Origin: Chthoniobacteraceae bacterium
Lineage (GTDB): Bacteria > Verrucomicrobiota > Verrucomicrobiia > Chthoniobacterales > Chthoniobacteraceae
Assembly (NCBI GenBank): GCA_031409655.1
Contig: JANNXQ010000078.1
Coordinates: 44,525-108,524 of the forward strand
Reading direction: 5' to 3'
DNA: 64,000 bases
This document shows positions 1-64,000 of this stretch, one piece after another. The notes under the pieces are model-generated. The model was not told where the DNA came from, ran no database searches, and saw only the letters and a program-made list of their open reading frames with translations. A program made the position numbers and the translations under genes. Position 1 is the first letter of the stretch; every line of letters begins with the position of its first letter.

Positions 1-42
1 ACAGCGGATAATCCAAAACCTCCACAAAATAAATTCACAGCA

Positions 43-828
43 ATGAAGACTTTAAACCCCACCATGCTTAAAGGATGCTCAGCGCTCGTCGCTACGTTCC
101 TTTCCGCCAGCGCAATCACGTCACAAGCGGTACTCGTTCTCCCAACGACTGCGGAAACTCCCGGTGCGCTCCTTGGAGCCGGCGTTGGCAATTCCGGCGG
201 AACAGTTGTCGCAGGTGGTGACATCACTGTTCCCTTTTCCGATGTGAGTCTCCCATCGAACTTCAACGGAACTCTGCGCACCACGGTGGTTCGGAATGCC
301 GGCGGAACTCTGGATTTCTACTACCAGTTGGCGAACACAACCACCGCCCCGAATATTCCGGACCCTGAGCTGTACCGGCTGACGCTGAATCCTTTCAGCG
401 CTGCCTTTTCCACGTCTGGTGCAAGCTACGAAGCTTTTGTGATCAACAACGGCTTGGCCGGCATCGCCGGGGCTGCTTCGGTGCCCGGAACGGTTGCCGC
501 GTTCAGCGCTGATCGCCAGGTTGGTGTTCAAGGTGTAGGCTTCGGATTTGATTTCGGTGACGCTCAATTCCTTGACGACGTAACTCCACCTTTCACTAAT
601 CTGAATCCGGGTCAGACCTCGAACTTCCTCCTCATTCGGACCAGTGCGACCCAGTTCGCTCAGACGACCGCGTCTGCGATCGGCGCTGGAACGGCAACGC
701 CGATTAGGAGTTTCGCTCCGATTCCAGAGCCAACTACGATTTTGGTCGGACTCGCGCTCACAACCTTCCTGGGCTGCTCCGAACTCGGTCGCTCCCGCCG
801 CCGGAAGGCGACCGGTGCCAAGGTTTAA
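43..828 (+). CDS. PEP-CTERM sorting-domain secreted protein
   Basis: N-terminal signal peptide; C-terminal IPEPTT, hydrophobic helix and basic tail RSRRRK. Confidence 0.88.
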   Translation: MKTLNPTMLKGCSALVATFLSASAITSQAVLVLPTTAETPGALLGAGVGNSGGTVVAGGDITVPFSDVSLPSNFNGTLRTTVVRNAGGTLDFYYQLANTTTAPNIPDPELYRLTLNPFSAAFSTSGASYEAFVINNGLAGIAGAASVPGTVAAFSADRQVGVQGVGFGFDFGDAQFLDDVTPPFTNLNPGQTSNFLLIRTSATQFAQTTASAIGAGTATPIRSFAPIPEPTTILVGLALTTFLGCSELGRSRRRKATGAKV

Positions 829-858
829 GCCGACCGAAAGTAGTCACGTTTAGTCTTC

Positions 859-900
859 AAACCCCCTCGTTCCGTTCTGGAGCGAGGGGGGTTTTCTTTT
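859..900 (+). terminator. Intrinsic terminator after the PEP-CTERM gene
   Basis: AAACCCCCTCGTTCC...GGAGCGAGGGGGGTTTT stem followed by a T-run. Confidence 0.8.
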
Positions 901-1073
901 CTGGCAGATGTTTCCAAAGGCCCCAGCGAAAGTTCGCTTTCAAATCCAGGGGTCCTTCCTTTGGAAAGAGGCCAGTGCGCGGGCTCGACACGGCCACCTC
1001 GGCTCGCGGGTGCCCCGGTGTCGCCGGCCCCCCGACAAAAAATGCGCTGCCTTGAATCCGCGGAGCGATCCAG

Positions 1074-1334
1074 CTACGAGCCCAATTTCGCTTTCGCCAA
1101 TTGGCGCTTTCCGCTCCAACGGACTGGGGCAAGCCAGGAGGCGCTGGACCACGGCATTCCGTCCTCGACCCACTTTGCGCGCCACTGCGCTGGGCTCATC
1201 CCTTCGTCGTCGTCGCTGACGCCGTGTTGAAAACCGCAACAGGGACAAATTTCGAACGACGCGCCGCCGCTGACGGATCGCGGCGCCTCGGAAAGCTGCG
1301 GCCAGCCGCACACGGTGCAGGTGTGTTTCTTCAT
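1074..1334 (-). CDS. Cys-rich CPCC protein, probable immunity protein
   Basis: CTVCGW...FEICPCCGFQHG motif; ATGA overlap with the upstream toxin-like gene. Confidence 0.75.
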   Translation of the reverse strand: MKKHTCTVCGWPQLSEAPRSVSGGASFEICPCCGFQHGVSDDDEGMSPAQWRAKWVEDGMPWSSASWLAPVRWSGKRQLAKAKLGS

Positions 1335-2089
1335 CGAGAGGGAATGTCGCTCGGCTTCACGGGACGGCCAGGCTGGCGCGCGAAGTAGTCGCGGCTGCCG
1401 GGCTTGAAGTAGGTCTTCGTGGTGCCGTCGCGGTTGTAGGCAGCGAAGGCGCCGGTCATTGCATCAAAGACGCGCAAGGTGCCGTCTACATCAAGTTTCA
1501 TCGGCAGGCTGGTCGCCATGGCCCGCTGCCGGAAACTCCAGGCTTGGCGCGCATAGTCGTCGGGATCTCGCGCCTGGAAGTCCTGCCCGTGTCGCGCAAA
1601 GTGATCGGCAAGCGCGGGCATGTTGCCCCAAGTCGCGCGCGTCGGCGGCGCTTGCTGGGTGGATGCTGGCGGTGGTTTGGAAGCGGGAGAAGTGCGCGGC
1701 GGGCTTGTGACCTTTGTGGGCGGGGCGTCGGGCGTGGTCTTCGGCGAGGTCGCAGAACTCCCCGAGACAGTAAAATTACCAGTCGCGAGCTTCTTCCGCG
1801 CTGTGCCGACGGCGTAGAAATATATTTTGCCGGGCGCAAGGCCAGTGACGGTGACGATGTGGTCCGTAGTGATGCCACCCTCCGCGCGCTGGGTGAGCGC
1901 TTCCGCCGTGGCACCGTAGCTCACCCGCCCACCGGATTCCACGTCGGTGCGCCATTTCACAGTGACGGAACCGCTGCCCGCTGGCTCGACTTTCACAGCC
2001 CCGACGACTCCCGCCGCGCGCCCGAAGGCACCCAGCCAAGTGAGTAACAGAATCGCCAGTCCCAGCGGTCGCAGCTTGGGAAAATGCAT
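1331..2089 (-). CDS. Secreted FN3-like protein with Pro/Thr linker and C-terminal putative nuclease toxin domain
   Basis: Signal peptide; FN3/purple-acid-phosphatase N-terminal-like strands (VKWRTD...HIVTVTGLAPGKIYFY); PTK-rich linker; C-terminal DHFARHGQDF...YNRDGTTKTYFKP. Confidence 0.72.
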   Translation of the reverse strand: MHFPKLRPLGLAILLLTWLGAFGRAAGVVGAVKVEPAGSGSVTVKWRTDVESGGRVSYGATAEALTQRAEGGITTDHIVTVTGLAPGKIYFYAVGTARKKLATGNFTVSGSSATSPKTTPDAPPTKVTSPPRTSPASKPPPASTQQAPPTRATWGNMPALADHFARHGQDFQARDPDDYARQAWSFRQRAMATSLPMKLDVDGTLRVFDAMTGAFAAYNRDGTTKTYFKPGSRDYFARQPGRPVKPSDIPSR

Positions 2090-2096
2090 CGGTTGA

Positions 2097-3059
2097 CTAC
2101 GTCAGGCAGGCCATGCGATCGGCGTGCGGTGCTTGGGGCACGAGATCGAGTTCGGCGAGGAGCTGCTGGTCTTCGTCCACGCCTGGGTTTGCGGCGGTGA
2201 GCAGCTTGTCCCCGTAGAAGATCGAGTTTGCTCCGGCAAAAAAGCAGAGCGCCTGCGCCTCGCGGGAAAGTCGGGTGCGGCCCGCGCTGAGTCGCACTTT
2301 CGAGCGCGGCAAGGCAATGCGCGTCGTGGCGATGAGACGCACCAGCTCGAAGACATCGACGGGTGGCTGATCTTCGAGCGGCGTGCCGGGCATGGCCATG
2401 AGGCAATTGATCGGCACGCTTTCCGGCGCGGGATCGAAACCAGTGAGCACCTCCAGCATCTTCAATCGGTCCACGATCGTCTCACCGAGTCCGATGATCC
2501 CACCGCAGCACACATCCATGCCGGACTGTTGCACGGCGGCGATGGTATCGAGGCGGTTTTGAAAAGTGTGCGTCGTCACGATCTCCGGGTAGAATTCCGG
2601 TGAGGTGTCGATGTTGTGGTTGTAGGCGGTCACGCCGGCTTCCTTTAGCTTCTGCGCCTCGGGGAGCGAGAGCTGACCGAGCGTGACGCACACTTCCATG
2701 CCGAGCTTGGAGACTTCGCGGATGGCCCCGAGCACCTGCTCGAAACGCGGATCGCCAGAGCGCACGCCTTTCCACGCTGCGCCCATGCAAAAGCGCGTGG
2801 AGCCATTCTCTTTCGCCCGTTGCGCGACCGCGAGGATTTCATCCGTCTGCATCAGCCGTTCCGCTTCCACGCCGGTCTTGTAGCGGGCGCTCTGCGCGCA
2901 GTAGCCGCAGTCCTCAGAGCAGCCACCCGTCTTGATCGAGAGCAAAGTGCAGAGCTGCACTTCATTGCCAGTCCAGTGCTCGAGGAAAGCGGCGCGTGCG
3001 CGGCTGAGCAGGTCGAAAAACGGGGTGTCGTAGAGGGCTTGGAGCTCGGGAAACTTCAC
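2097..3059 (-). CDS. bioB: Biotin synthase
   Basis: SIKTGGCSEDCGYCAQS radical-SAM motif; YNHNIDTS; ESVPIN; GANSIFYGDKLLT. Confidence 0.97.
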   Translation of the reverse strand: MKFPELQALYDTPFFDLLSRARAAFLEHWTGNEVQLCTLLSIKTGGCSEDCGYCAQSARYKTGVEAERLMQTDEILAVAQRAKENGSTRFCMGAAWKGVRSGDPRFEQVLGAIREVSKLGMEVCVTLGQLSLPEAQKLKEAGVTAYNHNIDTSPEFYPEIVTTHTFQNRLDTIAAVQQSGMDVCCGGIIGLGETIVDRLKMLEVLTGFDPAPESVPINCLMAMPGTPLEDQPPVDVFELVRLIATTRIALPRSKVRLSAGRTRLSREAQALCFFAGANSIFYGDKLLTAANPGVDEDQQLLAELDLVPQAPHADRMACLT

Positions 3060-3126
3060 GGTCGATGAGTGTCGGAGGGTGGTCGGCGAGTGTCGAGTGT
3101 GGAGTCCTTGGAAAAGCGCCCGGCGG

Positions 3127-3906
3127 CTACTCGCCGAGATGGGCGTAGAGCCGCGCTAGGCGGCGGGCATGCTCATCGTAGGCGGACTCGAAGAGCGCCG
3201 TTGCCATTTCCGCGCCGACGATCGCAGCGGCCGTGAGCACGCGCGGGGGCTGGCCGGCTGCCGTGAGCCGCGCGGCGACTTCCGCCTTGATCGCATTCAC
3301 GAGCAGACAACCGCCAATGGTCGAGCCTGGCGCGACGGGTGTCTCGAGGCCAGGCACATGGACCATCGCGTCACCGACGGGCGCGCCGGTATCGAGCGTC
3401 AGCTCGGCGAAGTCCGAGAGCTTGCGCCCATCCGTCCGCCGGCTCGTGCTCGCGGCACTGTGCGCTTTGGAAACGATCGCCACTACGCGCACCCGCCGGC
3501 GTTGGAATTCCTCCGCCATCTCGATCGGTACCAAATTGCAACCACTGGAGGAAATGACGAGGGCGGTGTCTGCGGGCGCGAGGTCAAAGTTGCGCAAGAT
3601 CCGCTCCGCGAGACCGCTGACATTTTCGAGGAACATCGCCTGCCGCTGCCCATTCGCGCCGACGACGAGATTGTGAAAGCTCACGGAGAGTTCGACGATC
3701 GGATTGAACCCTGGGAAGGAGCCGTAGCGCGGCCACATCTCCTCCACCATGATGCGCGAGTGTCCGGAGCCAAAGACATGGACCATGCGACCGGCGAGGA
3801 TCGTCTGCGCGAACCAATCGGCGGCCTGCTGAATGGCAGCAGACTGCTCTTCCACGGTGTCAACGAGGACGCGGCAGTGGGTGAGGTATTCGGCGGAAGG
3901 GCTCAT
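3127..3906 (-). CDS. SIS-domain sugar isomerase family protein
   Basis: VHVFGSGHS, VISSSG and PGSTIGG motifs; start moved to MSPSAEY at 3906 because the longer N-terminus is translated repeat. Confidence 0.85.
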   Translation of the reverse strand: MSPSAEYLTHCRVLVDTVEEQSAAIQQAADWFAQTILAGRMVHVFGSGHSRIMVEEMWPRYGSFPGFNPIVELSVSFHNLVVGANGQRQAMFLENVSGLAERILRNFDLAPADTALVISSSGCNLVPIEMAEEFQRRRVRVVAIVSKAHSAASTSRRTDGRKLSDFAELTLDTGAPVGDAMVHVPGLETPVAPGSTIGGCLLVNAIKAEVAARLTAAGQPPRVLTAAAIVGAEMATALFESAYDEHARRLARLYAHLGE

Positions 3907-3922
3907 TGGGAGAGGCAAAAGG

Positions 3923-4036
3923 CGAACATCGAACATCGAACGTCGAACATCCAACATCAAACGCGGAATGAGTGCGCTGGCGGGCGGCGCTCGGAAGTTC
4001 GACGTTCGATGTTCAAAGTTCGACGTTCGATGTTAG
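3923..4036. repeat. Inverted heptamer array (CGAACAT-like x5, spacer, ATGTTCG-like x6)
   Basis: cgaacat cgaacat cgaacgt cgaacat ccaacat ... aagttcg acgttcg atgttca aagttcg acgttcg atgttag; contains the ROK stop codon. Confidence 0.9.
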
Positions 4037-4906
4037 CCCCAGCGCGAGCCGTCCGGCCCCGATCGCGCCGGCCCATTCACCGAGCGCGGCGGGCATCACC
4101 TTCACGGCGCTGCCGCACGGTCGCCACTCCACTTTCGCGAGTTCCTCGCTGAGCGGAGTGAAGAGGGCGTCGCCGGCCTGCGCGATGCCGCCGCCGAGGA
4201 TCACGGCTTCGGGGTCGAGAATATTGATGAACGAACCGATCGCGCAGGCCAGAGCGCTGATCGAGCGCAGCCACACCTCCCGCGCAAAGCCGTCGCCATC
4301 GCGATAAGCCGCCACCAGCGCGTGGGTGGAATCGAAGCGGCCGGCGGTCCGCTCGCGGATGTTGAAATTGCCGATCGCACACTCGAGCGCGCCGGGCATG
4401 CCGGCGATGCTCCGTGGACCTTCAGGATCGAGACAGGTGTGGGCAAAGTGCCCGGCGCGCCCGAGGTGTCCGTGCAGAATTCGTCCGTCGCTCAAGATCC
4501 CTCCGCCGACGCCGGTACCCAGCGTGAGCAGGATCGCGTCGCGCAGCCCGCGCGCGGCGCCGATCCACGCCTCGCCCCCGAGGGCCGCCTGTCCGTCATT
4601 TGTCACTGGGATGGTGCTGGAGCGCTGGAGAAAATCGCCCCACACCAGATGCTCCAGGCCCTGCAATCGACCCGGCATGGAAACGATGGACCGTCCATCC
4701 CTGGCTGCGAGTCCTGGGGCGGAAAGGCCCACGGGCAGTTCGGTTCCAAGTTCATCCGCGAGCGTCCGCACGACGCTGGCAAAGCGTTTCGCGTCGGCTC
4801 CGTCATCGTCGGTCTGGCGCATCTCCCGCCGCAAAACCTCCCCAGCCGCCGTGACGACCACGCCCTTGATCTGCGTTCCGCCGATATCGATCCCGACGGC
4901 CCTCAT
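4013..4906 (-). CDS. ROK-family sugar kinase
   Basis: GIDIGGTQIK, NDGQAA, LTLGTGVGGG and AGHFAH motifs; start at MRAVG. Confidence 0.92.
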   Translation of the reverse strand: MRAVGIDIGGTQIKGVVVTAAGEVLRREMRQTDDDGADAKRFASVVRTLADELGTELPVGLSAPGLAARDGRSIVSMPGRLQGLEHLVWGDFLQRSSTIPVTNDGQAALGGEAWIGAARGLRDAILLTLGTGVGGGILSDGRILHGHLGRAGHFAHTCLDPEGPRSIAGMPGALECAIGNFNIRERTAGRFDSTHALVAAYRDGDGFAREVWLRSISALACAIGSFINILDPEAVILGGGIAQAGDALFTPLSEELAKVEWRPCGSAVKVMPAALGEWAGAIGAGRLALGLTSNVEL

Positions 4907-4911
4907 CCGCG

Positions 4912-5715
4912 CTACTCGTGCTGACCTTCGCTCACGGACCACCCGCCATCCACGCTCAAGACCTGCCCGGTGCAAAACTTTGAGGCATCGCTCAGGAAAT
5001 AGATCGCAGCCGCGTCAAGGTCTTCCGGCTGGGCGATGCGACCGCCGTCGAGCGGCTGCTTGGTGCGGATGAAGCGTTGCATCTTCTCATCCTGCGCCGC
5101 GCGCTGCGACATCGGCGTCTCGACCAGCGCCGGTGCGAGCACATTCACGCGAATGCTGGCATCGGCGTAGTAAGCGGCAAGACTCGTACTCAGGCCGATG
5201 ATACCCGCCTTGGCCGTCGCATAGGCGTGGGTGGCGAAGTAGCGCGGGGAAGGATGCGCAGCCAGCACGCTGCTGACATTGAGAATGCTGCCGGGTGTAT
5301 TCCGGGCGAGAAATTGCCGCACGGCCGCACGATTCGAGAGCATCACCGAAGTAAGGTTTAGCTCAAGCGTGGCGGCCCAGCCTTCGTCGGTGAGTTCGTG
5401 CAGCGGGCCATCGCCGTCTTTGCGTCCGCTCCCGCCGGCCACGTGGTAGAGACCGTGGAAGCCGCCAAACGCCGAGATGGCTTCACCGATCGCCCGCTCC
5501 GCCGTTTCGGGTTTCGTCGCGTCGCCGGCAAACGCGAGCGCCTTCGACCCGAGCACCATTTCCGCGGCGGCAACGCTCTCCGGTTTTCGTCCTACGACGA
5601 CGACGTGCGCGCCGGCTGCGATGAAGGCGCGAGCCGCGGACAGACCGATCCCGGTCGTGCCACCGATGATGACGAGAGATTTACCAGCGAGCGCGTTGGG
5701 CATGACGCGGAGCAT
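4912..5715 (-). CDS. Short-chain dehydrogenase/reductase
   Basis: GGTTGIG Rossmann motif; YATAK catalytic motif; VDGG C-terminal motif. Confidence 0.93.
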   Translation of the reverse strand: MLRVMPNALAGKSLVIIGGTTGIGLSAARAFIAAGAHVVVVGRKPESVAAAEMVLGSKALAFAGDATKPETAERAIGEAISAFGGFHGLYHVAGGSGRKDGDGPLHELTDEGWAATLELNLTSVMLSNRAAVRQFLARNTPGSILNVSSVLAAHPSPRYFATHAYATAKAGIIGLSTSLAAYYADASIRVNVLAPALVETPMSQRAAQDEKMQRFIRTKQPLDGGRIAQPEDLDAAAIYFLSDASKFCTGQVLSVDGGWSVSEGQHE

Positions 5716-5775
5716 AGGGCCTCGAGGTTTGCCGCGGCAATGCCCGCGACGAGCGGCGTCGGCGCGCCAGTTTCG

Positions 5776-7116
5776 TCACACTTTCCACGCCCCGCGATAC
5801 TCGCGCGTGAGCCACTTCGCGTCGCCCGTGCCGCCAGCGAATTCGTTCTTCGCGGGGTCCCACTGAATCTTCTGCCCGTGCCAGTAGGCGAGGCTCGTGA
5901 GGTGGCAGGCGGTCACGGTGCGAGCGCCCACTTCCACGTCGCAGATCGGCGGCTTGCGGCTGGCGATGGAAGTGAGGAAGTCGGCCTTGTGATCGGTGCT
6001 CGCGTAGAGCTTCACCTTCGCGTCGGTCAGGAATTCCTTCTCCACCGCGTCGAGTTGCGCGGCCAGCTTGGGCTTCGCGTCCTTCTCCACCGCGTTTGCT
6101 TTCTCCGCGCCCATCAAGGTCATCTTGAACTTCCCGCGGTTCACGTAGATCACGCCGCCGGTGCCGTGGAAGGTCACGCCGTTTTCCTTGATGTGCTCGA
6201 TCTCGATGCCGCCGGCGTAACGCAGCTTCACGCCAGCGTCCGCGGTCTGCCAATCGCTCGGCGGGAGGATTTCGATCGGCCCGCTGGCGTCCATGCCGAG
6301 GCCCCAGTGCGCGATGTCGAGATGATGCGCGCCCCGGTCGGTGACGCCGCCGCCGCCGTATTCGCGATAGGAGCGCCATTGCGGAAAATGATTATGCACA
6401 CCGCGCGGGCTCAGGATTTCATTGAACTCCCGCTGCGGCGCGGGCCCGAGCCACAGATCCCAGTCGAGCCCCTTCTCCATCTCCTGCCCGGGCAGATCGC
6501 ACGGTTTCGCCGGCCCACCGAAGCCCGCGGTCACGCGCGACACTTTGCCGATCACGCCGTTCCGCACGAGTTCGCACGCAACGCGAAATTCTCGCGAAGA
6601 CCGCTGCATCGATCCGGTCTGAAAGACGCGATTGTTTTTCCGCACTGCATCGACCAGAGCACGTGCTTCGTGAATCGTCTGTGTGAGCGGCTTCTCGCAG
6701 TAGATGTCCTTGCCCGCCTCCGCCGCGGCGATGGCGATGAGCGCGTGCCAGTGATCCGGCGTCGCGATGACGACGGCGTCGATATCCGTCCGTGCGAGCA
6801 GTTCGCGGTAGTCGTTGTACGCCGCGCAGCCTTTGTAAGTCGCGTCCGTCTTCTTCGCGTAGAAAGCCTCGGCGGCCTTCTTCCCATCCTCGCGGCGCGT
6901 GGCGTCCACATCGCACACCGCCACGGCCTGCGCTTCCGGCTTCGTCATGAGGCCGCTCATGAGTCCGCGCGCCTGCTTGCCGTAGCCGATCACGGCGAAA
7001 TTGATCCGCGAGTTTGGCTTCGTCTCCGCGGACCAAATGCGCGACGGCAGGAAGAGCGGCGCGACGCCGGCGGCGAGGGTGGTCTTGAGGAAAGTGCGGC
7101 GAGTCGGGGTGTGCAT
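5776..7116 (-). CDS. Tat-exported Gfo/Idh/MocA oxidoreductase
   Basis: TRRTFLK Tat signal; IATPDHWHA; YCEKP; WDLWLGPAP. Confidence 0.92.
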   Translation of the reverse strand: MHTPTRRTFLKTTLAAGVAPLFLPSRIWSAETKPNSRINFAVIGYGKQARGLMSGLMTKPEAQAVAVCDVDATRREDGKKAAEAFYAKKTDATYKGCAAYNDYRELLARTDIDAVVIATPDHWHALIAIAAAEAGKDIYCEKPLTQTIHEARALVDAVRKNNRVFQTGSMQRSSREFRVACELVRNGVIGKVSRVTAGFGGPAKPCDLPGQEMEKGLDWDLWLGPAPQREFNEILSPRGVHNHFPQWRSYREYGGGGVTDRGAHHLDIAHWGLGMDASGPIEILPPSDWQTADAGVKLRYAGGIEIEHIKENGVTFHGTGGVIYVNRGKFKMTLMGAEKANAVEKDAKPKLAAQLDAVEKEFLTDAKVKLYASTDHKADFLTSIASRKPPICDVEVGARTVTACHLTSLAYWHGQKIQWDPAKNEFAGGTGDAKWLTREYRGAWKV

Positions 7117-7185
7117 GGAGGGGAAGGTTTTGAGGTAAGTGATGGAAATCGAGCGCGTCCGAGCACGCAATGAATTAGCGCGCCG

Positions 7186-7848
7186 CTACTTCACGGTCTG
7201 TTCGAGCCCGAGTTTTTCGAGCACCTCTTTGGGCGGCCCATCAAAGGTCGCAAGCGGGATATTGCCGACGTAGCCGATGGCCTTCCAGCCATCGACCGTG
7301 CTGAAGTATCCGCCGGCCGTGAGGCTGCGCATCTTGAGGAAAAAATGCGCGGGCCTTTTGAACTCAGCGGCGGTCGTGGAGCGATTGCAGATGTCGTCAC
7401 AGATCGCGCGGTGTTGCGCGGCGTCGAGCGCGGCAAAGCCTTTCTGGAAGCGCTTCTGCGCCTCGGTGTCGAGCCAGGCGAGACCCTCCAGGATCATCGG
7501 ACGATCCGCAGTTTGGATCGGATACGGAGCGCTCACCCATTCGTCAATGAACTCGGGCACACCCACCGCGCTCGCCGCAGGGCCGAGATCGTCGGCGGGG
7601 ATGAGAATGTCGCAGAGCGTCTTCACGGTGAGGCGCTGTTTGGCGTCGAGGATCAGCGGCCAGGCGTCGCTGGGCTTGTACTCCTTCATCAGATTCGGGT
7701 CGGTGCCGTAGCCCTTCCTCGCGAGGGCGGCAGTCGTGCCGCTCTGGGCGAAGAGTTCCAGTTCACTCACGGACATGGCCGCGCTGGCGGCGGCGAACCA
7801 CTTGAGCACTTCGCGGCGGGAAAGGCGGGGACGGGGTTCGTTGTTCAT
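7186..7848 (-). CDS. Gluconate 2-dehydrogenase subunit 3-family protein (Tat-exported partner of the GMC enzyme)
   Basis: SRREVLK Tat motif; ILIPADD...GVPEFID; GYFST...IGYVGN; directly downstream of the GMC gene. Confidence 0.85.
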   Translation of the reverse strand: MNNEPRPRLSRREVLKWFAAASAAMSVSELELFAQSGTTAALARKGYGTDPNLMKEYKPSDAWPLILDAKQRLTVKTLCDILIPADDLGPAASAVGVPEFIDEWVSAPYPIQTADRPMILEGLAWLDTEAQKRFQKGFAALDAAQHRAICDDICNRSTTAAEFKRPAHFFLKMRSLTAGGYFSTVDGWKAIGYVGNIPLATFDGPPKEVLEKLGLEQTVK

Positions 7849-7860
7849 GCGGGTGCCTGG

Positions 7861-9651
7861 TTACAGCGCTCCTTTGCGGGCTTGTTCGATGAGGTAGTCG
7901 CCGGTGCGCCAGGCGAGCGCCATGATGGTGAGCGTCGGGTTCTTATCGGCGTTGGAAGGGAAAGGAGAGCCATCGCAGAGGAAGAGATTCCTCACGTCCC
8001 ACGTCTGGTTCCATTGGTTGCACACCGATTTCTTCGCGTCGTCACCCATGATCGCGCCGCCGACTTCGTGGATGATCTTCCCGCCAGTCTCAATATAGGA
8101 GAGCGGATCGTCGGACTTCGGAGTGCGCACCGTGCCACCCATGGCTTGGATGAGTTCCGAAAAAGTCCGGCGCGCGTGAGCCGCCTGCTTTAGCTCGTGC
8201 TCGCTCCATTTCCAGTGCCAGCGCAGCACCGGCACGCCCCACTTGTCTTTCACCGTCGGATCGAGCTCACAGAAAGAGCCTTCATTTGGGATCATCTCGC
8301 CGCGACACGCGTAACCGACAAACGAGCCGTAGTAACGGCGCGCCTCTTCCTTAAACTTCGACCCATAACTCCCGAGCGTCAGATCATCCGGCACCGGATT
8401 GCCACCCATCGGCATATTCCGCGAGCCACCCATCTCGATGTGATACCCACGCGGGAAATCCGTCTTACCCGCGGCCTGCTCCTGGTAAAGCCACCACGGC
8501 GAGTAGAAGTGCGATCCGCCAGCGCCGTCCTCGTTGTGCGGCGGACAATTTTCCAGCATCGGGATATGCCCGTTCACGCCGGTGCCGACCGTGTCCATGA
8601 TGTACTTGCCGACGAGCCCACTCGAATTCGCGACCCCTTTGCCGCCATTCGAGTTCAGCAGGATACGCACGGTCTAGCCGCTGCTCGCCGCCACTACCAC
8701 CGCCTTCGCTTTGACGCGCTGCTCACTGCCATTGGTCTTGTCGATGAAGAGCACCCCGGTCGCCTTGCCGTCCGCACCCATCAGGATTTCGCGGGCGTGG
8801 GCATTGGGGATGATGTCGAGATTCTCCGTCGCCAATGCAGGCGGAAGGTGCACCGTCGTCGATTGGTAGTTCGCGCGAATCGAGCACCCGCGCCCACAAT
8901 CCGTGGCCCAGAAACACGCCGCCCGCGCGCGCATGGCTTCCGCGACGATCTTTTGAGCCCGTTCATTTCCGGGATGCAGCTTCTGCGGGATGTTCTCCCA
9001 ATCGAGCGCCTTGGTCAGCACGGCGCGATGGATCGGCATGAAAGGAATGCCAAGCTTCTTGCCATACTTTTGCGAGAGCAACTCGGCGACGCGACCCTTC
9101 GGCGGCGGGAGTAACACACCGTCTGGCGAGTCGGGCGTGTTTTCCATCCCGGAGTTCGTGCCATAGACACCGATGAGCATCTCGACCTTCGTGTAGTAAG
9201 GATCGACGTCCTCGTAACTCACTGGCCAATCGAAACCCAGCCCATCGCGAGTGCGCGGTTTGAAGTCGTAAGGTCCATTGCGTAGCGAGATGCGGCCCCA
9301 GTGATTCGTGCGCCCGCCGAGCATGCGCGTCCGCCGCCACATGAACTGCTCCTCCTCTTTCTCCGAAGCCTGCGTGTAAGGCTCGCCCGGCACCTCCCAC
9401 CCGCCATCGATCGTCGCATCGTAGAAGCCAAAATTTTTCTCCGGCGTCTTCTCGCCGCGCAGCGGTGCCTGATCCCCGCGCTGAAACATCGGCGTCTCCG
9501 TCAGCGGATCGTAGTTCCGCCCCGCCTCCAGCATCACGCACTTCAGTCCCGCGAGCGTGAGCGTGTAAGCCATCTGCCCGCCGCCCGCACCGGAACCGAT
9601 GATGGCAACGTCGTATTCAGTTTTTGCCTGGGAAGCGGAGATGATGGGCAT
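7861..9651 (-). pseudogene. GMC-family FAD oxidoreductase interrupted by an in-frame TAG at 8674-8676
   Basis: ORFs 8674-9651 (IIGSGAGGG, LGGRTNHWGR) and 7861-8670 (IHEVGGA, NPTLTIMALA) are in one frame and read VVAASSG*TVRILLNS. Confidence 0.85.
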
Positions 9652-9690
9652 TGTTGGAATGCGGGTGCTGTGGTGGGAACGGACGCTGGC

Positions 9691-11070
9691 TCAACGGCGC
9701 GCCGCCAATTGTTTCTGCAAGCCGGCCAGGGTGGAAGCATTCGCGGGAAGCGCAGCGACGTTGTGCCATTCCCCGGGGTCCGCCTGATGATCGTACAGTT
9801 CGAGTTTCCCGTCGCTCCACTCCGTGAGCCGCCAGCGCTCCGTGCGCAGGGAAAAACCACTCATGCCGCCACCCCGCACGAGATGCGTGAGCGCGCTGTC
9901 GCGGATGGCTTGCGCCGGATCGTCGAGCAATGGCGCGAGGCTCTGCCCTTTCACCGTGGCCGGCACAGTGAGCCCGCAGAGCCCAACGACGGTCGGGTAA
10001 ATATCGAGAAACTCGACGAGGCTGCGGCACACCGCGGGCTTCACTTCAGGCGCGACGATGAGCAGCGGCGCACGGCAGGAGCGGTCGAAGAGCGTGTTCT
10101 TATTCCACCAACCGCGCTCGCCGAGATGGTAGCCGTGATCGCCCACAAAGATGACCACCGTCTTCTCCCAAAGCTTCAGCCGGTCCATCGCGTCCATGAG
10201 CCGCCCGACCTGCGCATCCGTCTGCGACGTACCGGCATAGTAGTGCGTGAGAAAGTCCTTCCGGTCCGCATCCGTGAACTGCGCGAAGGCCGCCTCGAAG
10301 GCTCCACCGCCGAGCGTCTGCTTGAACATTGGTGTCGCATCCGCCGGATCGCGATGCAGCTTCAGCGACCCCGCGGGAAACTGCGCGACGTAACGCTTGC
10401 CCACCACAAAGGGATCGTGCGGTCGGTGAAATCCCGCGCCGATAAACCACGGCTTGCCCGCGAGCCGCTCCATCGCCGCGATCGCCTGCTGCGCCGTCTG
10501 CCCGTCGGATTGATCGTCGTCGGTTCCTTCGAGATCCGCCACCTCGCACCACTTCAAAGTGCCCCCCGTGAGATTCCGCCGCGGCCCGGTGTTCCCGAGC
10601 TTCGTCGCCTTGAACATCTTCGCCTCATCCCACGATTTCGCGCCGTCGAGAAAACGATTCTCCGCCTGCCCCTCGGTCCCTCCCGCGTGGTAGATCTTCC
10701 CATAAGAAACCGCGGTCGCCCCATGCTGCCGGAAGAGCTCCGGCAGCGTCACGATGTCCGGCATGGTCTCGCGGAAGAAAGTGCCGTTGCCCGTCACGCC
10801 ATTCACCTCCGGCCGTGTGCTCGTGAGCATCGAAGTGCGGCTCGGATTGCACACCGGATACTGCACGTAAGCCCGATCAAACCGCACCCCGCGCGCGGCG
10901 AGCCGATCGAGATTCGGCGTCTTCGCCTGCGCATCGCCGTAGCAGCCCAGCGCCGGCCGAAGATCATCCGCCATGATGAGCAAGACATTGTAACGCGGCG
11001 CATCCGCAGCGCGCAGCGCGGCCAGTGAGCCGAGCAGGATGGCGGCGAGGGTTGCGATGATTTGTTTCAT
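9691..11070 (-). CDS. Sulfatase (iduronate-2-sulfatase-like), secreted
   Basis: ADDLRP; CNPSR formylglycine motif; GDHGYHLGE. Confidence 0.93.
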   Translation of the reverse strand: MKQIIATLAAILLGSLAALRAADAPRYNVLLIMADDLRPALGCYGDAQAKTPNLDRLAARGVRFDRAYVQYPVCNPSRTSMLTSTRPEVNGVTGNGTFFRETMPDIVTLPELFRQHGATAVSYGKIYHAGGTEGQAENRFLDGAKSWDEAKMFKATKLGNTGPRRNLTGGTLKWCEVADLEGTDDDQSDGQTAQQAIAAMERLAGKPWFIGAGFHRPHDPFVVGKRYVAQFPAGSLKLHRDPADATPMFKQTLGGGAFEAAFAQFTDADRKDFLTHYYAGTSQTDAQVGRLMDAMDRLKLWEKTVVIFVGDHGYHLGERGWWNKNTLFDRSCRAPLLIVAPEVKPAVCRSLVEFLDIYPTVVGLCGLTVPATVKGQSLAPLLDDPAQAIRDSALTHLVRGGGMSGFSLRTERWRLTEWSDGKLELYDHQADPGEWHNVAALPANASTLAGLQKQLAARR

Positions 11071-11169
11071 GGTGTGATGCCGATCGTGTCCGCGACGTTC
11101 GCGATCGGGAGCGGGGCGACCTTTGGCGGCGCCTGCGCGACGAAAGTGCCGGGGGGACGAAGTGCGGAT

Positions 11170-11218
11170 CGGTGAACGGAGGCGAACAAGCGGGAATGTT
11201 CGCCCGTAAATCTCACCG
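11170..11218. promoter_or_regulatory. Nested inverted repeat upstream of the AAA/kinase cassette (possible operator or hairpin)
   Basis: CGGTGA ACGGA GGCGAACA-N8-TGTTCGCC CGT AAATC TCACCG. Confidence 0.4.
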
Positions 11219-11361
11219 TCGGCAATCCGTAAGAGCGATTTTGCGTCGCCGATGAAGTCGCCGCGGATGCTGTCTTCGGCTCCCGGTCGCGCGGGCGCCG
11301 GCAGAAAGTCTCATCACCTTTCGCGTGGCGACGGGGGCGAGAAGGAGACTACATTCACCGC

Positions 11362-12309
11362 ATGGCGACGACCAAACAACTCGCAGAACTTTTCCGCGCC
11401 GTCGCAGGGCACGACATGCCTCGTGCCGTGGAATCTGCGCGGCGCATCGCCCAGATCGAAGCGGACAAGGGCAATCACAGCGCTGCGCGCGACCTGCTCG
11501 GCTCGCTCAACGGCTACGCCACGCCGGGGCATGCCGGTCATTCACATCCCATCGCGCAGAGCCTGACCGCGCAGCAGTGCGTGTCCTTTCTCCCCCACTC
11601 CGCGACGCTCGACGCGCTTGAACTCCCCGCCGCACTCCGCGCGGAAATCTTGGAGCTTTCCGCCGAGTGGAGGCACCGCGCCGAGCTACGGGCGCAGGGC
11701 ATCCCACGCCGCTGGCGGCTGCTTTTCCACGGCCCGCCTGGCTGCGGGAAAAGCGCCACCGCCGCCGCGCTCGGCCAGCTCGTTGGCCTCCCCGTGTATC
11801 TTGTGCGCTTCGATGCACTCATCGGCGCGTATCTCGGCCAGACTGCACTGCGCCTCCGGGAAGTCTTCCGCTTCGCCACCGAAAATCCGTGCGTGCTGCT
11901 CTTCGATGAAGTGGATGCGCTGGCGAAACGTCGCGGCACACCAATGGAAGTCGGCGAGATCGACCGCGTGGTCATCGCCTTCATGCAGGAACTCGAACAC
12001 GCCTCGCCCGAAGGCTTCATCATCGCCACCTGCAACCTCCCGCACTCGCTCGACGACGCCCTCTGGCGCCGCTTCGACCTCCCCGTAATTTTCCCCAAAC
12101 CCACCGCCAAACAGCTCACCACCTTCGCCCGCAAACGCTGCAAGCAACTCGGTTTCGCGCCATCGAAAAAACTCCCGCTGCTCGCCGCCAAAGCGGGCAA
12201 CTACGCCCGCGCCGAACAACTCATCGCCGACGAAGCGAGGCGGCGCGCGCTGGCGAAACTAACAGGACGCAGCGCCAGAACTCACCTTTTGCAAAGTCAC
12301 AATGCCTGA
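11362..12309 (+). CDS. AAA+ ATPase of the type usually paired with S8 peptidases (IetA-like)
   Basis: Walker A HGPPGCGKS; Walker B LLFDEVD; SRH ATCNLPHSLDDALWRRFD; helical N-terminus MATTKQLAELFRA. Confidence 0.9.
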   Translation: MATTKQLAELFRAVAGHDMPRAVESARRIAQIEADKGNHSAARDLLGSLNGYATPGHAGHSHPIAQSLTAQQCVSFLPHSATLDALELPAALRAEILELSAEWRHRAELRAQGIPRRWRLLFHGPPGCGKSATAAALGQLVGLPVYLVRFDALIGAYLGQTALRLREVFRFATENPCVLLFDEVDALAKRRGTPMEVGEIDRVVIAFMQELEHASPEGFIIATCNLPHSLDDALWRRFDLPVIFPKPTAKQLTTFARKRCKQLGFAPSKKLPLLAAKAGNYARAEQLIADEARRRALAKLTGRSARTHLLQSHNA

Positions 12310-13207
12310 AATTCCGAAACCAACTGCGAGCGAAATTGCTTCCGCCATTCCAGAAGTCACTGATGCGACCGTGGTCAAGTCGGGTGGCTTCAAGGTCGTG
12401 TATCGCGCGACCATCAATGGCCGGACGGAAGCTTTGAAGCTGGTGCATATTCCATCGTTTGCGGGAATTGATGACCCGAAGCCGTTTCAAGACGAGTGTT
12501 TGGCGCGAGTGCGGCGCGAAGTGCAGACGCTCGCCGACTGCCAAGATCCGAATGTCGTGAAGCTCGGCTCCATCGCTCCGCGACAAGTGGCAATGCTCGG
12601 TGAATCGCTCATCGCGTACTCGGAGGAATTCCTGCCGGGTAAAGACCTCCGCGCACACATCAAGGATGGATGGCGGCCCGGTGAGCCCGAACTCCGCACC
12701 CTTTTCCTCACGCTGATCACCGCCATTAAATCACTCTGGGAATTACCCAATCGCGTCGTCCACCGCGACATCAAGCCGGACAACATCATCCGGCTGGACG
12801 ACGACGCCCGCCCGTTCGTGCTTCTCGACCTTGGCATCGCCTACGCCGTATTCGATACCGCGCTGACGGTGAATCCAGAGCAGCGGTTGCCAGTCGGGAC
12901 GTTCCCGTATCTGGCGCCGGAAATGTTCCAGCCAAACTTTCGCGACACGATTGATTACCGCAGTGACCTCTACGCCGCGGCGCTCACGGTCTATGAGTGC
13001 GCGACCGGGCGGCATCCGCTCGCGAGGGAAGGCGAATACCTCGTGAAAACGCTGACGCGCATCCTGCAAGACACGCCGCCTCCGCTCCGCAGCGCGCGGG
13101 CCGACTTGTCGCCGGTGCTCTGCGAGATGGTGGATGGGATGTTGAAAAAACGCCCGGCACTGCGCCCGGCGAACCTTCCATCGCTCATCAACAAGCTCCA
13201 ATCCTGA
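12302..13207 (+). CDS. Stand-alone Hanks-type Ser/Thr protein kinase
   Basis: SGGFKVVY, ALK, HRDIKPDN, DLGIA, GTFPYLAPE, RSDLY; no transmembrane or sensor domain; 8-nt overlap with the ATPase. Confidence 0.93.
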   Translation: MPEIPKPTASEIASAIPEVTDATVVKSGGFKVVYRATINGRTEALKLVHIPSFAGIDDPKPFQDECLARVRREVQTLADCQDPNVVKLGSIAPRQVAMLGESLIAYSEEFLPGKDLRAHIKDGWRPGEPELRTLFLTLITAIKSLWELPNRVVHRDIKPDNIIRLDDDARPFVLLDLGIAYAVFDTALTVNPEQRLPVGTFPYLAPEMFQPNFRDTIDYRSDLYAAALTVYECATGRHPLAREGEYLVKTLTRILQDTPPPLRSARADLSPVLCEMVDGMLKKRPALRPANLPSLINKLQS

Positions 13208-13209
13208 CC

Positions 13210-14400
13210 ATGAAACTCTACGCACAGCACGGATTTGGCGATGGGGACAAGGTCGCTACGGGATTGGAGAGGGGCTTGATTGACGGGGCCATCCTCGGTG
13301 CCAAAGACCTGCCGGCGGAAAAACTATCCGCCAAGCTCGGCGACCTGCGCGCGGCATCGGCGGGTGCGACGCTGGTTTTCGACCCGCAGTTTTACGTGAG
13401 CCTTCTCCGCAACAACGGTGCGCTCCGCCTCGGCGCACTGGAAAGCTACGATTACTTCCGCAGTTGGCGGCGCAGTCAGCTTGAGTCGTCCGAACGGGTC
13501 GCCGAAGTGCTGGACAGTGCGCTCGAATTTCAAGCGGCAGTTCCACAACTGGACGCGCTTATCGCACCGAACATTCTCATCTCCCGTTCATTCGATTCCG
13601 CCGAGGCGGTGATTGCGAAGAACTTCATCCGGGCGACAGCGAACCGGCACCGACAGACGGGAGACGCGCGGCCTGTTTTCGCGACGCTGGCTGTGTCGCG
13701 CGAGGCGCTGCTTCACACGGATGAATTCGAGAGTTTCCTTGCCGACATCACGCTGCTTGATGAGCCGCCAAACGGTTTTTACCTCCTCATTGGCGCATCC
13801 AGCAGCGAAGCGCGCGGCGAGATTCTCCACGCTGATGTCATCGCCGCGTGGATGCTGCTCAACCGCTCGTTGAAGCTGAACGGCTTTGAAGTCATCAATG
13901 GCTACTCGGATTTGCTGACACCCTTCCTTGCCGCTGTCGGGGCCGATGCCGGTGCTACGGGATGGTTCAACACACTCCGCGTATTTTCGCTGGAGCGTTT
14001 CGGCCCCGCCGCCGGGATGGCGCGGCAGCCGCTGCCGCGCTACCTGTCCGCGCGACTCCTAAATCGCCTGACTTTCGTCGAACTCAACGCGATGCGGGCG
14101 ATGTTCCCAAAGATGCTGAATCGCCTGCCCACCGACGCTAGCTTTCCCAGCGACGATGAACCGGAACGAATTGCCGAGGCGTTTCAGGCATGGGAGGCAT
14201 TACGAACGATGAGCGCAGCAATGTCCGGCGGCGACATCTCCGCCAATCTGGCGGCGTGCGAACTAGCCGTGGCGGAGGCGCGAAATGCCTACGGCACTAT
14301 TGCCGCCGCTGGCTTCCGACTCGGGCCGAAATCCGGAGGCGACCACATCGCCGAAATCCACGAGGGACTTACCGCCTTCCGCGAGTCCGCAGAACTTTGA
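13210..14400 (+). CDS. Hypothetical cytoplasmic alpha/beta protein (396 aa)
   Basis: ATG 2 nt after the kinase stop (MKLYAQHGFGDGDK); globular composition; FDPQFY and ATGWFNTLRVFS motifs. Confidence 0.8.
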   Translation: MKLYAQHGFGDGDKVATGLERGLIDGAILGAKDLPAEKLSAKLGDLRAASAGATLVFDPQFYVSLLRNNGALRLGALESYDYFRSWRRSQLESSERVAEVLDSALEFQAAVPQLDALIAPNILISRSFDSAEAVIAKNFIRATANRHRQTGDARPVFATLAVSREALLHTDEFESFLADITLLDEPPNGFYLLIGASSSEARGEILHADVIAAWMLLNRSLKLNGFEVINGYSDLLTPFLAAVGADAGATGWFNTLRVFSLERFGPAAGMARQPLPRYLSARLLNRLTFVELNAMRAMFPKMLNRLPTDASFPSDDEPERIAEAFQAWEALRTMSAAMSGGDISANLAACELAVAEARNAYGTIAAAGFRLGPKSGGDHIAEIHEGLTAFRESAEL

Positions 14401-15019
14401 CACTCCGCATCAGCGTCTCCACCGCCCGCGCACGGGCACGCGGGCTGAGTGGCTTGGCGGGGCGCGGTGAGTAGTGGCGGACGATGCGGGCGGTGTCGGC
14501 GTCGAATGACCAGAGGCCGACTTTCAGATGGCGAAAGAGGTCGAGCTTTTCCATCGCGAGTCTCGCGGCCGACTTCGGCAGAACGACGTAGGCAGCGTTT
14601 GCGAACCAGCGGTAGCGGCACGCCTGGCTGAGCGCCTTGCGCCAGTCGGTGAGCTTCATCTCGAAGGCGAGCAGCGACTCGTCGCGGATGAATGTCTCGT
14701 TGCGAAGCTCGACTGCGCGGCCTTCATCGCGGCTGCCCGCATTCGTCCAGACGAACCACACAAAATCCGCGACACCGAAACCGGCGACCGCCAGCTCGCG
14801 CGCGGGCATGGACGAGCGCGGGCGGCCCGCTTGCATCCGCTCCGCGAGATAGGCGCGGCTAAACGCGAGGACGAACCCCGATTCGCCCCGCTTGCGGCTC
14901 ACATTGGCCGGTAAATTTTTGCGGGTGTTTGTCGCGATGGAAATCGGCGGATGGTCGGTGGCGCAACGCACGCTGCGTCTGTAACCGCCAGGATTCGCGA
15001 CCGCAAGTGGCGCACTCAT
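14369..15019 (-). CDS. Putative PD-(D/E)xK-fold nuclease (MmcB/Sce7726-like)
   Basis: RELAVAGFGVADFV...AFEMKLTDWRKALSQACRYRWFANAAYVVLP...VGLW; exact start uncertain. Confidence 0.7.
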   Translation of the reverse strand: MSAPLAVANPGGYRRSVRCATDHPPISIATNTRKNLPANVSRKRGESGFVLAFSRAYLAERMQAGRPRSSMPARELAVAGFGVADFVWFVWTNAGSRDEGRAVELRNETFIRDESLLAFEMKLTDWRKALSQACRYRWFANAAYVVLPKSAARLAMEKLDLFRHLKVGLWSFDADTARIVRHYSPRPAKPLSPRARARAVETLMRSVKVLRTRGRR

Positions 15020-15029
15020 TTTCCGCCGC

Positions 15030-16289
15030 TCACGCGCCCTTCGGCTTGATGAACATGACCTCCGCGCGGTCGATCCAGCCTTTGCGCAGATCGAGGCGGA
15101 ACCAGCCGTCGCTGTTTTTCCGGTGGATGCGGCAGCCGGAGCGCGGGCCGAATTCCTTCAGGTCGTACTGCGCCCACGTCTTGCCCATGTCGGGCGAGTA
15201 GATGATGCCGTTCGCGTAGGTCGAGGCCGGGGCACAATGCGTCGCGAGCATCACGCCGTCCTGGATGATCATGTTCGCGGATTCGAACTTCGGGTTGAAG
15301 AGCAGCGTGTGCTTGGTCGTGTCCGTGATGTCCGCCGGCGCGCAGGTGAAGATGCCGCGATCATGCTCGGGGCCGACCTTCGGGCCGTTCGCGTCGGCGA
15401 TCCAATAGACGCGCCCGTCCACGAAGTTGATCCCGCCGCATTTGAAACGGGAGTCGGAGTTCACGCTGATGATCACTTTCCAGCTCCACGCATCCGCCTT
15501 CGCGTCGTAGGTGCCGCGCAGCCAGTGGCACTCGTTGCCGTGGCCGCGGTCGATGTCGCCGGTGCACGCGTAGAAGGCGTTCTCGGTCGGGCTGTAGGTC
15601 ACGTTGTGGATGTGGCGGCAGATGACCGGGTTCGTCGCGTCGCCGAGCAACGGCGCATCCGGCGCGGCGCCCTTTTGCTGGAACTTCGGATTCTGCCCGA
15701 ACGAATACGCGAGCTTCACCGTCTGCCCGTTGTCGGTGGAGTAGAAGATATTCACCGGCACCGCGCCGCCGACCACGTTGCAGTAGTTGCCCCACACGAG
15801 CATCTCCTTGCCATCCACCTCGAAGCAGTGCTCGCCATCGAGCGGATGAAAATACCAGCCGGGCAGTTCCGGATTCACCGGCTTGTGCGGGAGGTAGTCA
15901 CTGCCGTCGCGATTCTTCACGATGATCTCGCGGTGCGTCTTCAGATTGTCCGTGCTCAGGAAAAGATGCGTGGTCGTGGCGAAGAGGATGTTCCCATTTT
16001 TCAAAATGACGCTGAACGTGACCGCGTCCGCATAGGGAAATTCCGCGCTGTGCGCCCACGTCTTTGCATTGTCCTCCGAGAGGAAAATCTTCCCGTCGCC
16101 GAAGCCGAATGCCTTGTTGTCACGCTGCGAATCGATGTATGGCCCCTCCGGCGCGCCGCGGTAGAAGAAGTGCTCCGTCTCCCGGATGTCCGAGCGCGCG
16201 GCGCTGAGTCTGTGTGGCAGCAGGAAGCTGCCCGCGGTGGCCGCCGTGGCCCCGAGCCACTGGCGGCGTGTGAGTAATGGGCTTTTCAT
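15030..16289 (-). CDS. Tat-exported BNR/Asp-box beta-propeller protein (sialidase-like)
   Basis: LTRRQWLG Tat signal; Asp-box-like SEDNAKTW, STDNGQT, SPDMGKTW. Confidence 0.78.
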   Translation of the reverse strand: MKSPLLTRRQWLGATAATAGSFLLPHRLSAARSDIRETEHFFYRGAPEGPYIDSQRDNKAFGFGDGKIFLSEDNAKTWAHSAEFPYADAVTFSVILKNGNILFATTTHLFLSTDNLKTHREIIVKNRDGSDYLPHKPVNPELPGWYFHPLDGEHCFEVDGKEMLVWGNYCNVVGGAVPVNIFYSTDNGQTVKLAYSFGQNPKFQQKGAAPDAPLLGDATNPVICRHIHNVTYSPTENAFYACTGDIDRGHGNECHWLRGTYDAKADAWSWKVIISVNSDSRFKCGGINFVDGRVYWIADANGPKVGPEHDRGIFTCAPADITDTTKHTLLFNPKFESANMIIQDGVMLATHCAPASTYANGIIYSPDMGKTWAQYDLKEFGPRSGCRIHRKNSDGWFRLDLRKGWIDRAEVMFIKPKGA

Positions 16290-17473
16290 ATTTGCTTCGC
16301 CGCGGTCGGGCGTACCTTGAAATGGGCGAGGTAGATGTTCGCGGGATTGAAGGCCGCGCCCTTGGCCGTCGGAAATTCGTGCGATGAGTAATAGCAGAGC
16401 AGCACCTCCCCGCCCTTCGGTCCGTCGGCGAAGCTTTGATACGCGTTGTCGCCGCCGCTGGGGATGATCCACGGGTTCTCGAGTCCGTTCTCGGTGACCG
16501 TCCACACTTTGCAGACCGCAGGATAACCATCAGGCCGAGGCTCGCGCACGTCGCGCGCGGAAAGCAGCAAGCCGCCGTCCTTCAACGCGTGCAGCGCGGG
16601 CCCGCCGAAATTGTTCACGCCGGTGGCGTAGGCCCGCCAGGGACCGTTGGGCTTCGCGCCGAAGACGATCACGCCGTCCTTCGAGGTGCGAATGGCCGAG
16701 ACGAGCGTGCCGTCGGGCGTCCACGCCACATCGGCCTCGTGGCCCCAGCCGGTGCCGGGGCCGCCTTTGTGCATCGCGGCGGTCGGGCCTTCGCCGTAGG
16801 TGTGCAGCGCCTTGAATTTCACGCCATCCTCGGAGCGGTAGAGGATCAGGCCGAACAACCCGGGCGAGCCCTCCGCCTTGTTCCCGCAGCGCGCAAGGCT
16901 GTAAAACGCGCCGTCCGGGCCTTTGCGAATGCGGAAAAGCCAGCGGCGACGGTTGGGAGTGAGCACGAGTCCGCTGCCCGGCTTCGGCTCGACGAACTCC
17001 GACTCCAGCTCGCGCGGCTCGCTCCATGTCACGCCGTCGGCGGATTGCGAATAGAAATCTTCCTTCGAGTGAAAGACGACCTGGACCTTGCCGTGATTGT
17101 CGAACACGAGCGGATCGCGGCAGTCGTGGTCGCGCGTGAACTCGGCGACCTTGTCCCACTTTTTCAAATCCTCGGCTTTCGCGCGGATGACGGTGATCTT
17201 CGACTCCGGTGCCTGATGCGAGTCCGACGTGCGGAATGAGACGTAGTAGAAGTCGCCGACGCGCGCGATGCCGGGGAATCCGTTGTGCCGCCCGTCGGTC
17301 CAGATGGTCTGCGAGTAATAAAATGAAACCATCGGGCGTGGCAGCGGCTTCACATCGAGCGAAAGATCCGGTGCGCTCGCAGCGCGGGCTGGAAGCGCAC
17401 GACCGCCCGCGGCGAGGACGGAGGCTTGAAGCGTCGTGTGGAGGAAGCCGCGTCGAGTGAGATGGGTGTTCAT
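16286..17473 (-). CDS. Tat-exported sialidase-like beta-propeller protein
   Basis: LTRRGFL Tat signal; HNGFPGI, DCRDP, SADGVTWS, SGGDNAY, LCYYSSH. Confidence 0.78.
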   Translation of the reverse strand: MNTHLTRRGFLHTTLQASVLAAGGRALPARAASAPDLSLDVKPLPRPMVSFYYSQTIWTDGRHNGFPGIARVGDFYYVSFRTSDSHQAPESKITVIRAKAEDLKKWDKVAEFTRDHDCRDPLVFDNHGKVQVVFHSKEDFYSQSADGVTWSEPRELESEFVEPKPGSGLVLTPNRRRWLFRIRKGPDGAFYSLARCGNKAEGSPGLFGLILYRSEDGVKFKALHTYGEGPTAAMHKGGPGTGWGHEADVAWTPDGTLVSAIRTSKDGVIVFGAKPNGPWRAYATGVNNFGGPALHALKDGGLLLSARDVREPRPDGYPAVCKVWTVTENGLENPWIIPSGGDNAYQSFADGPKGGEVLLCYYSSHEFPTAKGAAFNPANIYLAHFKVRPTAAKQI

Positions 17474-17519
17474 GTGAGAGAGTCTCGTAACGTCGAAGCC
17501 ACAGCGTCGTTCCATGTAT

Positions 17520-18623
17520 TCATTTTCCCAACTCGCCGCAAAGCGCCAGCGCCCGCAGCGCCTGCGCGGTGCTGATGTAGGTGATGTAGTGATACGTGTC
17601 GCGGTAGAGCGACTTCATCCACCAGCGCCCGCTCTCGCGCTGATTCGCCTTCAGCCACGCGACACCCTTTTGAATCCGCGCATCGTCCGCCGGCACGCCG
17701 CTCTCGCGCAGCAGCACGATGGCCCACGCCGTCAGGTAAGGATCGCTCGCCGGGCTGGCCGCGTCGGGCTCGCCCTGGATCATCGTCACGACCTTGGGGT
17801 CCATCGTTTCGTGCCACTTCATGAGGTCCGACATGCGCCGCGTGGACCACCCGCCATCCGGCTGCTGCCGACGCCAGAGCATCGCCGTCGCCGGCGCGCG
17901 CACCGGTGGCGGCACGAGGTCCGGCATGAGCGCGGAAAGCTGGAGCTTCAGCGCGAGTTCGTAGTCATTCACCGGCTCGTGTTCGCGCAGGAAATTCTTC
18001 ATCCGCTCGACGCGTGCGAGCGTGTCGGCGTCCTTGAGATTCGCCAGCCAGCCCGGCGCGGTGGTGATGGCGCGCGCCGCCTGCACGGTCAGCTCGAAGT
18101 CCGTGGTGATGTAGGGAATCTCCACCTGCTTGATCGTGCGGAAAAATCCTTCGTCCGTGAGCAGCGTGAGCGTGTGCCGCAGCGAACGGTCGGTGTGCTC
18201 GCTGAGCTTGCCTGCGACGTGCTTGTCCCACGAAGCGAGACCGGAACTGCGCCACACGGATTTGATCGGGCTGGCGTCCTTGCCGCCATCCTTCGGCACC
18301 TCGTCGATGAAGTCCGCGAGCACCTCGTCGCTCGGCTGGCCGAGCCACGGCGTCAAAGCCGAGCGCTCGACCATGTAAACGCCCGTGCTGTGACACGCGA
18401 TGCACGACTTTTCCCGAACCCAATGATGCGCGCCATCGTCGAGATATTTTGCCGCCGCCTGGATCGTCTCAGGTCCGAACGCCTTCACCCGCGGCTCGTC
18501 CGCCGTCGCTGCCGGGACTTCGATGCCCGCAGACTTGTATTGAAACTCCGGCTTCGGCTTCGTCTCGACCGCGTGCGCCGTGACGGCAACTGCTGCGAGG
18601 ATGGCGATGAGGGAGGATTTCAT
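17520..18623 (-). CDS. Secreted prenyltransferase/squalene-cyclase-repeat protein
   Basis: Signal peptide MKSSLIAILAAVAVTAHA; QW-type repeats QQPDGGW and QRESGRW; N-terminal CIACH. Confidence 0.75.
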   Translation of the reverse strand: MKSSLIAILAAVAVTAHAVETKPKPEFQYKSAGIEVPAATADEPRVKAFGPETIQAAAKYLDDGAHHWVREKSCIACHSTGVYMVERSALTPWLGQPSDEVLADFIDEVPKDGGKDASPIKSVWRSSGLASWDKHVAGKLSEHTDRSLRHTLTLLTDEGFFRTIKQVEIPYITTDFELTVQAARAITTAPGWLANLKDADTLARVERMKNFLREHEPVNDYELALKLQLSALMPDLVPPPVRAPATAMLWRRQQPDGGWSTRRMSDLMKWHETMDPKVVTMIQGEPDAASPASDPYLTAWAIVLLRESGVPADDARIQKGVAWLKANQRESGRWWMKSLYRDTYHYITYISTAQALRALALCGELGK

Positions 18624-18711
18624 GGCGCAGAGATGCTGCACGATTCGAGCAATCTGGGCAGCATTCCTTTGGCCTGCGCCTCGCGGGCCCAGGCGCACGG
18701 CGGCGCTGATC

Positions 18712-20667
18712 CTACTTCGCCGCGGCATCGCGGGGCGGGCTCGGCAGAGGTGCTTCGGGGGTGAGCGAGAAATTGCGGAAGCCGGCCTTGCCGCCGATGA
18801 GCACGAAATCCACGCCGCCTTTCTCGCGCTCGAAAATCTGGTCCGTCGCGCTGAACTTCGTGCCGCCGATTTCGCCGTCGAGATTGATGCCGTCGAACTT
18901 GAGGGTGAGCGCGTGCCATGTGCCGGGCGTAAGGGCGACCGGGACTTTCTTGAGGATCACGTTCTTCTCGCCGGTCACGTCGGCAAACGTAATGCGGTCG
19001 GCGGCGATGTCCGTGCGGATGATCACGTCGCCCGCCGGGTCGCGGAAGCGCAGCGTGAACTGGCTGTCGGGCGCGAGGTTGAACTCGTAGCCCAGCATGC
19101 CGTTGCGGAACTCCGCCGGGCCGCGCAGCAGCGCGTCCTTGTTCTCGGCATTCAGCGATGCCCAGAGCGCGCCGTCCTTCGCCTCCCAAGTTCCGCGCTG
19201 GGCCTTCCACGGCTTGCCGGGGAGCTTCGCAAAGGACTCGCGAATGGTGCCATCCTTCTCGATGTTCGCGGCTGCGTCGGGCGATTTGGGAAGCGGGACA
19301 CCTTTGGTTTTCTTGCGCTCGCTCTTGGGCTTCTTCGTCTTTGCGCCCTCGGGCAGCGGCATCCCGAAACGCTTTGCACCGGCTTTGATGGGGTTCGCCA
19401 TTTCGGCCAACCAGGCGTCGTGGAGCTTCGTGAGTTCGGCGACTTTCTCCGGCATCTGCTGCGCGAGATCATTTTTCTCCGCCACGTCCTTGCCCAAATC
19501 AAAGAGGCCCGTGCGCGCCTTCTCACCGACGAGTTTCCAATCGCCAGAACGCACCGCCCACCAGCCCTCCTCGCTGCCTGCGGACCAGAAAAGATTGCGC
19601 AGCGGCAGCGTCTCGTTGCCTTGCAGGATCGGCAGGATGTTTTTCCCATCGAAAGGCTTCGCGTCCACTGGCGCGACGCCCGCCGCCGCGAGCGCGGTCG
19701 GGAGAATATCGAGCGCGATGACGGGCGCCTGACTCTCGCCGGGCTGCAATTTCGCCGGCCAACAGACGAGAAATGGTACCCGGATGCCGCCCTCGTAGTC
19801 CTGATGTTTGCCGCCGCGCAACGGCGTGTTCACCGCCGACTGCGCGAGCGGGCCGCCGTTGTCGCTGATGAAAAACAGCAGCGTGTTTTCCCACACGCCT
19901 TCCGCTTTCAGCGTCGCGACGACTTTGCCGATCGCGTCATCCATCCGCTTTCCCATCGCGAGGAGTGTGTTGCGGTCGGCGTTGCCGGTGTTGAATTTTG
20001 CGATCTCATCCGCGGGCGCCTGGAGCGGCGCGTGGACGGCATTGAACGCGAGATACACGAGGAACGGCTGCGCTTTCTTTCGCGTGATGAATGCCGCGGC
20101 CTCCTCGCCGAGCCGGTCCGTGAGATAGCCCGTCTCCTGCACCGGCGTCGTGCCTCGGTAGATCGGATCGTCCGGATCGTTGAGTTTGAAATAATCGTGC
20201 GCGCCGCGGCCGAGGAAGCCGAACACTTCATCGAACCCGCGCAACGCCGGGCTCCACGCCACATCCGGCCCGAGGTGCCATTTCCCAAACTGCGCCGTCG
20301 CGTAGCCCGCCGGTTTGAAATGCTGCGGGAAAATCTTCTCGCTCATCGGCAACCCGCTCCCCGCCTCGCCGCCCGTGTAGAGCCCGAGCCGCTGCTGATA
20401 CCGCCCCGTCATCAGGCCGGCGCGCGTCGGCGAACACACATGCCCGCTCACATAGCCCTGCCGGCAGATCACGCTCGCCCTCGCGAGCGCGTCGAGATGC
20501 GGCGTGGTGATTTCCTTCGGATGCGCGGGATTGAAGCGCACATCCGCGTAACCGAGATCATCCGCGACGATGACGACGATGTTCGGTTTCGGTTCGGCAG
20601 CGCTGAGCAGGGCAGACGCGGCGAGGAGCACGGCAAGAAGTTTGGAGGTAAAGACGGTCGTTTGCAT
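18712..20667 (-). CDS. Arylsulfatase-family sulfatase with extra C-terminal beta-rich domain
   Basis: ADDLGY; CSPTRAG; GKWHLG; SDNGG; Lys-rich linker then an appended domain. Confidence 0.92.
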   Translation of the reverse strand: MQTTVFTSKLLAVLLAASALLSAAEPKPNIVVIVADDLGYADVRFNPAHPKEITTPHLDALARASVICRQGYVSGHVCSPTRAGLMTGRYQQRLGLYTGGEAGSGLPMSEKIFPQHFKPAGYATAQFGKWHLGPDVAWSPALRGFDEVFGFLGRGAHDYFKLNDPDDPIYRGTTPVQETGYLTDRLGEEAAAFITRKKAQPFLVYLAFNAVHAPLQAPADEIAKFNTGNADRNTLLAMGKRMDDAIGKVVATLKAEGVWENTLLFFISDNGGPLAQSAVNTPLRGGKHQDYEGGIRVPFLVCWPAKLQPGESQAPVIALDILPTALAAAGVAPVDAKPFDGKNILPILQGNETLPLRNLFWSAGSEEGWWAVRSGDWKLVGEKARTGLFDLGKDVAEKNDLAQQMPEKVAELTKLHDAWLAEMANPIKAGAKRFGMPLPEGAKTKKPKSERKKTKGVPLPKSPDAAANIEKDGTIRESFAKLPGKPWKAQRGTWEAKDGALWASLNAENKDALLRGPAEFRNGMLGYEFNLAPDSQFTLRFRDPAGDVIIRTDIAADRITFADVTGEKNVILKKVPVALTPGTWHALTLKFDGINLDGEIGGTKFSATDQIFEREKGGVDFVLIGGKAGFRNFSLTPEAPLPSPPRDAAAK

Positions 20668-20678
20668 AGTTTCGGTGA

Positions 20679-22637
20679 CTAGGGGTGAACTTCGGAGGCC
20701 GGCATTGCCCGCACCGTGACGTTGGTGAACGTTTCGCTATCGGCCGGCTTTTTGAAGCGGGTGTCTTTGTCGTTCACCCAGATCGGCGTGGTGCGACCGT
20801 CGGCGTGGCGGAGGCGGAGGTTGTCGAGGTAGATGGTGTAAGTGCCAGCAGTGCCGCCGGTGAAGACGACACCGTGTTTGCCGAGCGGGCCCGGAGCAGT
20901 GCTAGCGAGGCCGATGATGCGGTGCTCCCAAGTGCTCTTGCCATCGGCGATGCCGGGGCCGCTGACTTGATCGCGGCCATACTGATCGACTGCGGTACCG
21001 ATCTTGAAGAGCGGGCCGAAAGGTTTACTGTTGTTGCCTTCGAGGGTGGAGAAATACGGCTGCTTCTTCGCGGTGTTCGGCGAAAAGGCGATGTCGTACT
21101 CGATCCAGTCGGTGGCGTATTGCGTGCCACTCCAGTTCGCTAGCGAGATGGCGAGTCGATCTTTTGGTTTGGCCTTGTCCGTGATGGTGACGGTGACGGC
21201 GAGCACCTCGCCTTCGGGTGCGGCAGGCTGGTGATACTTCGCTGGAGCAGGCTGGTGGCTGAGTGCGGCCCCGAGCGAATCGGCCCACGCATTCATCTTC
21301 GCGGCGAGGGATTTCACCACGGCGGGATTGGAGTCGGCGACGTTGTTCGTTTCGAGTTCATCCTTAGTGATGTCATGGAGTTCGGTGCGGTTGAAGAAGC
21401 GGTGCAGCTTCCACTGCGCGGTGCGGATGGCGTCTTCGTCGTGCCAGATCCAGTAATAGCTTTCCACCGGACTGGCGGTGTTATCGCGGAGAGCGGGCCA
21501 AATGTTTTTTCCATCCAGCGGTCGCGTCTCAGGCATCTTCGATTCCGTCATCGCCATCAGCGTCGGAAACATGTCGAGCGCACCGCAGAGGCCCGTCCAT
21601 TTCTTGCCGCCGACGAGTCCTCCTTTCGGCCAATGCATGACGGTGGGCAGACGCACGCCGCCGTCATAGACGGTGTGCTTGTGGCCGCGCAAAGGCAGGC
21701 TGCTGCCGGCTTCCATCGCGCCATTGTCGCTGGTGAAAACGAAGATGGTGTTATCGAGCAGACCCAGCTTCGTCAGCTCGGCCTCAATGGTGGCGACGTC
21801 GTTGTCGAGCGCATGAAGCATCGCGGCGTGGATGTGTTTGTTCTCGTCGGTCGTCTTGCCGCTGGCGGTGGGTAGCTTGGCGGCCATTTGCGGATCAATT
21901 CTCGCCAAATCACTTGCCTTAGCCTGCATGGGTGAGTGCGCGATTTGGAATGGGATGTAGCAGAAGAACGGTTGCTCCTTGCTGGCTCGAATAAACTCCA
22001 CGGCATGCTGGGTGAGCAGGTCATCCGTGTAGCCTTCATCTTGCGGACGAAACTCGCGGTTATGCCACCACGACACCGGTCCCCCACCTTTGACCGTGCG
22101 GCGCGTGAAGTGATCTGGTCCGCCGCCGTAATAGACCCACGCCTCATCAAAGCCGTGCGCGTTCACTCCGTGGCCGAAGTCAGGCATTTTGTTCGGCATG
22201 TGTTTGAAGGCCTCGGCAAAGTGGGCGCTGAACTCCGGCGTCTCGGGATCATTGCCATTGTGCCATTTGCCAAAGACACCGGTGCGATAGCCATTGGCCT
22301 TGAAGCCTTCGGCGATGGTCGTCTCGGCAGGTTCGAGCTCGCCGCCGGTCTCTGGCCCAGTGCCCACGCGGATCGGATGACGTCCCGTGAGCAGCATGGC
22401 GCGGGTGGGCGAGCACACGCACCAGCCCATGAACTTCGTTAGCTCCACGCCTTTGGAAAAAAGCCGGTCGATGTTCGGCGTGGGCACGCCGCCACCGTGC
22501 GCGCTGAGGTCTCCCCAGCCGATGTCGTCGGCCATGATATAGACGACATTGGGTTTTGAGAAAGGTGCGGCGGCGTGGAGCGCACCCAGCGAAGCCAGGA
22601 GAGCGCTGGCGAGAAGCAGGCGAGAAAGGGATTTCAT
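20679..22637 (-). CDS. Arylsulfatase-family sulfatase with extra C-terminal domain
   Basis: ADDIGW; CSPTRAM; GKWHNG; SDNGA; C-terminal extension. Confidence 0.92.
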   Translation of the reverse strand: MKSLSRLLLASALLASLGALHAAAPFSKPNVVYIMADDIGWGDLSAHGGGVPTPNIDRLFSKGVELTKFMGWCVCSPTRAMLLTGRHPIRVGTGPETGGELEPAETTIAEGFKANGYRTGVFGKWHNGNDPETPEFSAHFAEAFKHMPNKMPDFGHGVNAHGFDEAWVYYGGGPDHFTRRTVKGGGPVSWWHNREFRPQDEGYTDDLLTQHAVEFIRASKEQPFFCYIPFQIAHSPMQAKASDLARIDPQMAAKLPTASGKTTDENKHIHAAMLHALDNDVATIEAELTKLGLLDNTIFVFTSDNGAMEAGSSLPLRGHKHTVYDGGVRLPTVMHWPKGGLVGGKKWTGLCGALDMFPTLMAMTESKMPETRPLDGKNIWPALRDNTASPVESYYWIWHDEDAIRTAQWKLHRFFNRTELHDITKDELETNNVADSNPAVVKSLAAKMNAWADSLGAALSHQPAPAKYHQPAAPEGEVLAVTVTITDKAKPKDRLAISLANWSGTQYATDWIEYDIAFSPNTAKKQPYFSTLEGNNSKPFGPLFKIGTAVDQYGRDQVSGPGIADGKSTWEHRIIGLASTAPGPLGKHGVVFTGGTAGTYTIYLDNLRLRHADGRTTPIWVNDKDTRFKKPADSETFTNVTVRAMPASEVHP

Positions 22638-22657
22638 AGGAGTGAGTGATGAGTCGT

Positions 22658-23941
22658 TCAGGGGGTGCGCTGCGGCGGCGTGTTTTGCAGAGGCAACTGG
22701 CCGCGCAGCAGGCGGGCCCCCTGGCCAGTCAGCCAGAGGTAGTGATCGCTGGGCAAACCTTCGTAGTCGAGGAATCGCGTGGGGCCGACGGGCAGTTCAT
22801 TCGTGCATTTGAAGATGGCCGTGCCCTCATCCACCTCGTCAAACATCGCCACATAGATCATCTGCGCGCCGGCGGTCTTCGCGGCGACGAACTGCGACCA
22901 GAGGAACTCACCTTTCAATCGCGGAATGTGGCCGAGCGGTGAGTCTGGATTCATATTGTGCCAACTGAATCCCGGAAAGACGACCGGCAGATAGTCGAGC
23001 GAATGCTCGCTGCACCAGGCGAGGTCAGGTTTCGCGACCTTCTCGGCATGGCGCGCGACTTCCTGCGGATTGCGATAGCGGCCTGGCGTCCATGGACTGA
23101 GCACGTCGGCCAGTTTCAGCACCGCGTACAGCGCGGGATCGGACGCGGCATCGCGATGGAGTTCACGCCAGCCGGTGGGGACGCCGAGCATCACCGAACA
23201 GCCATCGTCTTTGAGAAACTCGATCAACGCGCGGCATTCGGTGAGCGAGTATTTGCGATCGTCGGCAAAACCCACACCCCAGACGGCCACGAGTGGTTTA
23301 CCCCGGTGCCGCAGATACGCGGCATCCTCACCGATCTTCATTTGCGCCCGCAGCATGCGCCAGTCGTCCATCACCTGGGCAACACCGCCGGCGGGCAGGC
23401 CGCTGAGGTCATACATCACCGCATAGGCGCGGCCCTCCCGGTTCGCGCCTTCACGGCAGTTCGCGAGCACGACGTCTTTGTGACGCCGTCCCACCGCGCT
23501 CTTCAAGCCGTTGGCAAAGCGTTGCACGAAGACGCCGTCGATGCCGTATTCGCGCATCCAGCGAAAATGCCGCAACACCGTCTCGCGCCGGAAGGAACTG
23601 AACACTTCGGCGGCGCGACCATCGGCGAGCTTGAAGCCGGTGGGGAATCGCTCCTCCGGCGTGAGTTCCGCCATGTCGGGCCAGAGGTCCACGTTGACGT
23701 TACCCGGAGCGAAAGGCTTTTGCTTCTTAGCCGCCCAATGCGTCCAGCCAAGGCCCGCGCCATCGCCCTCGCAATTGAACCAGCCTTGATAACCCGCCAT
23801 TACCTTGCCGGTCAGCGTGCTCGTGTCCACACCCCGCACACTGGCGCCAGAGTAAGGCGCGAGCGGACTCGATGGGTCGGCGGCCAGGACGGAAACTGTC
23901 GTCAGCAGAAGGAGGGTGAGAATTGAGAAGATGGCATTCAT
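22658..23941 (-). CDS. GH71/GH99-like glycoside hydrolase, secreted
   Basis: KVMAGYQGWF, YGIDGVFVQRF, FPGFSWHN, IYVAMFDEVDEGTAIFK. Confidence 0.82.
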   Translation of the reverse strand: MNAIFSILTLLLLTTVSVLAADPSSPLAPYSGASVRGVDTSTLTGKVMAGYQGWFNCEGDGAGLGWTHWAAKKQKPFAPGNVNVDLWPDMAELTPEERFPTGFKLADGRAAEVFSSFRRETVLRHFRWMREYGIDGVFVQRFANGLKSAVGRRHKDVVLANCREGANREGRAYAVMYDLSGLPAGGVAQVMDDWRMLRAQMKIGEDAAYLRHRGKPLVAVWGVGFADDRKYSLTECRALIEFLKDDGCSVMLGVPTGWRELHRDAASDPALYAVLKLADVLSPWTPGRYRNPQEVARHAEKVAKPDLAWCSEHSLDYLPVVFPGFSWHNMNPDSPLGHIPRLKGEFLWSQFVAAKTAGAQMIYVAMFDEVDEGTAIFKCTNELPVGPTRFLDYEGLPSDHYLWLTGQGARLLRGQLPLQNTPPQRTP

Positions 23942-24007
23942 CCGGGTGCCGATACCAAGTCTTGGGGTCTGGTGTCAGGGAATTCTCCGGTCAGCCAAGA
24001 GGCGCAT

Positions 24008-24064
24008 GCCGTGATCGCCGAGCACCTCGTGGTGATCACTGGTGAAGCCGACAAACGGGTTCTC
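24008..24064 (-). pseudogene. Short degenerate sulfatase remnant
   Basis: Minus strand reads ENPFVGFTSDHHEVLGDHG, like the DNTLVIFTSDHGEMMG motif of the sulfatase at 33263-34759. Confidence 0.5.
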
Positions 24065-24076
24065 GCCACACGCGCT

Positions 24077-27000
24077 CTACGGGTTCGTCACCTTCAGCCG
24101 CATGAAGAGCTTATTCTTCGTGCCGATGGGCATGTCGAAGGTGTGCTGGCCATCGGTGCCGGTGTCGGGGATCTCCGTCCAGCTCCCAGGGAGCAGCGTC
24201 TCACTCCACTCGGCACCGTAGGTAATGCCGCTCACGCCGATGGGCTGTTGGAAGGTGACCACGAAGCTGTCGGCGATGACTTGTCCCGCAGGCAGTTGAA
24301 CGGAACTTGCCGCTGTGGGGTCCAAGCCGAAGGCAAACTCCAATAGGTTCACCAGCCCATCGTTGTCGAAGTCAAAGGTATCTGCGCTGTTGCCGCTGCC
24401 GGCGGCGGAGCCGAAGTAAGTTTCCCGCCAGGCGCCGACGGCACCCGGCGTGACGGTAAGCAGGCTGCTCAGTCCGGATTCATTGCCGTTCGTGTCCATC
24501 GCCGTCACCCGGTATTGGTAAGTGGTGCCGCTCACTACCGTGTTGTCCACATAGCTGCTGGAGGCGAGTCCGGTTGAGAAAGGAAGACCAAAGCTTCCGC
24601 CAAGGATCCTGCGATAGACGGTGTAGCTGGCGAAGTCGGACGCAGTGCTGTTCGCCCAGTCCAGGCTCACCGATCCGCTGCCTGCGGTGGCCGTAAACCC
24701 GGTCGGAGCTGACGGAGCCGCGAAGTCGGCGTCGCCGCCACCGTCTATCTGACCCAAATAGGCGTAGAGCTGGGTTTTCTCCGCTGAGTTCAGATTGTAG
24801 CCCGTTGCGGAAAGGTTGTGGGCTGAGCCATCTGTTCCGCGGGCCGCGCCCGCGACGAACTGATCGAACACCGCCGCCAGACTGGTGGCGCTGCCATCGT
24901 GCAGATAAGGTGCCGCCGCATGCACGCCCAGCAGCGTAGGCGTATCAATGCCAGACAGCGAGTTCGTGCCGCCGCCCAGTCTTTGTCCCGAGGAAGACTT
25001 GATCGTGCCCACATTGTGCAACGTGATGGCACCCGCGCTGTTATTTCCGATGGTGCTGTCCGTCAACCCGGTCGCGGGCTTGTGGCAACTGAGACAGTTG
25101 AGCGGATTTCCTGCTGCAGGAGTCTTCGTTCCGGCGAAGAGTCTTTTCCCCTGCACCGCATCGTAGGTCAGCGTTCCATTCGTATTCCTATTCGGACTCT
25201 TCTCAACGGTCGCCGCGCCGAGTGAGGCCACAAAGGCGGCGAGTGCGTCCAAATCAGCACTGCGACCGGCGTTGGCCGCGCCCAAAGAGGCATTGGCCCC
25301 ACCGTTGGTGGACAGGAATCCGGTGCCGCCAAAGGCGTTCACGATGTCCAGTTCGAAGTCCTGGATTTCGTCGAAGTTGGCGCTCCAATGCACATTGCCG
25401 TGTGCAGCGCCGGCCCGACCGCGCAGGTTGGTCGTGTTGCGCAGACCTTCACCCCGGTTAGTGAAATCCCAGGTGCGTCCGTCATGGTCCCCATCCTGAT
25501 GGCAGATGGCACAATTCAGATAACCTTCCCGGCTCATTCGTGGATCGGCAGCATTGTAGAAGACTTGCTTGCCCCGAAGCACATTGGCCGGGAAGGTCTC
25601 GGTGGCCACGGTGCTGATGGTGGCGATCGGGGTTTGTGGGAAGCCGCCCCTTTTCAGGCTCGCATCCAGATCGTAGACGGTGACTTTGCGATCCGTCAGG
25701 CTGTTGATGAACAACCGGTTGCTCACGGCATCGAAGCATAATCCTTGCGGTGCCAGCCCCGTTGGCAAGGTGGAGACCAGCTGACCGGTGAAGGTATCCA
25801 TTACCCTGACCTGATTGTTGCCCTGGAGGGCAATGAACAGATAATCGCCAAGCGGTGAGAAGACCATGGCCGAGGGCTGCGATGCGTCGTCAATGTCGAG
25901 CCGGCTCACTTCCGTGTTGCTCGTCAGATTGATCTTGGAAACGATCGCGCGCACGGTCGTTTCATGAGTCAGCGGCTGCCCATCCCTGAAGCCGCCGCGC
26001 AGGATGTTGTCCTGCTTGGCGGTGACATAGGCGAATTGGTTGAACGGATCAATCGCCACGTCGGCAAGGTAGTTGGGCAGGCCGCGGGCCGATGTGCCCT
26101 GCTCGAGCGCGTTGGTATTCACACCCAGCGCAATGGTCTGCGCGAGACTCATGCTGCCTCCGGCATTGTTGAACAGCCGCACCTCACCCTGGGCATTCGG
26201 CGAGATAAAGCGGTTCACCAGCAGCTTGTCGGTGGCCGCGTTCACCGCGATGGCCGCTGCCGTACCCCCGGCCGCCAACTCGACATCCACCCGCAACGGA
26301 GTCGCCGACGGATTGATCCGCGCAACCCTGCCACTACCCATAAGCGTGACATACGCGTAGGTCTTGGCAGCGTTGAAGACCACATCGTGCGGACGCGATC
26401 CGTGGCGGAAGTTGATCGAACCCACCAGTGCGCCGGTGGTACTGCGGACCTCCAGGCGGTCGGCATCCAGACAGGTTATCCACAGGTTGCCGCTCGCGTC
26501 CCGGGCCAGGCTGCGCGGATCGTTGCCGACCGCAAATTCGCTGACCTTGGCCAAGGTGTCGGCATTGATCGAAGTTACCGTGTTGTTGTCCGGGTTGACG
26601 GTCCACATGCGGCGGTTGGTGCCATCCAACACCATCTGGCTGCCGTTTGTGGAAGCCGCACCCGATGGCACCGGGGTGACCGTCACCACCGTGGACCGGG
26701 TCACGGTTTGCGGTGAAGGGCTGCTGTCGCGAACTCGTAACAGCACGGAGTAATGACCCGGGTTGGTGTAGGTATGACTGATGGTGGCAGCCGAGGCACT
26801 GTAGGCGGTCTGCGTTGAGCCATCGCCAAAGGTCCAACTGTATTGCAGCGGAGCGGTTCCTCCGCTGGCAGTCACGGACAGGTTGGCCGTGCCATTGACC
26901 GGGGCAGGATACGGGGCAGAGGTAAAATTGGTGACCGAGATTGGCGGGCCGCCCCCCGCGCCGGCGGTCGTGAAGTCGAACGAATACCCCGTGATTCCAT

Positions 27001-29191
27001 TTCCGGAAACGTCCTTGATGCCGCCCGCCACCAACTGGACCCGGTACGTGGTGCCGGGGGCGAGATTGGCATTGGGTGTGAACGTGAGAACGTCCTTGTC
27101 GTGCCAATTCAATGTGCCCGCCACATCCGAACCGCCGGCCACCGGAAAGACCCGGAAAGTATTGCTGTGGATGGTCAAGTAATCGAGCGTTTCATGAATG
27201 ATCACGCCAATGCGCGACTTGACATGCATGTTGACCGCGCCACTTGCCGGGTTGTGATAGGCAACCGTCGGCCCAACGGTGTCCGGTGCCGCCTGGTGGG
27301 CAAAGATTCGCATGGAAAAGCCGTTTGTGGGACTGTCCTGACCGAATACGTCGATCGCACCGCGGATCCCACCCTGTTCCATATTTGCAGCGCTGACAAA
27401 CAGGTTGCCCAGCGGGAGCATATACTCACCGTCATGTGGATGCACACCCAGCAGGATGGGCGCCTGGTTGTTGTCCAACGGCCTCATGTCGTAGATACCA
27501 AAGCCTAGGAACATCTTGTGATCTTGGAACTGGGCATACCGCGTCCGTCCCGGCAACCCCCTGCTGTAGGGCTGCCCATTCATGCCCCTGCGAAAAAGAT
27601 AACGCAAGTCCGACGGGTTCGAAAAGTCAATGAAAGCACAGCTATCCGTTGTCGTGAAGGAATTGGGCATCACCAGATAGTGTTTCCACATGAAATACTC
27701 GTAGGAGGGTTCGGGGTGCTGCCACAATGGATCGTTGGGACCGATGAGATCGAGCAATAGCGGGTTGGACGGGTCGCTGATGTCGTAGGTGGCAAGCCCT
27801 GAATCCTGGCCGCGGATGCTCGCGACGATCAGAAGATTCCCGATGGGAGTCGAGGTGCCTTCAAACCCATGATTAATCGTGGAAAGCAATGTCCCAGTTT
27901 TTGTATCATAGATTTGAACCGAGGATCCTCCGGAGTATTGATACGGGAAAACGGTCAAGCCTCGGGCGCCGTTGTTTATGGGAGTGTAGCCACTAGGCGT
28001 CTGCCGGATGATGTTCAGCGGATCCCGGACATTGTTGACCTCGTCACCATCCGCAGAGATCCGGTGATGGGGAAGCAACATCGAGTAGGTATGCATGGGG
28101 TTTTGAATGCCCGTGCGTGCGGCGACAATCTCAGTCGGATTGGTGGGATTGGATATATTCCAAACCTGAATCGACGAGCCACTGCCGTCCGTTGCAACAC
28201 CGCGGGAATCCAAGACCAGGTAGCCGTTAATGAAGTCTAGCCCGATGGTTCGTGGATTGTTTCCCACCGCCGCATTGGGGTGGATTTGACTCAGCATGGC
28301 CCCGCTGGTTTGGGTCACTTTCGGGAAACCCGGACCGGGCGGAACCGGCGGGTCAACCGGCGGCCCCCCGATCCATTGCACAGCCATCGCATCCCGCTGA
28401 ATTTGAAAATCCGCCAAACTCAGCGCGCGGTCATAAATCTTCACCTCGCTGACCATCCCGTTGATATACCGGTTGGCACTCGTGGTGGAACCCAACGTGA
28501 CGGCGCTGGTGGTGGAAAAATCCGCCGCTGCCTTGGTCCCCGTCTGGGGGTTCCCGCTCTTGGAATCCCAAAAGGTCCATACGCCCGTGCCGGCGTTATA
28601 GTTGAGCGCCATGACGATCGTATCATTGACCGCCAACGTGCCACCCACCCCGATCAAGCCGTTCAAATAGACCTGATAGTTTCCACCGCCGTAACGCATG
28701 CCGAAGCCGCTGTTCACCCCCGTTGAGTTGCCGATGAGATCATTCAAGTCAGGGTTAATCCCGTCACACTTGAAGGCCACGAGGACACAAAAACCGTTGG
28801 TGCTGCCGGCCTGGTTCAACCAACTGTCAGACTCCGCTGCGGTGAACAGTTCCAGACTGTTTCGTGTGGCTCCGAAGTTGAGACCCGTTTTGCCAGATGC
28901 CGACAGACTGGTGCTGGGATAAAGAACACTGCCCACCGCTGGTAGGGCGTGATTCGCCGCTCCGGATTGATCCGCCCATTGAGACACCACCCCGGATCCG
29001 TTCTTAGTCACGCTGGCCACCACCGTCGCGTCCAGGTGCTGGATCAGCGCCGCTTGCCCAGGCCGGGCGCACCACAACAGAAGCGCGGGCATGATCAGCA
29101 AGGCCAGCCACCGGCGGATTCCGGCATTGAGGAGAACACCGGGGAGGGAGGAAACACTGAATATCGTGCGGAGGGGATGGTTATGATTCAT
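24077..29191 (-). CDS. Large multidomain surface protein: LamG-like, beta-propeller, Ig-like, PKD, YVTN-like propeller, di-heme cytochrome c (CcP/MauG-like), FN3, C-terminal tail
   Basis: Signal peptide; YSWTFGDG PKD motif; CAICH and CLSCH heme motifs; DTPTLLGVHAAAPYLHDGSA; DFDNDGLVNLLEFAFGLDP tail. Confidence 0.85.
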   Translation of the reverse strand: MNHNHPLRTIFSVSSLPGVLLNAGIRRWLALLIMPALLLWCARPGQAALIQHLDATVVASVTKNGSGVVSQWADQSGAANHALPAVGSVLYPSTSLSASGKTGLNFGATRNSLELFTAAESDSWLNQAGSTNGFCVLVAFKCDGINPDLNDLIGNSTGVNSGFGMRYGGGNYQVYLNGLIGVGGTLAVNDTIVMALNYNAGTGVWTFWDSKSGNPQTGTKAAADFSTTSAVTLGSTTSANRYINGMVSEVKIYDRALSLADFQIQRDAMAVQWIGGPPVDPPVPPGPGFPKVTQTSGAMLSQIHPNAAVGNNPRTIGLDFINGYLVLDSRGVATDGSGSSIQVWNISNPTNPTEIVAARTGIQNPMHTYSMLLPHHRISADGDEVNNVRDPLNIIRQTPSGYTPINNGARGLTVFPYQYSGGSSVQIYDTKTGTLLSTINHGFEGTSTPIGNLLIVASIRGQDSGLATYDISDPSNPLLLDLIGPNDPLWQHPEPSYEYFMWKHYLVMPNSFTTTDSCAFIDFSNPSDLRYLFRRGMNGQPYSRGLPGRTRYAQFQDHKMFLGFGIYDMRPLDNNQAPILLGVHPHDGEYMLPLGNLFVSAANMEQGGIRGAIDVFGQDSPTNGFSMRIFAHQAAPDTVGPTVAYHNPASGAVNMHVKSRIGVIIHETLDYLTIHSNTFRVFPVAGGSDVAGTLNWHDKDVLTFTPNANLAPGTTYRVQLVAGGIKDVSGNGITGYSFDFTTAGAGGGPPISVTNFTSAPYPAPVNGTANLSVTASGGTAPLQYSWTFGDGSTQTAYSASAATISHTYTNPGHYSVLLRVRDSSPSPQTVTRSTVVTVTPVPSGAASTNGSQMVLDGTNRRMWTVNPDNNTVTSINADTLAKVSEFAVGNDPRSLARDASGNLWITCLDADRLEVRSTTGALVGSINFRHGSRPHDVVFNAAKTYAYVTLMGSGRVARINPSATPLRVDVELAAGGTAAAIAVNAATDKLLVNRFISPNAQGEVRLFNNAGGSMSLAQTIALGVNTNALEQGTSARGLPNYLADVAIDPFNQFAYVTAKQDNILRGGFRDGQPLTHETTVRAIVSKINLTSNTEVSRLDIDDASQPSAMVFSPLGDYLFIALQGNNQVRVMDTFTGQLVSTLPTGLAPQGLCFDAVSNRLFINSLTDRKVTVYDLDASLKRGGFPQTPIATISTVATETFPANVLRGKQVFYNAADPRMSREGYLNCAICHQDGDHDGRTWDFTNRGEGLRNTTNLRGRAGAAHGNVHWSANFDEIQDFELDIVNAFGGTGFLSTNGGANASLGAANAGRSADLDALAAFVASLGAATVEKSPNRNTNGTLTYDAVQGKRLFAGTKTPAAGNPLNCLSCHKPATGLTDSTIGNNSAGAITLHNVGTIKSSSGQRLGGGTNSLSGIDTPTLLGVHAAAPYLHDGSATSLAAVFDQFVAGAARGTDGSAHNLSATGYNLNSAEKTQLYAYLGQIDGGGDADFAAPSAPTGFTATAGSGSVSLDWANSTASDFASYTVYRRILGGSFGLPFSTGLASSSYVDNTVVSGTTYQYRVTAMDTNGNESGLSSLLTVTPGAVGAWRETYFGSAAGSGNSADTFDFDNDGLVNLLEFAFGLDPTAASSVQLPAGQVIADSFVVTFQQPIGVSGITYGAEWSETLLPGSWTEIPDTGTDGQHTFDMPIGTKNKLFMRLKVTNP

Positions 29192-29344
29192 GGGGGGATT
29201 TTGGCTGGTTACTGGGTTACATTCGCAACGCTCATTGAAACGTGAGCGTGCGGATCGGGGAAATTGAGGCCGAGGCACCGCCCCAAAGGTCAGGAGCGGA
29301 AATTTTCTGAGCTCGCGCCGATTCAGGCATGGATCGGCAGTCGT

Positions 29345-30907
29345 TCATAGTGTTCCGGGCGACAGCGCGGCAGCGGTCTCGTAGAGCTTGCGAATTTGTG
29401 CGGGAGTAAGCGCGCGATGGAAGATGGCCAGCTCATCAATGCGGCCATCCCAGAACCCAGCCGTGTTGGTTTCCGGTTGCCGTTCGGTTGCGTCGAGTTT
29501 TACACCGATGCCGAGCGCCGACGGACCCACCGTGCTCAAGCCATCACAGGGCGCGGCAGCGACCTCCACGCCGTTCCGATACAAACGCAGGGTGGCCCCA
29601 TCAAGCGTGAACGCGACGAATTGCCACTCCGCCAGCGGCAAAGGTTGCTGCTCGCGCACGCCGACTTCATTGCCGCTGCGGTCATGAACATGCACCTCCA
29701 GGCTGCCTTCATAGTCCCACAGGCCGAAATGAAACTGGCCGCCGAGATTGTTCCCGCCGCTCTTTGCCCAGTTTTTCGCAATGCTCGCCCAGTGTGGCCG
29801 GCTCTCGGCAAGCACCCACGCGCAAACGGAGAGCGAGGCCTCGGTCGCCTTCGAAAAATCCGCCAGCGCATAAGTGCCAGCATCGACGCCATTGAGATGC
29901 AGGGCGGAGCCGACTTTCCCTGCCGCCCACGGATGGCCCACGCGGCCCCGGATGACTTGGCCGTCGTGATGACCGGAGGCCACGTCTTTGAGCGTCGTGC
30001 CGTCGGGCATCATCCGCATGCGGTAGTAGGCGACCGGCTGGAAGGCGCGGATCTGGCGGGCGTATCGGTTCGCCGTCTCCTGCAAGGTGCGGACGAAATC
30101 CTCGGGCGCAACGTCAATGCCTGCGGACGTGTGGGTCGCGGTATCGATCCGCGCCGCCTGACGCTCGATTAGCCGCTGAGGTTCGGCGGTGCTCCCGGTT
30201 TTCAGGAGCACCTCGCCTTTGAAGACATGCACCTCGCTGCTCCCGGCACCGGCATTGACGCCAAACTCGGTGCCGAGGTCGACCACGTTGGCCGACGGTG
30301 TTTCCACCGTGAATCCAACTGCCGCCTCCGGAACGCGCGCGCTGAGCTTGCCCGTGTGCAGGCCGATCGCCGAGGTGCCCCGCAATTCAAACTGCGCCGG
30401 TGATTCGATGATCACCACGGCACCGCTGGCATAGGTAAATTCGACCAGCCCGGCGCGCAGTTCATAGCCACCCGTGCGCAGCGTCGCTCCTGCCTGAACG
30501 GTCATATCCCTCCCGCCGGCCGACAGCTCAGCGCCGCTGCTCCCAGACACGGACGCGACCACATCACCCATCGGCATCGTGCGCGGCAGGAACGCCCACG
30601 TTAGTACCGCCAGCAAGACCACGGTCGCGGCCAGCGCGAGCCACGGAGTTGCGCGGCTCCCCATCGGACGAACGATCTGCGGACTCGCAGACGGCACGTC
30701 GGAGGCCGGTGCCCAGGCCTGCTCCAGCGCTGGATCGCGCTCGGCGCGCTGGCGCAGTTCCGCATCGAGGTGGAGGTAGCTGCGGAAATGGGCGCGCGCT
30801 TCGGCGGAAGAACGGAGTTGCTGCTCCAGCGCCGCAAAGTCCTCGGCGCTGATCACGCCATTGCAGTAGTCGGCCTGCCACTGCGCGAGTTGGGCATCGT
30901 CCTTCAC
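29345..30907 (-). CDS. FecR-domain anti-sigma factor with C-terminal LamG domain
   Basis: Transmembrane helix; VVDLGTEFGV...VHVFKGEV; FWDGRIDELAIFHRALT; GTGA overlap with the sigma gene. Confidence 0.9.
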   Translation of the reverse strand: MKDDAQLAQWQADYCNGVISAEDFAALEQQLRSSAEARAHFRSYLHLDAELRQRAERDPALEQAWAPASDVPSASPQIVRPMGSRATPWLALAATVVLLAVLTWAFLPRTMPMGDVVASVSGSSGAELSAGGRDMTVQAGATLRTGGYELRAGLVEFTYASGAVVIIESPAQFELRGTSAIGLHTGKLSARVPEAAVGFTVETPSANVVDLGTEFGVNAGAGSSEVHVFKGEVLLKTGSTAEPQRLIERQAARIDTATHTSAGIDVAPEDFVRTLQETANRYARQIRAFQPVAYYRMRMMPDGTTLKDVASGHHDGQVIRGRVGHPWAAGKVGSALHLNGVDAGTYALADFSKATEASLSVCAWVLAESRPHWASIAKNWAKSGGNNLGGQFHFGLWDYEGSLEVHVHDRSGNEVGVREQQPLPLAEWQFVAFTLDGATLRLYRNGVEVAAAPCDGLSTVGPSALGIGVKLDATERQPETNTAGFWDGRIDELAIFHRALTPAQIRKLYETAAALSPGTL

Positions 30908-31437
30908 GCGCACTCCTCCCGACGCAAAGTGTCTTCGACGCACGCGAGCAGTTCAGCGCGCAGACGATTGAGCAGCGTGTAAAGCGCTCCCGGTTGTTTG
31001 CCCAAGCGCTCCGCGAGATCCTTCGTCTTCACGCCCGCCGTGCAACTTTGCAGCAGCAACTCGCGGCGGGCGGGCGGCAGCTTTTCAAGGCAACCTTCCA
31101 ACGCCCGCGATTGTGCCACGCGCACGTCGAGCTCCGCCACGCCTTCCTCCGCAAGCTGCTGGATCAATTCCTCACCAAAAACCAACCGCTCCCGCGCCAT
31201 GCTGCGGCGGTAATGCAGCGCCTCAAAGCGCGCGATGACACAGGCCCACGGGAGAAATTCCGTGGCGGGATCGAACTGCGCGAACTTCCGCCAGATCACC
31301 AGTCCGACCTGCTGCATCACCTCATCCACATCCGACCAGCCCGGCAGCATCGACCGCACGAAACTTCGCAGCCGCGCCTCGTGGCGCGTGAAAAGCGTCA
31401 CGAACGAAGTGTAGGCGGTATTGTCACTGGGTGGCAT
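30904..31437 (-). CDS. ECF RNA polymerase sigma-70 factor
   Basis: Region 2 DVDEVMQQV...WRKFAQFD...FLPWA; region 4 HTH LAERLGKQPGALYTLLNRLR. Confidence 0.93.
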   Translation of the reverse strand: MPPSDNTAYTSFVTLFTRHEARLRSFVRSMLPGWSDVDEVMQQVGLVIWRKFAQFDPATEFLPWACVIARFEALHYRRSMARERLVFGEELIQQLAEEGVAELDVRVAQSRALEGCLEKLPPARRELLLQSCTAGVKTKDLAERLGKQPGALYTLLNRLRAELLACVEDTLRREECA

Positions 31438-31533
31438 TCACTCTCTATACTCCCGCTGCCCGCAAAACCTTACACGCTTGCAGCGCACACGCTGGAGCTT
31501 CGCCACATTCGGTGTCGCTTTCTTCTTCTTTGG

Positions 31534-31788
31534 TCACATCGGCACCATGCCGAGACCTGGCTGGAGAAAATGGGCGCCTACGAGACCTGCGACCTCATCG
31601 ACCGTGGCCTCCAGCGTTGCAGCCCGAAAGGCTTCGCGAGCGGTATGAAAGGGACTCACGCACGACGTGATGTTCGTCATACCGCTACTCTGGAGCGCGC
31701 GGAAAGGCGCCTTCGCCCGCTCCTCATCGGCGACGAGCGGCGCACTGGCCGCCGCAGCGATGCCTTGGAGGAAACGGTGCCGGTTCAT
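31534..31788 (-). pseudogene. Truncated remnant of a Tat-exported protein, possibly a glycoside hydrolase
   Basis: Degenerate Tat signal MNRHRFLQ; TNITSCVSPFH...HFLQPGLGMVPM then TGA; no room for a full gene before the sigma factor. Confidence 0.55.
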
Positions 31789-31802
31789 CACGTTTCGATG
31801 GC

Positions 31803-33266
31803 TCAAGGCAATGCAGCTTTCCATCCCGCCTTCAACTGCTCGGCCAGCTCTTGCACCGTCTCCGCGTGCGCGGCCTCTCCAGCGAGGTTCAGGTTTTCCT
31901 GCGGGTCGTTGGTTTCATCATACAGCTCGGTGCCCGCGAGTTGTTGCTTCGGATCCCGCCACTCGGTGTAGCGCCAGCGATCCGTGCGGATGCTGCGGCC
32001 CAGGTAGGGCGGTTTGCCAGGACGCAGGTATTGGCTGAAGGCAGCCTTCTTCCACGGCTGATTCGGATTCGCGAGCAAGGGTGCAAAGCTCGTGCCTTCC
32101 AAATGGGTGGGCGGCTGCAGGCCAGCGAGTTCGACAAGAGTCGGATAGATGTCCACAAACTCCACGAGCGCGCGCGTGCTTTGCCCGGCAGTCTTCATCC
32201 CGGGTGCGCTGACAAGGAGCGGCGCGTGCGTGCCGAGTTCAAAGTTCGTCATCTTCGTAAAGATGCCGTTCTCACCGAGGTGATAGCCGTGGTCGCCCAA
32301 GAGCACGACGACGGTGCTCTCACGCAGACCGAGCCGGTCGAGTTCAGCGAGCACGCGACCCACTTGCACATCCATGAAGCTGATGCACGCGCGATAGCCA
32401 CGGATGAGATCCAGCGCTGTCTCGTCGGGGATGCCACCTTTCGCCGGAATGCCGCCGTAAGTGCGCAGTTCATACCAATCGTGCAAAGCGGGCGCGGGCA
32501 CATTCTTCGGTGGGTAGTAGTTATCCGGGAGCTTGATGGTATCTGCCGGATAGAGATCCCAATACTTCTGCGGACAAGTGAATGGCAGGTGTGGCTTCAC
32601 AAAGCCTACGGCGAGGAAGAAGGGCTTCTCGGCGTTCTTGAGTCGTTGCAGTGTCTCGATGGCCTTCAGTGCGGTCTGGCCATCTGGATAGACGTCATCC
32701 GGTTCATTCGCCGCTTCAAAGGGTGGGCCGCGGACGATTTTTGGCCGCTCCTTTTCCGGCAGCGCCTTCAAGCGTTTGATCAACCCATCCGACTCCTCCG
32801 TGAACCAACTCCGATACCGCTCGCCGTGATACCACGCCGGCTCGCTCCACGATAGCGGGTCGTCGCCCGGCTCCTTCTCGCTGTGATGAAACACCTTGCC
32901 GAGCGAGACACTGTGCCAGCCGTTGTTCTTGAAGTGCTGGGGCAGCGTGACCACCTCCGGCATCATCGGGCGGAGGAAGGTGTTATTCGCCGCGACCCGC
33001 GTCGTGTCTGGCCGGCAGCCGCTGAGCAAGCTGGCGCGTGAAGGATTGCAGACCGCCTGCTGACAGTTAGCCCGCTCAAAAAGCATCCCGCGCTCAGCGA
33101 GCTGGTCGATGTGCGGCGTCTTCATGTGCGCCGCGCTGTAGCAACCCAGCTCAGGGCGCAGGTCATCGGCCACGATGAAAAGGACATTCAGTGGCTTCGC
33201 CGCGAACGACGATTGCCGAAGCACGAATAACAAAAGGGCGAGCAGGAGCCGGTGCAGGGGAGTCAT
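31803..33266 (-). CDS. Sulfatase (iduronate-2-sulfatase-like), secreted
   Basis: ADDLRPELG; CNPSRAS; GFVKPHLPF; GDHGYHLGE. Confidence 0.94.
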   Translation of the reverse strand: MTPLHRLLLALLLFVLRQSSFAAKPLNVLFIVADDLRPELGCYSAAHMKTPHIDQLAERGMLFERANCQQAVCNPSRASLLSGCRPDTTRVAANNTFLRPMMPEVVTLPQHFKNNGWHSVSLGKVFHHSEKEPGDDPLSWSEPAWYHGERYRSWFTEESDGLIKRLKALPEKERPKIVRGPPFEAANEPDDVYPDGQTALKAIETLQRLKNAEKPFFLAVGFVKPHLPFTCPQKYWDLYPADTIKLPDNYYPPKNVPAPALHDWYELRTYGGIPAKGGIPDETALDLIRGYRACISFMDVQVGRVLAELDRLGLRESTVVVLLGDHGYHLGENGIFTKMTNFELGTHAPLLVSAPGMKTAGQSTRALVEFVDIYPTLVELAGLQPPTHLEGTSFAPLLANPNQPWKKAAFSQYLRPGKPPYLGRSIRTDRWRYTEWRDPKQQLAGTELYDETNDPQENLNLAGEAAHAETVQELAEQLKAGWKAALP

Positions 33267-34759
33267 TGGTTATTCTTTTTGGCCTCGGCCTCACGCAGAC
33301 GCTGGACTTTCGGTTTTTGGCCGGCGGCGAGATTCACCTGAGTGGAACGCAAGTGCGTGAGCAGCTTTCCACGCATCTCGCTGAGCGTCTCCCGATGCTC
33401 GGGCTTCCCAGCGAGGTCGTTCATTTCCAGCGGATCGTTATCGAGGTCGAACAGGAATTCGCGCCTCTCGTCGGCCCAGTATTTGAAGCGATCATCGCGG
33501 GCCATGACGCGCAGCGGTGCCTCGTCGCCGATTTCGCTGATGGCGATGGGCCGGATGCGGTCCTTTGCACCGGTGGCGATGGGAAGCAGCGATTTTGCAA
33601 AGCGCCCCGCCGTAAGTTCGCCGTCCACGGCTTCGACGATGGTGGGATACACATCCATCATCTGCACGGGCGCCTTGCTGCGACCGGCTTTGACATGCCC
33701 GGGCCAGCGGACGAAGAGCGGCACGCGCACGGATTCCTCATAGAAGCGGCCTTTGCTCAGGTAGCTGTGCGCGCCCATCATTTCGCCGTGGTCGGAGGTA
33801 AAAATGACCAGCGTGTTGTCCCACGTGCCACGCACTTTCATCGCCTCCGCCAGCCGACCGACGCAGTCATCCACCAGGGCCATCTTGCCCAGATAACTGG
33901 CCAGTATGCGCCGCGTCCCGGCGCGATCGAGCGGCTGGTCCTCACGGGAGTATTTCTCCGGGACATTCGCAGGCAGCGTGAGTTTCCCGGGATCGAACAT
34001 CGTCGCATAATCGCCCGGGGCATCCAGCGGCGGATGCGGCGAGTGCAGACTTACGACGAGGCACAGCGGCTTGTCCTTCCGCTGGGCGCGGATGAAATCA
34101 ACCGCGAGGCCGGTGGTGAAAACATCGTGATACGCCTCCGGTTTCACCACGCTCGCGCGCGGCTCATACTGGTCCCGCAAATAGCGTCCGCGCAGATCAT
34201 CGGCCACGGCTTGCAGCAGGCCGAGCTTTTGCAGGTGCTGCGAGTAGGCATCGCGGCCTTTCGTGGAATCCGGCGGTCCGGCAATGTCCTCCACATGATC
34301 GAGACCGAGCGCCTTGAAATACGCGCCACTGTTCTTGAAGTGCTCATGCCGCCCCGGCCCGCTGGTCCAGTGAGTCTTGCCGATCTGCGCCGTGGTCAGC
34401 CCGGCCCGCTGGATGTCGCGAAACATCGGCGCATTCTCCGGCGCGGGAAAATAGGCGGCCCCATTGCCCCAGAGAGCGTGCCCACCATTGTGCGGATACA
34501 AGCCCGTGAGCAATGACACCCGCGCTGGCATGCACACCGGCGAGGTGGTGTAGCACGCGTCGAAAATCATCCCTTCATGGGCGAGGCGGTCGAGATGCGG
34601 CGTGCGCACCTCCTTGTTATCCCAGCTTACGTAGCGAGGGCTCCACTGGTCGGCGATGATGACGAGCACGTCCGGCTGCTTCGCAGGCGCATCGGCGGCG
34701 CGCAGCGTGGACAGCGGACTCAGGATCAGGGCGGAGAGGAGAAGGAGCGTGCGCAGCAT
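33263..34759 (-). CDS. Sulfatase, secreted
   Basis: IADQW; CMPARVS; SPHPP; TSDHGEMMG. Confidence 0.92.
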   Translation of the reverse strand: MLRTLLLLSALILSPLSTLRAADAPAKQPDVLVIIADQWSPRYVSWDNKEVRTPHLDRLAHEGMIFDACYTTSPVCMPARVSLLTGLYPHNGGHALWGNGAAYFPAPENAPMFRDIQRAGLTTAQIGKTHWTSGPGRHEHFKNSGAYFKALGLDHVEDIAGPPDSTKGRDAYSQHLQKLGLLQAVADDLRGRYLRDQYEPRASVVKPEAYHDVFTTGLAVDFIRAQRKDKPLCLVVSLHSPHPPLDAPGDYATMFDPGKLTLPANVPEKYSREDQPLDRAGTRRILASYLGKMALVDDCVGRLAEAMKVRGTWDNTLVIFTSDHGEMMGAHSYLSKGRFYEESVRVPLFVRWPGHVKAGRSKAPVQMMDVYPTIVEAVDGELTAGRFAKSLLPIATGAKDRIRPIAISEIGDEAPLRVMARDDRFKYWADERREFLFDLDNDPLEMNDLAGKPEHRETLSEMRGKLLTHLRSTQVNLAAGQKPKVQRLREAEAKKNNQ

Positions 34760-34834
34760 GGTGAATTATTTGTGAGTTCCGTTTTCTGATTCGTGCGCTC
34801 GACTTTCACACGGCGGCATCACCTCGCAGCGCTG

Positions 34835-35752
34835 TTACTTCCAGGCAGGCGATGCTTTCGCCTTCTTCGGCCACGCTTGCGGCTCAATGGAGAGAGGAGC
34901 GAAGGTGCTCAGGTCCGGCGTTGCAGTCTTCACGCCTTCCGCGGGCACCTCGAGTTTTGCGGTCCAGACGATGCCATTGAGGATGGAGCGGCGGAGGTCT
35001 TCGAGCACCCAGTTCTTGTAAAAGTGCGGCATCACCACGGCGAAGCCGCGGCCGGAGTCGGCGCGCTCCACGCACCACGAGACCGCCTCCGGCTTCGGCG
35101 CGCCGGGCGGCAGCATGGAGGTGGCGAGCACGGTGACATTGGCCGCCGGCTTGTTCCCGTCCGGGCCGAAGTAGTTATTCGTGTAGGGCTCGTCGTTCAG
35201 CGTGAACTCCCGGCAGCCGCGCCACACCGGGTGCTGCGGCGCGGCGGGCGTGATGGTGGCCTCGGGGAAAATCTTCGCGAAGGACTCGTGATGGTTACAC
35301 GAGCGGTTGGCAAAGTAACCACCCATCCAGCGCAACAGCGGATGATCGCCATCGGGCTGCACATCTTCCCCCAACAAACCCGTGGCGTAATGCACGCAGA
35401 CGATGCCGCAGCCGCGCTGCATCATGGCGTCGAGATCGGCGAGGTTTTGCGCGGCATTGGGCAGCCGACTGGCGGGAAAGGTGTCGCCGATGAAGACGAT
35501 GCTCGCGGCCGCATCGCGCAACTCTTTCGCTGGCCATTCATAGACCACGTCCGCCTTCACGTCGGGCAAGTTGGTCATGTGCTCGAGGCAGTGTTTCATC
35601 AACCGCCCACCCGCCGCCACCTCGTGCGTGCCGGGCGGATGATTGGTCGGGCCGACGACGATGAGGATGCGCGCCGGCTCGGCGGCCCGTGACGAACCGC
35701 CGATGAGGGACAGCGAGAGCAGTAGTACAGTAAGATTGCGAAGTCGTTTCAT
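34835..35752 (-). CDS. ThuA-like domain protein, secreted
   Basis: Signal peptide; HPPGTHE; GIVCVHYA; LNDEPY; NGIVWTAK. Confidence 0.85.
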   Translation of the reverse strand: MKRLRNLTVLLLSLSLIGGSSRAAEPARILIVVGPTNHPPGTHEVAAGGRLMKHCLEHMTNLPDVKADVVYEWPAKELRDAAASIVFIGDTFPASRLPNAAQNLADLDAMMQRGCGIVCVHYATGLLGEDVQPDGDHPLLRWMGGYFANRSCNHHESFAKIFPEATITPAAPQHPVWRGCREFTLNDEPYTNNYFGPDGNKPAANVTVLATSMLPPGAPKPEAVSWCVERADSGRGFAVVMPHFYKNWVLEDLRRSILNGIVWTAKLEVPAEGVKTATPDLSTFAPLSIEPQAWPKKAKASPAWK

Positions 35753-35961
35753 GGCTCGGTCGGGCAAGATGTTCGGTGGGGCTCGGGGGAAGCGGATGAT
35801 GACGGATTTTTCCTGAGTGAACAGGTCGCGGAACGAAGTCCTTACTGCGAGAGATACTGCCGCGCATCAAGTTTGGTGAAATGAGGCTGCGTCCTTTGGC
35901 GTTTGGCGGTTAACCCCGCGCAGGGGCCTCGCGATTCTCCAAACTTAATCCGGCGATGGGC

Positions 35962-36113
35962 TTTAAAACGCAGAGACGCAGAGATCGCAGAGATCGCAGA
36001 GGAAGGGAACAAAGGCGCTTCCCAAGACGCTCACCCATCGGTTGAACCCATCCGCCGCCTCGACTCCGCTCTCACTCTGCGTCCTCTGCGTCTTTGCGTC
36101 TCTGCGTTAAAAA
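35962..36113. repeat. Inverted array of 8-9-nt CGCAGAGA(T) units
   Basis: aacgcagagacgcagagatcgcagagatcgcagag ... ctctgcgtcctctgcgtctttgcgtctctgcgttaaaa. Confidence 0.9.
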
Positions 36114-36215
36114 TCCCAATCCCGCTTTCAGGCTTATTGCACACCAAGACCTTACCAGAACCAGCGCCGCTCTTCCATTTTGGGCTGTGAGATAGGCGGC
36201 GCGGGCCAAAGCTGC

Positions 36216-37979
36216 CTACCGCCGCTTCGCCGCCAGGACGGCCTCGATTTTCCCGAGGGGCAGCGTGTTCACCACGTCATGGCGCGTGAGCCAGCCTTTG
36301 CGGGCGGAGCCGATGCCGTTCCACAGATGCTGCAAGCCGCCAGTGCTGTGCGCGTCCGGATTGATCGCACACTTCACTCCCTTCTCCTTGGCCAGTGGCC
36401 ACCAGCGCCATTCCAGATCGAGGCGCCAGGGGCTGGCGTTCAGCTCGATGATCGTGCCGGTCTCGGCCGCCGCCTCGAGCACGGCGGGCACGTCCACGGC
36501 GTAGGCGTCACGCTCCAGGAGCAGGCGCCCGGTGAGGTGACCGAGCATGGTCACGTGGGGGTTCGAGATCGCCTTGATGATCCGTTTCGTCATATCGGCT
36601 TCAGACAGATTGAAGACGCTGTGTACGGACGCCACCACGTAGTCGAGTTGCGCCAGCACCTCGTCGGCAAAGTCGAGCGTGCCGTCTTTGTGAATGTCGC
36701 ACTCGGTCCCGCTGAAGAGGCGGAAGTGTCCGTTGTACGTTTCATTCAGCGCGCGAATCTCGGCGACCTGGGCGAGGAGCCGCGCTTCGTCCAGTCCGTG
36801 CGCCTGGAAGGAGGCCTTCGAGTGATCCGCGATCCCGAGATATTCGAGACCCAACTCCCGCGCCGCGTCGGCCATCTCCGTGAGCGAGCTGCGTCCATCG
36901 CTCGCCGTGGTGTGATTGTGAAAAGTGCCGCGCAAGTTTTCCAAGACGATGAGGTCGGGCAGCGTGTGCTCCTCCGCGGCTTTGAATTCCCCGCGATCCT
37001 CCCGCAACTCCGGCTCCACGTAATCCAGCCCCAGCGCGCGATACAGCTCCGCCTCCTCGCGGATCGTGGGCGGCTCTTCAGGCGAGCTTCGGATTTCGGA
37101 TTTCGGATTTTCGAGCGGAGCGAGGCGGTATTCATTCAGCGTCCAGCCGCGCGCCAGCGCCCGCTGCCGCATGATGATGTTGTGCTCCTTCGAGCCCGTG
37201 AAGTAGTTCAGCGCAAAGGGGAACTCCGCGTCCTTCACCACCCGGAGATCAGCCTGGATGCCTGTTTTCCAGCGCACGCTCGATTTGGTGGCGCCGTGCA
37301 CCAGCACGCTTTCGACCATCTCGTGCTGCACAAAATACTCCGAGACCGCCGCCGGTTCGCGCGTCGAGACGAGGAAGTCGAGATCGCCCACGGTCTCCTT
37401 CCGCCGCCGGTAGCTGCCGCACACATTGACCCGCGTGACGTCGGGCAGGGAGCGGAGATCGTCGATCATCTTCTCCGCCGCCGCCGCCACATCGCCGAGC
37501 CGGAAACGCCCCGCGTATTTCGCCTTCGCTTCGATGGCCGCAAGAATGTTCGCCGCCGTCTTTTTGCCGAAGCCCGGAAGCTCGGAGATGCGCCCGTCGT
37601 CGCACGCCGCCTTGAGTTCCGCGACGGACGTCACGCCGAGTTTGTCCCAGACCGCTTTGATCTTTTTCGGCCCGAGTCCCTGCACGTCGAAGAGCTCGAA
37701 AATCCCCGGTGGAAACTCGCTCTTCAGCTCATCGAAATACGGCAGACGCCCCGTGGTCGCGAGGATCGCCACCTTCCCCGCGATGCTCGACCCGATGCCC
37801 GGCACCGCATCCAGCCGATCCTCCGCCGCCGCGGCCGCGAGGTCGCCCTCGTAAGTTTCCACCGCTCGCGCGGCGTTCTGGTAGGCGCGGACTTTGAAGG
37901 GATTTTCGCCCTTCAGTTCGAGCATCTGCGCGATGCTTTCCAGCGTGTCGGCGATGGCGTCCTTGGTGATCTGCGGCAT
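36216..37979 (-). CDS. polX: DNA polymerase X / PHP 3'-5' exonuclease
   Basis: GENPFKVRAY; GSYRRRKETVGDLD; YFTGSKEHN; PHP motifs HNHTTASDG and INPDAH. Confidence 0.95.
   Translation of the reverse strand: MPQITKDAIADTLESIAQMLELKGENPFKVRAYQNAARAVETYEGDLAAAAAEDRLDAVPGIGSSIAGKVAILATTGRLPYFDELKSEFPPGIFELFDVQGLGPKKIKAVWDKLGVTSVAELKAACDDGRISELPGFGKKTAANILAAIEAKAKYAGRFRLGDVAAAAEKMIDDLRSLPDVTRVNVCGSYRRRKETVGDLDFLVSTREPAAVSEYFVQHEMVESVLVHGATKSSVRWKTGIQADLRVVKDAEFPFALNYFTGSKEHNIIMRQRALARGWTLNEYRLAPLENPKSEIRSSPEEPPTIREEAELYRALGLDYVEPELREDRGEFKAAEEHTLPDLIVLENLRGTFHNHTTASDGRSSLTEMADAARELGLEYLGIADHSKASFQAHGLDEARLLAQVAEIRALNETYNGHFRLFSGTECDIHKDGTLDFADEVLAQLDYVVASVHSVFNLSEADMTKRIIKAISNPHVTMLGHLTGRLLLERDAYAVDVPAVLEAAAETGTIIELNASPWRLDLEWRWWPLAKEKGVKCAINPDAHSTGGLQHLWNGIGSARKGWLTRHDVVNTLPLGKIEAVLAAKRR
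37084..37111. repeat. Heptamer tandem (GGATTTC-like) inside polX
   Basis: gagcttc ggatttc ggatttc ggatttt; encodes ENPKSEIRSS on the minus strand. Confidence 0.65.
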
Positions 37980-38091
37980 GGCTGGAGAAGGTGCCAAGAG
38001 AAGGCGCGAGTGCCAAGAGGGGCTTTTCCCCACGAGCCAAAGGCGTCACGGAAAATCTCCGCCGGCTTGCGACGCAAGTTCTAAGAATTCT

Positions 38092-38110
38092 ATTGCGACA
38101 GAATCTCAAT
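38092..38110 (+). promoter_or_regulatory. Fur-family-like operator upstream of feo
   Basis: Imperfect 19-bp AT-rich palindrome ATTGCGACAGAATCTCAAT, 27 nt before the feoA start. Confidence 0.6.
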
Positions 38111-38137
38111 TCCTGATACCTTCACCCCGTTTCCAAG

Positions 38138-38386
38138 ATGTCTAACTCCCGGACCAAGAAGCCTCTGACTCTCGCCCGCGCCAAATGCGGGGAGCGGCTC
38201 CGCGTGGTCCACATCTGCCCGGATTGCAAAGAGTGCCTCCGTCTGCGCGAACTCGGCTTTTATGACTCCGCCGAGGTGCGCAAGATCTCCGATGGCGCGG
38301 CGATCATCTGCTCCCTGATGGGGCTGCGCGTGGCCATCGGGCGCGATCTCGGCGAGCACGTTCACGTCGAGCAGATCGCGGCATGA
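38138..38386 (+). CDS. feoA: Ferrous iron transport protein A (first copy)
   Basis: RLRELGF...RVAIGRDL FeoA pattern; first gene of the feo operon. Confidence 0.85.
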   Translation: MSNSRTKKPLTLARAKCGERLRVVHICPDCKECLRLRELGFYDSAEVRKISDGAAIICSLMGLRVAIGRDLGEHVHVEQIAA

Positions 38387-38625
38387 CGCCCGAGCCCGCC
38401 GAGACCCTCGGCACGCTCGCCATCGGAGGGCGGGGGCGCGTCACCGGTTTTGCGCTGCCGCCCGAGCATCGGCAGCGGCTGCTCGAGATGGGCCTCACCG
38501 TAGGCGCCGAGTTTGAGGTCATCCGTTTTGCCCCGCTCGGCGATCCCATGGAAATCAAGGTGCGCGGCTACCACCTTTCACTCCGCAAAAACGAGGCGGC
38601 CGGCATCCTCATCGCGCGGCTCTAG
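38383..38625 (+). CDS. feoA: Ferrous iron transport protein A (second copy)
   Basis: RLLEMGLTVG...RFAPLGDPMEIKVRGYHLSLRKNEA. Confidence 0.95.
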   Translation: MTPEPAETLGTLAIGGRGRVTGFALPPEHRQRLLEMGLTVGAEFEVIRFAPLGDPMEIKVRGYHLSLRKNEAAGILIARL

Positions 38626-38628
38626 GCC

Positions 38629-40728
38629 ATGAATGCTCCCGCGCCTGCGCCAGTCGGCGAAGTCGTTCGCCACGTTGCCATCGCCGGCAATCCGAACTGC
38701 GGCAAGAGCACCATCTTCAATGGGCTGACCGGCCTGCGGCAAAAGGTGGGCAACTATCCCGGCGTGACCGTGGAGAAGAAGACGGGGCGCTTTTTCGGCA
38801 GCCACGGCGAAGCCATGGAGCTGCTCGACCTGCCGGGCAGCTACAGCCTGCAAGTGCGCTCGCCGGATGAAGCCGTCGCGCGCGACGTCCTGCTCGGCCG
38901 TCTCCCCGGAACGCCACGCCCCGACGCGGTCATCTGCGTGGTCGATGCCTCCAATCTCGAGCGCAATCTCTACCTCGTGGCGCAGATGCTGGAATTGCAG
39001 ATCCCCGTCGTCGTCGCCCTGAACATGGTCGATGTAGCGGAGAAAAACGGCCTCGTCATCGACCTCATGGCGTTGCGGGAAAAGCTCGGGGTGCCGGTCA
39101 TCCCGACGGTCGCGACCAAAGGCGTCGGCTTCATCGAACTGCGCCAGGCCGTCTCCCGCACGCCGCTGCCGAATCCCCCGCACTGCGCGCAGATGCCGAT
39201 CGTCCTCGAACTCGAAACCGTCGCCCTCGCGAAGCAGCTCCCGGTGGCCCAGGAAGTCGCCCGCGGCGAAGCCCTGCTCCTGCTCACGCTGCACGAGCAG
39301 GCCATCGACGAACTCGTGCATCACGACCGCGCCATCATTGCCGCGACCAAGGCTGCCCAGGAACGCCTCCGCGCCGCCGGGATCGATCCGACCTCCGCGC
39401 CCGTCGAAGCCCGCTACCAATGGATCGGTCAGATCTGCTCCGCGGCGCTGCATCGCAGCGGACTGCTCAATGCCGTCCATCCCTCCGACCGGCTCGACGC
39501 CTGGCTCACCCACCGCGTCTGGGGCTGGGTCGCCTTCCTCGCGATGATGACGCTGATGTTCTTCTGCATCTTCACCGTCGCCGCGTATCCCATGGACTGG
39601 ATCGACGCTGGCATCGGGGCTCTGGGAAAATGGGTCGGCGACCTGCTGCCGGAGAGCGATCTGCGCTCGCTGATCACCGACGGCGTGATTGCCGGCGTGG
39701 GCGGCGTCGTCATTTTTCTCCCGCAAATTCTCATCCTCTTTTTCTTCCTCGGGATCCTCGAAGACACCGGCTACATGGCCCGCGCCGCCTTCATCATGGA
39801 CCGGCTGATGTCCCGGGTCGGCCTGCACGGCAAGTCCTTCATCCCGATGCTCAGTTCCTTTGCCTGCGCCATCCCCGGCATCATGGCCACGCGGACCATC
39901 GAGAACCGCAAGGACCGCCTCGTCACCATCCTCGTCGCACCGCTCATGAGCTGCTCGGCACGGCTGCCAGTCTATGCGCTGATGATCGCCGTATTCATCC
40001 CCATGGCGTCGGCCCTGGGAAAAGCGGGCATCATGCTCGCGATGTACCTCCTCGGGATTTTCGCCGCCTTCGCGATGGCCTGGCTTTTCAAAAAGACCCT
40101 GCTCCGCGGAGAGACCCCGATGCTCCTGCTCGAGATGCCGCCCTACCGGATGCCCGCCTGGCGCACCGTGCTCCTGCGGATGTGGGAACGCGGCCTCCTC
40201 TTCCTGCGCCGCGCAGGCACCGTGATTCTCGCGCTCTCCATCCTGCTCTGGGCGCTGGCCACGTATCCGAAGCCGAGCAATCCCGACACGCCCGCCTCCG
40301 AAGCCATCGCCCACAGCTTTGCCGGAAAGATGGGGCACGCCATCGAGCCGCTCATCGCGCCACTCGGCTACGATTGGAAGATCGGGATCGGTCTCATCGC
40401 CAGCTTCGCCGCCCGCGAAGTTTTCGTCGGCACCATGTCTATCGTCTATGCCGTCGAGAGTGGTGACGACGAGGATATCACCCCGCTCCGCGACGTGATG
40501 ATTGGCGAGATCCACGAGAACGGCGCACCCGTCTTCACGCCGCTCGTTTGCATCGGCCTCATGGTCTTCTACGTTCTCGCCATGCAATGCATCAGCACCG
40601 TGGCCATCGTCCGCCGGGAAACGAACACCTGGCGCTGGCCGCTCTTTCAAATCGCCTACATGACCGCCCTCGCATGGCTCGGCGCCTTCGTCGTGTATCG
40701 AGGTGGTCAACTCTTCGGCTGGCAATGA
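38629..40728 (+). CDS. feoB: Ferrous iron transport protein B
   Basis: GNPNCGKST; VGNYPGVTVE; DLPGSYSL; LEDTGYMARAA; MSCSARLPVY. Confidence 0.97.
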   Translation: MNAPAPAPVGEVVRHVAIAGNPNCGKSTIFNGLTGLRQKVGNYPGVTVEKKTGRFFGSHGEAMELLDLPGSYSLQVRSPDEAVARDVLLGRLPGTPRPDAVICVVDASNLERNLYLVAQMLELQIPVVVALNMVDVAEKNGLVIDLMALREKLGVPVIPTVATKGVGFIELRQAVSRTPLPNPPHCAQMPIVLELETVALAKQLPVAQEVARGEALLLLTLHEQAIDELVHHDRAIIAATKAAQERLRAAGIDPTSAPVEARYQWIGQICSAALHRSGLLNAVHPSDRLDAWLTHRVWGWVAFLAMMTLMFFCIFTVAAYPMDWIDAGIGALGKWVGDLLPESDLRSLITDGVIAGVGGVVIFLPQILILFFFLGILEDTGYMARAAFIMDRLMSRVGLHGKSFIPMLSSFACAIPGIMATRTIENRKDRLVTILVAPLMSCSARLPVYALMIAVFIPMASALGKAGIMLAMYLLGIFAAFAMAWLFKKTLLRGETPMLLLEMPPYRMPAWRTVLLRMWERGLLFLRRAGTVILALSILLWALATYPKPSNPDTPASEAIAHSFAGKMGHAIEPLIAPLGYDWKIGIGLIASFAAREVFVGTMSIVYAVESGDDEDITPLRDVMIGEIHENGAPVFTPLVCIGLMVFYVLAMQCISTVAIVRRETNTWRWPLFQIAYMTALAWLGAFVVYRGGQLFGWQ

Positions 40729-40880
40729 ACCCCGCGCTCGACCAACTCCTCGTGGCCGCGCTGATCCTCGGCGCGCTCGGCTTTTTCCTCACACGATTCC
40801 TGCGGAAGCGCTCCTCCGGCAAAGCGTGCGGCAGCGACTGCGGCGGGACGACGAAATCGACGCCCAAGATCCGCCCGTAA
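40725..40880 (+). CDS. FeoB-associated Cys-rich small membrane protein
   Basis: ATGA overlap with feoB; one transmembrane helix then KACGSDCGG. Confidence 0.75.
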   Translation: MNPALDQLLVAALILGALGFFLTRFLRKRSSGKACGSDCGGTTKSTPKIRP

Positions 40881-41099
40881 GCATCGGGAGCGGCAGTAGC
40901 GTCTTACTTTTTCTCCTCCTTGTGGGAGATTATTTGCGCGACCCGCCGCCCCAACACGCGTCCGTTTCCTGGTCGTGCGTTTTCATAGATCAGGGTCGTG
41001 TGGCTCCGCCGCTCTCATCGAGCGCGACGGTGGTATCCCTCCGGACTCTGGCGGATGCCGATGATCGGCTTCTCGGACACCCCCAGCGCTAATATTGTC

Positions 41100-41112
41100 G
41101 CAATTAAATTGC
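41100..41112 (+). promoter_or_regulatory. Palindromic operator candidate
   Basis: GCAATT-A-AATTGC in an AT-rich patch 33 nt before the His-rich outer-membrane gene. Confidence 0.5.
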
Positions 41113-41145
41113 ATTAGCGGGCCGACTTCGGATAACCCTGCCCAC

Positions 41146-42006
41146 ATGAATGCACGTAGCTTCTTTACACCCCTGTTCCTTGCCTGCGGCACCTGCTGCT
41201 TCGCCCACGAATTTCCCGGACATCCTGAGCACGACCACGGAGCTTCCACGATCGTAGGATCGGAGCTTTACGTCGGGCAGCGCGGCTACTGGCACGCTGG
41301 CTTGGGCGTGAGCATGCCGCTCGGGAAAAATCTCTCGCTGGAGATTGGCGCTCATCTCGTTCGCGAAGAAACCGACGCCACCGAAGTGCCGTCGTTTGAG
41401 GCGGAGTTGATTCGCGAGTTCGCAGATGGGTGGGAACTTGAGGTCTTCGGCTTTGGCTACTCCAAAGTGGAGCAGAAGGAAGCCTGGGGGGTGGGGCTGC
41501 GCGCCACGAAGTGCTTCGCGCTCCAGGACGGCATCTTCGTGTCGCCATTTTTCGGACCGGCGTACGCCCGAGTGCGGGCCGGTGACGAGGGCGCGGCGAA
41601 GGTTGTGACGGTGCAGCACCTGCTCGCGCTCGGAGGCGTCACTTTCGAGGCCGGCCCCGTCTCCGCGACCTTCGTCGGAAGCTATTCCTTCTACGACCGA
41701 GACCCTGCGGGCCTCGAGACTCCAGTCGATTTCGAGAGCATGAGTCACTTCGCTGCCTATGAAAACAACGACGGCTTTCCCCAGGGCACCTTCGCTGTCG
41801 AGATCGCTTACGAAGTGGCGGATTGGCTGACCCTGCATGCCCGCTACGCGACGCTGCTCTTCGCCGACGAAACGCGGCACGCTGTGGCTTTCACTCCAGC
41901 GGTGAAAATCGGCGAGCGCGTCGAGTTCACGGGCGGCTTCCAATGGCTGCGCGGTGGCGAGGCGGAGAACGACCTCGCGTTCGCCGGACTGTCCGTTTCG
42001 TTTTGA
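41146..42006 (+). CDS. Putative outer-membrane beta-barrel with His-rich N-terminus
   Basis: Signal peptide; HEFPGHPEHDHG; amphipathic beta-strands; terminal Phe (GLSVSF). Confidence 0.72.
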   Translation: MNARSFFTPLFLACGTCCFAHEFPGHPEHDHGASTIVGSELYVGQRGYWHAGLGVSMPLGKNLSLEIGAHLVREETDATEVPSFEAELIREFADGWELEVFGFGYSKVEQKEAWGVGLRATKCFALQDGIFVSPFFGPAYARVRAGDEGAAKVVTVQHLLALGGVTFEAGPVSATFVGSYSFYDRDPAGLETPVDFESMSHFAAYENNDGFPQGTFAVEIAYEVADWLTLHARYATLLFADETRHAVAFTPAVKIGERVEFTGGFQWLRGGEAENDLAFAGLSVSF

Positions 42007-42066
42007 TCGGTCGAATTTTTCTCGGAAGACGAACCAAGCCCGCAACTCAGTGGGCACGAGGGGTGG

Positions 42067-42540
42067 TTACTTTTTCTTGTCGTCGTGCGCGTGGTCGCAG
42101 ATGCAGGCGTATTCCTGATATTTGCACGTCGGACACTTCTCTAGGTTCAGGTTGAACTTCTCGTAGGTGGCCTTGGCGCTCGCGTTCGCCTTGATGCTCA
42201 CGGAGACGGGGTAGTCATTGCCCGCGGGGAGCGTGTTGCTGGAGACGAGTTTGCCGCCGTCTTCCTTGAACTCGAGCTTCGTCGGCTTGCTGCGATCGCC
42301 GGCGGTCACGGCGATGACCTGGCCGCTCAGCTTCGCGGCTTTGAGGTCGTCGGTCAGCGCGGTGATTTCGACTTTGCGATCCTTGGTGACGAAGAACTCA
42401 AGGTGCGGTTCGACGGCGGTGATGACGCGGCCGCCACTGGGGCCGGCTTCCTTCTTTTCGTGTTTGTGCTCTTTCTCCGCGGCGAAGGCCGGGACGGCAA
42501 GCGCGAGGATGGTGAGGAGTTTCAGGGCGATGGATTTCAT
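42067..42540 (-). CDS. Periplasmic His/Cys-rich putative metal-binding protein
   Basis: Signal peptide MKSIALKLL; EHKHE...GPSGGR; C-terminal CPTCKYQEYACICDHAH. Confidence 0.8.
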   Translation of the reverse strand: MKSIALKLLTILALAVPAFAAEKEHKHEKKEAGPSGGRVITAVEPHLEFFVTKDRKVEITALTDDLKAAKLSGQVIAVTAGDRSKPTKLEFKEDGGKLVSSNTLPAGNDYPVSVSIKANASAKATYEKFNLNLEKCPTCKYQEYACICDHAHDDKKK

Positions 42541-42625
42541 GTGGTTTGTGTTTCGGGTTTTGCTTTTTGGTTTGGAAAAGGTGGGCCGCCGTGGTGTCCA
42601 AACCGGCACCGCGGCGGAGAGGGTT

Positions 42626-45600
42626 TTAGTGCGCGGCGCCGGCTTCGCGCTCGACGGCGGCGAGCGCGGCTTTGCGGCCGAAGGTGTAGAAGACGGTCGG
42701 TGTGACGCCGAGGCCGAGCAGGGTGCTGGTGATGAGTCCGCCGACGATGACAACGGCGACCGGGTGGAGGATTTCCTTGCCCGGCTGATCGGCGGCGAGG
42801 ACGAGCGGGATGAGGCCGATGCCCGCGGCGAGCGCGGTCATGAGCACGGGCACGAGCCGTTCCTTGGTCCCGCGGATGACCATCTCGCGGGTGAAGCTTT
42901 CCCCTTCCACCGCCATCAGATGCAGGAAGTGGCTGATCAACATGATCGAATTGCGCGCCGCAACTCCGGCCACCGCGATGAATCCGACCAACGTGGCGAT
43001 GCTGATATTGCCCAGTTTCAGGTAGGTGAAGACGAGGCCGCCGACGAGCGCGAGCGGGATGTCGAGGAGCACTTGCGCCGCGAAGAAAGGCGTCTTGAAA
43101 TAGCCATAGAGCAGAAAGGCGATGACCACGAGCACCAGCGCGGAGAAGAGGACGATGCGCTGCGTGGCTTCCTGCTGCGCCTGGAATTCGCCCTCGTAGG
43201 TAATGAAGTATCCCTCTGGCAGCTTCACCTTTTCGGTGACTTCCTTTTGCAGCCGCTGCACGAGCACGCCGACATCGCGCACCGTCGGTTTGATCGCGAT
43301 GGTGAAACGCCGCTGGCTGTTTTCGCGGAAGATGACGTTCGGCCCTTTGGCCTCGCGAACATCCGCGACGAGTGAAAGCGGGATGCGCTGGCCGGTAGTA
43401 GTCTCGACGGGAAGCTGCGCAATCTTGTCTGGCGAATCGCGCCAGTCGATCGGCAGGCGCAGAACGAGATTCACGGCGCGCTGGCCTTCGCGCAGTTCGG
43501 CGACTTCCTTGCCGCCGATCAGCGCGGAGAGCTGTTCGTTGAGGTGTCCGGGGGCGATGCCATAGGCGGCGGCGCGGTCGCGGTCGGCCTCGATGCGGAG
43601 CTGCGGGATGCTCGATTGCTGGTCGAGTTTCGCATCTTCAAAACCGGGGATGGTCTTCGCGATGGTCTGGACTTCGATCCCGAGCTGGCGGAGCTTGTCG
43701 AGGTCCGGGCCGAAGATCTTCAGCGCCACCGGTGCGCTCACGCCGGAGAGCATGTGGCCGATGCGATCGGCAAGCGGGCCGCCGATCGCGGCGAAGATGC
43801 CGGGCACGGAACGGACGCGCTGGCTCACCTCTTCGATAATCTCCTTCCGGCCGCGTGCCTGGCCACCGAGGTGTCCCTCGGCTTCGCGAAAGTCCACGTC
43901 GAACTCCGCGGTGGAAACGGGGACGACGTGATCGCCGCGTTCCGCGCGGCCGAGGCGGCGTCCGACTTTGCGCACTTCCGGCACGGAGAGGATCTGTTGT
44001 TCGATGACATCGGAGATCTTGTTCATCTCCTCCAGGGAAGTACCGGGCGCGGACGTCGCGGCGATGAGCAGCGTCTCTTCCTTGAAGGCGGGGAGGAAAT
44101 CCTTGCTCATCTGCGGATAGAGCGAGAATGCGCCGATGACGATCAGCAGCACCATGGCAAGGAGCAGATACGGCTGGCTCAGGCCAAAGCGCAGGAGGGT
44201 GTTTTCGAGCAGCCACTTCATCCGTCGCACGAGCGAGCCGTCCTGGTGTTCGCCGTCGTGCCTGGGATTGAGCAGGAAGGAGCAGAGCACCGGGATGGCC
44301 GTGAGCGAGACGACGAACGACGCGATCATCGAAATGATCGTCGCGATGGCGATGGGTGCGAAGAGCTTGCCCTCGACGCCGGTCAGCCCGAGCAGCGGCA
44401 GGAAGACGAGGATGATGAGGATGGTTGCGTAGAGGATCGAATTTCGCACTTCCCCCGAAGCCGCGGCGATGACGTGCAGCTTCGGACGCGGATGCGGCGA
44501 CGCGGCATTCTCGCGCAGCCGGCGGAAGACATTTTCCACATCGACGATGGCGTCATCGACGACCATGCCGATGGCGACCGCGAGACCACCGAGGGTCATC
44601 GAATTCACCGAGATGCCGAACCACTTGAACGTCAGCATGGTGATCGCAAACGAGAGCGGCATCGCCATGAGCGTGATGAAGGTCGTGCGGAAATTCAGCA
44701 GGAAGAGAAAGATGACGATGGTCACCATGATCGCGCCGTCGCGGATGGCTTCCGTGAGATTGCCGATGGCGTGGTCGATGAAGTCCTTTTGCTGAAAGAG
44801 CAGCGTGGTCTCGACGCCTTTGGGAAACGTGGACTTCAGCTCTTCGAGCGCGGTCTTGATCTGCCCGGTGAGCGCGCGGGTGTCGAAGCCCGGCGCTTTC
44901 GTGATCGACATGATGACGCCGTAGGTCGGCGACTTCTCCGGGTGCTGACTCACCGTCGCGTCGCCGCGCATCGGCTCGATGCCCCACACGACTTTCGCCA
45001 CGTCCGAGATGAGGATGGGCCGGTCGTTGATCTTCTTGATGACGGTGCGCCCGATGTCGTCGAGCTGCGTGGTCATGGCCAGATTGCGCACCATGATCTC
45101 CGTCGGGCCGGTATTGATGAAACCGCCGGTGCTGGTGCTCGCGGCCTCGCCCGCGGCGTGCGCCAATTCATCGAAGCCCACGTCATTCGCCTGCATCCGA
45201 AACGGATCGGGCTGAATCTCGATCTGTTTCACCCCGCCACCCATGTTCAGAATTTCCGCGATGCCGGAGACGCTTTGCAGCCGGCGCTTGATCGACCAGT
45301 CGGCCAGCGCGCGCACCTCGCGCGGCGCAAGGTAACCGGGCTCGCCTTCCTTGATCGTCGAGCGCACGCCGACGAGCAGGATCTCGCCCATGAGCGAAGC
45401 GACCGGTGTCATGAACGGCTGCACGCCCTCGGGCAGTTGTTCGCGCACGCCTTGCATCCGCTCCTGCACGAGCATCCGCGCCTGGTAGATGTCGGTGTCC
45501 CAGCCGAACTCCGCATAGACGAGCGAGAGCGACACGTCGGAATTCGAGCGCAACCGCGTCAGCCCCGCGACACCCATCAGCGCGCTCTCAATGGGTTGCG

Positions 45601-45796
45601 TCACCCGCGTTTCCACCTCTTCCGGCGCGAGCCCTGGCGCTTCGGTCAGGATGATGACAGTAGGCTTCGTGAGATCGGGCAGCACCTCCACCGGCAACTG
45701 CAGGGTCGTCTGCAAGCCCGTGACCATGAGGATGAGCGCAAGCCCGATGACGATCGCCCGGTTCGCGAGCGACCAATGGATCATCTTGTTGAGCAC
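42626..45796 (-). CDS. CusA/CzcA-family heavy-metal RND efflux permease
   Basis: PGLAPEEVE; GMVVDDAIVDVEN; ERLVPVLMTAL; 1056 aa. Confidence 0.95.
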   Translation of the reverse strand: MLNKMIHWSLANRAIVIGLALILMVTGLQTTLQLPVEVLPDLTKPTVIILTEAPGLAPEEVETRVTQPIESALMGVAGLTRLRSNSDVSLSLVYAEFGWDTDIYQARMLVQERMQGVREQLPEGVQPFMTPVASLMGEILLVGVRSTIKEGEPGYLAPREVRALADWSIKRRLQSVSGIAEILNMGGGVKQIEIQPDPFRMQANDVGFDELAHAAGEAASTSTGGFINTGPTEIMVRNLAMTTQLDDIGRTVIKKINDRPILISDVAKVVWGIEPMRGDATVSQHPEKSPTYGVIMSITKAPGFDTRALTGQIKTALEELKSTFPKGVETTLLFQQKDFIDHAIGNLTEAIRDGAIMVTIVIFLFLLNFRTTFITLMAMPLSFAITMLTFKWFGISVNSMTLGGLAVAIGMVVDDAIVDVENVFRRLRENAASPHPRPKLHVIAAASGEVRNSILYATILIILVFLPLLGLTGVEGKLFAPIAIATIISMIASFVVSLTAIPVLCSFLLNPRHDGEHQDGSLVRRMKWLLENTLLRFGLSQPYLLLAMVLLIVIGAFSLYPQMSKDFLPAFKEETLLIAATSAPGTSLEEMNKISDVIEQQILSVPEVRKVGRRLGRAERGDHVVPVSTAEFDVDFREAEGHLGGQARGRKEIIEEVSQRVRSVPGIFAAIGGPLADRIGHMLSGVSAPVALKIFGPDLDKLRQLGIEVQTIAKTIPGFEDAKLDQQSSIPQLRIEADRDRAAAYGIAPGHLNEQLSALIGGKEVAELREGQRAVNLVLRLPIDWRDSPDKIAQLPVETTTGQRIPLSLVADVREAKGPNVIFRENSQRRFTIAIKPTVRDVGVLVQRLQKEVTEKVKLPEGYFITYEGEFQAQQEATQRIVLFSALVLVVIAFLLYGYFKTPFFAAQVLLDIPLALVGGLVFTYLKLGNISIATLVGFIAVAGVAARNSIMLISHFLHLMAVEGESFTREMVIRGTKERLVPVLMTALAAGIGLIPLVLAADQPGKEILHPVAVVIVGGLITSTLLGLGVTPTVFYTFGRKAALAAVEREAGAAH

Positions 45797-46950
45797 TAAG
45801 GAGCCTCCCCGGTTTTGGCCGCAGGCGGTTCAGCGCGCGACGAACCGCGGCGCTTGGTGAGCGTCGCGACGAGGAGCAGGCCGAAAAGCACGGCGCTCAC
45901 GATCTTCCAGAGCGGGCTGGCGTGCTCGTGCTCGTGCTCGTGGCCCTCGTCGCCCGCGGCCTTCTTCGCCTGATCTTCTGGCTTCAGCTCGGAGCCGTCG
46001 GCGGCGTGCTCGTGGCCGTGCGCGGCGTCGAGCGCTTCCTTGAGCGAGACGCTGCCGCCCCCGGCGAAGGCCAGTGAGTACGCGCCGCGCGTCACCACCT
46101 TGTCGCCCGGCAGCAGGCCGCTCGCGACCTCGACGAAGCGATCATTCATCTGCCCGACGACCACCGGGCTCTTCACGAAGGCGTGCGGCAGGTCGAAGTC
46201 CTCGACATAGACGAAGCGGTTCGCCGTGTCGCCCTGCAGGGCTGCGCGCGGCACACTCATCACCCCGGAGCGTTTGCTGAGCACGATGGAAAATTCCGCA
46301 CGCATCCCGGGGCGCAGCAGCAGCTCGGGATTCTCGACGTGAAACGCGGCTTCGAGCGTGCCGCTGTCGGTGTCCGCTTCCGCGCCGAGGTGGGCGAGCT
46401 CCGCCTCGAAGGTCCGATCCGGCGCCGCCGCCACGCGCAGATGCGCCGTTTGTCCGACGCGCAATTTTCCCGCGAGATGCTCGGGCACCGCGGCGACGGC
46501 GTGGACTTCCCGCAAGTCGATGATCTCGATGAGTGAATCCTCCGGCGTGACCGGCTGCCCTGGCACCACTTTCACCGCGGAGATCAAGCCCGTGAGCGGT
46601 GCGGTGAGCGTGACGCGCGGCGGCGGATCGCCCGGCTGGCGGCTCTCGAGCACCACGGCCTCCGCACCCTTTTCGATGGTCGTGTCCACATGTGCATGGA
46701 CCTCGAGCGCGCGACCGGGGATGCGGCTGCTGATGACGGCGCGATGCCCCGGCGCCACGCGGATGCGACCGAGTGCAAAGACGATTTCCTCAAAGTCCGT
46801 CTCCTCCACTTCCACGGTTTCGATGCGGAGATTTTTAACGCCGGTCTCGTCGAGCACGACCGTGTTGGTCGAGCGCTTGGAGTCCACTTTTTCCTCGGCA
46901 AAACTGAGGACGCCGAGAACTGCGAGGACGATGAGAGTGCGTGGGATCAT
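45796..46950 (-). CDS. RND periplasmic adaptor subunit with His-rich C-terminal tail and anchor
   Basis: LTAPLTG; LRPGMRA; GLLPGDKVVTRGAY; HGHEH...HEHEHEH then a transmembrane helix; start at MIPRTLIV. Confidence 0.9.
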   Translation of the reverse strand: MIPRTLIVLAVLGVLSFAEEKVDSKRSTNTVVLDETGVKNLRIETVEVEETDFEEIVFALGRIRVAPGHRAVISSRIPGRALEVHAHVDTTIEKGAEAVVLESRQPGDPPPRVTLTAPLTGLISAVKVVPGQPVTPEDSLIEIIDLREVHAVAAVPEHLAGKLRVGQTAHLRVAAAPDRTFEAELAHLGAEADTDSGTLEAAFHVENPELLLRPGMRAEFSIVLSKRSGVMSVPRAALQGDTANRFVYVEDFDLPHAFVKSPVVVGQMNDRFVEVASGLLPGDKVVTRGAYSLAFAGGGSVSLKEALDAAHGHEHAADGSELKPEDQAKKAAGDEGHEHEHEHASPLWKIVSAVLFGLLLVATLTKRRGSSRAEPPAAKTGEAP

Positions 46951-46958
46951 GGGAGCGA

Positions 46959-47312
46959 TCAGAAGGTGACGCCCGCGGCTTTCAGCAGGCGCATAGTGAG
47001 GAAGTAGAGGCCGACGGTGAGCAGCGCGCTCGCGCCGAGGGCGGGCCAGAAGTGCCATCCGCTGCGCAGCAGCCACGGCACGGCGAGGAACATCGGGAGC
47101 GTCGGCAGGACGAACCAGAAGGTGCCCGTCATGTGCCGGGCGATGAGCGCGGAATCGCGCGTCTCGGTGAAGAGCCAGATGACCGCGAGCAGCGAGACGA
47201 GCGGGAGCGAATGGACGATCGCGGCGGTGAAGTTGTTGCGCTTGGCGAGTTCGCCGATGAGGACGACGAGCGCGCCGCTGAGCAGCGCGCGGAGGATGAG
47301 TTGGGTGTTCAT
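46959..47312 (-). CDS. Small multi-pass membrane protein (DUF3147-like)
   Basis: ELAKR...SLPLVSLLAVIWL...TFWFVLPTLPMF. Confidence 0.75.
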   Translation of the reverse strand: MNTQLILRALLSGALVVLIGELAKRNNFTAAIVHSLPLVSLLAVIWLFTETRDSALIARHMTGTFWFVLPTLPMFLAVPWLLRSGWHFWPALGASALLTVGLYFLTMRLLKAAGVTF

Positions 47313-47442
47313 GGCTTGGCTCCGAGAGCGGCGACGAGAGGGACGATGAAAATGAAAGGTCGAGACATGAGAGGATTGAAAGGGAGAGGGCGAAGAGCGG
47401 GTGGGCCAACCCCAGACGGCAGCGCCGCGCCGTGGGATCACG

Positions 47443-47471
47443 AAAAAACCGGCGAGCCCGAAGGGACCCGC
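47443..47471 (-). terminator. Terminator/attenuator-like hairpin directly after the leader ORF
   Basis: mRNA GCGGGUCC-CUUC-GGGCUCGC then CGGUUUUUU, starting 3 nt after the TAA at 47475. Confidence 0.6.
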
Positions 47472-47474
47472 AAA

Positions 47475-47888
47475 TTACACGTCGAGAGAGGGTCCGCGTA
47501 CGGGCCGAGCCGTGCGACAAACCAGCAGCCACCCCGCGGCTCTGCCGTCCGGCGGCGAGCCCCAGGAGCCATCCATACCGGGCATTTCCTCCGCCTCGCG
47601 CAGCAAGGCCACTAACCGCACCATGAGCGAATTCGGCACCGGCTCGACCAGCGGGAAGAGCGGCTTTCCGTCCAGCGCCTGGCCAGTCTGCGCCAGCCAG
47701 GTGCCGAAGTGGTGATGCTGTTCGCCATCCCCGTGCGACGCCCCGTCATCATGCCCTTCCTCGTCAGGCGCGCAGGCGATCGCACAGCCGCCATTCATCG
47801 CCGCGCAATGCTCCAGGGCCACGTGCCCGAGCGCGATCGACCACAGGGTCAGGACAAACGCGGCAAGGCATCGACGGGCAAACTTCAC
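47475..47888 (-). CDS. His/Cys-rich exported leader protein ending RGPS (CzcI/DUF2946-like)
   Basis: GTG start; signal-like N-terminus; HVALEHC, GHDDGASHGDGEQHHH; C-terminal CRTARPVRGPSLDV. Confidence 0.65.
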   Translation of the reverse strand: MKFARRCLAAFVLTLWSIALGHVALEHCAAMNGGCAIACAPDEEGHDDGASHGDGEQHHHFGTWLAQTGQALDGKPLFPLVEPVPNSLMVRLVALLREAEEMPGMDGSWGSPPDGRAAGWLLVCRTARPVRGPSLDV

Positions 47889-47999
47889 GCGCGGTGAGTG
47901 CCACAGACCTCGGGCCCGCGCAAACGGTTTCTCCCTCTGGCGTGGGCGGATGCTGGATTTAGGCTGGCACCCTGCGCGGGTGCCGCCTTTCCTCCGCGG

Positions 48000-48704
48000 A
48001 TGACGCCCGTCGTCGCCCTCATCGTCCTCGCCGCCTATCTGCTCGGCTCGATCCCTTTCGGACTCATCGTCTCGAAAGCGCAGGGGCTCGATATCCGCGA
48101 GCACGGGAGCAAGAATATCGGCGCGACCAATGTCTGGCGGGTGCTGGGCAAAAAGTGGGGGCTCATGACCTTCGCCTGCGATGTGGGCAAGGGCCTTGCG
48201 GCGGTGCTCTTCGGAAAATGGCTCGCGGTGCACTGGGCGATCCCGGTGCCGCTCCCGCATGGGCACGAGCGCATCGACCATCTTGCCGCCGACTTCGCCG
48301 GGATCGCGGCGGCGATGGGCTGCATCCTTGGGCACAACTTCCCCGTGTGGCTCCGCTTCAAAGGCGGCAAGGGTGTGGCCACGACGCTCGGGGTGATCTT
48401 CGGCATGATGCCGCTCGCTGCGCTGATCACCTTTGCGATCTGGGGCGTGATTTTCAAAGTCTCCCGCTACGTCTCGCTCGCGTCGCTCCTCGCCGCGGTC
48501 GCCCTGCCGATCGTGGTCGTCGGCCTGCTCTTTCTCGGCGGATTACATGGGTGGGGAAATTTCTACTTTGCCGTCGCGGCGGCGCTGCTCGTGATCCGGC
48601 GGCATCGGGAGAATATCAAGCGGCTGCTGGCGGGGACGGAGAGTCGCTTTGGGGCGCCGAAGCCAGAGACCACCGCACCAGAGCCGCAGCCCCCAACGCT
48701 ATGA
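48000..48704 (+). CDS. plsY: Glycerol-3-phosphate acyltransferase
   Basis: YLLGSIPFG; GSKNIGATN; GHNFPVWLRFKGGKGVAT; RHRENIKRL. Confidence 0.96.
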   Translation: MTPVVALIVLAAYLLGSIPFGLIVSKAQGLDIREHGSKNIGATNVWRVLGKKWGLMTFACDVGKGLAAVLFGKWLAVHWAIPVPLPHGHERIDHLAADFAGIAAAMGCILGHNFPVWLRFKGGKGVATTLGVIFGMMPLAALITFAIWGVIFKVSRYVSLASLLAAVALPIVVVGLLFLGGLHGWGNFYFAVAAALLVIRRHRENIKRLLAGTESRFGAPKPETTAPEPQPPTL

Positions 48705-49696
48705 CCTTCCAGCACATCGGCATCATCGGCGCAGGCGGCTGGGGCACGGCGCTCGCCTTGCTGCTTCAGGAAAATAGAATCCCCGTTTCGCTCTGGGGCC
48801 ATGATCCGGCGCAGATCGAGCAGCTCGCGCAACGGCGCGAGAACATCGCCTACCTGCCAGGCATCGCCCTGCCGGAGGCGCTTCGCTTGACCAGCGATCT
48901 CGACACGCTGACTGACTGCGACCTGCTCGTGATGGTGACGCCGTCCAAAGCCATCCGCGAAGTCGCCGCGCGGCTCTCCACCGTCGCGGTGCGCGCCGAC
49001 GCCGTGATCCTTTCCTGCACCAAAGGCGTCGAACGCGGCAGCGGCAAACGCATGAGCGAGATCGTCGCCGAGTTTTTCCCCACGCACCGCATCGGCGCGC
49101 TCTCTGGGCCGAGCCATGCGGAGGAAGTCGCCCGCCAAGCTCCGACCGCAGTGACCATCGGGGCCACGGATCCCACCGCCGCGCTGCGCTTGCAGAAGGC
49201 TTTCACCACCCGCTTTTTCCGCTCCTACACGAGCGCCGACATCACCGGCGTCGAGTTCGGCGGCGCGCTGAAAAACATCTTCGCTCTCGCCGCCGGCGTC
49301 TGCGATGGACTGGGCCTCGGCGACAACACCAAGGCCGCGCTCGTCACCCGCGCCCTGGCCGAAATGATCCGCCTCGGCACCGCGCTCGGCGGTCAGCCCG
49401 AGACCTTCCGCGGGCTCAGCGGCATCGGCGATCTCATGGTCACATGCTTTTCGCAACACAGCCGCAACCGCCGCGTCGGCGAACGCCTCGGCCGCGGTGA
49501 ATCGCTCGGCGTGATCGGCGCTTCCATGCAAATGGTGGCCGAGGGCGTCCCCACTACTTACAGCGCCCAGGAGTGCGCCCGCCGGTTGGGCATCGAGACC
49601 CCGATCATCGATCAAATGCGCGCCCTCCTCGACGGCGCCATCTCCCCACGCGAAGCCCTCACGGCGCTGCTCAGCCGCGAGCCCCGGCCGGAGTAA
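48701..49696 (+). CDS. gpsA: NAD(P)H-dependent glycerol-3-phosphate dehydrogenase
   Basis: GAGGWGTALA; LSGPSHA; GGALKN; GDLMVTCFSQHSRN. Confidence 0.96.
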   Translation: MTFQHIGIIGAGGWGTALALLLQENRIPVSLWGHDPAQIEQLAQRRENIAYLPGIALPEALRLTSDLDTLTDCDLLVMVTPSKAIREVAARLSTVAVRADAVILSCTKGVERGSGKRMSEIVAEFFPTHRIGALSGPSHAEEVARQAPTAVTIGATDPTAALRLQKAFTTRFFRSYTSADITGVEFGGALKNIFALAAGVCDGLGLGDNTKAALVTRALAEMIRLGTALGGQPETFRGLSGIGDLMVTCFSQHSRNRRVGERLGRGESLGVIGASMQMVAEGVPTTYSAQECARRLGIETPIIDQMRALLDGAISPREALTALLSREPRPE

Positions 49697-49705
49697 AGGG
49701 TCCGC

Positions 49706-50425
49706 CTATTTATCCCCGAGGCGCTTCATCATCGCGCCTTCCATGCGGTCGATCCGGTCTTTGATGCCGGGTTCGATCTTCCGCATTTTGCTGAAGAGCG
49801 CGCGGTTGTAGGCGCGCTGGGTTTTACTGGCTTCGTCGTCGCTGACGGCGTTGTCGGCTTTTGCTTTCAGCGCCTGGACTTCCGGGTCCTGGAGCGCCTT
49901 GGCCCTGGCTGCGTCGTACTTTTCTTTGTCCACCACCTCGGGGTCGGGGCCATCGGGCGCGGCGGCCGTCGGCTTCGTGGGCGCGGGTTTGCTGGCGGTC
50001 TTCTTGGTCTGCGTTTTGGTGACGGCGGGCGCGGGCTTTTCTGAGGGTGCCTCAATGGGAGTGGCGGGCTTCTCCGTGGTGGTCACTTTCGGCGCGGAAG
50101 AATCCCCCGTGGTCTTGGGCTTTGGGGCCGTGGTGCGCGTCGAGGTGGTTCTGGAAGGTGCGGACTTGGCGGTGGTCGTCCGGCTTTTCCGGGACTTCGG
50201 AGCCGGCGTCGGGGTCGGCGCGGGCGTGGCCTTGGGCGGAGGCGTGGACCGACGTCCGAAGAGGCGCTGGAAAAAGGAGCGGCGCTCGGGCACCGGTGTC
50301 GCCACGGGGATGGGGGTGGCCTTCGCGGCGGCGCTGGTCGCGGAGCGGGAAGACGCCGCTGGGGCCAACGCCGGGGACAAAATCAGACCGGAGATGACGA
50401 GCAGGACGGGAAGGATTCTGGGCAT
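49706..50425 (-). CDS. Secreted Pro/Thr/Lys-rich hypothetical protein with C-terminal helical domain
   Basis: Signal peptide MPRILPVLL; low-complexity linker; helical C-terminus. Confidence 0.7.
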   Translation of the reverse strand: MPRILPVLLVISGLILSPALAPAASSRSATSAAAKATPIPVATPVPERRSFFQRLFGRRSTPPPKATPAPTPTPAPKSRKSRTTTAKSAPSRTTSTRTTAPKPKTTGDSSAPKVTTTEKPATPIEAPSEKPAPAVTKTQTKKTASKPAPTKPTAAAPDGPDPEVVDKEKYDAARAKALQDPEVQALKAKADNAVSDDEASKTQRAYNRALFSKMRKIEPGIKDRIDRMEGAMMKRLGDK

Positions 50426-50549
50426 AGTCAGAGTTCGTTGAGGGGTCGTAGGGTGAGAGTTCGCAGTAAATCTGTCGAGTGCAACCGGCAGGGCCCCCAC
50501 CGGCCCCCGGTCTTTCGCCCCGCGTCATTTCCGTTGCAGGCGTCCCGGT

Positions 50550-51695
50550 TTGATGGATTCTCCAGCAGCGCTCTCTCCGATGGGAACTGAACCCAATCCA
50601 ATCCGCCGCTGCTGGGCGGAGATCGACCTCTCCGCAATCCGGCACAATATCGCCACCATCCGCGCCCAGTTGCGGGCGGACGTCCGGGTCATGGCCATCG
50701 TCAAGGCGAATGCCTACGGCCACGGCGTTTCAGGGGTGGTGCCCGCGCTGGCGGGGAATGTGGAGATGTTCGGCGTGGCGAACGTCACCGAAGCGCACGC
50801 GGTCCGCCGCTTGGCCCCCGCGGAGCCCATCCTCATCCTCGGTCCGGCGCTCCCGGAAGAGCGCCAGGAGATTGCCACCGCGGGATTTCTCCCCTCGATC
50901 TCGAATGTCGCGGAGGCCCGGGCCTTCAGTACCCTCGGAGATGGGAAGCCCGTGCCGATCCATGTGATCGTCGATACCGGCATGGGGCGCATGGGCGTCT
51001 GGGAAGAGGAAGCCCTGGCCGTGGTGCGCGAGATCATGGCCATCCCCGGGATCGAGGTCACCGGCCTCGCCTCGCATTTTCCCGTCGCGGATGAAAATGT
51101 GGATTTCACCGAGGATCAGATCGCGCGCTTCCAGCACCTCGCCGCTGTGCTGCGCGAAATCGGCGCGCCGCCTTTCATCACCCATCTGGAGAATAGCGCC
51201 GGGATCATCGGCCACTCCGCCACCGCGGGCGACATGGTGCGGCCCGGTCTCATGCTCTACGGCAGTTCCCCGGTTCCGGAGTTTCAGGGCTATCTTCGGC
51301 CAGTGCTCACTTGGAAAACGCGGGTCACGCTGGTCCGATCCGTCGGGGCCGGTCGCGGGATCAGCTATGGCCGCACTTTCATCACGCCCTGCCCCATGCG
51401 GCTCGCCACGCTGGCCGTCGGCTACGCGGATGGCTACCAGCGCCACCTTTCCAATCGTGGCGCCGACGTCCTCATCCGCGGCCGCCGCTGCGCGGTGCTG
51501 GGGCGGGTGACGATGGATCAGATCATCGTCGACGTGACGGCGCTGCCGGAAGTGGGCGCCGGCGAGGAAGTGGTGCTCCTCGGCCAGCAGGTGAGCGAAG
51601 AAATCCTTGCCGCCGAGCTCGCGGAAAAAGCCGGGACCATCGCCTGGGAGATTTTCACCGGCCTCGGGCGTCGGGTGGAAAGGATCTACATTTAG
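50550..51695 (+). CDS. alr: Alanine racemase
   Basis: VKANAYGHG PLP motif; DTGMGRMG; VGYADGY; GRVTMDQ; start may be slightly downstream. Confidence 0.96.
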   Translation: MMDSPAALSPMGTEPNPIRRCWAEIDLSAIRHNIATIRAQLRADVRVMAIVKANAYGHGVSGVVPALAGNVEMFGVANVTEAHAVRRLAPAEPILILGPALPEERQEIATAGFLPSISNVAEARAFSTLGDGKPVPIHVIVDTGMGRMGVWEEEALAVVREIMAIPGIEVTGLASHFPVADENVDFTEDQIARFQHLAAVLREIGAPPFITHLENSAGIIGHSATAGDMVRPGLMLYGSSPVPEFQGYLRPVLTWKTRVTLVRSVGAGRGISYGRTFITPCPMRLATLAVGYADGYQRHLSNRGADVLIRGRRCAVLGRVTMDQIIVDVTALPEVGAGEEVVLLGQQVSEEILAAELAEKAGTIAWEIFTGLGRRVERIYI

Positions 51696-51796
51696 GATTT
51701 AACATTTTGCATTTAGCATTTGAAAAGTCGCGCGGGCGCGCAGAGTGGCGACGCGGCTTCCGCAAATGCTCAATGCCAAATCCTCAATGCTAAATG
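51689..51796. repeat. Inverted heptamer array (CATTTAG-like x5 / CTAAATG-like x5)
   Basis: catttag gatttaa cattttg catttag catttga ... gcaaatg ctcaatg ccaaatc ctcaatg ctaaatg; includes the alr TAG and the next ATG. Confidence 0.88.
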
Positions 51797-52156
51797 TTTC
51801 AGATCGTCTTCAATGAAATCAGCGCCGCCGAGATGGCGGCGCTCCCCAAGGAAATGCAGCTCGATCTGCTCGCGGAGTTTCAGTTTCTCCCGGAGGATCT
51901 CGAGCAGCTCGACGACGAGAAATTTGGGACCATCGAGCGGGATGGGAAAAAGTTGCGCCGCTTCCGGGCCAAGGATTACCGCATCTATTTTGAGCAGGGC
52001 GGCGAAGGACTCATCGTGCATCGCGTGCTCCACAAAAATACCATCCGCGACTTTCTCTTCCGCTCGAAGCTGCCGATGACCGAGGACGATCAGCTCGGCC
52101 AGCAGAAGGCCTTTTGGAAATTGATCGACGAAGCGAAACAGACCCGCCGCCCGTGA
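51794..52156 (+). CDS. RelE/ParE-fold protein
   Basis: MFQIVFN...LRRFRAKDYRIYFE...VHRVLHK pattern. Confidence 0.72.
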   Translation: MFQIVFNEISAAEMAALPKEMQLDLLAEFQFLPEDLEQLDDEKFGTIERDGKKLRRFRAKDYRIYFEQGGEGLIVHRVLHKNTIRDFLFRSKLPMTEDDQLGQQKAFWKLIDEAKQTRRP

Positions 52157-52401
52157 ACTTCCGGCTCTGGCTTTGCGTGGCCATGGGGGTCCTGGTCATC
52201 CACATCGGCGTGGTCATGATCTGGGTGAATTTCCAGCCGAAGCCGAAGCCGCGACCGCGACCGCAGAATGAATTCCGCGCCGCCGCGAAAGCCATCGTCG
52301 ATCCGAATACCGGCGAGCATCTGGTGGTGCGGGAGTTCACCGTGAGCACCAAGCTCGAAGAAAGGCAGAAGGAAGAAGGCAAAAGTCAAAAGTCGCAGTG
52401 A
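52153..52401 (+). CDS. Small single-pass membrane hypothetical protein
   Basis: GTGA overlap with the previous gene; N-terminal transmembrane helix. Confidence 0.6.
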   Translation: MNFRLWLCVAMGVLVIHIGVVMIWVNFQPKPKPRPRPQNEFRAAAKAIVDPNTGEHLVVREFTVSTKLEERQKEEGKSQKSQ

Positions 52402-52444
52402 TCGCCGCTGCTTCTACCTTCTGCCTTCAGACGTCTGCCTTTGC
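52362..52444. repeat. Inverted heptamer array (AAGGCAG-like x5 / CTTCTGC-like x5)
   Basis: aaggcag aaggaag aaggcaa aagtcaa aagtcgc ... cttctac cttctgc cttcaga cgtctgc ctttgc, directly followed by ATG 52445. Confidence 0.8.
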
Positions 52445-53602
52445 ATGAACCTCTACCCCGACGAGTCCCTCCGCCGCGCCCTCTTTCCCGTCTGCCAGGA
52501 GAAAATCTTCCTCGCCCACGCTGCCGTGACGGTGCTGCCGAAGGGCGTGGCCGATGCGATCTGCGATTACACCCGGCGCTCTTCGGAGAATCACCAGGAG
52601 TTCGGCGAAGTGCTCGCGGACATCCGCCAGGCGCGCCAGGTCTGCGCCGAGTTGATCGGTGCGGAGGCGGACGAGATCGCCCTGCTCGGTCCCACTTCTC
52701 TCGGGCTCTCGCTCTTTGCCAATGGCATTGACTGGCAGCCCGGCGACGAGGTGCTCTGCTACCACGGCGATTATCCGGCGAACGTGTACCCGTGGATCAA
52801 TCTGCGCCGCCTCGGCGTGACCGTCCGCTATCTCGAACCGAGCGAACCCGGCGCCATCACCCCCGAGCTCGTCACCGCCGCGCTCGGCCCGCGCACTCGC
52901 CTCGTCGCCCTGGCCAGCGCCCACTTTTTCACCGGCTACCGCATCGACGTGGACGCCATCGGCGCGATCCTCCACGAGCGCGGCGTGCTTTTCTCCCTCG
53001 ACGCCATCCAGACCCTCGGCGCCTTCCCGACAAGCGTGGAGCACGTCGATTTCCTGAGCGCCGACGCCCACAAGTGGCTCCTCGGCCCGCTCGCCATCGG
53101 CATCGTCTATGTGAAAAAGCGGCACTTCGAGCTCCTCCGCCCCACCCTGCTCGGCGCCTGGAATGTGCAGTCGCCAAACTTCATCACTCAGGACGAAGTG
53201 CGCTTCGTCCCCACCGCCCAGCGCTACGAACCCGGCGTGCTCAACGCCATCGGCATCTACGGGATGAAAGCCGCCATCGAGCTCATCCAATCGCACGACA
53301 TCGGAGTCGTCGCCGCCCGCCTCCTCGAACTGAAAGCCCACCTCATCGCCCAACTCGAGCCCCTCGGCTTCGAGATCCTCGGCCCGAAGTCCGGCCCGAA
53401 CGCGACCAGCATCACCACCTTCCGCCATCCGACCGCGAGCTGCGCCGAACTCTTCACCGCCCTGGAAAAAGCCCACATCGTCGCCTCCCTCCGCCACGAC
53501 CGCGCCGGCCGCGACTACCTCCGCTTCAGCCCGCATTTCTACAATACCGAGACCGAACTCGATACCGCGGTGCGTGTCCTGCGCGCTGCTCTACGGAGCT
53601 GA
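52445..53602 (+). CDS. Class-V PLP-dependent aminotransferase-fold enzyme
   Basis: LDAIQTLG; SADAHKWLLGP; RYEPG; LRFSPHFYN. Confidence 0.9.
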   Translation: MNLYPDESLRRALFPVCQEKIFLAHAAVTVLPKGVADAICDYTRRSSENHQEFGEVLADIRQARQVCAELIGAEADEIALLGPTSLGLSLFANGIDWQPGDEVLCYHGDYPANVYPWINLRRLGVTVRYLEPSEPGAITPELVTAALGPRTRLVALASAHFFTGYRIDVDAIGAILHERGVLFSLDAIQTLGAFPTSVEHVDFLSADAHKWLLGPLAIGIVYVKKRHFELLRPTLLGAWNVQSPNFITQDEVRFVPTAQRYEPGVLNAIGIYGMKAAIELIQSHDIGVVAARLLELKAHLIAQLEPLGFEILGPKSGPNATSITTFRHPTASCAELFTALEKAHIVASLRHDRAGRDYLRFSPHFYNTETELDTAVRVLRAALRS

Positions 53603-53699
53603 CCACGCCCTGTTCCGCAGGTGTCAGGACTGTGACGCTTGACGCATTTCCGACGTGGCGCGTAGCATCCGCGCTCATCCCAAACCAGAGCCTTATCAC

Positions 53700-54161
53700 T
53701 TGGACTTAAAAGAAATCAAAGAGCTGATCGCTCTGATGAAGAAAAACGAACTCTCCGTCTTCAAGATGGAGAAGGAGGGCTTCAAGATCACCCTGAAGAA
53801 GGGTTCCGACTTCCAACCGGTCATTCACGCTCCCACGTCCGCCGTCTTTGCGCAGGCACCGGGGCCGTCACCGTTCGCCCCACCATCAGCCGCTCCCGGA
53901 AGCCAGGCGCCGACAAGTCTCGCCGATCTCAAGGAGATCACTTCGCCGATGGTCGGCACTTTCTACGCGTCGCCCTCGCCCGAGGCTGGACCTTACGTGA
54001 AGGTGGGCCAGGAGGTCACGGAGGACACCGTGGTCGGGATCATCGAGGCGATGAAGGTGATGAATGAGATCAAGGCCGAGTGCCGCGGCGTGATCGCGGA
54101 AATCGCCGCGGAAAACGGGAAGCCGGTGCAATACGGAGAGGCGCTCTTTCGCATTCGCTGA
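53700..54161 (+). CDS. accB: Acetyl-CoA carboxylase biotin carboxyl carrier protein
   Basis: TTG start LDLKEIKELI; SPMVGTFY; EAMKVMNEI biotinylation motif. Confidence 0.96.
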   Translation: MDLKEIKELIALMKKNELSVFKMEKEGFKITLKKGSDFQPVIHAPTSAVFAQAPGPSPFAPPSAAPGSQAPTSLADLKEITSPMVGTFYASPSPEAGPYVKVGQEVTEDTVVGIIEAMKVMNEIKAECRGVIAEIAAENGKPVQYGEALFRIR

Positions 54162-54263
54162 TTTCAGATGGAAGATTTCAGATTTCAGATTGGTGGCTCC
54201 AATCTGCACGCAAGCGGGGTCCGGGTCGTTCCATCTGAAATCTGAAATCCCCAATCTGAAATG
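54160..54263. repeat. Inverted heptamer array (GATTTCA-like x5 / TGAAATC-like x5)
   Basis: gatttca gatggaa gatttca gatttca gattgg ... ttccatc tgaaatc tgaaatc cccaatc tgaaatg; overlaps the accB TGA and includes the accC ATG. Confidence 0.92.
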
Positions 54264-55631
54264 TTCAAAAAGGTCCTCATCGCCAATCGCGGCGAAATCG
54301 CGCTCCGCGTCATCCGCGCCTGCAAGGAACTCGGCATCAAGACGCTCGCGGTCTATTCCGAGCCGGATGTCGATTCGCTCCATGTGCAGCTCGCGGATGA
54401 GGCGATCTGCATCGGGCCGGCGCCGAGCAGCGAGTCGTATCTGAAGATTGATCGCATCGTCAGCGCAGCGGAAATCGGCGACGTGGATGCGATCCATCCC
54501 GGCTACGGATTCCTGAGCGAGAACGCGCATTTCGCGGAGGTCTGCGAGAGCTGCAATATCAAGTTCATCGGACCACCGCCGGCGGCGATCCGCGCGATGG
54601 GCGACAAGAATACCGCGCGCGCCACGGCGAAACGCGCGGGCATGCCGGTGACGCCGGGCTCGGAAGGCATCGTCGAGACGGAGAAGGACGCGCGCAAGGT
54701 CGCCCGGGAGATCGGCTATCCGGTGATGATCAAGGCGACGGCAGGGGGCGGTGGGCGCGGGATGCGGCCGGCGCACAATGACGGGTCGCTGGTCCAGGGT
54801 TTCCACGCGGCGCGCGCCGAGGCGGAGAAGGCTTTCGGCAATGCGGGCGTCTATATCGAGAAGCTGATCGAGAATCCGCACCACATCGAATTTCAGATCA
54901 TGGCGGACAGCCACGGCGCCGTGGTGCATCTCGGTGAGCGCGATTGCTCCCTCCAGCGGCGCAACCAAAAGATCATCGAGGAGACCCCGTCCCCGATCAT
55001 GACGGACGAGATTCGCGAACGGATGGGCGCGGATTGCGTGAAGCTGGCGCGGGAAGTGGGCTACGTGGGTGCCGGGACCATCGAGTGCCTGATGGACGAC
55101 AAGGGGCACTACTATTTCATGGAGATGAATACGCGCATCCAGGTGGAGCACTGCATCACCGAGGAGGCCTACGGCGTGGATCTCGTGAAAGAGCAGATCA
55201 AGATCGCGGCTGGCGAGCCGCTCTCCCACTGGATGCATGACGCGGTGCGGAAATATCACGCCATCGAGTGCCGCATCAATGCGGAGGATCCCTTCAATAA
55301 CTTCCAGCCCTGCCCCGGCCGCATCGAACTCTACTACGCGCCTGGCGGACGCGGCATTCGCATCGATTCGCACGCTTACGCCGGCTACACCGTGCCGCCG
55401 CATTACGACTCGATGATCGCGAAAGTCATCGGCATGGGCACGACCCGCGAGCACGCCATCGAGCGGATGCGCCGGGCGCTCGGCGAGTACATCATCCGCG
55501 GGATCAAGACGACGATCCCCTTCCAGCAGGCGATCATGCACGACCCGGATTTCATCCGCGGGAAATACAACACCGGCTTCGTCGGGAAGTTGATCGAGGC
55601 GCGCGGGGCGGAGTTCGGCAGGCAGAAGTGA
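54261..55631 (+). CDS. accC: Biotin carboxylase
   Basis: [51 protein letters not shown]. Confidence 0.97.
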
Positions 55632-55696
55632 GCGCTTGAGCGGGGCGTCATTCCCTTTGACGCAGCGCCGCCGTCTGACGTTTCATCCCCGCCCCT

Positions 55697-56929
55697 GTGG
55701 AAAAATCCGCCGCTCCCGCCAGCCCGCGTTCACCGCTCGGGCTCATCTTTCTCACCCTGTTCATCGACATGGTGGGCTTCGGGATCGTGATCCCAGTGCT
55801 GCCGCTCTATGCGGAGGGCTCGGTGATCAACGCGTCGCCGCATCAGCTCGCGTGGATCGTGGGCATTTACTCTTTGCTCCAGCTCATCTGCGCGCCGCTT
55901 TTTGGAAAATGGAGTGATCGCGTTGGGCGCAAGCCGGTGCTCGTGATCAGCATCATCGGCACGGCCATCGGCTTCGTGGTCCTCGGGGCGGCGAATACGG
56001 TATGGATGCTGATGCTCGGGCGGATCATCGATGGTGCGAGCGGCGGGAATATCTCGACCGCGATGGCCTGCATCGCCGACGTCACGACAAAGGAAAATCG
56101 CTCGAAGAACATGGGGCTCGTGGGTGCGGCGTTCGGGCTTGGTTTCGTCATCGGGCCGGCGCTGGGCGGCGTGCTCAGTCAGAAGATCTCGCTCTCGGCA
56201 CCGTTCTACTTTGCGGCGGGGCTCGCGTTTTTGAATGCGGCGCTCGTCGCGCTGCGTCTGCCGGAGACGCTCACACCGGAAGTCCGCGCGCGGGCGCGGG
56301 AGAAGGCGACGATCGGCGAGGTCTTTCAGGGCGGTCGCGCGGGGATGATCGGGGCCATCCTCGCCGGGCAACTCGCCGCGGTGACTGGCTTCTCGATCAT
56401 GACCTCGCTCTTCGCGCTCTATTGCGAAAAGCGCTTCGACTACGACGCCGCAAAGGTGGGCTACCTCCTCGCGTATGTGGGCCTGCTCGGCGTCATCTTC
56501 CAAGGCGGCTTGCTGCGGCGGCTGCTCAAGCGCCCCATCGAAAAGCAGCTCGCGGTCATCGGTGCCGCGCTGCTCGCGGTGAGCATGGCGGCGCTCCCTT
56601 TCACCCACTCGCTGGCCATGCTCATGGTCGTCTGTTTCGGCATTTCGCTGGGCAATAGCTTCGTCACACCCACCCTCAACGGCCTCGCCTCACGCACCAC
56701 CGACGCGCATTGCCAAGGCCGGCTGCTCGGGCTGATGCAGAGCGCGGGCAGTCTCGGGCGCTTCCTCGGGCCGATGATCGGCTTCGCGCTCGTGCCATTC
56801 GATGCGGCGCACGACTACGCACGCACCTCCTTTTTTGCCAGCGCGGCGATCCTGCTCGTGGCCACGATCTGCATCATCGCCGTCGCCCCCGTCCGCAGTG
56901 TCGAGGCAGTGCCGGACGCGGCGACGTAG
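55697..56929 (+). CDS. MFS transporter (TetA/DHA1-like)
   Basis: GKWSDRVGRKP motif A; GLGFVIGPALGG; many transmembrane segments. Confidence 0.92.
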   Translation: MEKSAAPASPRSPLGLIFLTLFIDMVGFGIVIPVLPLYAEGSVINASPHQLAWIVGIYSLLQLICAPLFGKWSDRVGRKPVLVISIIGTAIGFVVLGAANTVWMLMLGRIIDGASGGNISTAMACIADVTTKENRSKNMGLVGAAFGLGFVIGPALGGVLSQKISLSAPFYFAAGLAFLNAALVALRLPETLTPEVRARAREKATIGEVFQGGRAGMIGAILAGQLAAVTGFSIMTSLFALYCEKRFDYDAAKVGYLLAYVGLLGVIFQGGLLRRLLKRPIEKQLAVIGAALLAVSMAALPFTHSLAMLMVVCFGISLGNSFVTPTLNGLASRTTDAHCQGRLLGLMQSAGSLGRFLGPMIGFALVPFDAAHDYARTSFFASAAILLVATICIIAVAPVRSVEAVPDAAT

Positions 56930-56943
56930 GAAAAAAGCGACGG

Positions 56944-58305
56944 CTACCGCGTGGAGGCAGCGGGGCCTAGCATCAGGCCGAAGAGCCCTCGCGCCCGGTA
57001 GAATGTGGACGACCGCCGCAGGCCGCGCATCAGCCACCAAGCGGCGACGGCGAACGTGGCTGCACCGGCCATGCCGAGCGGGAGTTCGTGTCCGGGCACG
57101 AACATCAGCGCGACGGAGGTGAGCGCGGGGCAAAGCATGAGGGGGACGATGCGCCAACCGGAGGCGTACAGGAACGCGGCAATTGAGAGCGCCCCCGCGC
57201 CAGCGATGATGAACGCGTAAGCGATGAACGTCGCACGCCCCGGAAAAGCGCCTCCGCCGAGTGCGATGAGGCAGCCAATCAGGAGCGCACTGGCCACAGC
57301 GACCGCGGCGGGGATGCTGAGCAGCAAGGCCGCAAGCCGCGCGGTGGACATGGGCAGCACTCGCAGCGACCGCATTTCCAAGGCGAAGCTGTTTGTGAAA
57401 GTGAGAAGGACGGCCATGGCGCCGACCTGGATGCAGGCCGACCGAGTAACGGCGGTGACCTCACCTGCCCCGCGGTGAAAGGCGCCGCCGATGAAGCGGA
57501 GGACGAGCATCTGCACTAGGGACATGAGCACGAGCATGGCGAGCGTGCGGAAGACCAGCATGGTGACGAGCAGCGGTGCGCCGGTGAGCCCGCCGGTGGT
57601 GGGCACGGGTGCGGCATCGGGCAGGACGCGGGCGGCTTTGACGACCGTGCTGCGGCGCTCGACCACATCGGGCGCGGCGACATACGAGAGGAGCGCGAAC
57701 ACCGGGACGAGAGCGAAGAGCAGCCAGTGCCACCCCGTGACTGCGGCCACGGTCTTCGGCAGGATGAACATGAAGAGCATCGCCGCGGACATGGAGAGGC
57801 CCCAGCAGGCACTGATGCATCCCTGAAAAAAGGTTTCGCCCCGAGTCCTCGCGGCGGTGGTCGGCAGCGCGCTCCAGAGCAGGAAGGCTAAGGCGGCGTA
57901 GCCCAGGCTGATCCAGACATTCACGACCGCGACGAACCATGGGTCGAAAGTGCGCGGCATCGGGGCCAGCGTGGGGACGACGCCCTCGGCGGCCGGCAGA
58001 GCGATCATGATGGGGTCATACAATGCCTCGTAAATGAACGCGCCGATCGGATTCGCGAAGGCTGCGAGCAGAGGCGCGAGGAGCACGGCGATGCACCACC
58101 ACGCCGTGGCCTGGGCGCGCCGACTCACGGGCAGCGGGCGCACAGTGCGAAAGAGGCCGTACTCGACATCGACGAGCAGTGCCAAGAGGACAAAAGGCGT
58201 GACGACGAGGCTATTGCCGGAGGCGAGTTGCAAACTGGAGAGAACGCCGATGAACGCGAGCGCCCACCAGCGGCGACGGAGGAAATCGAGGACGAGGAGT
58301 TGCAT
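56944..58305 (-). CDS. Multi-pass membrane protein, probable ABC permease
   Basis: Many hydrophobic helices; directly downstream of the ABC ATPase. Confidence 0.75.
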   Translation of the reverse strand: MQLLVLDFLRRRWWALAFIGVLSSLQLASGNSLVVTPFVLLALLVDVEYGLFRTVRPLPVSRRAQATAWWCIAVLLAPLLAAFANPIGAFIYEALYDPIMIALPAAEGVVPTLAPMPRTFDPWFVAVVNVWISLGYAALAFLLWSALPTTAARTRGETFFQGCISACWGLSMSAAMLFMFILPKTVAAVTGWHWLLFALVPVFALLSYVAAPDVVERRSTVVKAARVLPDAAPVPTTGGLTGAPLLVTMLVFRTLAMLVLMSLVQMLVLRFIGGAFHRGAGEVTAVTRSACIQVGAMAVLLTFTNSFALEMRSLRVLPMSTARLAALLLSIPAAVAVASALLIGCLIALGGGAFPGRATFIAYAFIIAGAGALSIAAFLYASGWRIVPLMLCPALTSVALMFVPGHELPLGMAGAATFAVAAWWLMRGLRRSSTFYRARGLFGLMLGPAASTR

Positions 58306-58311
58306 GGCGGG

Positions 58312-59184
58312 CTACTTCGTGAGGGCGAGGAAAAGCTCTTCGAGGGTGAGCGCCTGCGTCTGCACATCGCGCGCGCCGCGCTGGGTGAGCGAGGCGAGCG
58401 GACAGCTCAAAGTATCGAGCACCGCGCGCCACCGAGAGCCTTCGCGCTCCTGCACGGTGAGGCCCGGGACGCGAGAGAAATGGTCCGCATTCTCCGCGGA
58501 AAACTCCGCCTGCAAATGCCGCTCGACCAGCTCACCAGTCGCGCCTTCCATGAGGAGCCGCCCTTTATGTAAAAGGCCCACGCGGTCCGTGAAGCGCTCG
58601 AGGTCGGAGAGCTGATGCGAGGAGATGAGGACGGTGCGCGCTTCGTCGCGGACGATGGCGAGCAGCTCGGTGAAGATGGCCTTCTTCGAGTGCGCATCGA
58701 GACCGGTGGTCGGCTCGTCGAGCACCAGCACCTGCGGGTGCCAGGCGAGGGCGAGGAGCAGGGAGAGCTTCATCCGCCCACCAAACGAAAGGGTGCCGAT
58801 GCGCTCGCCAGCGCTGAGCCCGAGCGACTCCATGAGGCGGGCGCAATACGCGTCGTCCCAGGTGGGCCGGAAGCCGCGCACGAAGCGGATCGCCTTCCCG
58901 ATCTTCCCCCACAAGACAAAGTTGAGGTCCGGACCGACGTAGGCGGCGCGCTGTTTCACTGCCACCTCGTCGCGAGCGTGATCGAGCCCGCAGACGCGGA
59001 TGGTGCCGGCGTCGGGTGAACCCATGCCGAAGATCTGGTCGATGAGCGTGGTCTTGCCCGCGCCGTTCGGCCCGATCAGGCCGTAGATGGAGCCATTCGG
59101 CACGACGAGATTGACCGGGCCGAGCGCGAAGGTCGGGAAGTGTTTTTCGAGAGCGGAGATTTCGAGAGCGGGAGCGGTGTTCAT
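58312..59184 (-). CDS. ABC transporter ATP-binding protein (YtrB-like)
   Basis: GPNGAGKTT; LSFGG; LVLDEPTTGLD; SSH. Confidence 0.94.
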   Translation of the reverse strand: MNTAPALEISALEKHFPTFALGPVNLVVPNGSIYGLIGPNGAGKTTLIDQIFGMGSPDAGTIRVCGLDHARDEVAVKQRAAYVGPDLNFVLWGKIGKAIRFVRGFRPTWDDAYCARLMESLGLSAGERIGTLSFGGRMKLSLLLALAWHPQVLVLDEPTTGLDAHSKKAIFTELLAIVRDEARTVLISSHQLSDLERFTDRVGLLHKGRLLMEGATGELVERHLQAEFSAENADHFSRVPGLTVQEREGSRWRAVLDTLSCPLASLTQRGARDVQTQALTLEELFLALTK

Positions 59185-59606
59185 GATTGGGCGTTCAGGA
59201 TTTCGAGGAAAAGGCGGCGCACTTCGGCGGGCTTGAGGCCGGCTTCAGTGGCCTCGCGGTGCGCGGTGCGAAGGAGTTCGCGGGCGTGATCGAGTTTCAC
59301 CTCGCGGGAGCGGTCGCCGCCGCCTTCGGAGACGAAAGTGCCGAGCCCCTGCCGGCGGAAGACGATGCCCTCTCGCTCCAGCTCTTCGTAAGCGCGCTTC
59401 ACGGTGATGACGCTGACGAGCAGCTCCTCCGCGAACTGGCGGAAGGACGGCAGCGCCGCGCCCGGCTCGATGCGCCGCTCGCTCACGGCGCGCTTCAGGC
59501 CCGAGACGATCTGCTCGTAAAGCGTGCCAGGGGCGGCCGGGGAGATCGGCGGGAGGAGGAGTTTGATGGATTTCGGAGGCACGGCGGGCGGCGAGTTACT
59601 GTGCAT
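59181..59606 (-). CDS. GntR-family regulator (YtrA subfamily)
   Basis: LYEQI...LPSFRQFAEELLVSVITVKRAYEELEREG...GLGTFV; short C-terminus. Confidence 0.93.
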   Translation of the reverse strand: MHSNSPPAVPPKSIKLLLPPISPAAPGTLYEQIVSGLKRAVSERRIEPGAALPSFRQFAEELLVSVITVKRAYEELEREGIVFRRQGLGTFVSEGGGDRSREVKLDHARELLRTAHREATEAGLKPAEVRRLFLEILNAQS

Positions 59607-59622
59607 ATTAAATATATACAGT
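59598..59622. promoter_or_regulatory. YtrA-type palindromic operator overlapping the GntR start codon
   Basis: ACTGTGCATATT-A-AATATATACAGT. Confidence 0.7.
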
Positions 59623-59828
59623 CATCTGTCCACGAAAATCTTCTCGCCGCTGGAGAGCGGATCGTTTTCGCGTCACCGCGGCGCCTTTCCGCGCCGCCAG
59701 CGAGCCCCGCGTGGCAAGAGGAAGAGGAAGAATGCATCGGTCAAAGGGAAATTCTTTCGCCCGTCGCAAAATCCCATTGCGTTTAGCGAGCGCTACGGCG
59801 AACGACTTGCTCTAGTAATGATCCCGAC

Positions 59829-60623
59829 GTGAAACCCGCGCTCCTCCTCGCCCTGTTTGCCAGTTTTCCGGCATTTGCCGAAGACCCGCAGGTCGTCACT
59901 CTCGTGACGAAAGGAGACGCCGCCGAGGCCCGGCACGATACGCGCGGCGCTCTGGTGAGCTACCGCGAGGCCGAAGCTCTCGACCCGAAGAACGTGGCCA
60001 TCCTGCTGCGCATCTCGAAGCAGTATTCCGATCTCATCGCGCAGACGAAACCCCAGGAGGCGGCGCAGAAAACGGCGGAGCGCGCACTCGATTACGCAAA
60101 GCGCTCCGTGGCCCTCGATCCTGCCAACGCCAAGGGACACCTGAACCTGGCAGTCTGTTACGGCCGGCTCACCGACTTCGTCGGGAACCGGACCAAGCTC
60201 GAGTATTCCAAGATCATCAAGGCGGAGGCGGAGAAGTCGCTCGACCTCGACGCCACGGACGACTTTGCCTGGCACGTGCTCGGGCGCTGGCATGCGGGTG
60301 TGGCAAATGTGAACGGCATGCTCAAGACGATGGCGAAGTTCATCTACGGCGGCCTGCCCGCGGCGAGTAATGAAGAGGCCGCGCGCTGCTTGAAAAAGGC
60401 CACTGAACTCGCGCCGCAGCGGCTGATGCATCACGCCGAACTCGCTCACGTCCACACCTTGATGGGCAAAACGGACCTGGCCCTGCAGGCCTGGCAAAAC
60501 GTCATGGGCATCCGCGCCGCCGATCGCGAGGACGAGGAGTATCAAAAGGAAGCGCGGACGGCCCTCGAGGCGGCCCGCGCGGCAGGCAGCGGCAAGCCAA
60601 GCAAATTCACCACGCAACGCTAG
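59829..60623 (+). CDS. Secreted TPR-like helical-repeat protein
   Basis: Signal peptide; repeats ALDPKN, ALDPANAKGH, AWHVLGRWH, ELAP. Confidence 0.8.
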   Translation: MKPALLLALFASFPAFAEDPQVVTLVTKGDAAEARHDTRGALVSYREAEALDPKNVAILLRISKQYSDLIAQTKPQEAAQKTAERALDYAKRSVALDPANAKGHLNLAVCYGRLTDFVGNRTKLEYSKIIKAEAEKSLDLDATDDFAWHVLGRWHAGVANVNGMLKTMAKFIYGGLPAASNEEAARCLKKATELAPQRLMHHAELAHVHTLMGKTDLALQAWQNVMGIRAADREDEEYQKEARTALEAARAAGSGKPSKFTTQR

Positions 60624-60633
60624 CCAGAACCGG

Positions 60634-60990
60634 CTATGCGCGGCGCCCGAAAGCGAGGGCCAGCCAGCCCGCGAGCAGGCAGACGCCACCGATCGGCGTG
60701 ATCGCGCCGAGGATTTTCACATTCGTGATCGCCAGGGTGTAGAGGCTCCCGCTGAAAATGAGCACGCCGACAAAAAGGAGCCGCCACGCCCAGACAGGTT
60801 GCGGCTCGCGCGAGGCGATGAAGAGCAGAACCGCTGCGTGGACGAGGTGATAGAGGGCGGCCGTTTCGTAGGTCGCAAGGGTTCCATTCCGCGCGAGCAA
60901 ATCCTTCAAGCCATGCGCTCCGAAGGCACCGAGGGCGACGGCGAGGAAGCCGAGGACGGCTGAGATGCGGAAGGTGACGGTGGAGTTCAT
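60634..60990 (-). CDS. DUF423 (YgdD/TMEM256) membrane protein
   Basis: GAFGAHGL; YHLVHA; FSGSLY; GAITPIGG. Confidence 0.92.
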   Translation of the reverse strand: MNSTVTFRISAVLGFLAVALGAFGAHGLKDLLARNGTLATYETAALYHLVHAAVLLFIASREPQPVWAWRLLFVGVLIFSGSLYTLAITNVKILGAITPIGGVCLLAGWLALAFGRRA

Positions 60991-61039
60991 GCCCGCGATG
61001 TAGCGCAAGGCGGCGGGTGGGGAAAGGGCCGCGTCGGCG

Positions 61040-63142
61040 TCAGCTCACTTGCGAAAACTGGGCAGTGCGCCCGCCGGCGAGTAGATCGCGGAAGTCTGCG
61101 TGCTCCGGTCGTTCGAGTTGCGGATCGCGTTCGAAAACGAGAAAGGCGGCGTTGCGCGCGAGGCGCATCAGTTCGTGATCGGCGAGCAGGTTGCCGAGCT
61201 TGAGTGGGGGCAGCCCGCTCTGTGCCGTGCCGAGGATGTCGCCTGGTCCGCGCAGCCGCAGATCGGCCTCCGCGATTTCAAAGCCGTCGCCCGTCGCCTC
61301 GAGGATCTGCAATTTCTCCAGGGCCTCGGCGTCGACCTTCGCGCCGGTGAGCAGGATGCAATAGGACTTGTGCGCGCCACGGCCAATGCGCCCGCGGAGC
61401 TGATGCAACTGCGCGAGGCCAAAACGCTCCGCGTTTTCGATGAGCATGATGTTCGCATTCGGCACATCGATGCCGACCTCAATGACCGTCGTCGCGATCA
61501 GCGCCTTCGTCTCGCCGCGGCGGAATTTTTCCATGATCGCCTCCTTTTCCTCCGCCGCGATCCGCCCATGGAGCAGCGCGCAAGGCTGCGGCGCGAGCAG
61601 CTTCTCCCACTTCGCAAACTCCGTCGCCGCTGCCTTGGCCTCGAGCTTATCGGATTCGTCGATGAGCGGATAGACGATGTAGCCCTGCCGCCCCGCTGCG
61701 AGATGCTCGCGGAGAAATTTCACCGCGTCGGGCAGCTTGGCGGCAGCGCGGACCCCGGTCACGATCTTGCCGCGGCCAGCCGGGAGTTCATCGAGCGTCG
61801 AGACATCGAGATCGCCATAGAGCGTCATGGTGAGGGTGCGCGGGATCGGCGTCGCCGTCATCACGAGGACATCCGGCGCCGCGCCCTGATCGCGCAGCCG
61901 CGCCCGCTGCTGCACGCCGAATTTGTGCTGCTCATCGATCACCGCCAGCCCCAGCCGCGTGAAACCCGCACCCTCGTAAAGGAGGGCGTGCGTGCCCACG
62001 AGGAGATGCGGCTCGGATTCAAAGCTATCGTTCGACGGCAAATCCTTGGGTTGAGTGAAAAGGGGCAGGGCCTCGGCGTCTTCCTTCCGGGAGCCGGTGC
62101 GGAGGGCGACGCGCAGGCCGAGCGGTTCGCAGAGCTTGCGCAGCGTGAGGTAGTGCTGCTCGGCGAGGATCTGCGTCGGGGCCATGAGCGCGGCTTGGTG
62201 GCCGCTTTCCACGCAGAGGAGCATCGCACTCAGCGCCACGAGCGTTTTGCCGCTGCCGACGTCGCCGTGCAGGAGGCGGTTCATCGGGTGCGGTGAGGCG
62301 AGGTCGGCGCGGATCTCGGCGATGGCCCGCTGCTGCGCGCCGGTCAGGGGAAAGGGGAGGGCTTCGTGCAGGCGCATCATCAGTGCGCCGCTGCCGCAGT
62401 GCGCGGCGCCTGGCTGCGCAGCCTGCTCGGATCGACGCGCGGCGATCGCGAGCTGCATGGCGAAGAACTCCCCGAGCACGAGATGCCGGCGCGCTTTCGC
62501 CAGCGCCTCTGGCGAGTCCGGGAAATGAATCTGCCGCAGCGCCCAGGCGCGCGGGGTGGCATCGAGCGACGACGGCACGAGCCGTGGGAGCGCACGGTCG
62601 CCGAATTTTTCCAGCACCTCCCAGACGATGCGCCGGAGCACCCGCGGGCTCAGGCCCTCGGTGGCTTTGTGGATCGGCACGAGCCGTTGCAGGTGGATCG
62701 ACTCCTCGGCGTCGTCCTCCACGACTTCGAATTCCGGATGCGAGATCACGACCGCCGACCCCGTGCGCTTCGGCTTGCCGTACACCACGAGCCGCTGCCC
62801 GTTCACGATCATCTTCTCGACCCAGTGCGCATTAAACCAGCGGCACGTAAGTGGCTGGCTGAGCGCGTGCGACTCTTCCTCCACGAGGATCACATCGAAC
62901 ATCTTCTGCGAGCCGCGAATCCGGCGCAGATTCGTCTTGTTCACCACGCCGCAGACGCACACCGGGCGATCGCTGTCGCCGGTCGGGAAGCGATCGAACT
63001 GCGTGCGGTCCTCGTGGCGTCGCGGGAAGTGCGTGAGCAGATCGCCGACGGTCCGCAAGCCGAAGCGCTCAAGCTGGCGCGCCCGCTGAGGCGGGAGCCA
63101 TTCGAGGTCCGGGAGCGGGGTCGCGAGGGTCACGCCGCGCAC
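61040..63142 (-). CDS. recG: ATP-dependent DNA helicase RecG
   Basis: RLLHGDVGSGKT; DEQHKFGV; MTATPIPRTL; FGLAQLHQLRGRIGRG; DLRLRGPG. Confidence 0.97.
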   Translation of the reverse strand: MRGVTLATPLPDLEWLPPQRARQLERFGLRTVGDLLTHFPRRHEDRTQFDRFPTGDSDRPVCVCGVVNKTNLRRIRGSQKMFDVILVEEESHALSQPLTCRWFNAHWVEKMIVNGQRLVVYGKPKRTGSAVVISHPEFEVVEDDAEESIHLQRLVPIHKATEGLSPRVLRRIVWEVLEKFGDRALPRLVPSSLDATPRAWALRQIHFPDSPEALAKARRHLVLGEFFAMQLAIAARRSEQAAQPGAAHCGSGALMMRLHEALPFPLTGAQQRAIAEIRADLASPHPMNRLLHGDVGSGKTLVALSAMLLCVESGHQAALMAPTQILAEQHYLTLRKLCEPLGLRVALRTGSRKEDAEALPLFTQPKDLPSNDSFESEPHLLVGTHALLYEGAGFTRLGLAVIDEQHKFGVQQRARLRDQGAAPDVLVMTATPIPRTLTMTLYGDLDVSTLDELPAGRGKIVTGVRAAAKLPDAVKFLREHLAAGRQGYIVYPLIDESDKLEAKAAATEFAKWEKLLAPQPCALLHGRIAAEEKEAIMEKFRRGETKALIATTVIEVGIDVPNANIMLIENAERFGLAQLHQLRGRIGRGAHKSYCILLTGAKVDAEALEKLQILEATGDGFEIAEADLRLRGPGDILGTAQSGLPPLKLGNLLADHELMRLARNAAFLVFERDPQLERPEHADFRDLLAGGRTAQFSQVS

Positions 63143-63321
63143 GATACTGGCGGGCCTTCCGACGACGAGAAAAAGACACGCTGATCCATTCTCGTGGGGA
63201 TAAAAATTACCGCCGGATGTGGCCAGCTTCCTGCATTCAGCATGAAGCCAAACAGTGCGGGAGATACCGGTTGACCGACTGCCTCACCCGACTAGCCTCC
63301 CGCGCTCAACGACCAAAACTA

Positions 63322-63825
63322 ATGCGCAAACTTCTCCTTCTCGGCCTCCTGGTCGTCCTCTCCGCCAACTCCGCAAAGGCCGCCGAATCGCTCTATAATC
63401 GCAGCACCGCCCGCCCGCTCGCCCCCGCGAAAGCCTCGCTGTTCGGACCGCAGGCCTCGAAATTCAAGTACGACAGCCGCATGGTGCGCGCGGCCGAGAT
63501 CGCCCAGGCGCGGGCGCATCGGCACTCCATCAGCCTCTGCTGGCGCTATGTGAAAGACGCGCTCCTCGCGGCGAAGATCATCACCACCCGTCCCGACACG
63601 GCCTACGCCAAACAGGCAGCGGGCGAGCTGCAAAATGAGTACGGTTTCAAGAAGCTCGATGTGAAGGATCCGTATCGCGCTCCGGTCGGATCGGTCATCG
63701 TTTACGGCGGTCGCGGTGCCGGCCATGTGGAGTTTCGGACGACCAAGGGTTTCGTGAGCGATTTCGTCTCGCTGCGCCCGTCGAATCGTCCGCTGATCGG
63801 CGTCTACGTGAAGCCGCGCGCATAA
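63322..63825 (+). CDS. Secreted CHAP/NlpC-P60-like putative peptidoglycan hydrolase
   Basis: Signal peptide; SLCWRYVKDAL and GHVEF...FVSDF suggest a Cys-His dyad. Confidence 0.65.
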   Translation: MRKLLLLGLLVVLSANSAKAAESLYNRSTARPLAPAKASLFGPQASKFKYDSRMVRAAEIAQARAHRHSISLCWRYVKDALLAAKIITTRPDTAYAKQAAGELQNEYGFKKLDVKDPYRAPVGSVIVYGGRGAGHVEFRTTKGFVSDFVSLRPSNRPLIGVYVKPRA

Positions 63826-63826
63826 C

Positions 63827-63948
63827 CCGGGAGCGCCGCCGTCCCGTGCGGCAATCCTTCGCTCGCGCAGCGCCATTTCCTTCGTCGGCGTCGAGAGTGT
63901 CGCTGCGCGAAAGTGACGAGGCCGCACGAGGACGGCGGCGCTCCCAGG
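63827..63948. repeat. REP-like inverted repeat pair between convergent genes
   Basis: CCGGGAGCGCCGCCGTCCCGTGCGGC ... GCCGCACGAGGACGGCGGCGCTCCCAGG. Confidence 0.8.
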
Positions 63949-63949
63949 A

Positions 63950-64000
63950 TCAGAGCGTCCCGCGGGTGACGCCGAGCTGCGATTGCGCTTTGAGCGTGCG
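63950..64000 (-). CDS. 3' end of a gene entering from the right edge (unidentified)
   Basis: Open frame RTLKAQSQLGVTRGTL* ending just before the REP-like repeat. Confidence 0.4.
   Translation of the reverse strand, partial: RTLKAQSQLGVTRGTL

Follow-up and report, generated by a model that had tools for sequence, protein, structure and literature searches.

A candidate defence module of a Ser/Thr kinase, a predicted TGT-fold barrel and a nuclease-fold protein beside an IetA-like ATPase gene

Gene content and layout of the locus

The window, which is the whole stretch of 64,000 nucleotides that was analysed, contains three closely spaced plus-strand genes that are met by a convergent gene on the minus strand. 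The first (11362..12309, plus strand) encodes an IetA-like AAA+ ATPase of 315 aa, with Walker A at 124 and Walker B at 179-185, which is considered here as a probable orphan with at most an accessory role. It is followed by core gene 1 (12302..13207, plus strand), which encodes a sensorless Hanks-type Ser/Thr kinase of 301 aa, and by core gene 2 (13210..14400, plus strand), whose product of 396 aa has no named family and is modelled as a TGT-fold (beta/alpha)8 barrel with C-terminal helices. Core gene 3 (14369..15019, minus strand) encodes a PD-(D/E)xK nuclease-fold protein of 216 aa that resembles sce7726 and P4 cII. The ATPase and kinase frames overlap by 8 nt, with the tail of the ATPase running into the kinase start, the kinase and barrel genes are separated by 2 nt, and the barrel and nuclease genes overlap by 32 nt at their 3' ends. 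These four ORFs and their spacings had been reported in a first-pass annotation made from the sequence alone, and all of them were recovered, as were the long minus-strand ORFs that it had placed on both flanks. The ORF list also holds an alternative 467-aa GTG frame from 12997 for the barrel gene, but all of 57 homologues share the Met at 13210.

The triad copy in the window sits amid catabolic genes and outside any defence island, and neither a sigma-70-like promoter nor telling repeats were found at the borders of the locus. A clean empty site was not found, the same-genus contigs being broken or rearranged there; in G302 different genes come after the orthologue of the right-hand flank gene. 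Each of the four genes is covered in part by other contigs, and among the matches listed none spans the ATPase-kinase junction, which is therefore without independent confirmation.

The upstream ATPase

The ATPase was matched by PF00004 (AAA) at E 9.6e-26, its Walker motifs are intact, and its assignment to the IetAS type agrees with the PADLOC IetA model, which matched residues 2-298 at 1.8e-58; its score lies below the NCBIfam equivalog cut-off (171 vs 510 bits). In a quick version of the tree it nests among the ATPases of ietAS. Downstream of its relatives, 63 of the 65 ORFs called belong to one family, the four tested being IetS, and its sister sequence (L133, 68%) is likewise followed by IetS. 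In the window the next gene is the kinase and the S8 peptidase IetS is absent beside the ATPase; four IetS queries detected no ietS gene in this 94.9% complete genome, the one exception being a 71-residue match (E 0.003) on a different contig. The ATPase extends 21 residues past position 294, where the mode of its relatives is 6; since this lies within their range, it is no proof of a broken end.

The ATPase had initially been considered a possible sensor in a four-gene system. It was present in one of the 74 triad loci tested, and triad genes were near its relatives in 0 of 84 other loci, many of which are short contigs. The four-gene system was rejected on these counts, and the ATPase is most likely a leftover ietA orphan of a separate IetAS defence system. 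At one further locus (L050) an IetA-like gene of another clade lies upstream of the triad, and from these two occurrences the ATPase may have an accessory role.

Conservation and distribution of the triad

The barrel gene is immediately preceded by the kinase gene in 92 of 93 distinct loci (74/74 in one set and 18/19 further loci), including one in which the two are fused (L100), and a PD-(D/E)xK nuclease gene adjoins the barrel gene in 88 of the 93. Between the stop of the kinase gene and the start of the barrel gene the distance is -4 to +4 nt in all 73 loci measured, and the barrel and nuclease genes overlap at their 3' ends by 4-86 nt in each of the 71 loci, that of the window among them, for which both ORFs were called. 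The three genes occur together in three gene orders, the other two in distant members. This arrangement is far beyond chance for the kinase, barrel and nuclease, and not so for the ATPase.

The triad was found across many bacteria and in one archaeon; barrel homologues numbered 447 at 90% clustering, with 531 matches, many of them partial, among 50% representatives. Its occurrence is patchy, with 2 of 40 relatives and 0 of 3 genomes in the genus, and with 4/300, 5/300 and 8/250 in further genome sets. Copies were located on plasmids and on a viral contig that also has genes of integrase and repressor-like type, two loci (L073, L082) are relics, and cultured Bacillota carry copies (L071, L246). 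Genes of restriction-modification (RM) type flank 33 of 74 loci, compared with 10 of 617 13-kb windows of the genome itself; this background represents one genome, and kin among the 74 loci are not independent. Twelve loci are placed between hsdM/S and hsdR of type I RM, and other neighbours include genes for BrxL, DUF499, ApeA-HEPN, AbiTii and TOTE-primase; no Que or Dpd gene family recurred among the neighbour clusters (100 neighbour proteins scanned). The earlier proposal that kinase, unknown protein and nuclease form a candidate undescribed defence module is supported by the wide co-occurrence, by the RM neighbours and by the lack of any PADLOC model matching the 396-aa protein or the nuclease.

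Kinase, barrel and nuclease proteins

The kinase identity was confirmed by PF00069, which matched above its cut-off (Pkinase, E 5.1e-23). The Hanks motifs are complete (catalytic Lys, helix-C Glu, HRD-x4-N and DxG), residues K46, E73, H154-R155-D156, N161 and D176 are invariant in 59 sequences, and there is no sensor domain. The PD-T4-6 models of PADLOC matched at 3e-36, which is a generic match because many kinase models match alike.

The 396-aa protein was modelled with a pLDDT of 97 as a TGT-like TIM barrel with a C-terminal helical extension. Its best fold match is the archaeal TGT 1iq8 (Z 20.7, rmsd 3.4, 296 aligned), followed by 3unt (Z 18.4), DpdA 7ui4 (Z 16.2) and Cap10 9ntn (Z 14.0); the highest row outside the TGT family has Z 14.5, and identity to the TGT, DpdA and Cap10 structures is 5-11%. 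The description of this protein as unknown holds in that it has no family name, and the TGT fold had been overlooked. The window's protein matched nothing in Pfam, NCBIfam, PADLOC or PHROGs, 117 members gave nothing consistent in Pfam or NCBIfam and no Pfam TGT match, and a PDB sequence search with two barrel profiles returned noise only. ESM Atlas matches were confined to unnamed clusters, the rows from a search of viral folds were weak ones for TIM and queuine-transferase, and 50,697 phage records held no match. Profile comparisons of the barrel with β, sce7725 and TGT were empty; these are uninformative because the control comparison of β with TGT was likewise empty.

In an alignment of 126 barrel rows, D58 is invariant and Y62 is present in 105. 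Mapped by strand order and not by superposition, these residues are base-pocket-like, and they have the D+4 aromatic spacing of DpdA Asp95/Phe99. Column 249, the presumed nucleophile position in a register taken from strand order, holds Ala in 98 rows, Cys in 11, Gly in 10, Ser in 5 and Thr in 2; no Asp was found in columns 248-253 and no CxCxxC zinc motif in any of the 126 rows, and D234 is kept in 114. In this register the family appears to have no nucleophile Asp.

In the 216-aa protein, E46, D85, E120, K122, Q132 and Y136 are invariant in 54 sequences, and the D...ExK triad corresponds to D85, E120 and K122 (54/54). The model resembles 3dnx (Z 11.6, rmsd 3.7, 136 aligned) and PaqCI (Z 10.3), and restriction-type nucleases dominate the list of fold matches. 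By modelled fold and triad, as the first-pass annotation had suggested, the protein is assigned to the PD-(D/E)xK nuclease superfamily with a predicted nuclease activity. Weak matches to NF033832 were obtained for 11 of the 54 sequences (best 3.6e-5), the window's own protein not among them, and the profile matched P4 cII weakly (E 4.4e-4, probability 34%). The C-terminus of the model is a single helix (193-214), where the TIM-B REase has an HeH domain.

The kinase and barrel were predicted to form a complex with a score of 0.76, compared with 0.01 for the best of three controls; of 157 solved pairs 116 attain the mark used for this score, as do 2 of 215 mismatched ones, counts that are rough for the present alignments. 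The runs share at least 94% of contacts, and partner pLDDT is at least 91. On the kinase the predicted interface comprises residues 216-220, 258, 279 and 282-294 and is distant from the catalytic motifs, which argues against a plain active-site block; a sensor or a scaffold would fit equally well.

Proposed mechanism and alternative explanations

From the observed co-occurrence, folds, motifs and neighbourhood, we consider it an evenly balanced proposition that the triad is a defence module of the abortive-infection or toxin-antitoxin-like kind, with the architecture of P4 gop-β-cII and the ATPase dispensable. The kinase and the TGT-fold protein would be co-translated into the stable predicted complex, in which the latter would probably bind guanine or a nucleotide without catalysis and, as a guard, restrain the kinase; this direction of control is inferred. 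The presumed trigger is a phage product or a ligand change at the barrel pocket, upon which the freed or activated kinase, presumably toxic, would phosphorylate host targets and halt the infected cell. The overlapping nuclease may be a second arm, either an effector that cuts DNA or one under the control of the kinase. The module would often back up type I restriction, and the upstream ATPase, an ietA orphan from a separate IetAS system, would be dispensable to it.

A less likely explanation, which still deserves attention, is that the pseudo-TGT reads a modified guanine (e.g. 7-deazaguanine in phage DNA) or a nucleobase or nucleotide signal and activates the bound kinase, which in turn would license the nuclease as the true effector. 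The conservation of D58 and Y62 with their DpdA-like spacing, the lack of Asp in columns 248-253, the kinase without sensor domain and the inseparability of the genes across three orders are consistent with it, and Cap10 offers a precedent in the available text (10.1101/2025.04.06.647259). However, the residues were mapped by strand order, the ligand is purely putative, and for a single cascade the convergent transcription seen in most loci would be an odd design. The corresponding role of the barrel, as a catalytically retired transglycosylase that is the ligand-binding kinase subunit, reads the infection signal and relays it by phosphorylation to the nuclease, is rather doubtful. If it holds, the triad would represent an immune pathway in which a kinase cascade senses nucleobases, and it might help hosts to counter phages whose DNA is masked by 7-deazaguanines.

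It is improbable that the barrel still catalyses transglycosylation and thereby labels self DNA, or a protein partner, while the nuclease restricts unmarked DNA, as in a Dpd-like RM system with the kinase as regulator: the TGT/DpdA fold, D234 as a possible second acid and the nucleobase transfer predicted for the TIM-B family in the available text (10.64898/2026.10.19.760177) would permit this, but the lack of an Asp in the presumed nucleophile column and of a zinc motif is against it, as is the lack of recurring Que/Dpd families among the 100 neighbour proteins scanned. Little probability is likewise given to a selfish module that works by addiction, keeping mobile DNA and RM loci stable without phage protection; patchy spread, plasmid and prophage copies, the relics and the hotspot inside type I RM operons would suit it, whereas the gop-β-cII system of like architecture is anti-phage in the available text (PMC9122126) and the neighbours include the BrxL, DUF499, ApeA-HEPN, AbiTii and TOTE-primase genes. 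A true four-gene system with the ATPase as working sensor or regulator is highly improbable, since the ATPase is missing from 73 of 74 loci, its relatives lack triad neighbours in the 84 other loci, many of them short contigs, and its sister precedes IetS; the intact Walker motifs, the 8-nt overlap and the unrelated IetA-like gene at L050 speak in favour of such a system.

Under the preferred reading, a widespread unnamed three-gene module is defined whose barrel and nuclease are invisible to current PADLOC models. As the kinase partner has standard assays and cultured Bacillota carry copies, the action of the barrel on its effector is directly testable.

Comparison with known systems

No description of a kinase, TGT-fold and nuclease triad was found in the literature covered, which comprised the text of freely accessible papers and preprints. 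The first-pass annotation had not recognised the combination as a named system; this stands in that no named system matched in full, and the shared layout with gop-β-cII and TIM-B had been missed. Stk2 and PD-T4-6 are single-kinase defences that have a Hanks kinase in common with the triad, in which, however, barrel and nuclease are obligate partners of the kinase. IetAS, which is said to come from Gao et al. 2020, shares the ATPase by PADLOC assignment but differs in its adjoining IetS peptidase. In sce7726 - sce7725 clusters an sce7726-like nuclease lies beside an uncharacterised partner, as here; however, none of 117 barrels matched sce7725 (NF033831), the profile comparison being empty, and the third gene, which is labelled RES, is by its translated start not a kinase.

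In the available text on Cap10 of type IV CBASS, the TGT fold has been reshaped so that it recognises a base on its partner enzyme (10.1101/2025.04.06.647259). Its zinc site is missing, as in the present barrel, which is likewise predicted to bind a partner enzyme. According to the material available, DpdA and Cap10 both retain the nucleophile Asp, which the present family seems to lack, and neither QueC nor DpdB/C was observed as a partner here.

In layout the triad comes closest to P4 gop-β-cII and TIM-B, which in the sources available have the same order of effector, co-directional TGT-like TIM barrel and convergent REase-fold gene, described as overlapping; the triad adds a third TGT-like branch to this layout. 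The available text reports protection from lambda and P1 by gop-β-cII and toxicity of Gop when β is absent (PMC9122126), with triggering by a phage protein (10.1101/2023.04.06.535777). The TIM-B barrel is described as a negative regulator in systems that swap effectors, and the text available, which does not extend to Figure 6B and the supplements, names no kinase among them (10.64898/2026.10.19.760177). The present barrel is not PF14350 (Beta_protein; 0/117 members at E 0.1), and among 301 genomes seven matched PF14350, six others matched the barrel family (A2) and none matched both; a remote kinship may exist. In contrast to both systems, the present barrel appears to lack the presumed nucleophile Asp in the strand-order register, and the triad has two further gene orders and a fusion. 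The partner here is always a Ser/Thr kinase, and this constancy, unlike the effector exchange of TIM-B, suggests a signalling chain over a toxin-antitoxin pair.

Organization of the locus

Four ORFs, encoding an ATPase (11362-12309, plus strand, 315 aa), a kinase (12302-13207, plus strand, 301 aa), a 396-aa protein (13210-14400, plus strand; the barrel protein) and a nuclease (14369-15019, minus strand, 216 aa), were all present in the window sequence with the 8-nt overlap, 2-nt gap and 32-nt convergent overlap described in the first-pass annotation, and Pfam agreed with its naming of the first gene as an AAA+ ATPase and the second as a protein kinase. Neither the barrel protein nor the nuclease had a match among the models of Pfam, NCBIfam or PADLOC, and PHROGs yielded no credible hit for them. 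GC3 was 0.72 for the kinase and 0.70 for the barrel gene, somewhat below most flanking genes (0.72-0.89), and the copy of the kinase, barrel and nuclease genes (the triad) in the window was surrounded by catabolic genes. The proposal that all four genes form one defence system was partly supported: the kinase, the unknown protein and the nuclease travel together, and the ATPase is not part of the core. An oxidoreductase-like gene at 7861-9651 (minus strand) was broken into ORFs of 325 and 269 aa, and a single 596-aa ORF occupied this position in a same-genus genome (L219:1443-3233 of G301); the split could reflect either recent disruption of the gene or faulty assembly.

Conservation and genomic context of the triad

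Homologues of the barrel protein numbered 447 in the 90% set, and 531 matches were obtained among 50% representatives. In GTDB genomes, 74 barrel loci were located, and in every one a kinase homologue ended directly at the barrel start, with a distance from kinase stop to barrel start of -4 to +4 nt in 73/73 measured loci, the window included. A convergent nuclease homologue was identified by tblastn in 71 of the 74 loci and by profile in a 72nd (L071), the exceptions being a contig end (L056) and a truncated relic (L073); the 3' ends of the barrel and nuclease genes overlapped by 4-86 nt in 71/71 loci with both ORFs called. Broader searches, from which the window itself and repeats (L095, L238, L234, L237, L239) were excluded, added 19 distinct loci, including two of three plasmid matches. 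Of these, 18 had the kinase upstream and 16 had a neighbouring nuclease gene, the misses falling in a fragment (L082) and at contig ends (L096, L245); gene order in the 16 was convergent in five, nuclease-kinase-barrel in ten and kinase-barrel-nuclease in one. Over all 93 distinct loci, the kinase was present at 92 and the nuclease at 88; the hosts, as named in the records, were from Verrucomicrobiota, Planctomycetota, Desulfobacterota-type groups, Ignavibacteria, Nitrospirota, Bacillota and one haloarchaeal plasmid. At one locus (L100, 511-2520) kinase and barrel were naturally fused in one 669-aa ORF, followed by a convergent nuclease. Decayed copies were also seen, with kinase and barrel both truncated (L073:4737-5392) or frameshifted (L059:7152-9159), or a barrel fragment (L082:1284-1649).

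Presence of the triad was patchy across the genomes searched. Enrichment near defence genes, suggested for checking in the first-pass annotation, was indicated: type I RM genes lay within about 8 kb of 24/74 loci and Eco57I-methylase/SNF2-helicase genes near 10/74, one or the other occurring at 33/74 loci versus 10 of 617 13-kb background windows of the same genome as the window. The neighbour cluster labels came from one or two scanned members each (100 neighbour proteins scanned). The triad lay between hsdM/S and hsdR in 12 loci, the slot used by prrC, and other neighbours included BrxL, DUF499, ApeA-HEPN, AbiTii, Fic and integrases. On a viral contig (L086:5093-7900), a complete triad was located between repressor-like/metallopeptidase-like genes and an integrase (labels from translations), likely a prophage cargo site. 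The nuclease-kinase-barrel order was found on a haloarchaeal plasmid (CP095393.1, L247) and a Bacillus mycoides plasmid (NZ_CP128131.1, L246) with recombinase and integrase genes alongside.

Structure predictions

The AlphaFold2 model of the barrel protein (126 sequences; pLDDT 97.1, pTM 0.95) was an eight-stranded barrel with C-terminal helices. Compared with 48,161 representative chains, its top four matches were all of the tRNA-guanine transglycosylase (TGT) family, namely archaeal TGT (Z 20.7, rmsd 3.4, 296 aligned), bacterial TGT (Z 18.4), DpdA (16.2) and QTRT2 (15.4), followed by pyruvate kinase (Z 14.5) and Cap10 (Z 14.0). A second fold search gave TGTs exclusively among the rows listed; Foldseek by itself was ambiguous among TIM barrels. 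D58, at the end of strand 3, was invariant and was followed four residues later by Y62 in 105/126 sequences, echoing, in a mapping by strand order, the general acid Asp95 and base-stacking Phe99 of DpdA (PMC10164549). After strand 8, where the nucleophile lies in DpdA (Asp256) and Cap10 (D248), columns 248-253, a position assigned by strand order, held Asp in 0/126 rows, and the zinc motif was present in 0/126; D234, found in 114/126 sequences, could serve as a substitute acid. The barrel protein is a new TGT-fold family at the centre of the triad. In one 630-aa protein (P0193), the last 240 barrel residues followed an N-terminal region that by eye resembled a restriction specificity subunit; this protein is probably a deletion product inside a type I RM locus. 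The genome containing the window also held a second PF01702 TGT match (L076, C89:12763-13812) within a 695-aa open frame, and similar long second TGT copies occurred in many relatives.

The kinase had every catalytic motif invariant and no extra domain. Its predicted complex with the barrel protein scored 0.76 (best control 0.01), where the score mark was reached by 116/157 solved and 2/215 mismatched pairs, counts that apply only approximately to the alignments used here; runs shared at least 94% of contacts with partner pLDDT of at least 91. The predicted interface paired the end of the kinase C-lobe (282-291) with two helices of the barrel protein (174-182, 219-225) and its C-terminus, and conservation at the interface versus the rest was 0.73 versus 0.55 for the kinase and 0.64 versus 0.57 for the barrel. 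This modelling supports binding of the two proteins to each other. The nuclease model (pLDDT 84.5) matched the MmcB-like 3dnx, PaqCI and other PD-(D/E)xK proteins, with E46, G82, D85, E120, K122, Q132 and Y136 invariant; sce7726 was weakly linked. Longer nucleases (231-258 aa) were seen at L070, L071, L072, L086 and L100, that of L070 having a roughly 60-residue insertion, HTH-like by eye, after the catalytic Asp and ahead of ExK.

Origin of the adjoining ATPase

A homologue of the ATPase was present at just one of the 74 GTDB-scan loci (L050, 34% identity). The ATPase matched PADLOC IetA along its length. Its relatives were collected from 85 loci (80 metagenomic, four from related genomes, and L050); a downstream ORF was called in 65, of which 63 belonged to one family, and 4/4 tested matched IetS, the S8 peptidase of IetAS. 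Triad genes were absent from all 84 loci other than L050. A quick tree placed the ATPase of the window as sister to that of an ietAS locus (L133) and distant from that of L050, and ietS was not found in the genome containing the window (94.9% complete). The gene is probably an orphan ietA that now adjoins the triad. At L050 (711-6611), the triad was preceded by a second IetA-like gene that had no ietS partner, and followed by a DruE-like helicase. An IetA-like gene thus lies upstream of the triad in two independent cases, the window and L050, and on that account an accessory role retains a low probability. A large clade of ATPase-peptidase pairs (L133-L191; peptidases of about 790 aa), whose three tested peptidases matched PADLOC IetS weakly (E 1e-14 to 1e-37), appears to be a divergent IetAS branch.

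Proposed function

The triad very probably has some role in defence. The leading reading, held at about an even chance, is an abortive-infection module in which the kinase would be kept under guard and the nuclease would act as a second arm. A sensor cascade that would run from barrel to kinase to nuclease comes next and is rather doubtful, and an addiction module is improbable.

Active base exchange within an RM system is likewise improbable, and least probable is a true four-gene system.

Comparison with known systems

A preprint of October 2026 (10.64898/2026.10.19.760177) joins PF14350 with the TGT fold in TIM-B systems, laid out as an effector, TIM-B and a convergent, overlapping REase, with P4 gop-β-cII as prototype. 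The latter is anti-phage (PMC9122126) and is triggered by a phage protein (10.1101/2023.04.06.535777). The nuclease of the triad was weakly linked to P4 cII, and more weakly still with a 7-row profile (E 0.012). The literature search returned no description of a kinase, TGT-fold and nuclease triad, nor is one described in passages of PMC12839542 and PMC9503650. Because the locus in the window has the same gene layout, but its barrel protein failed the PF14350 and sce7725 family tests and a kinase is not among the effectors in the preprint text (10.64898/2026.10.19.760177), whose Figure 6B or supplements might contain a kinase version, the triad probably works like gop-β-cII but is not counted here as a TIM-B member.
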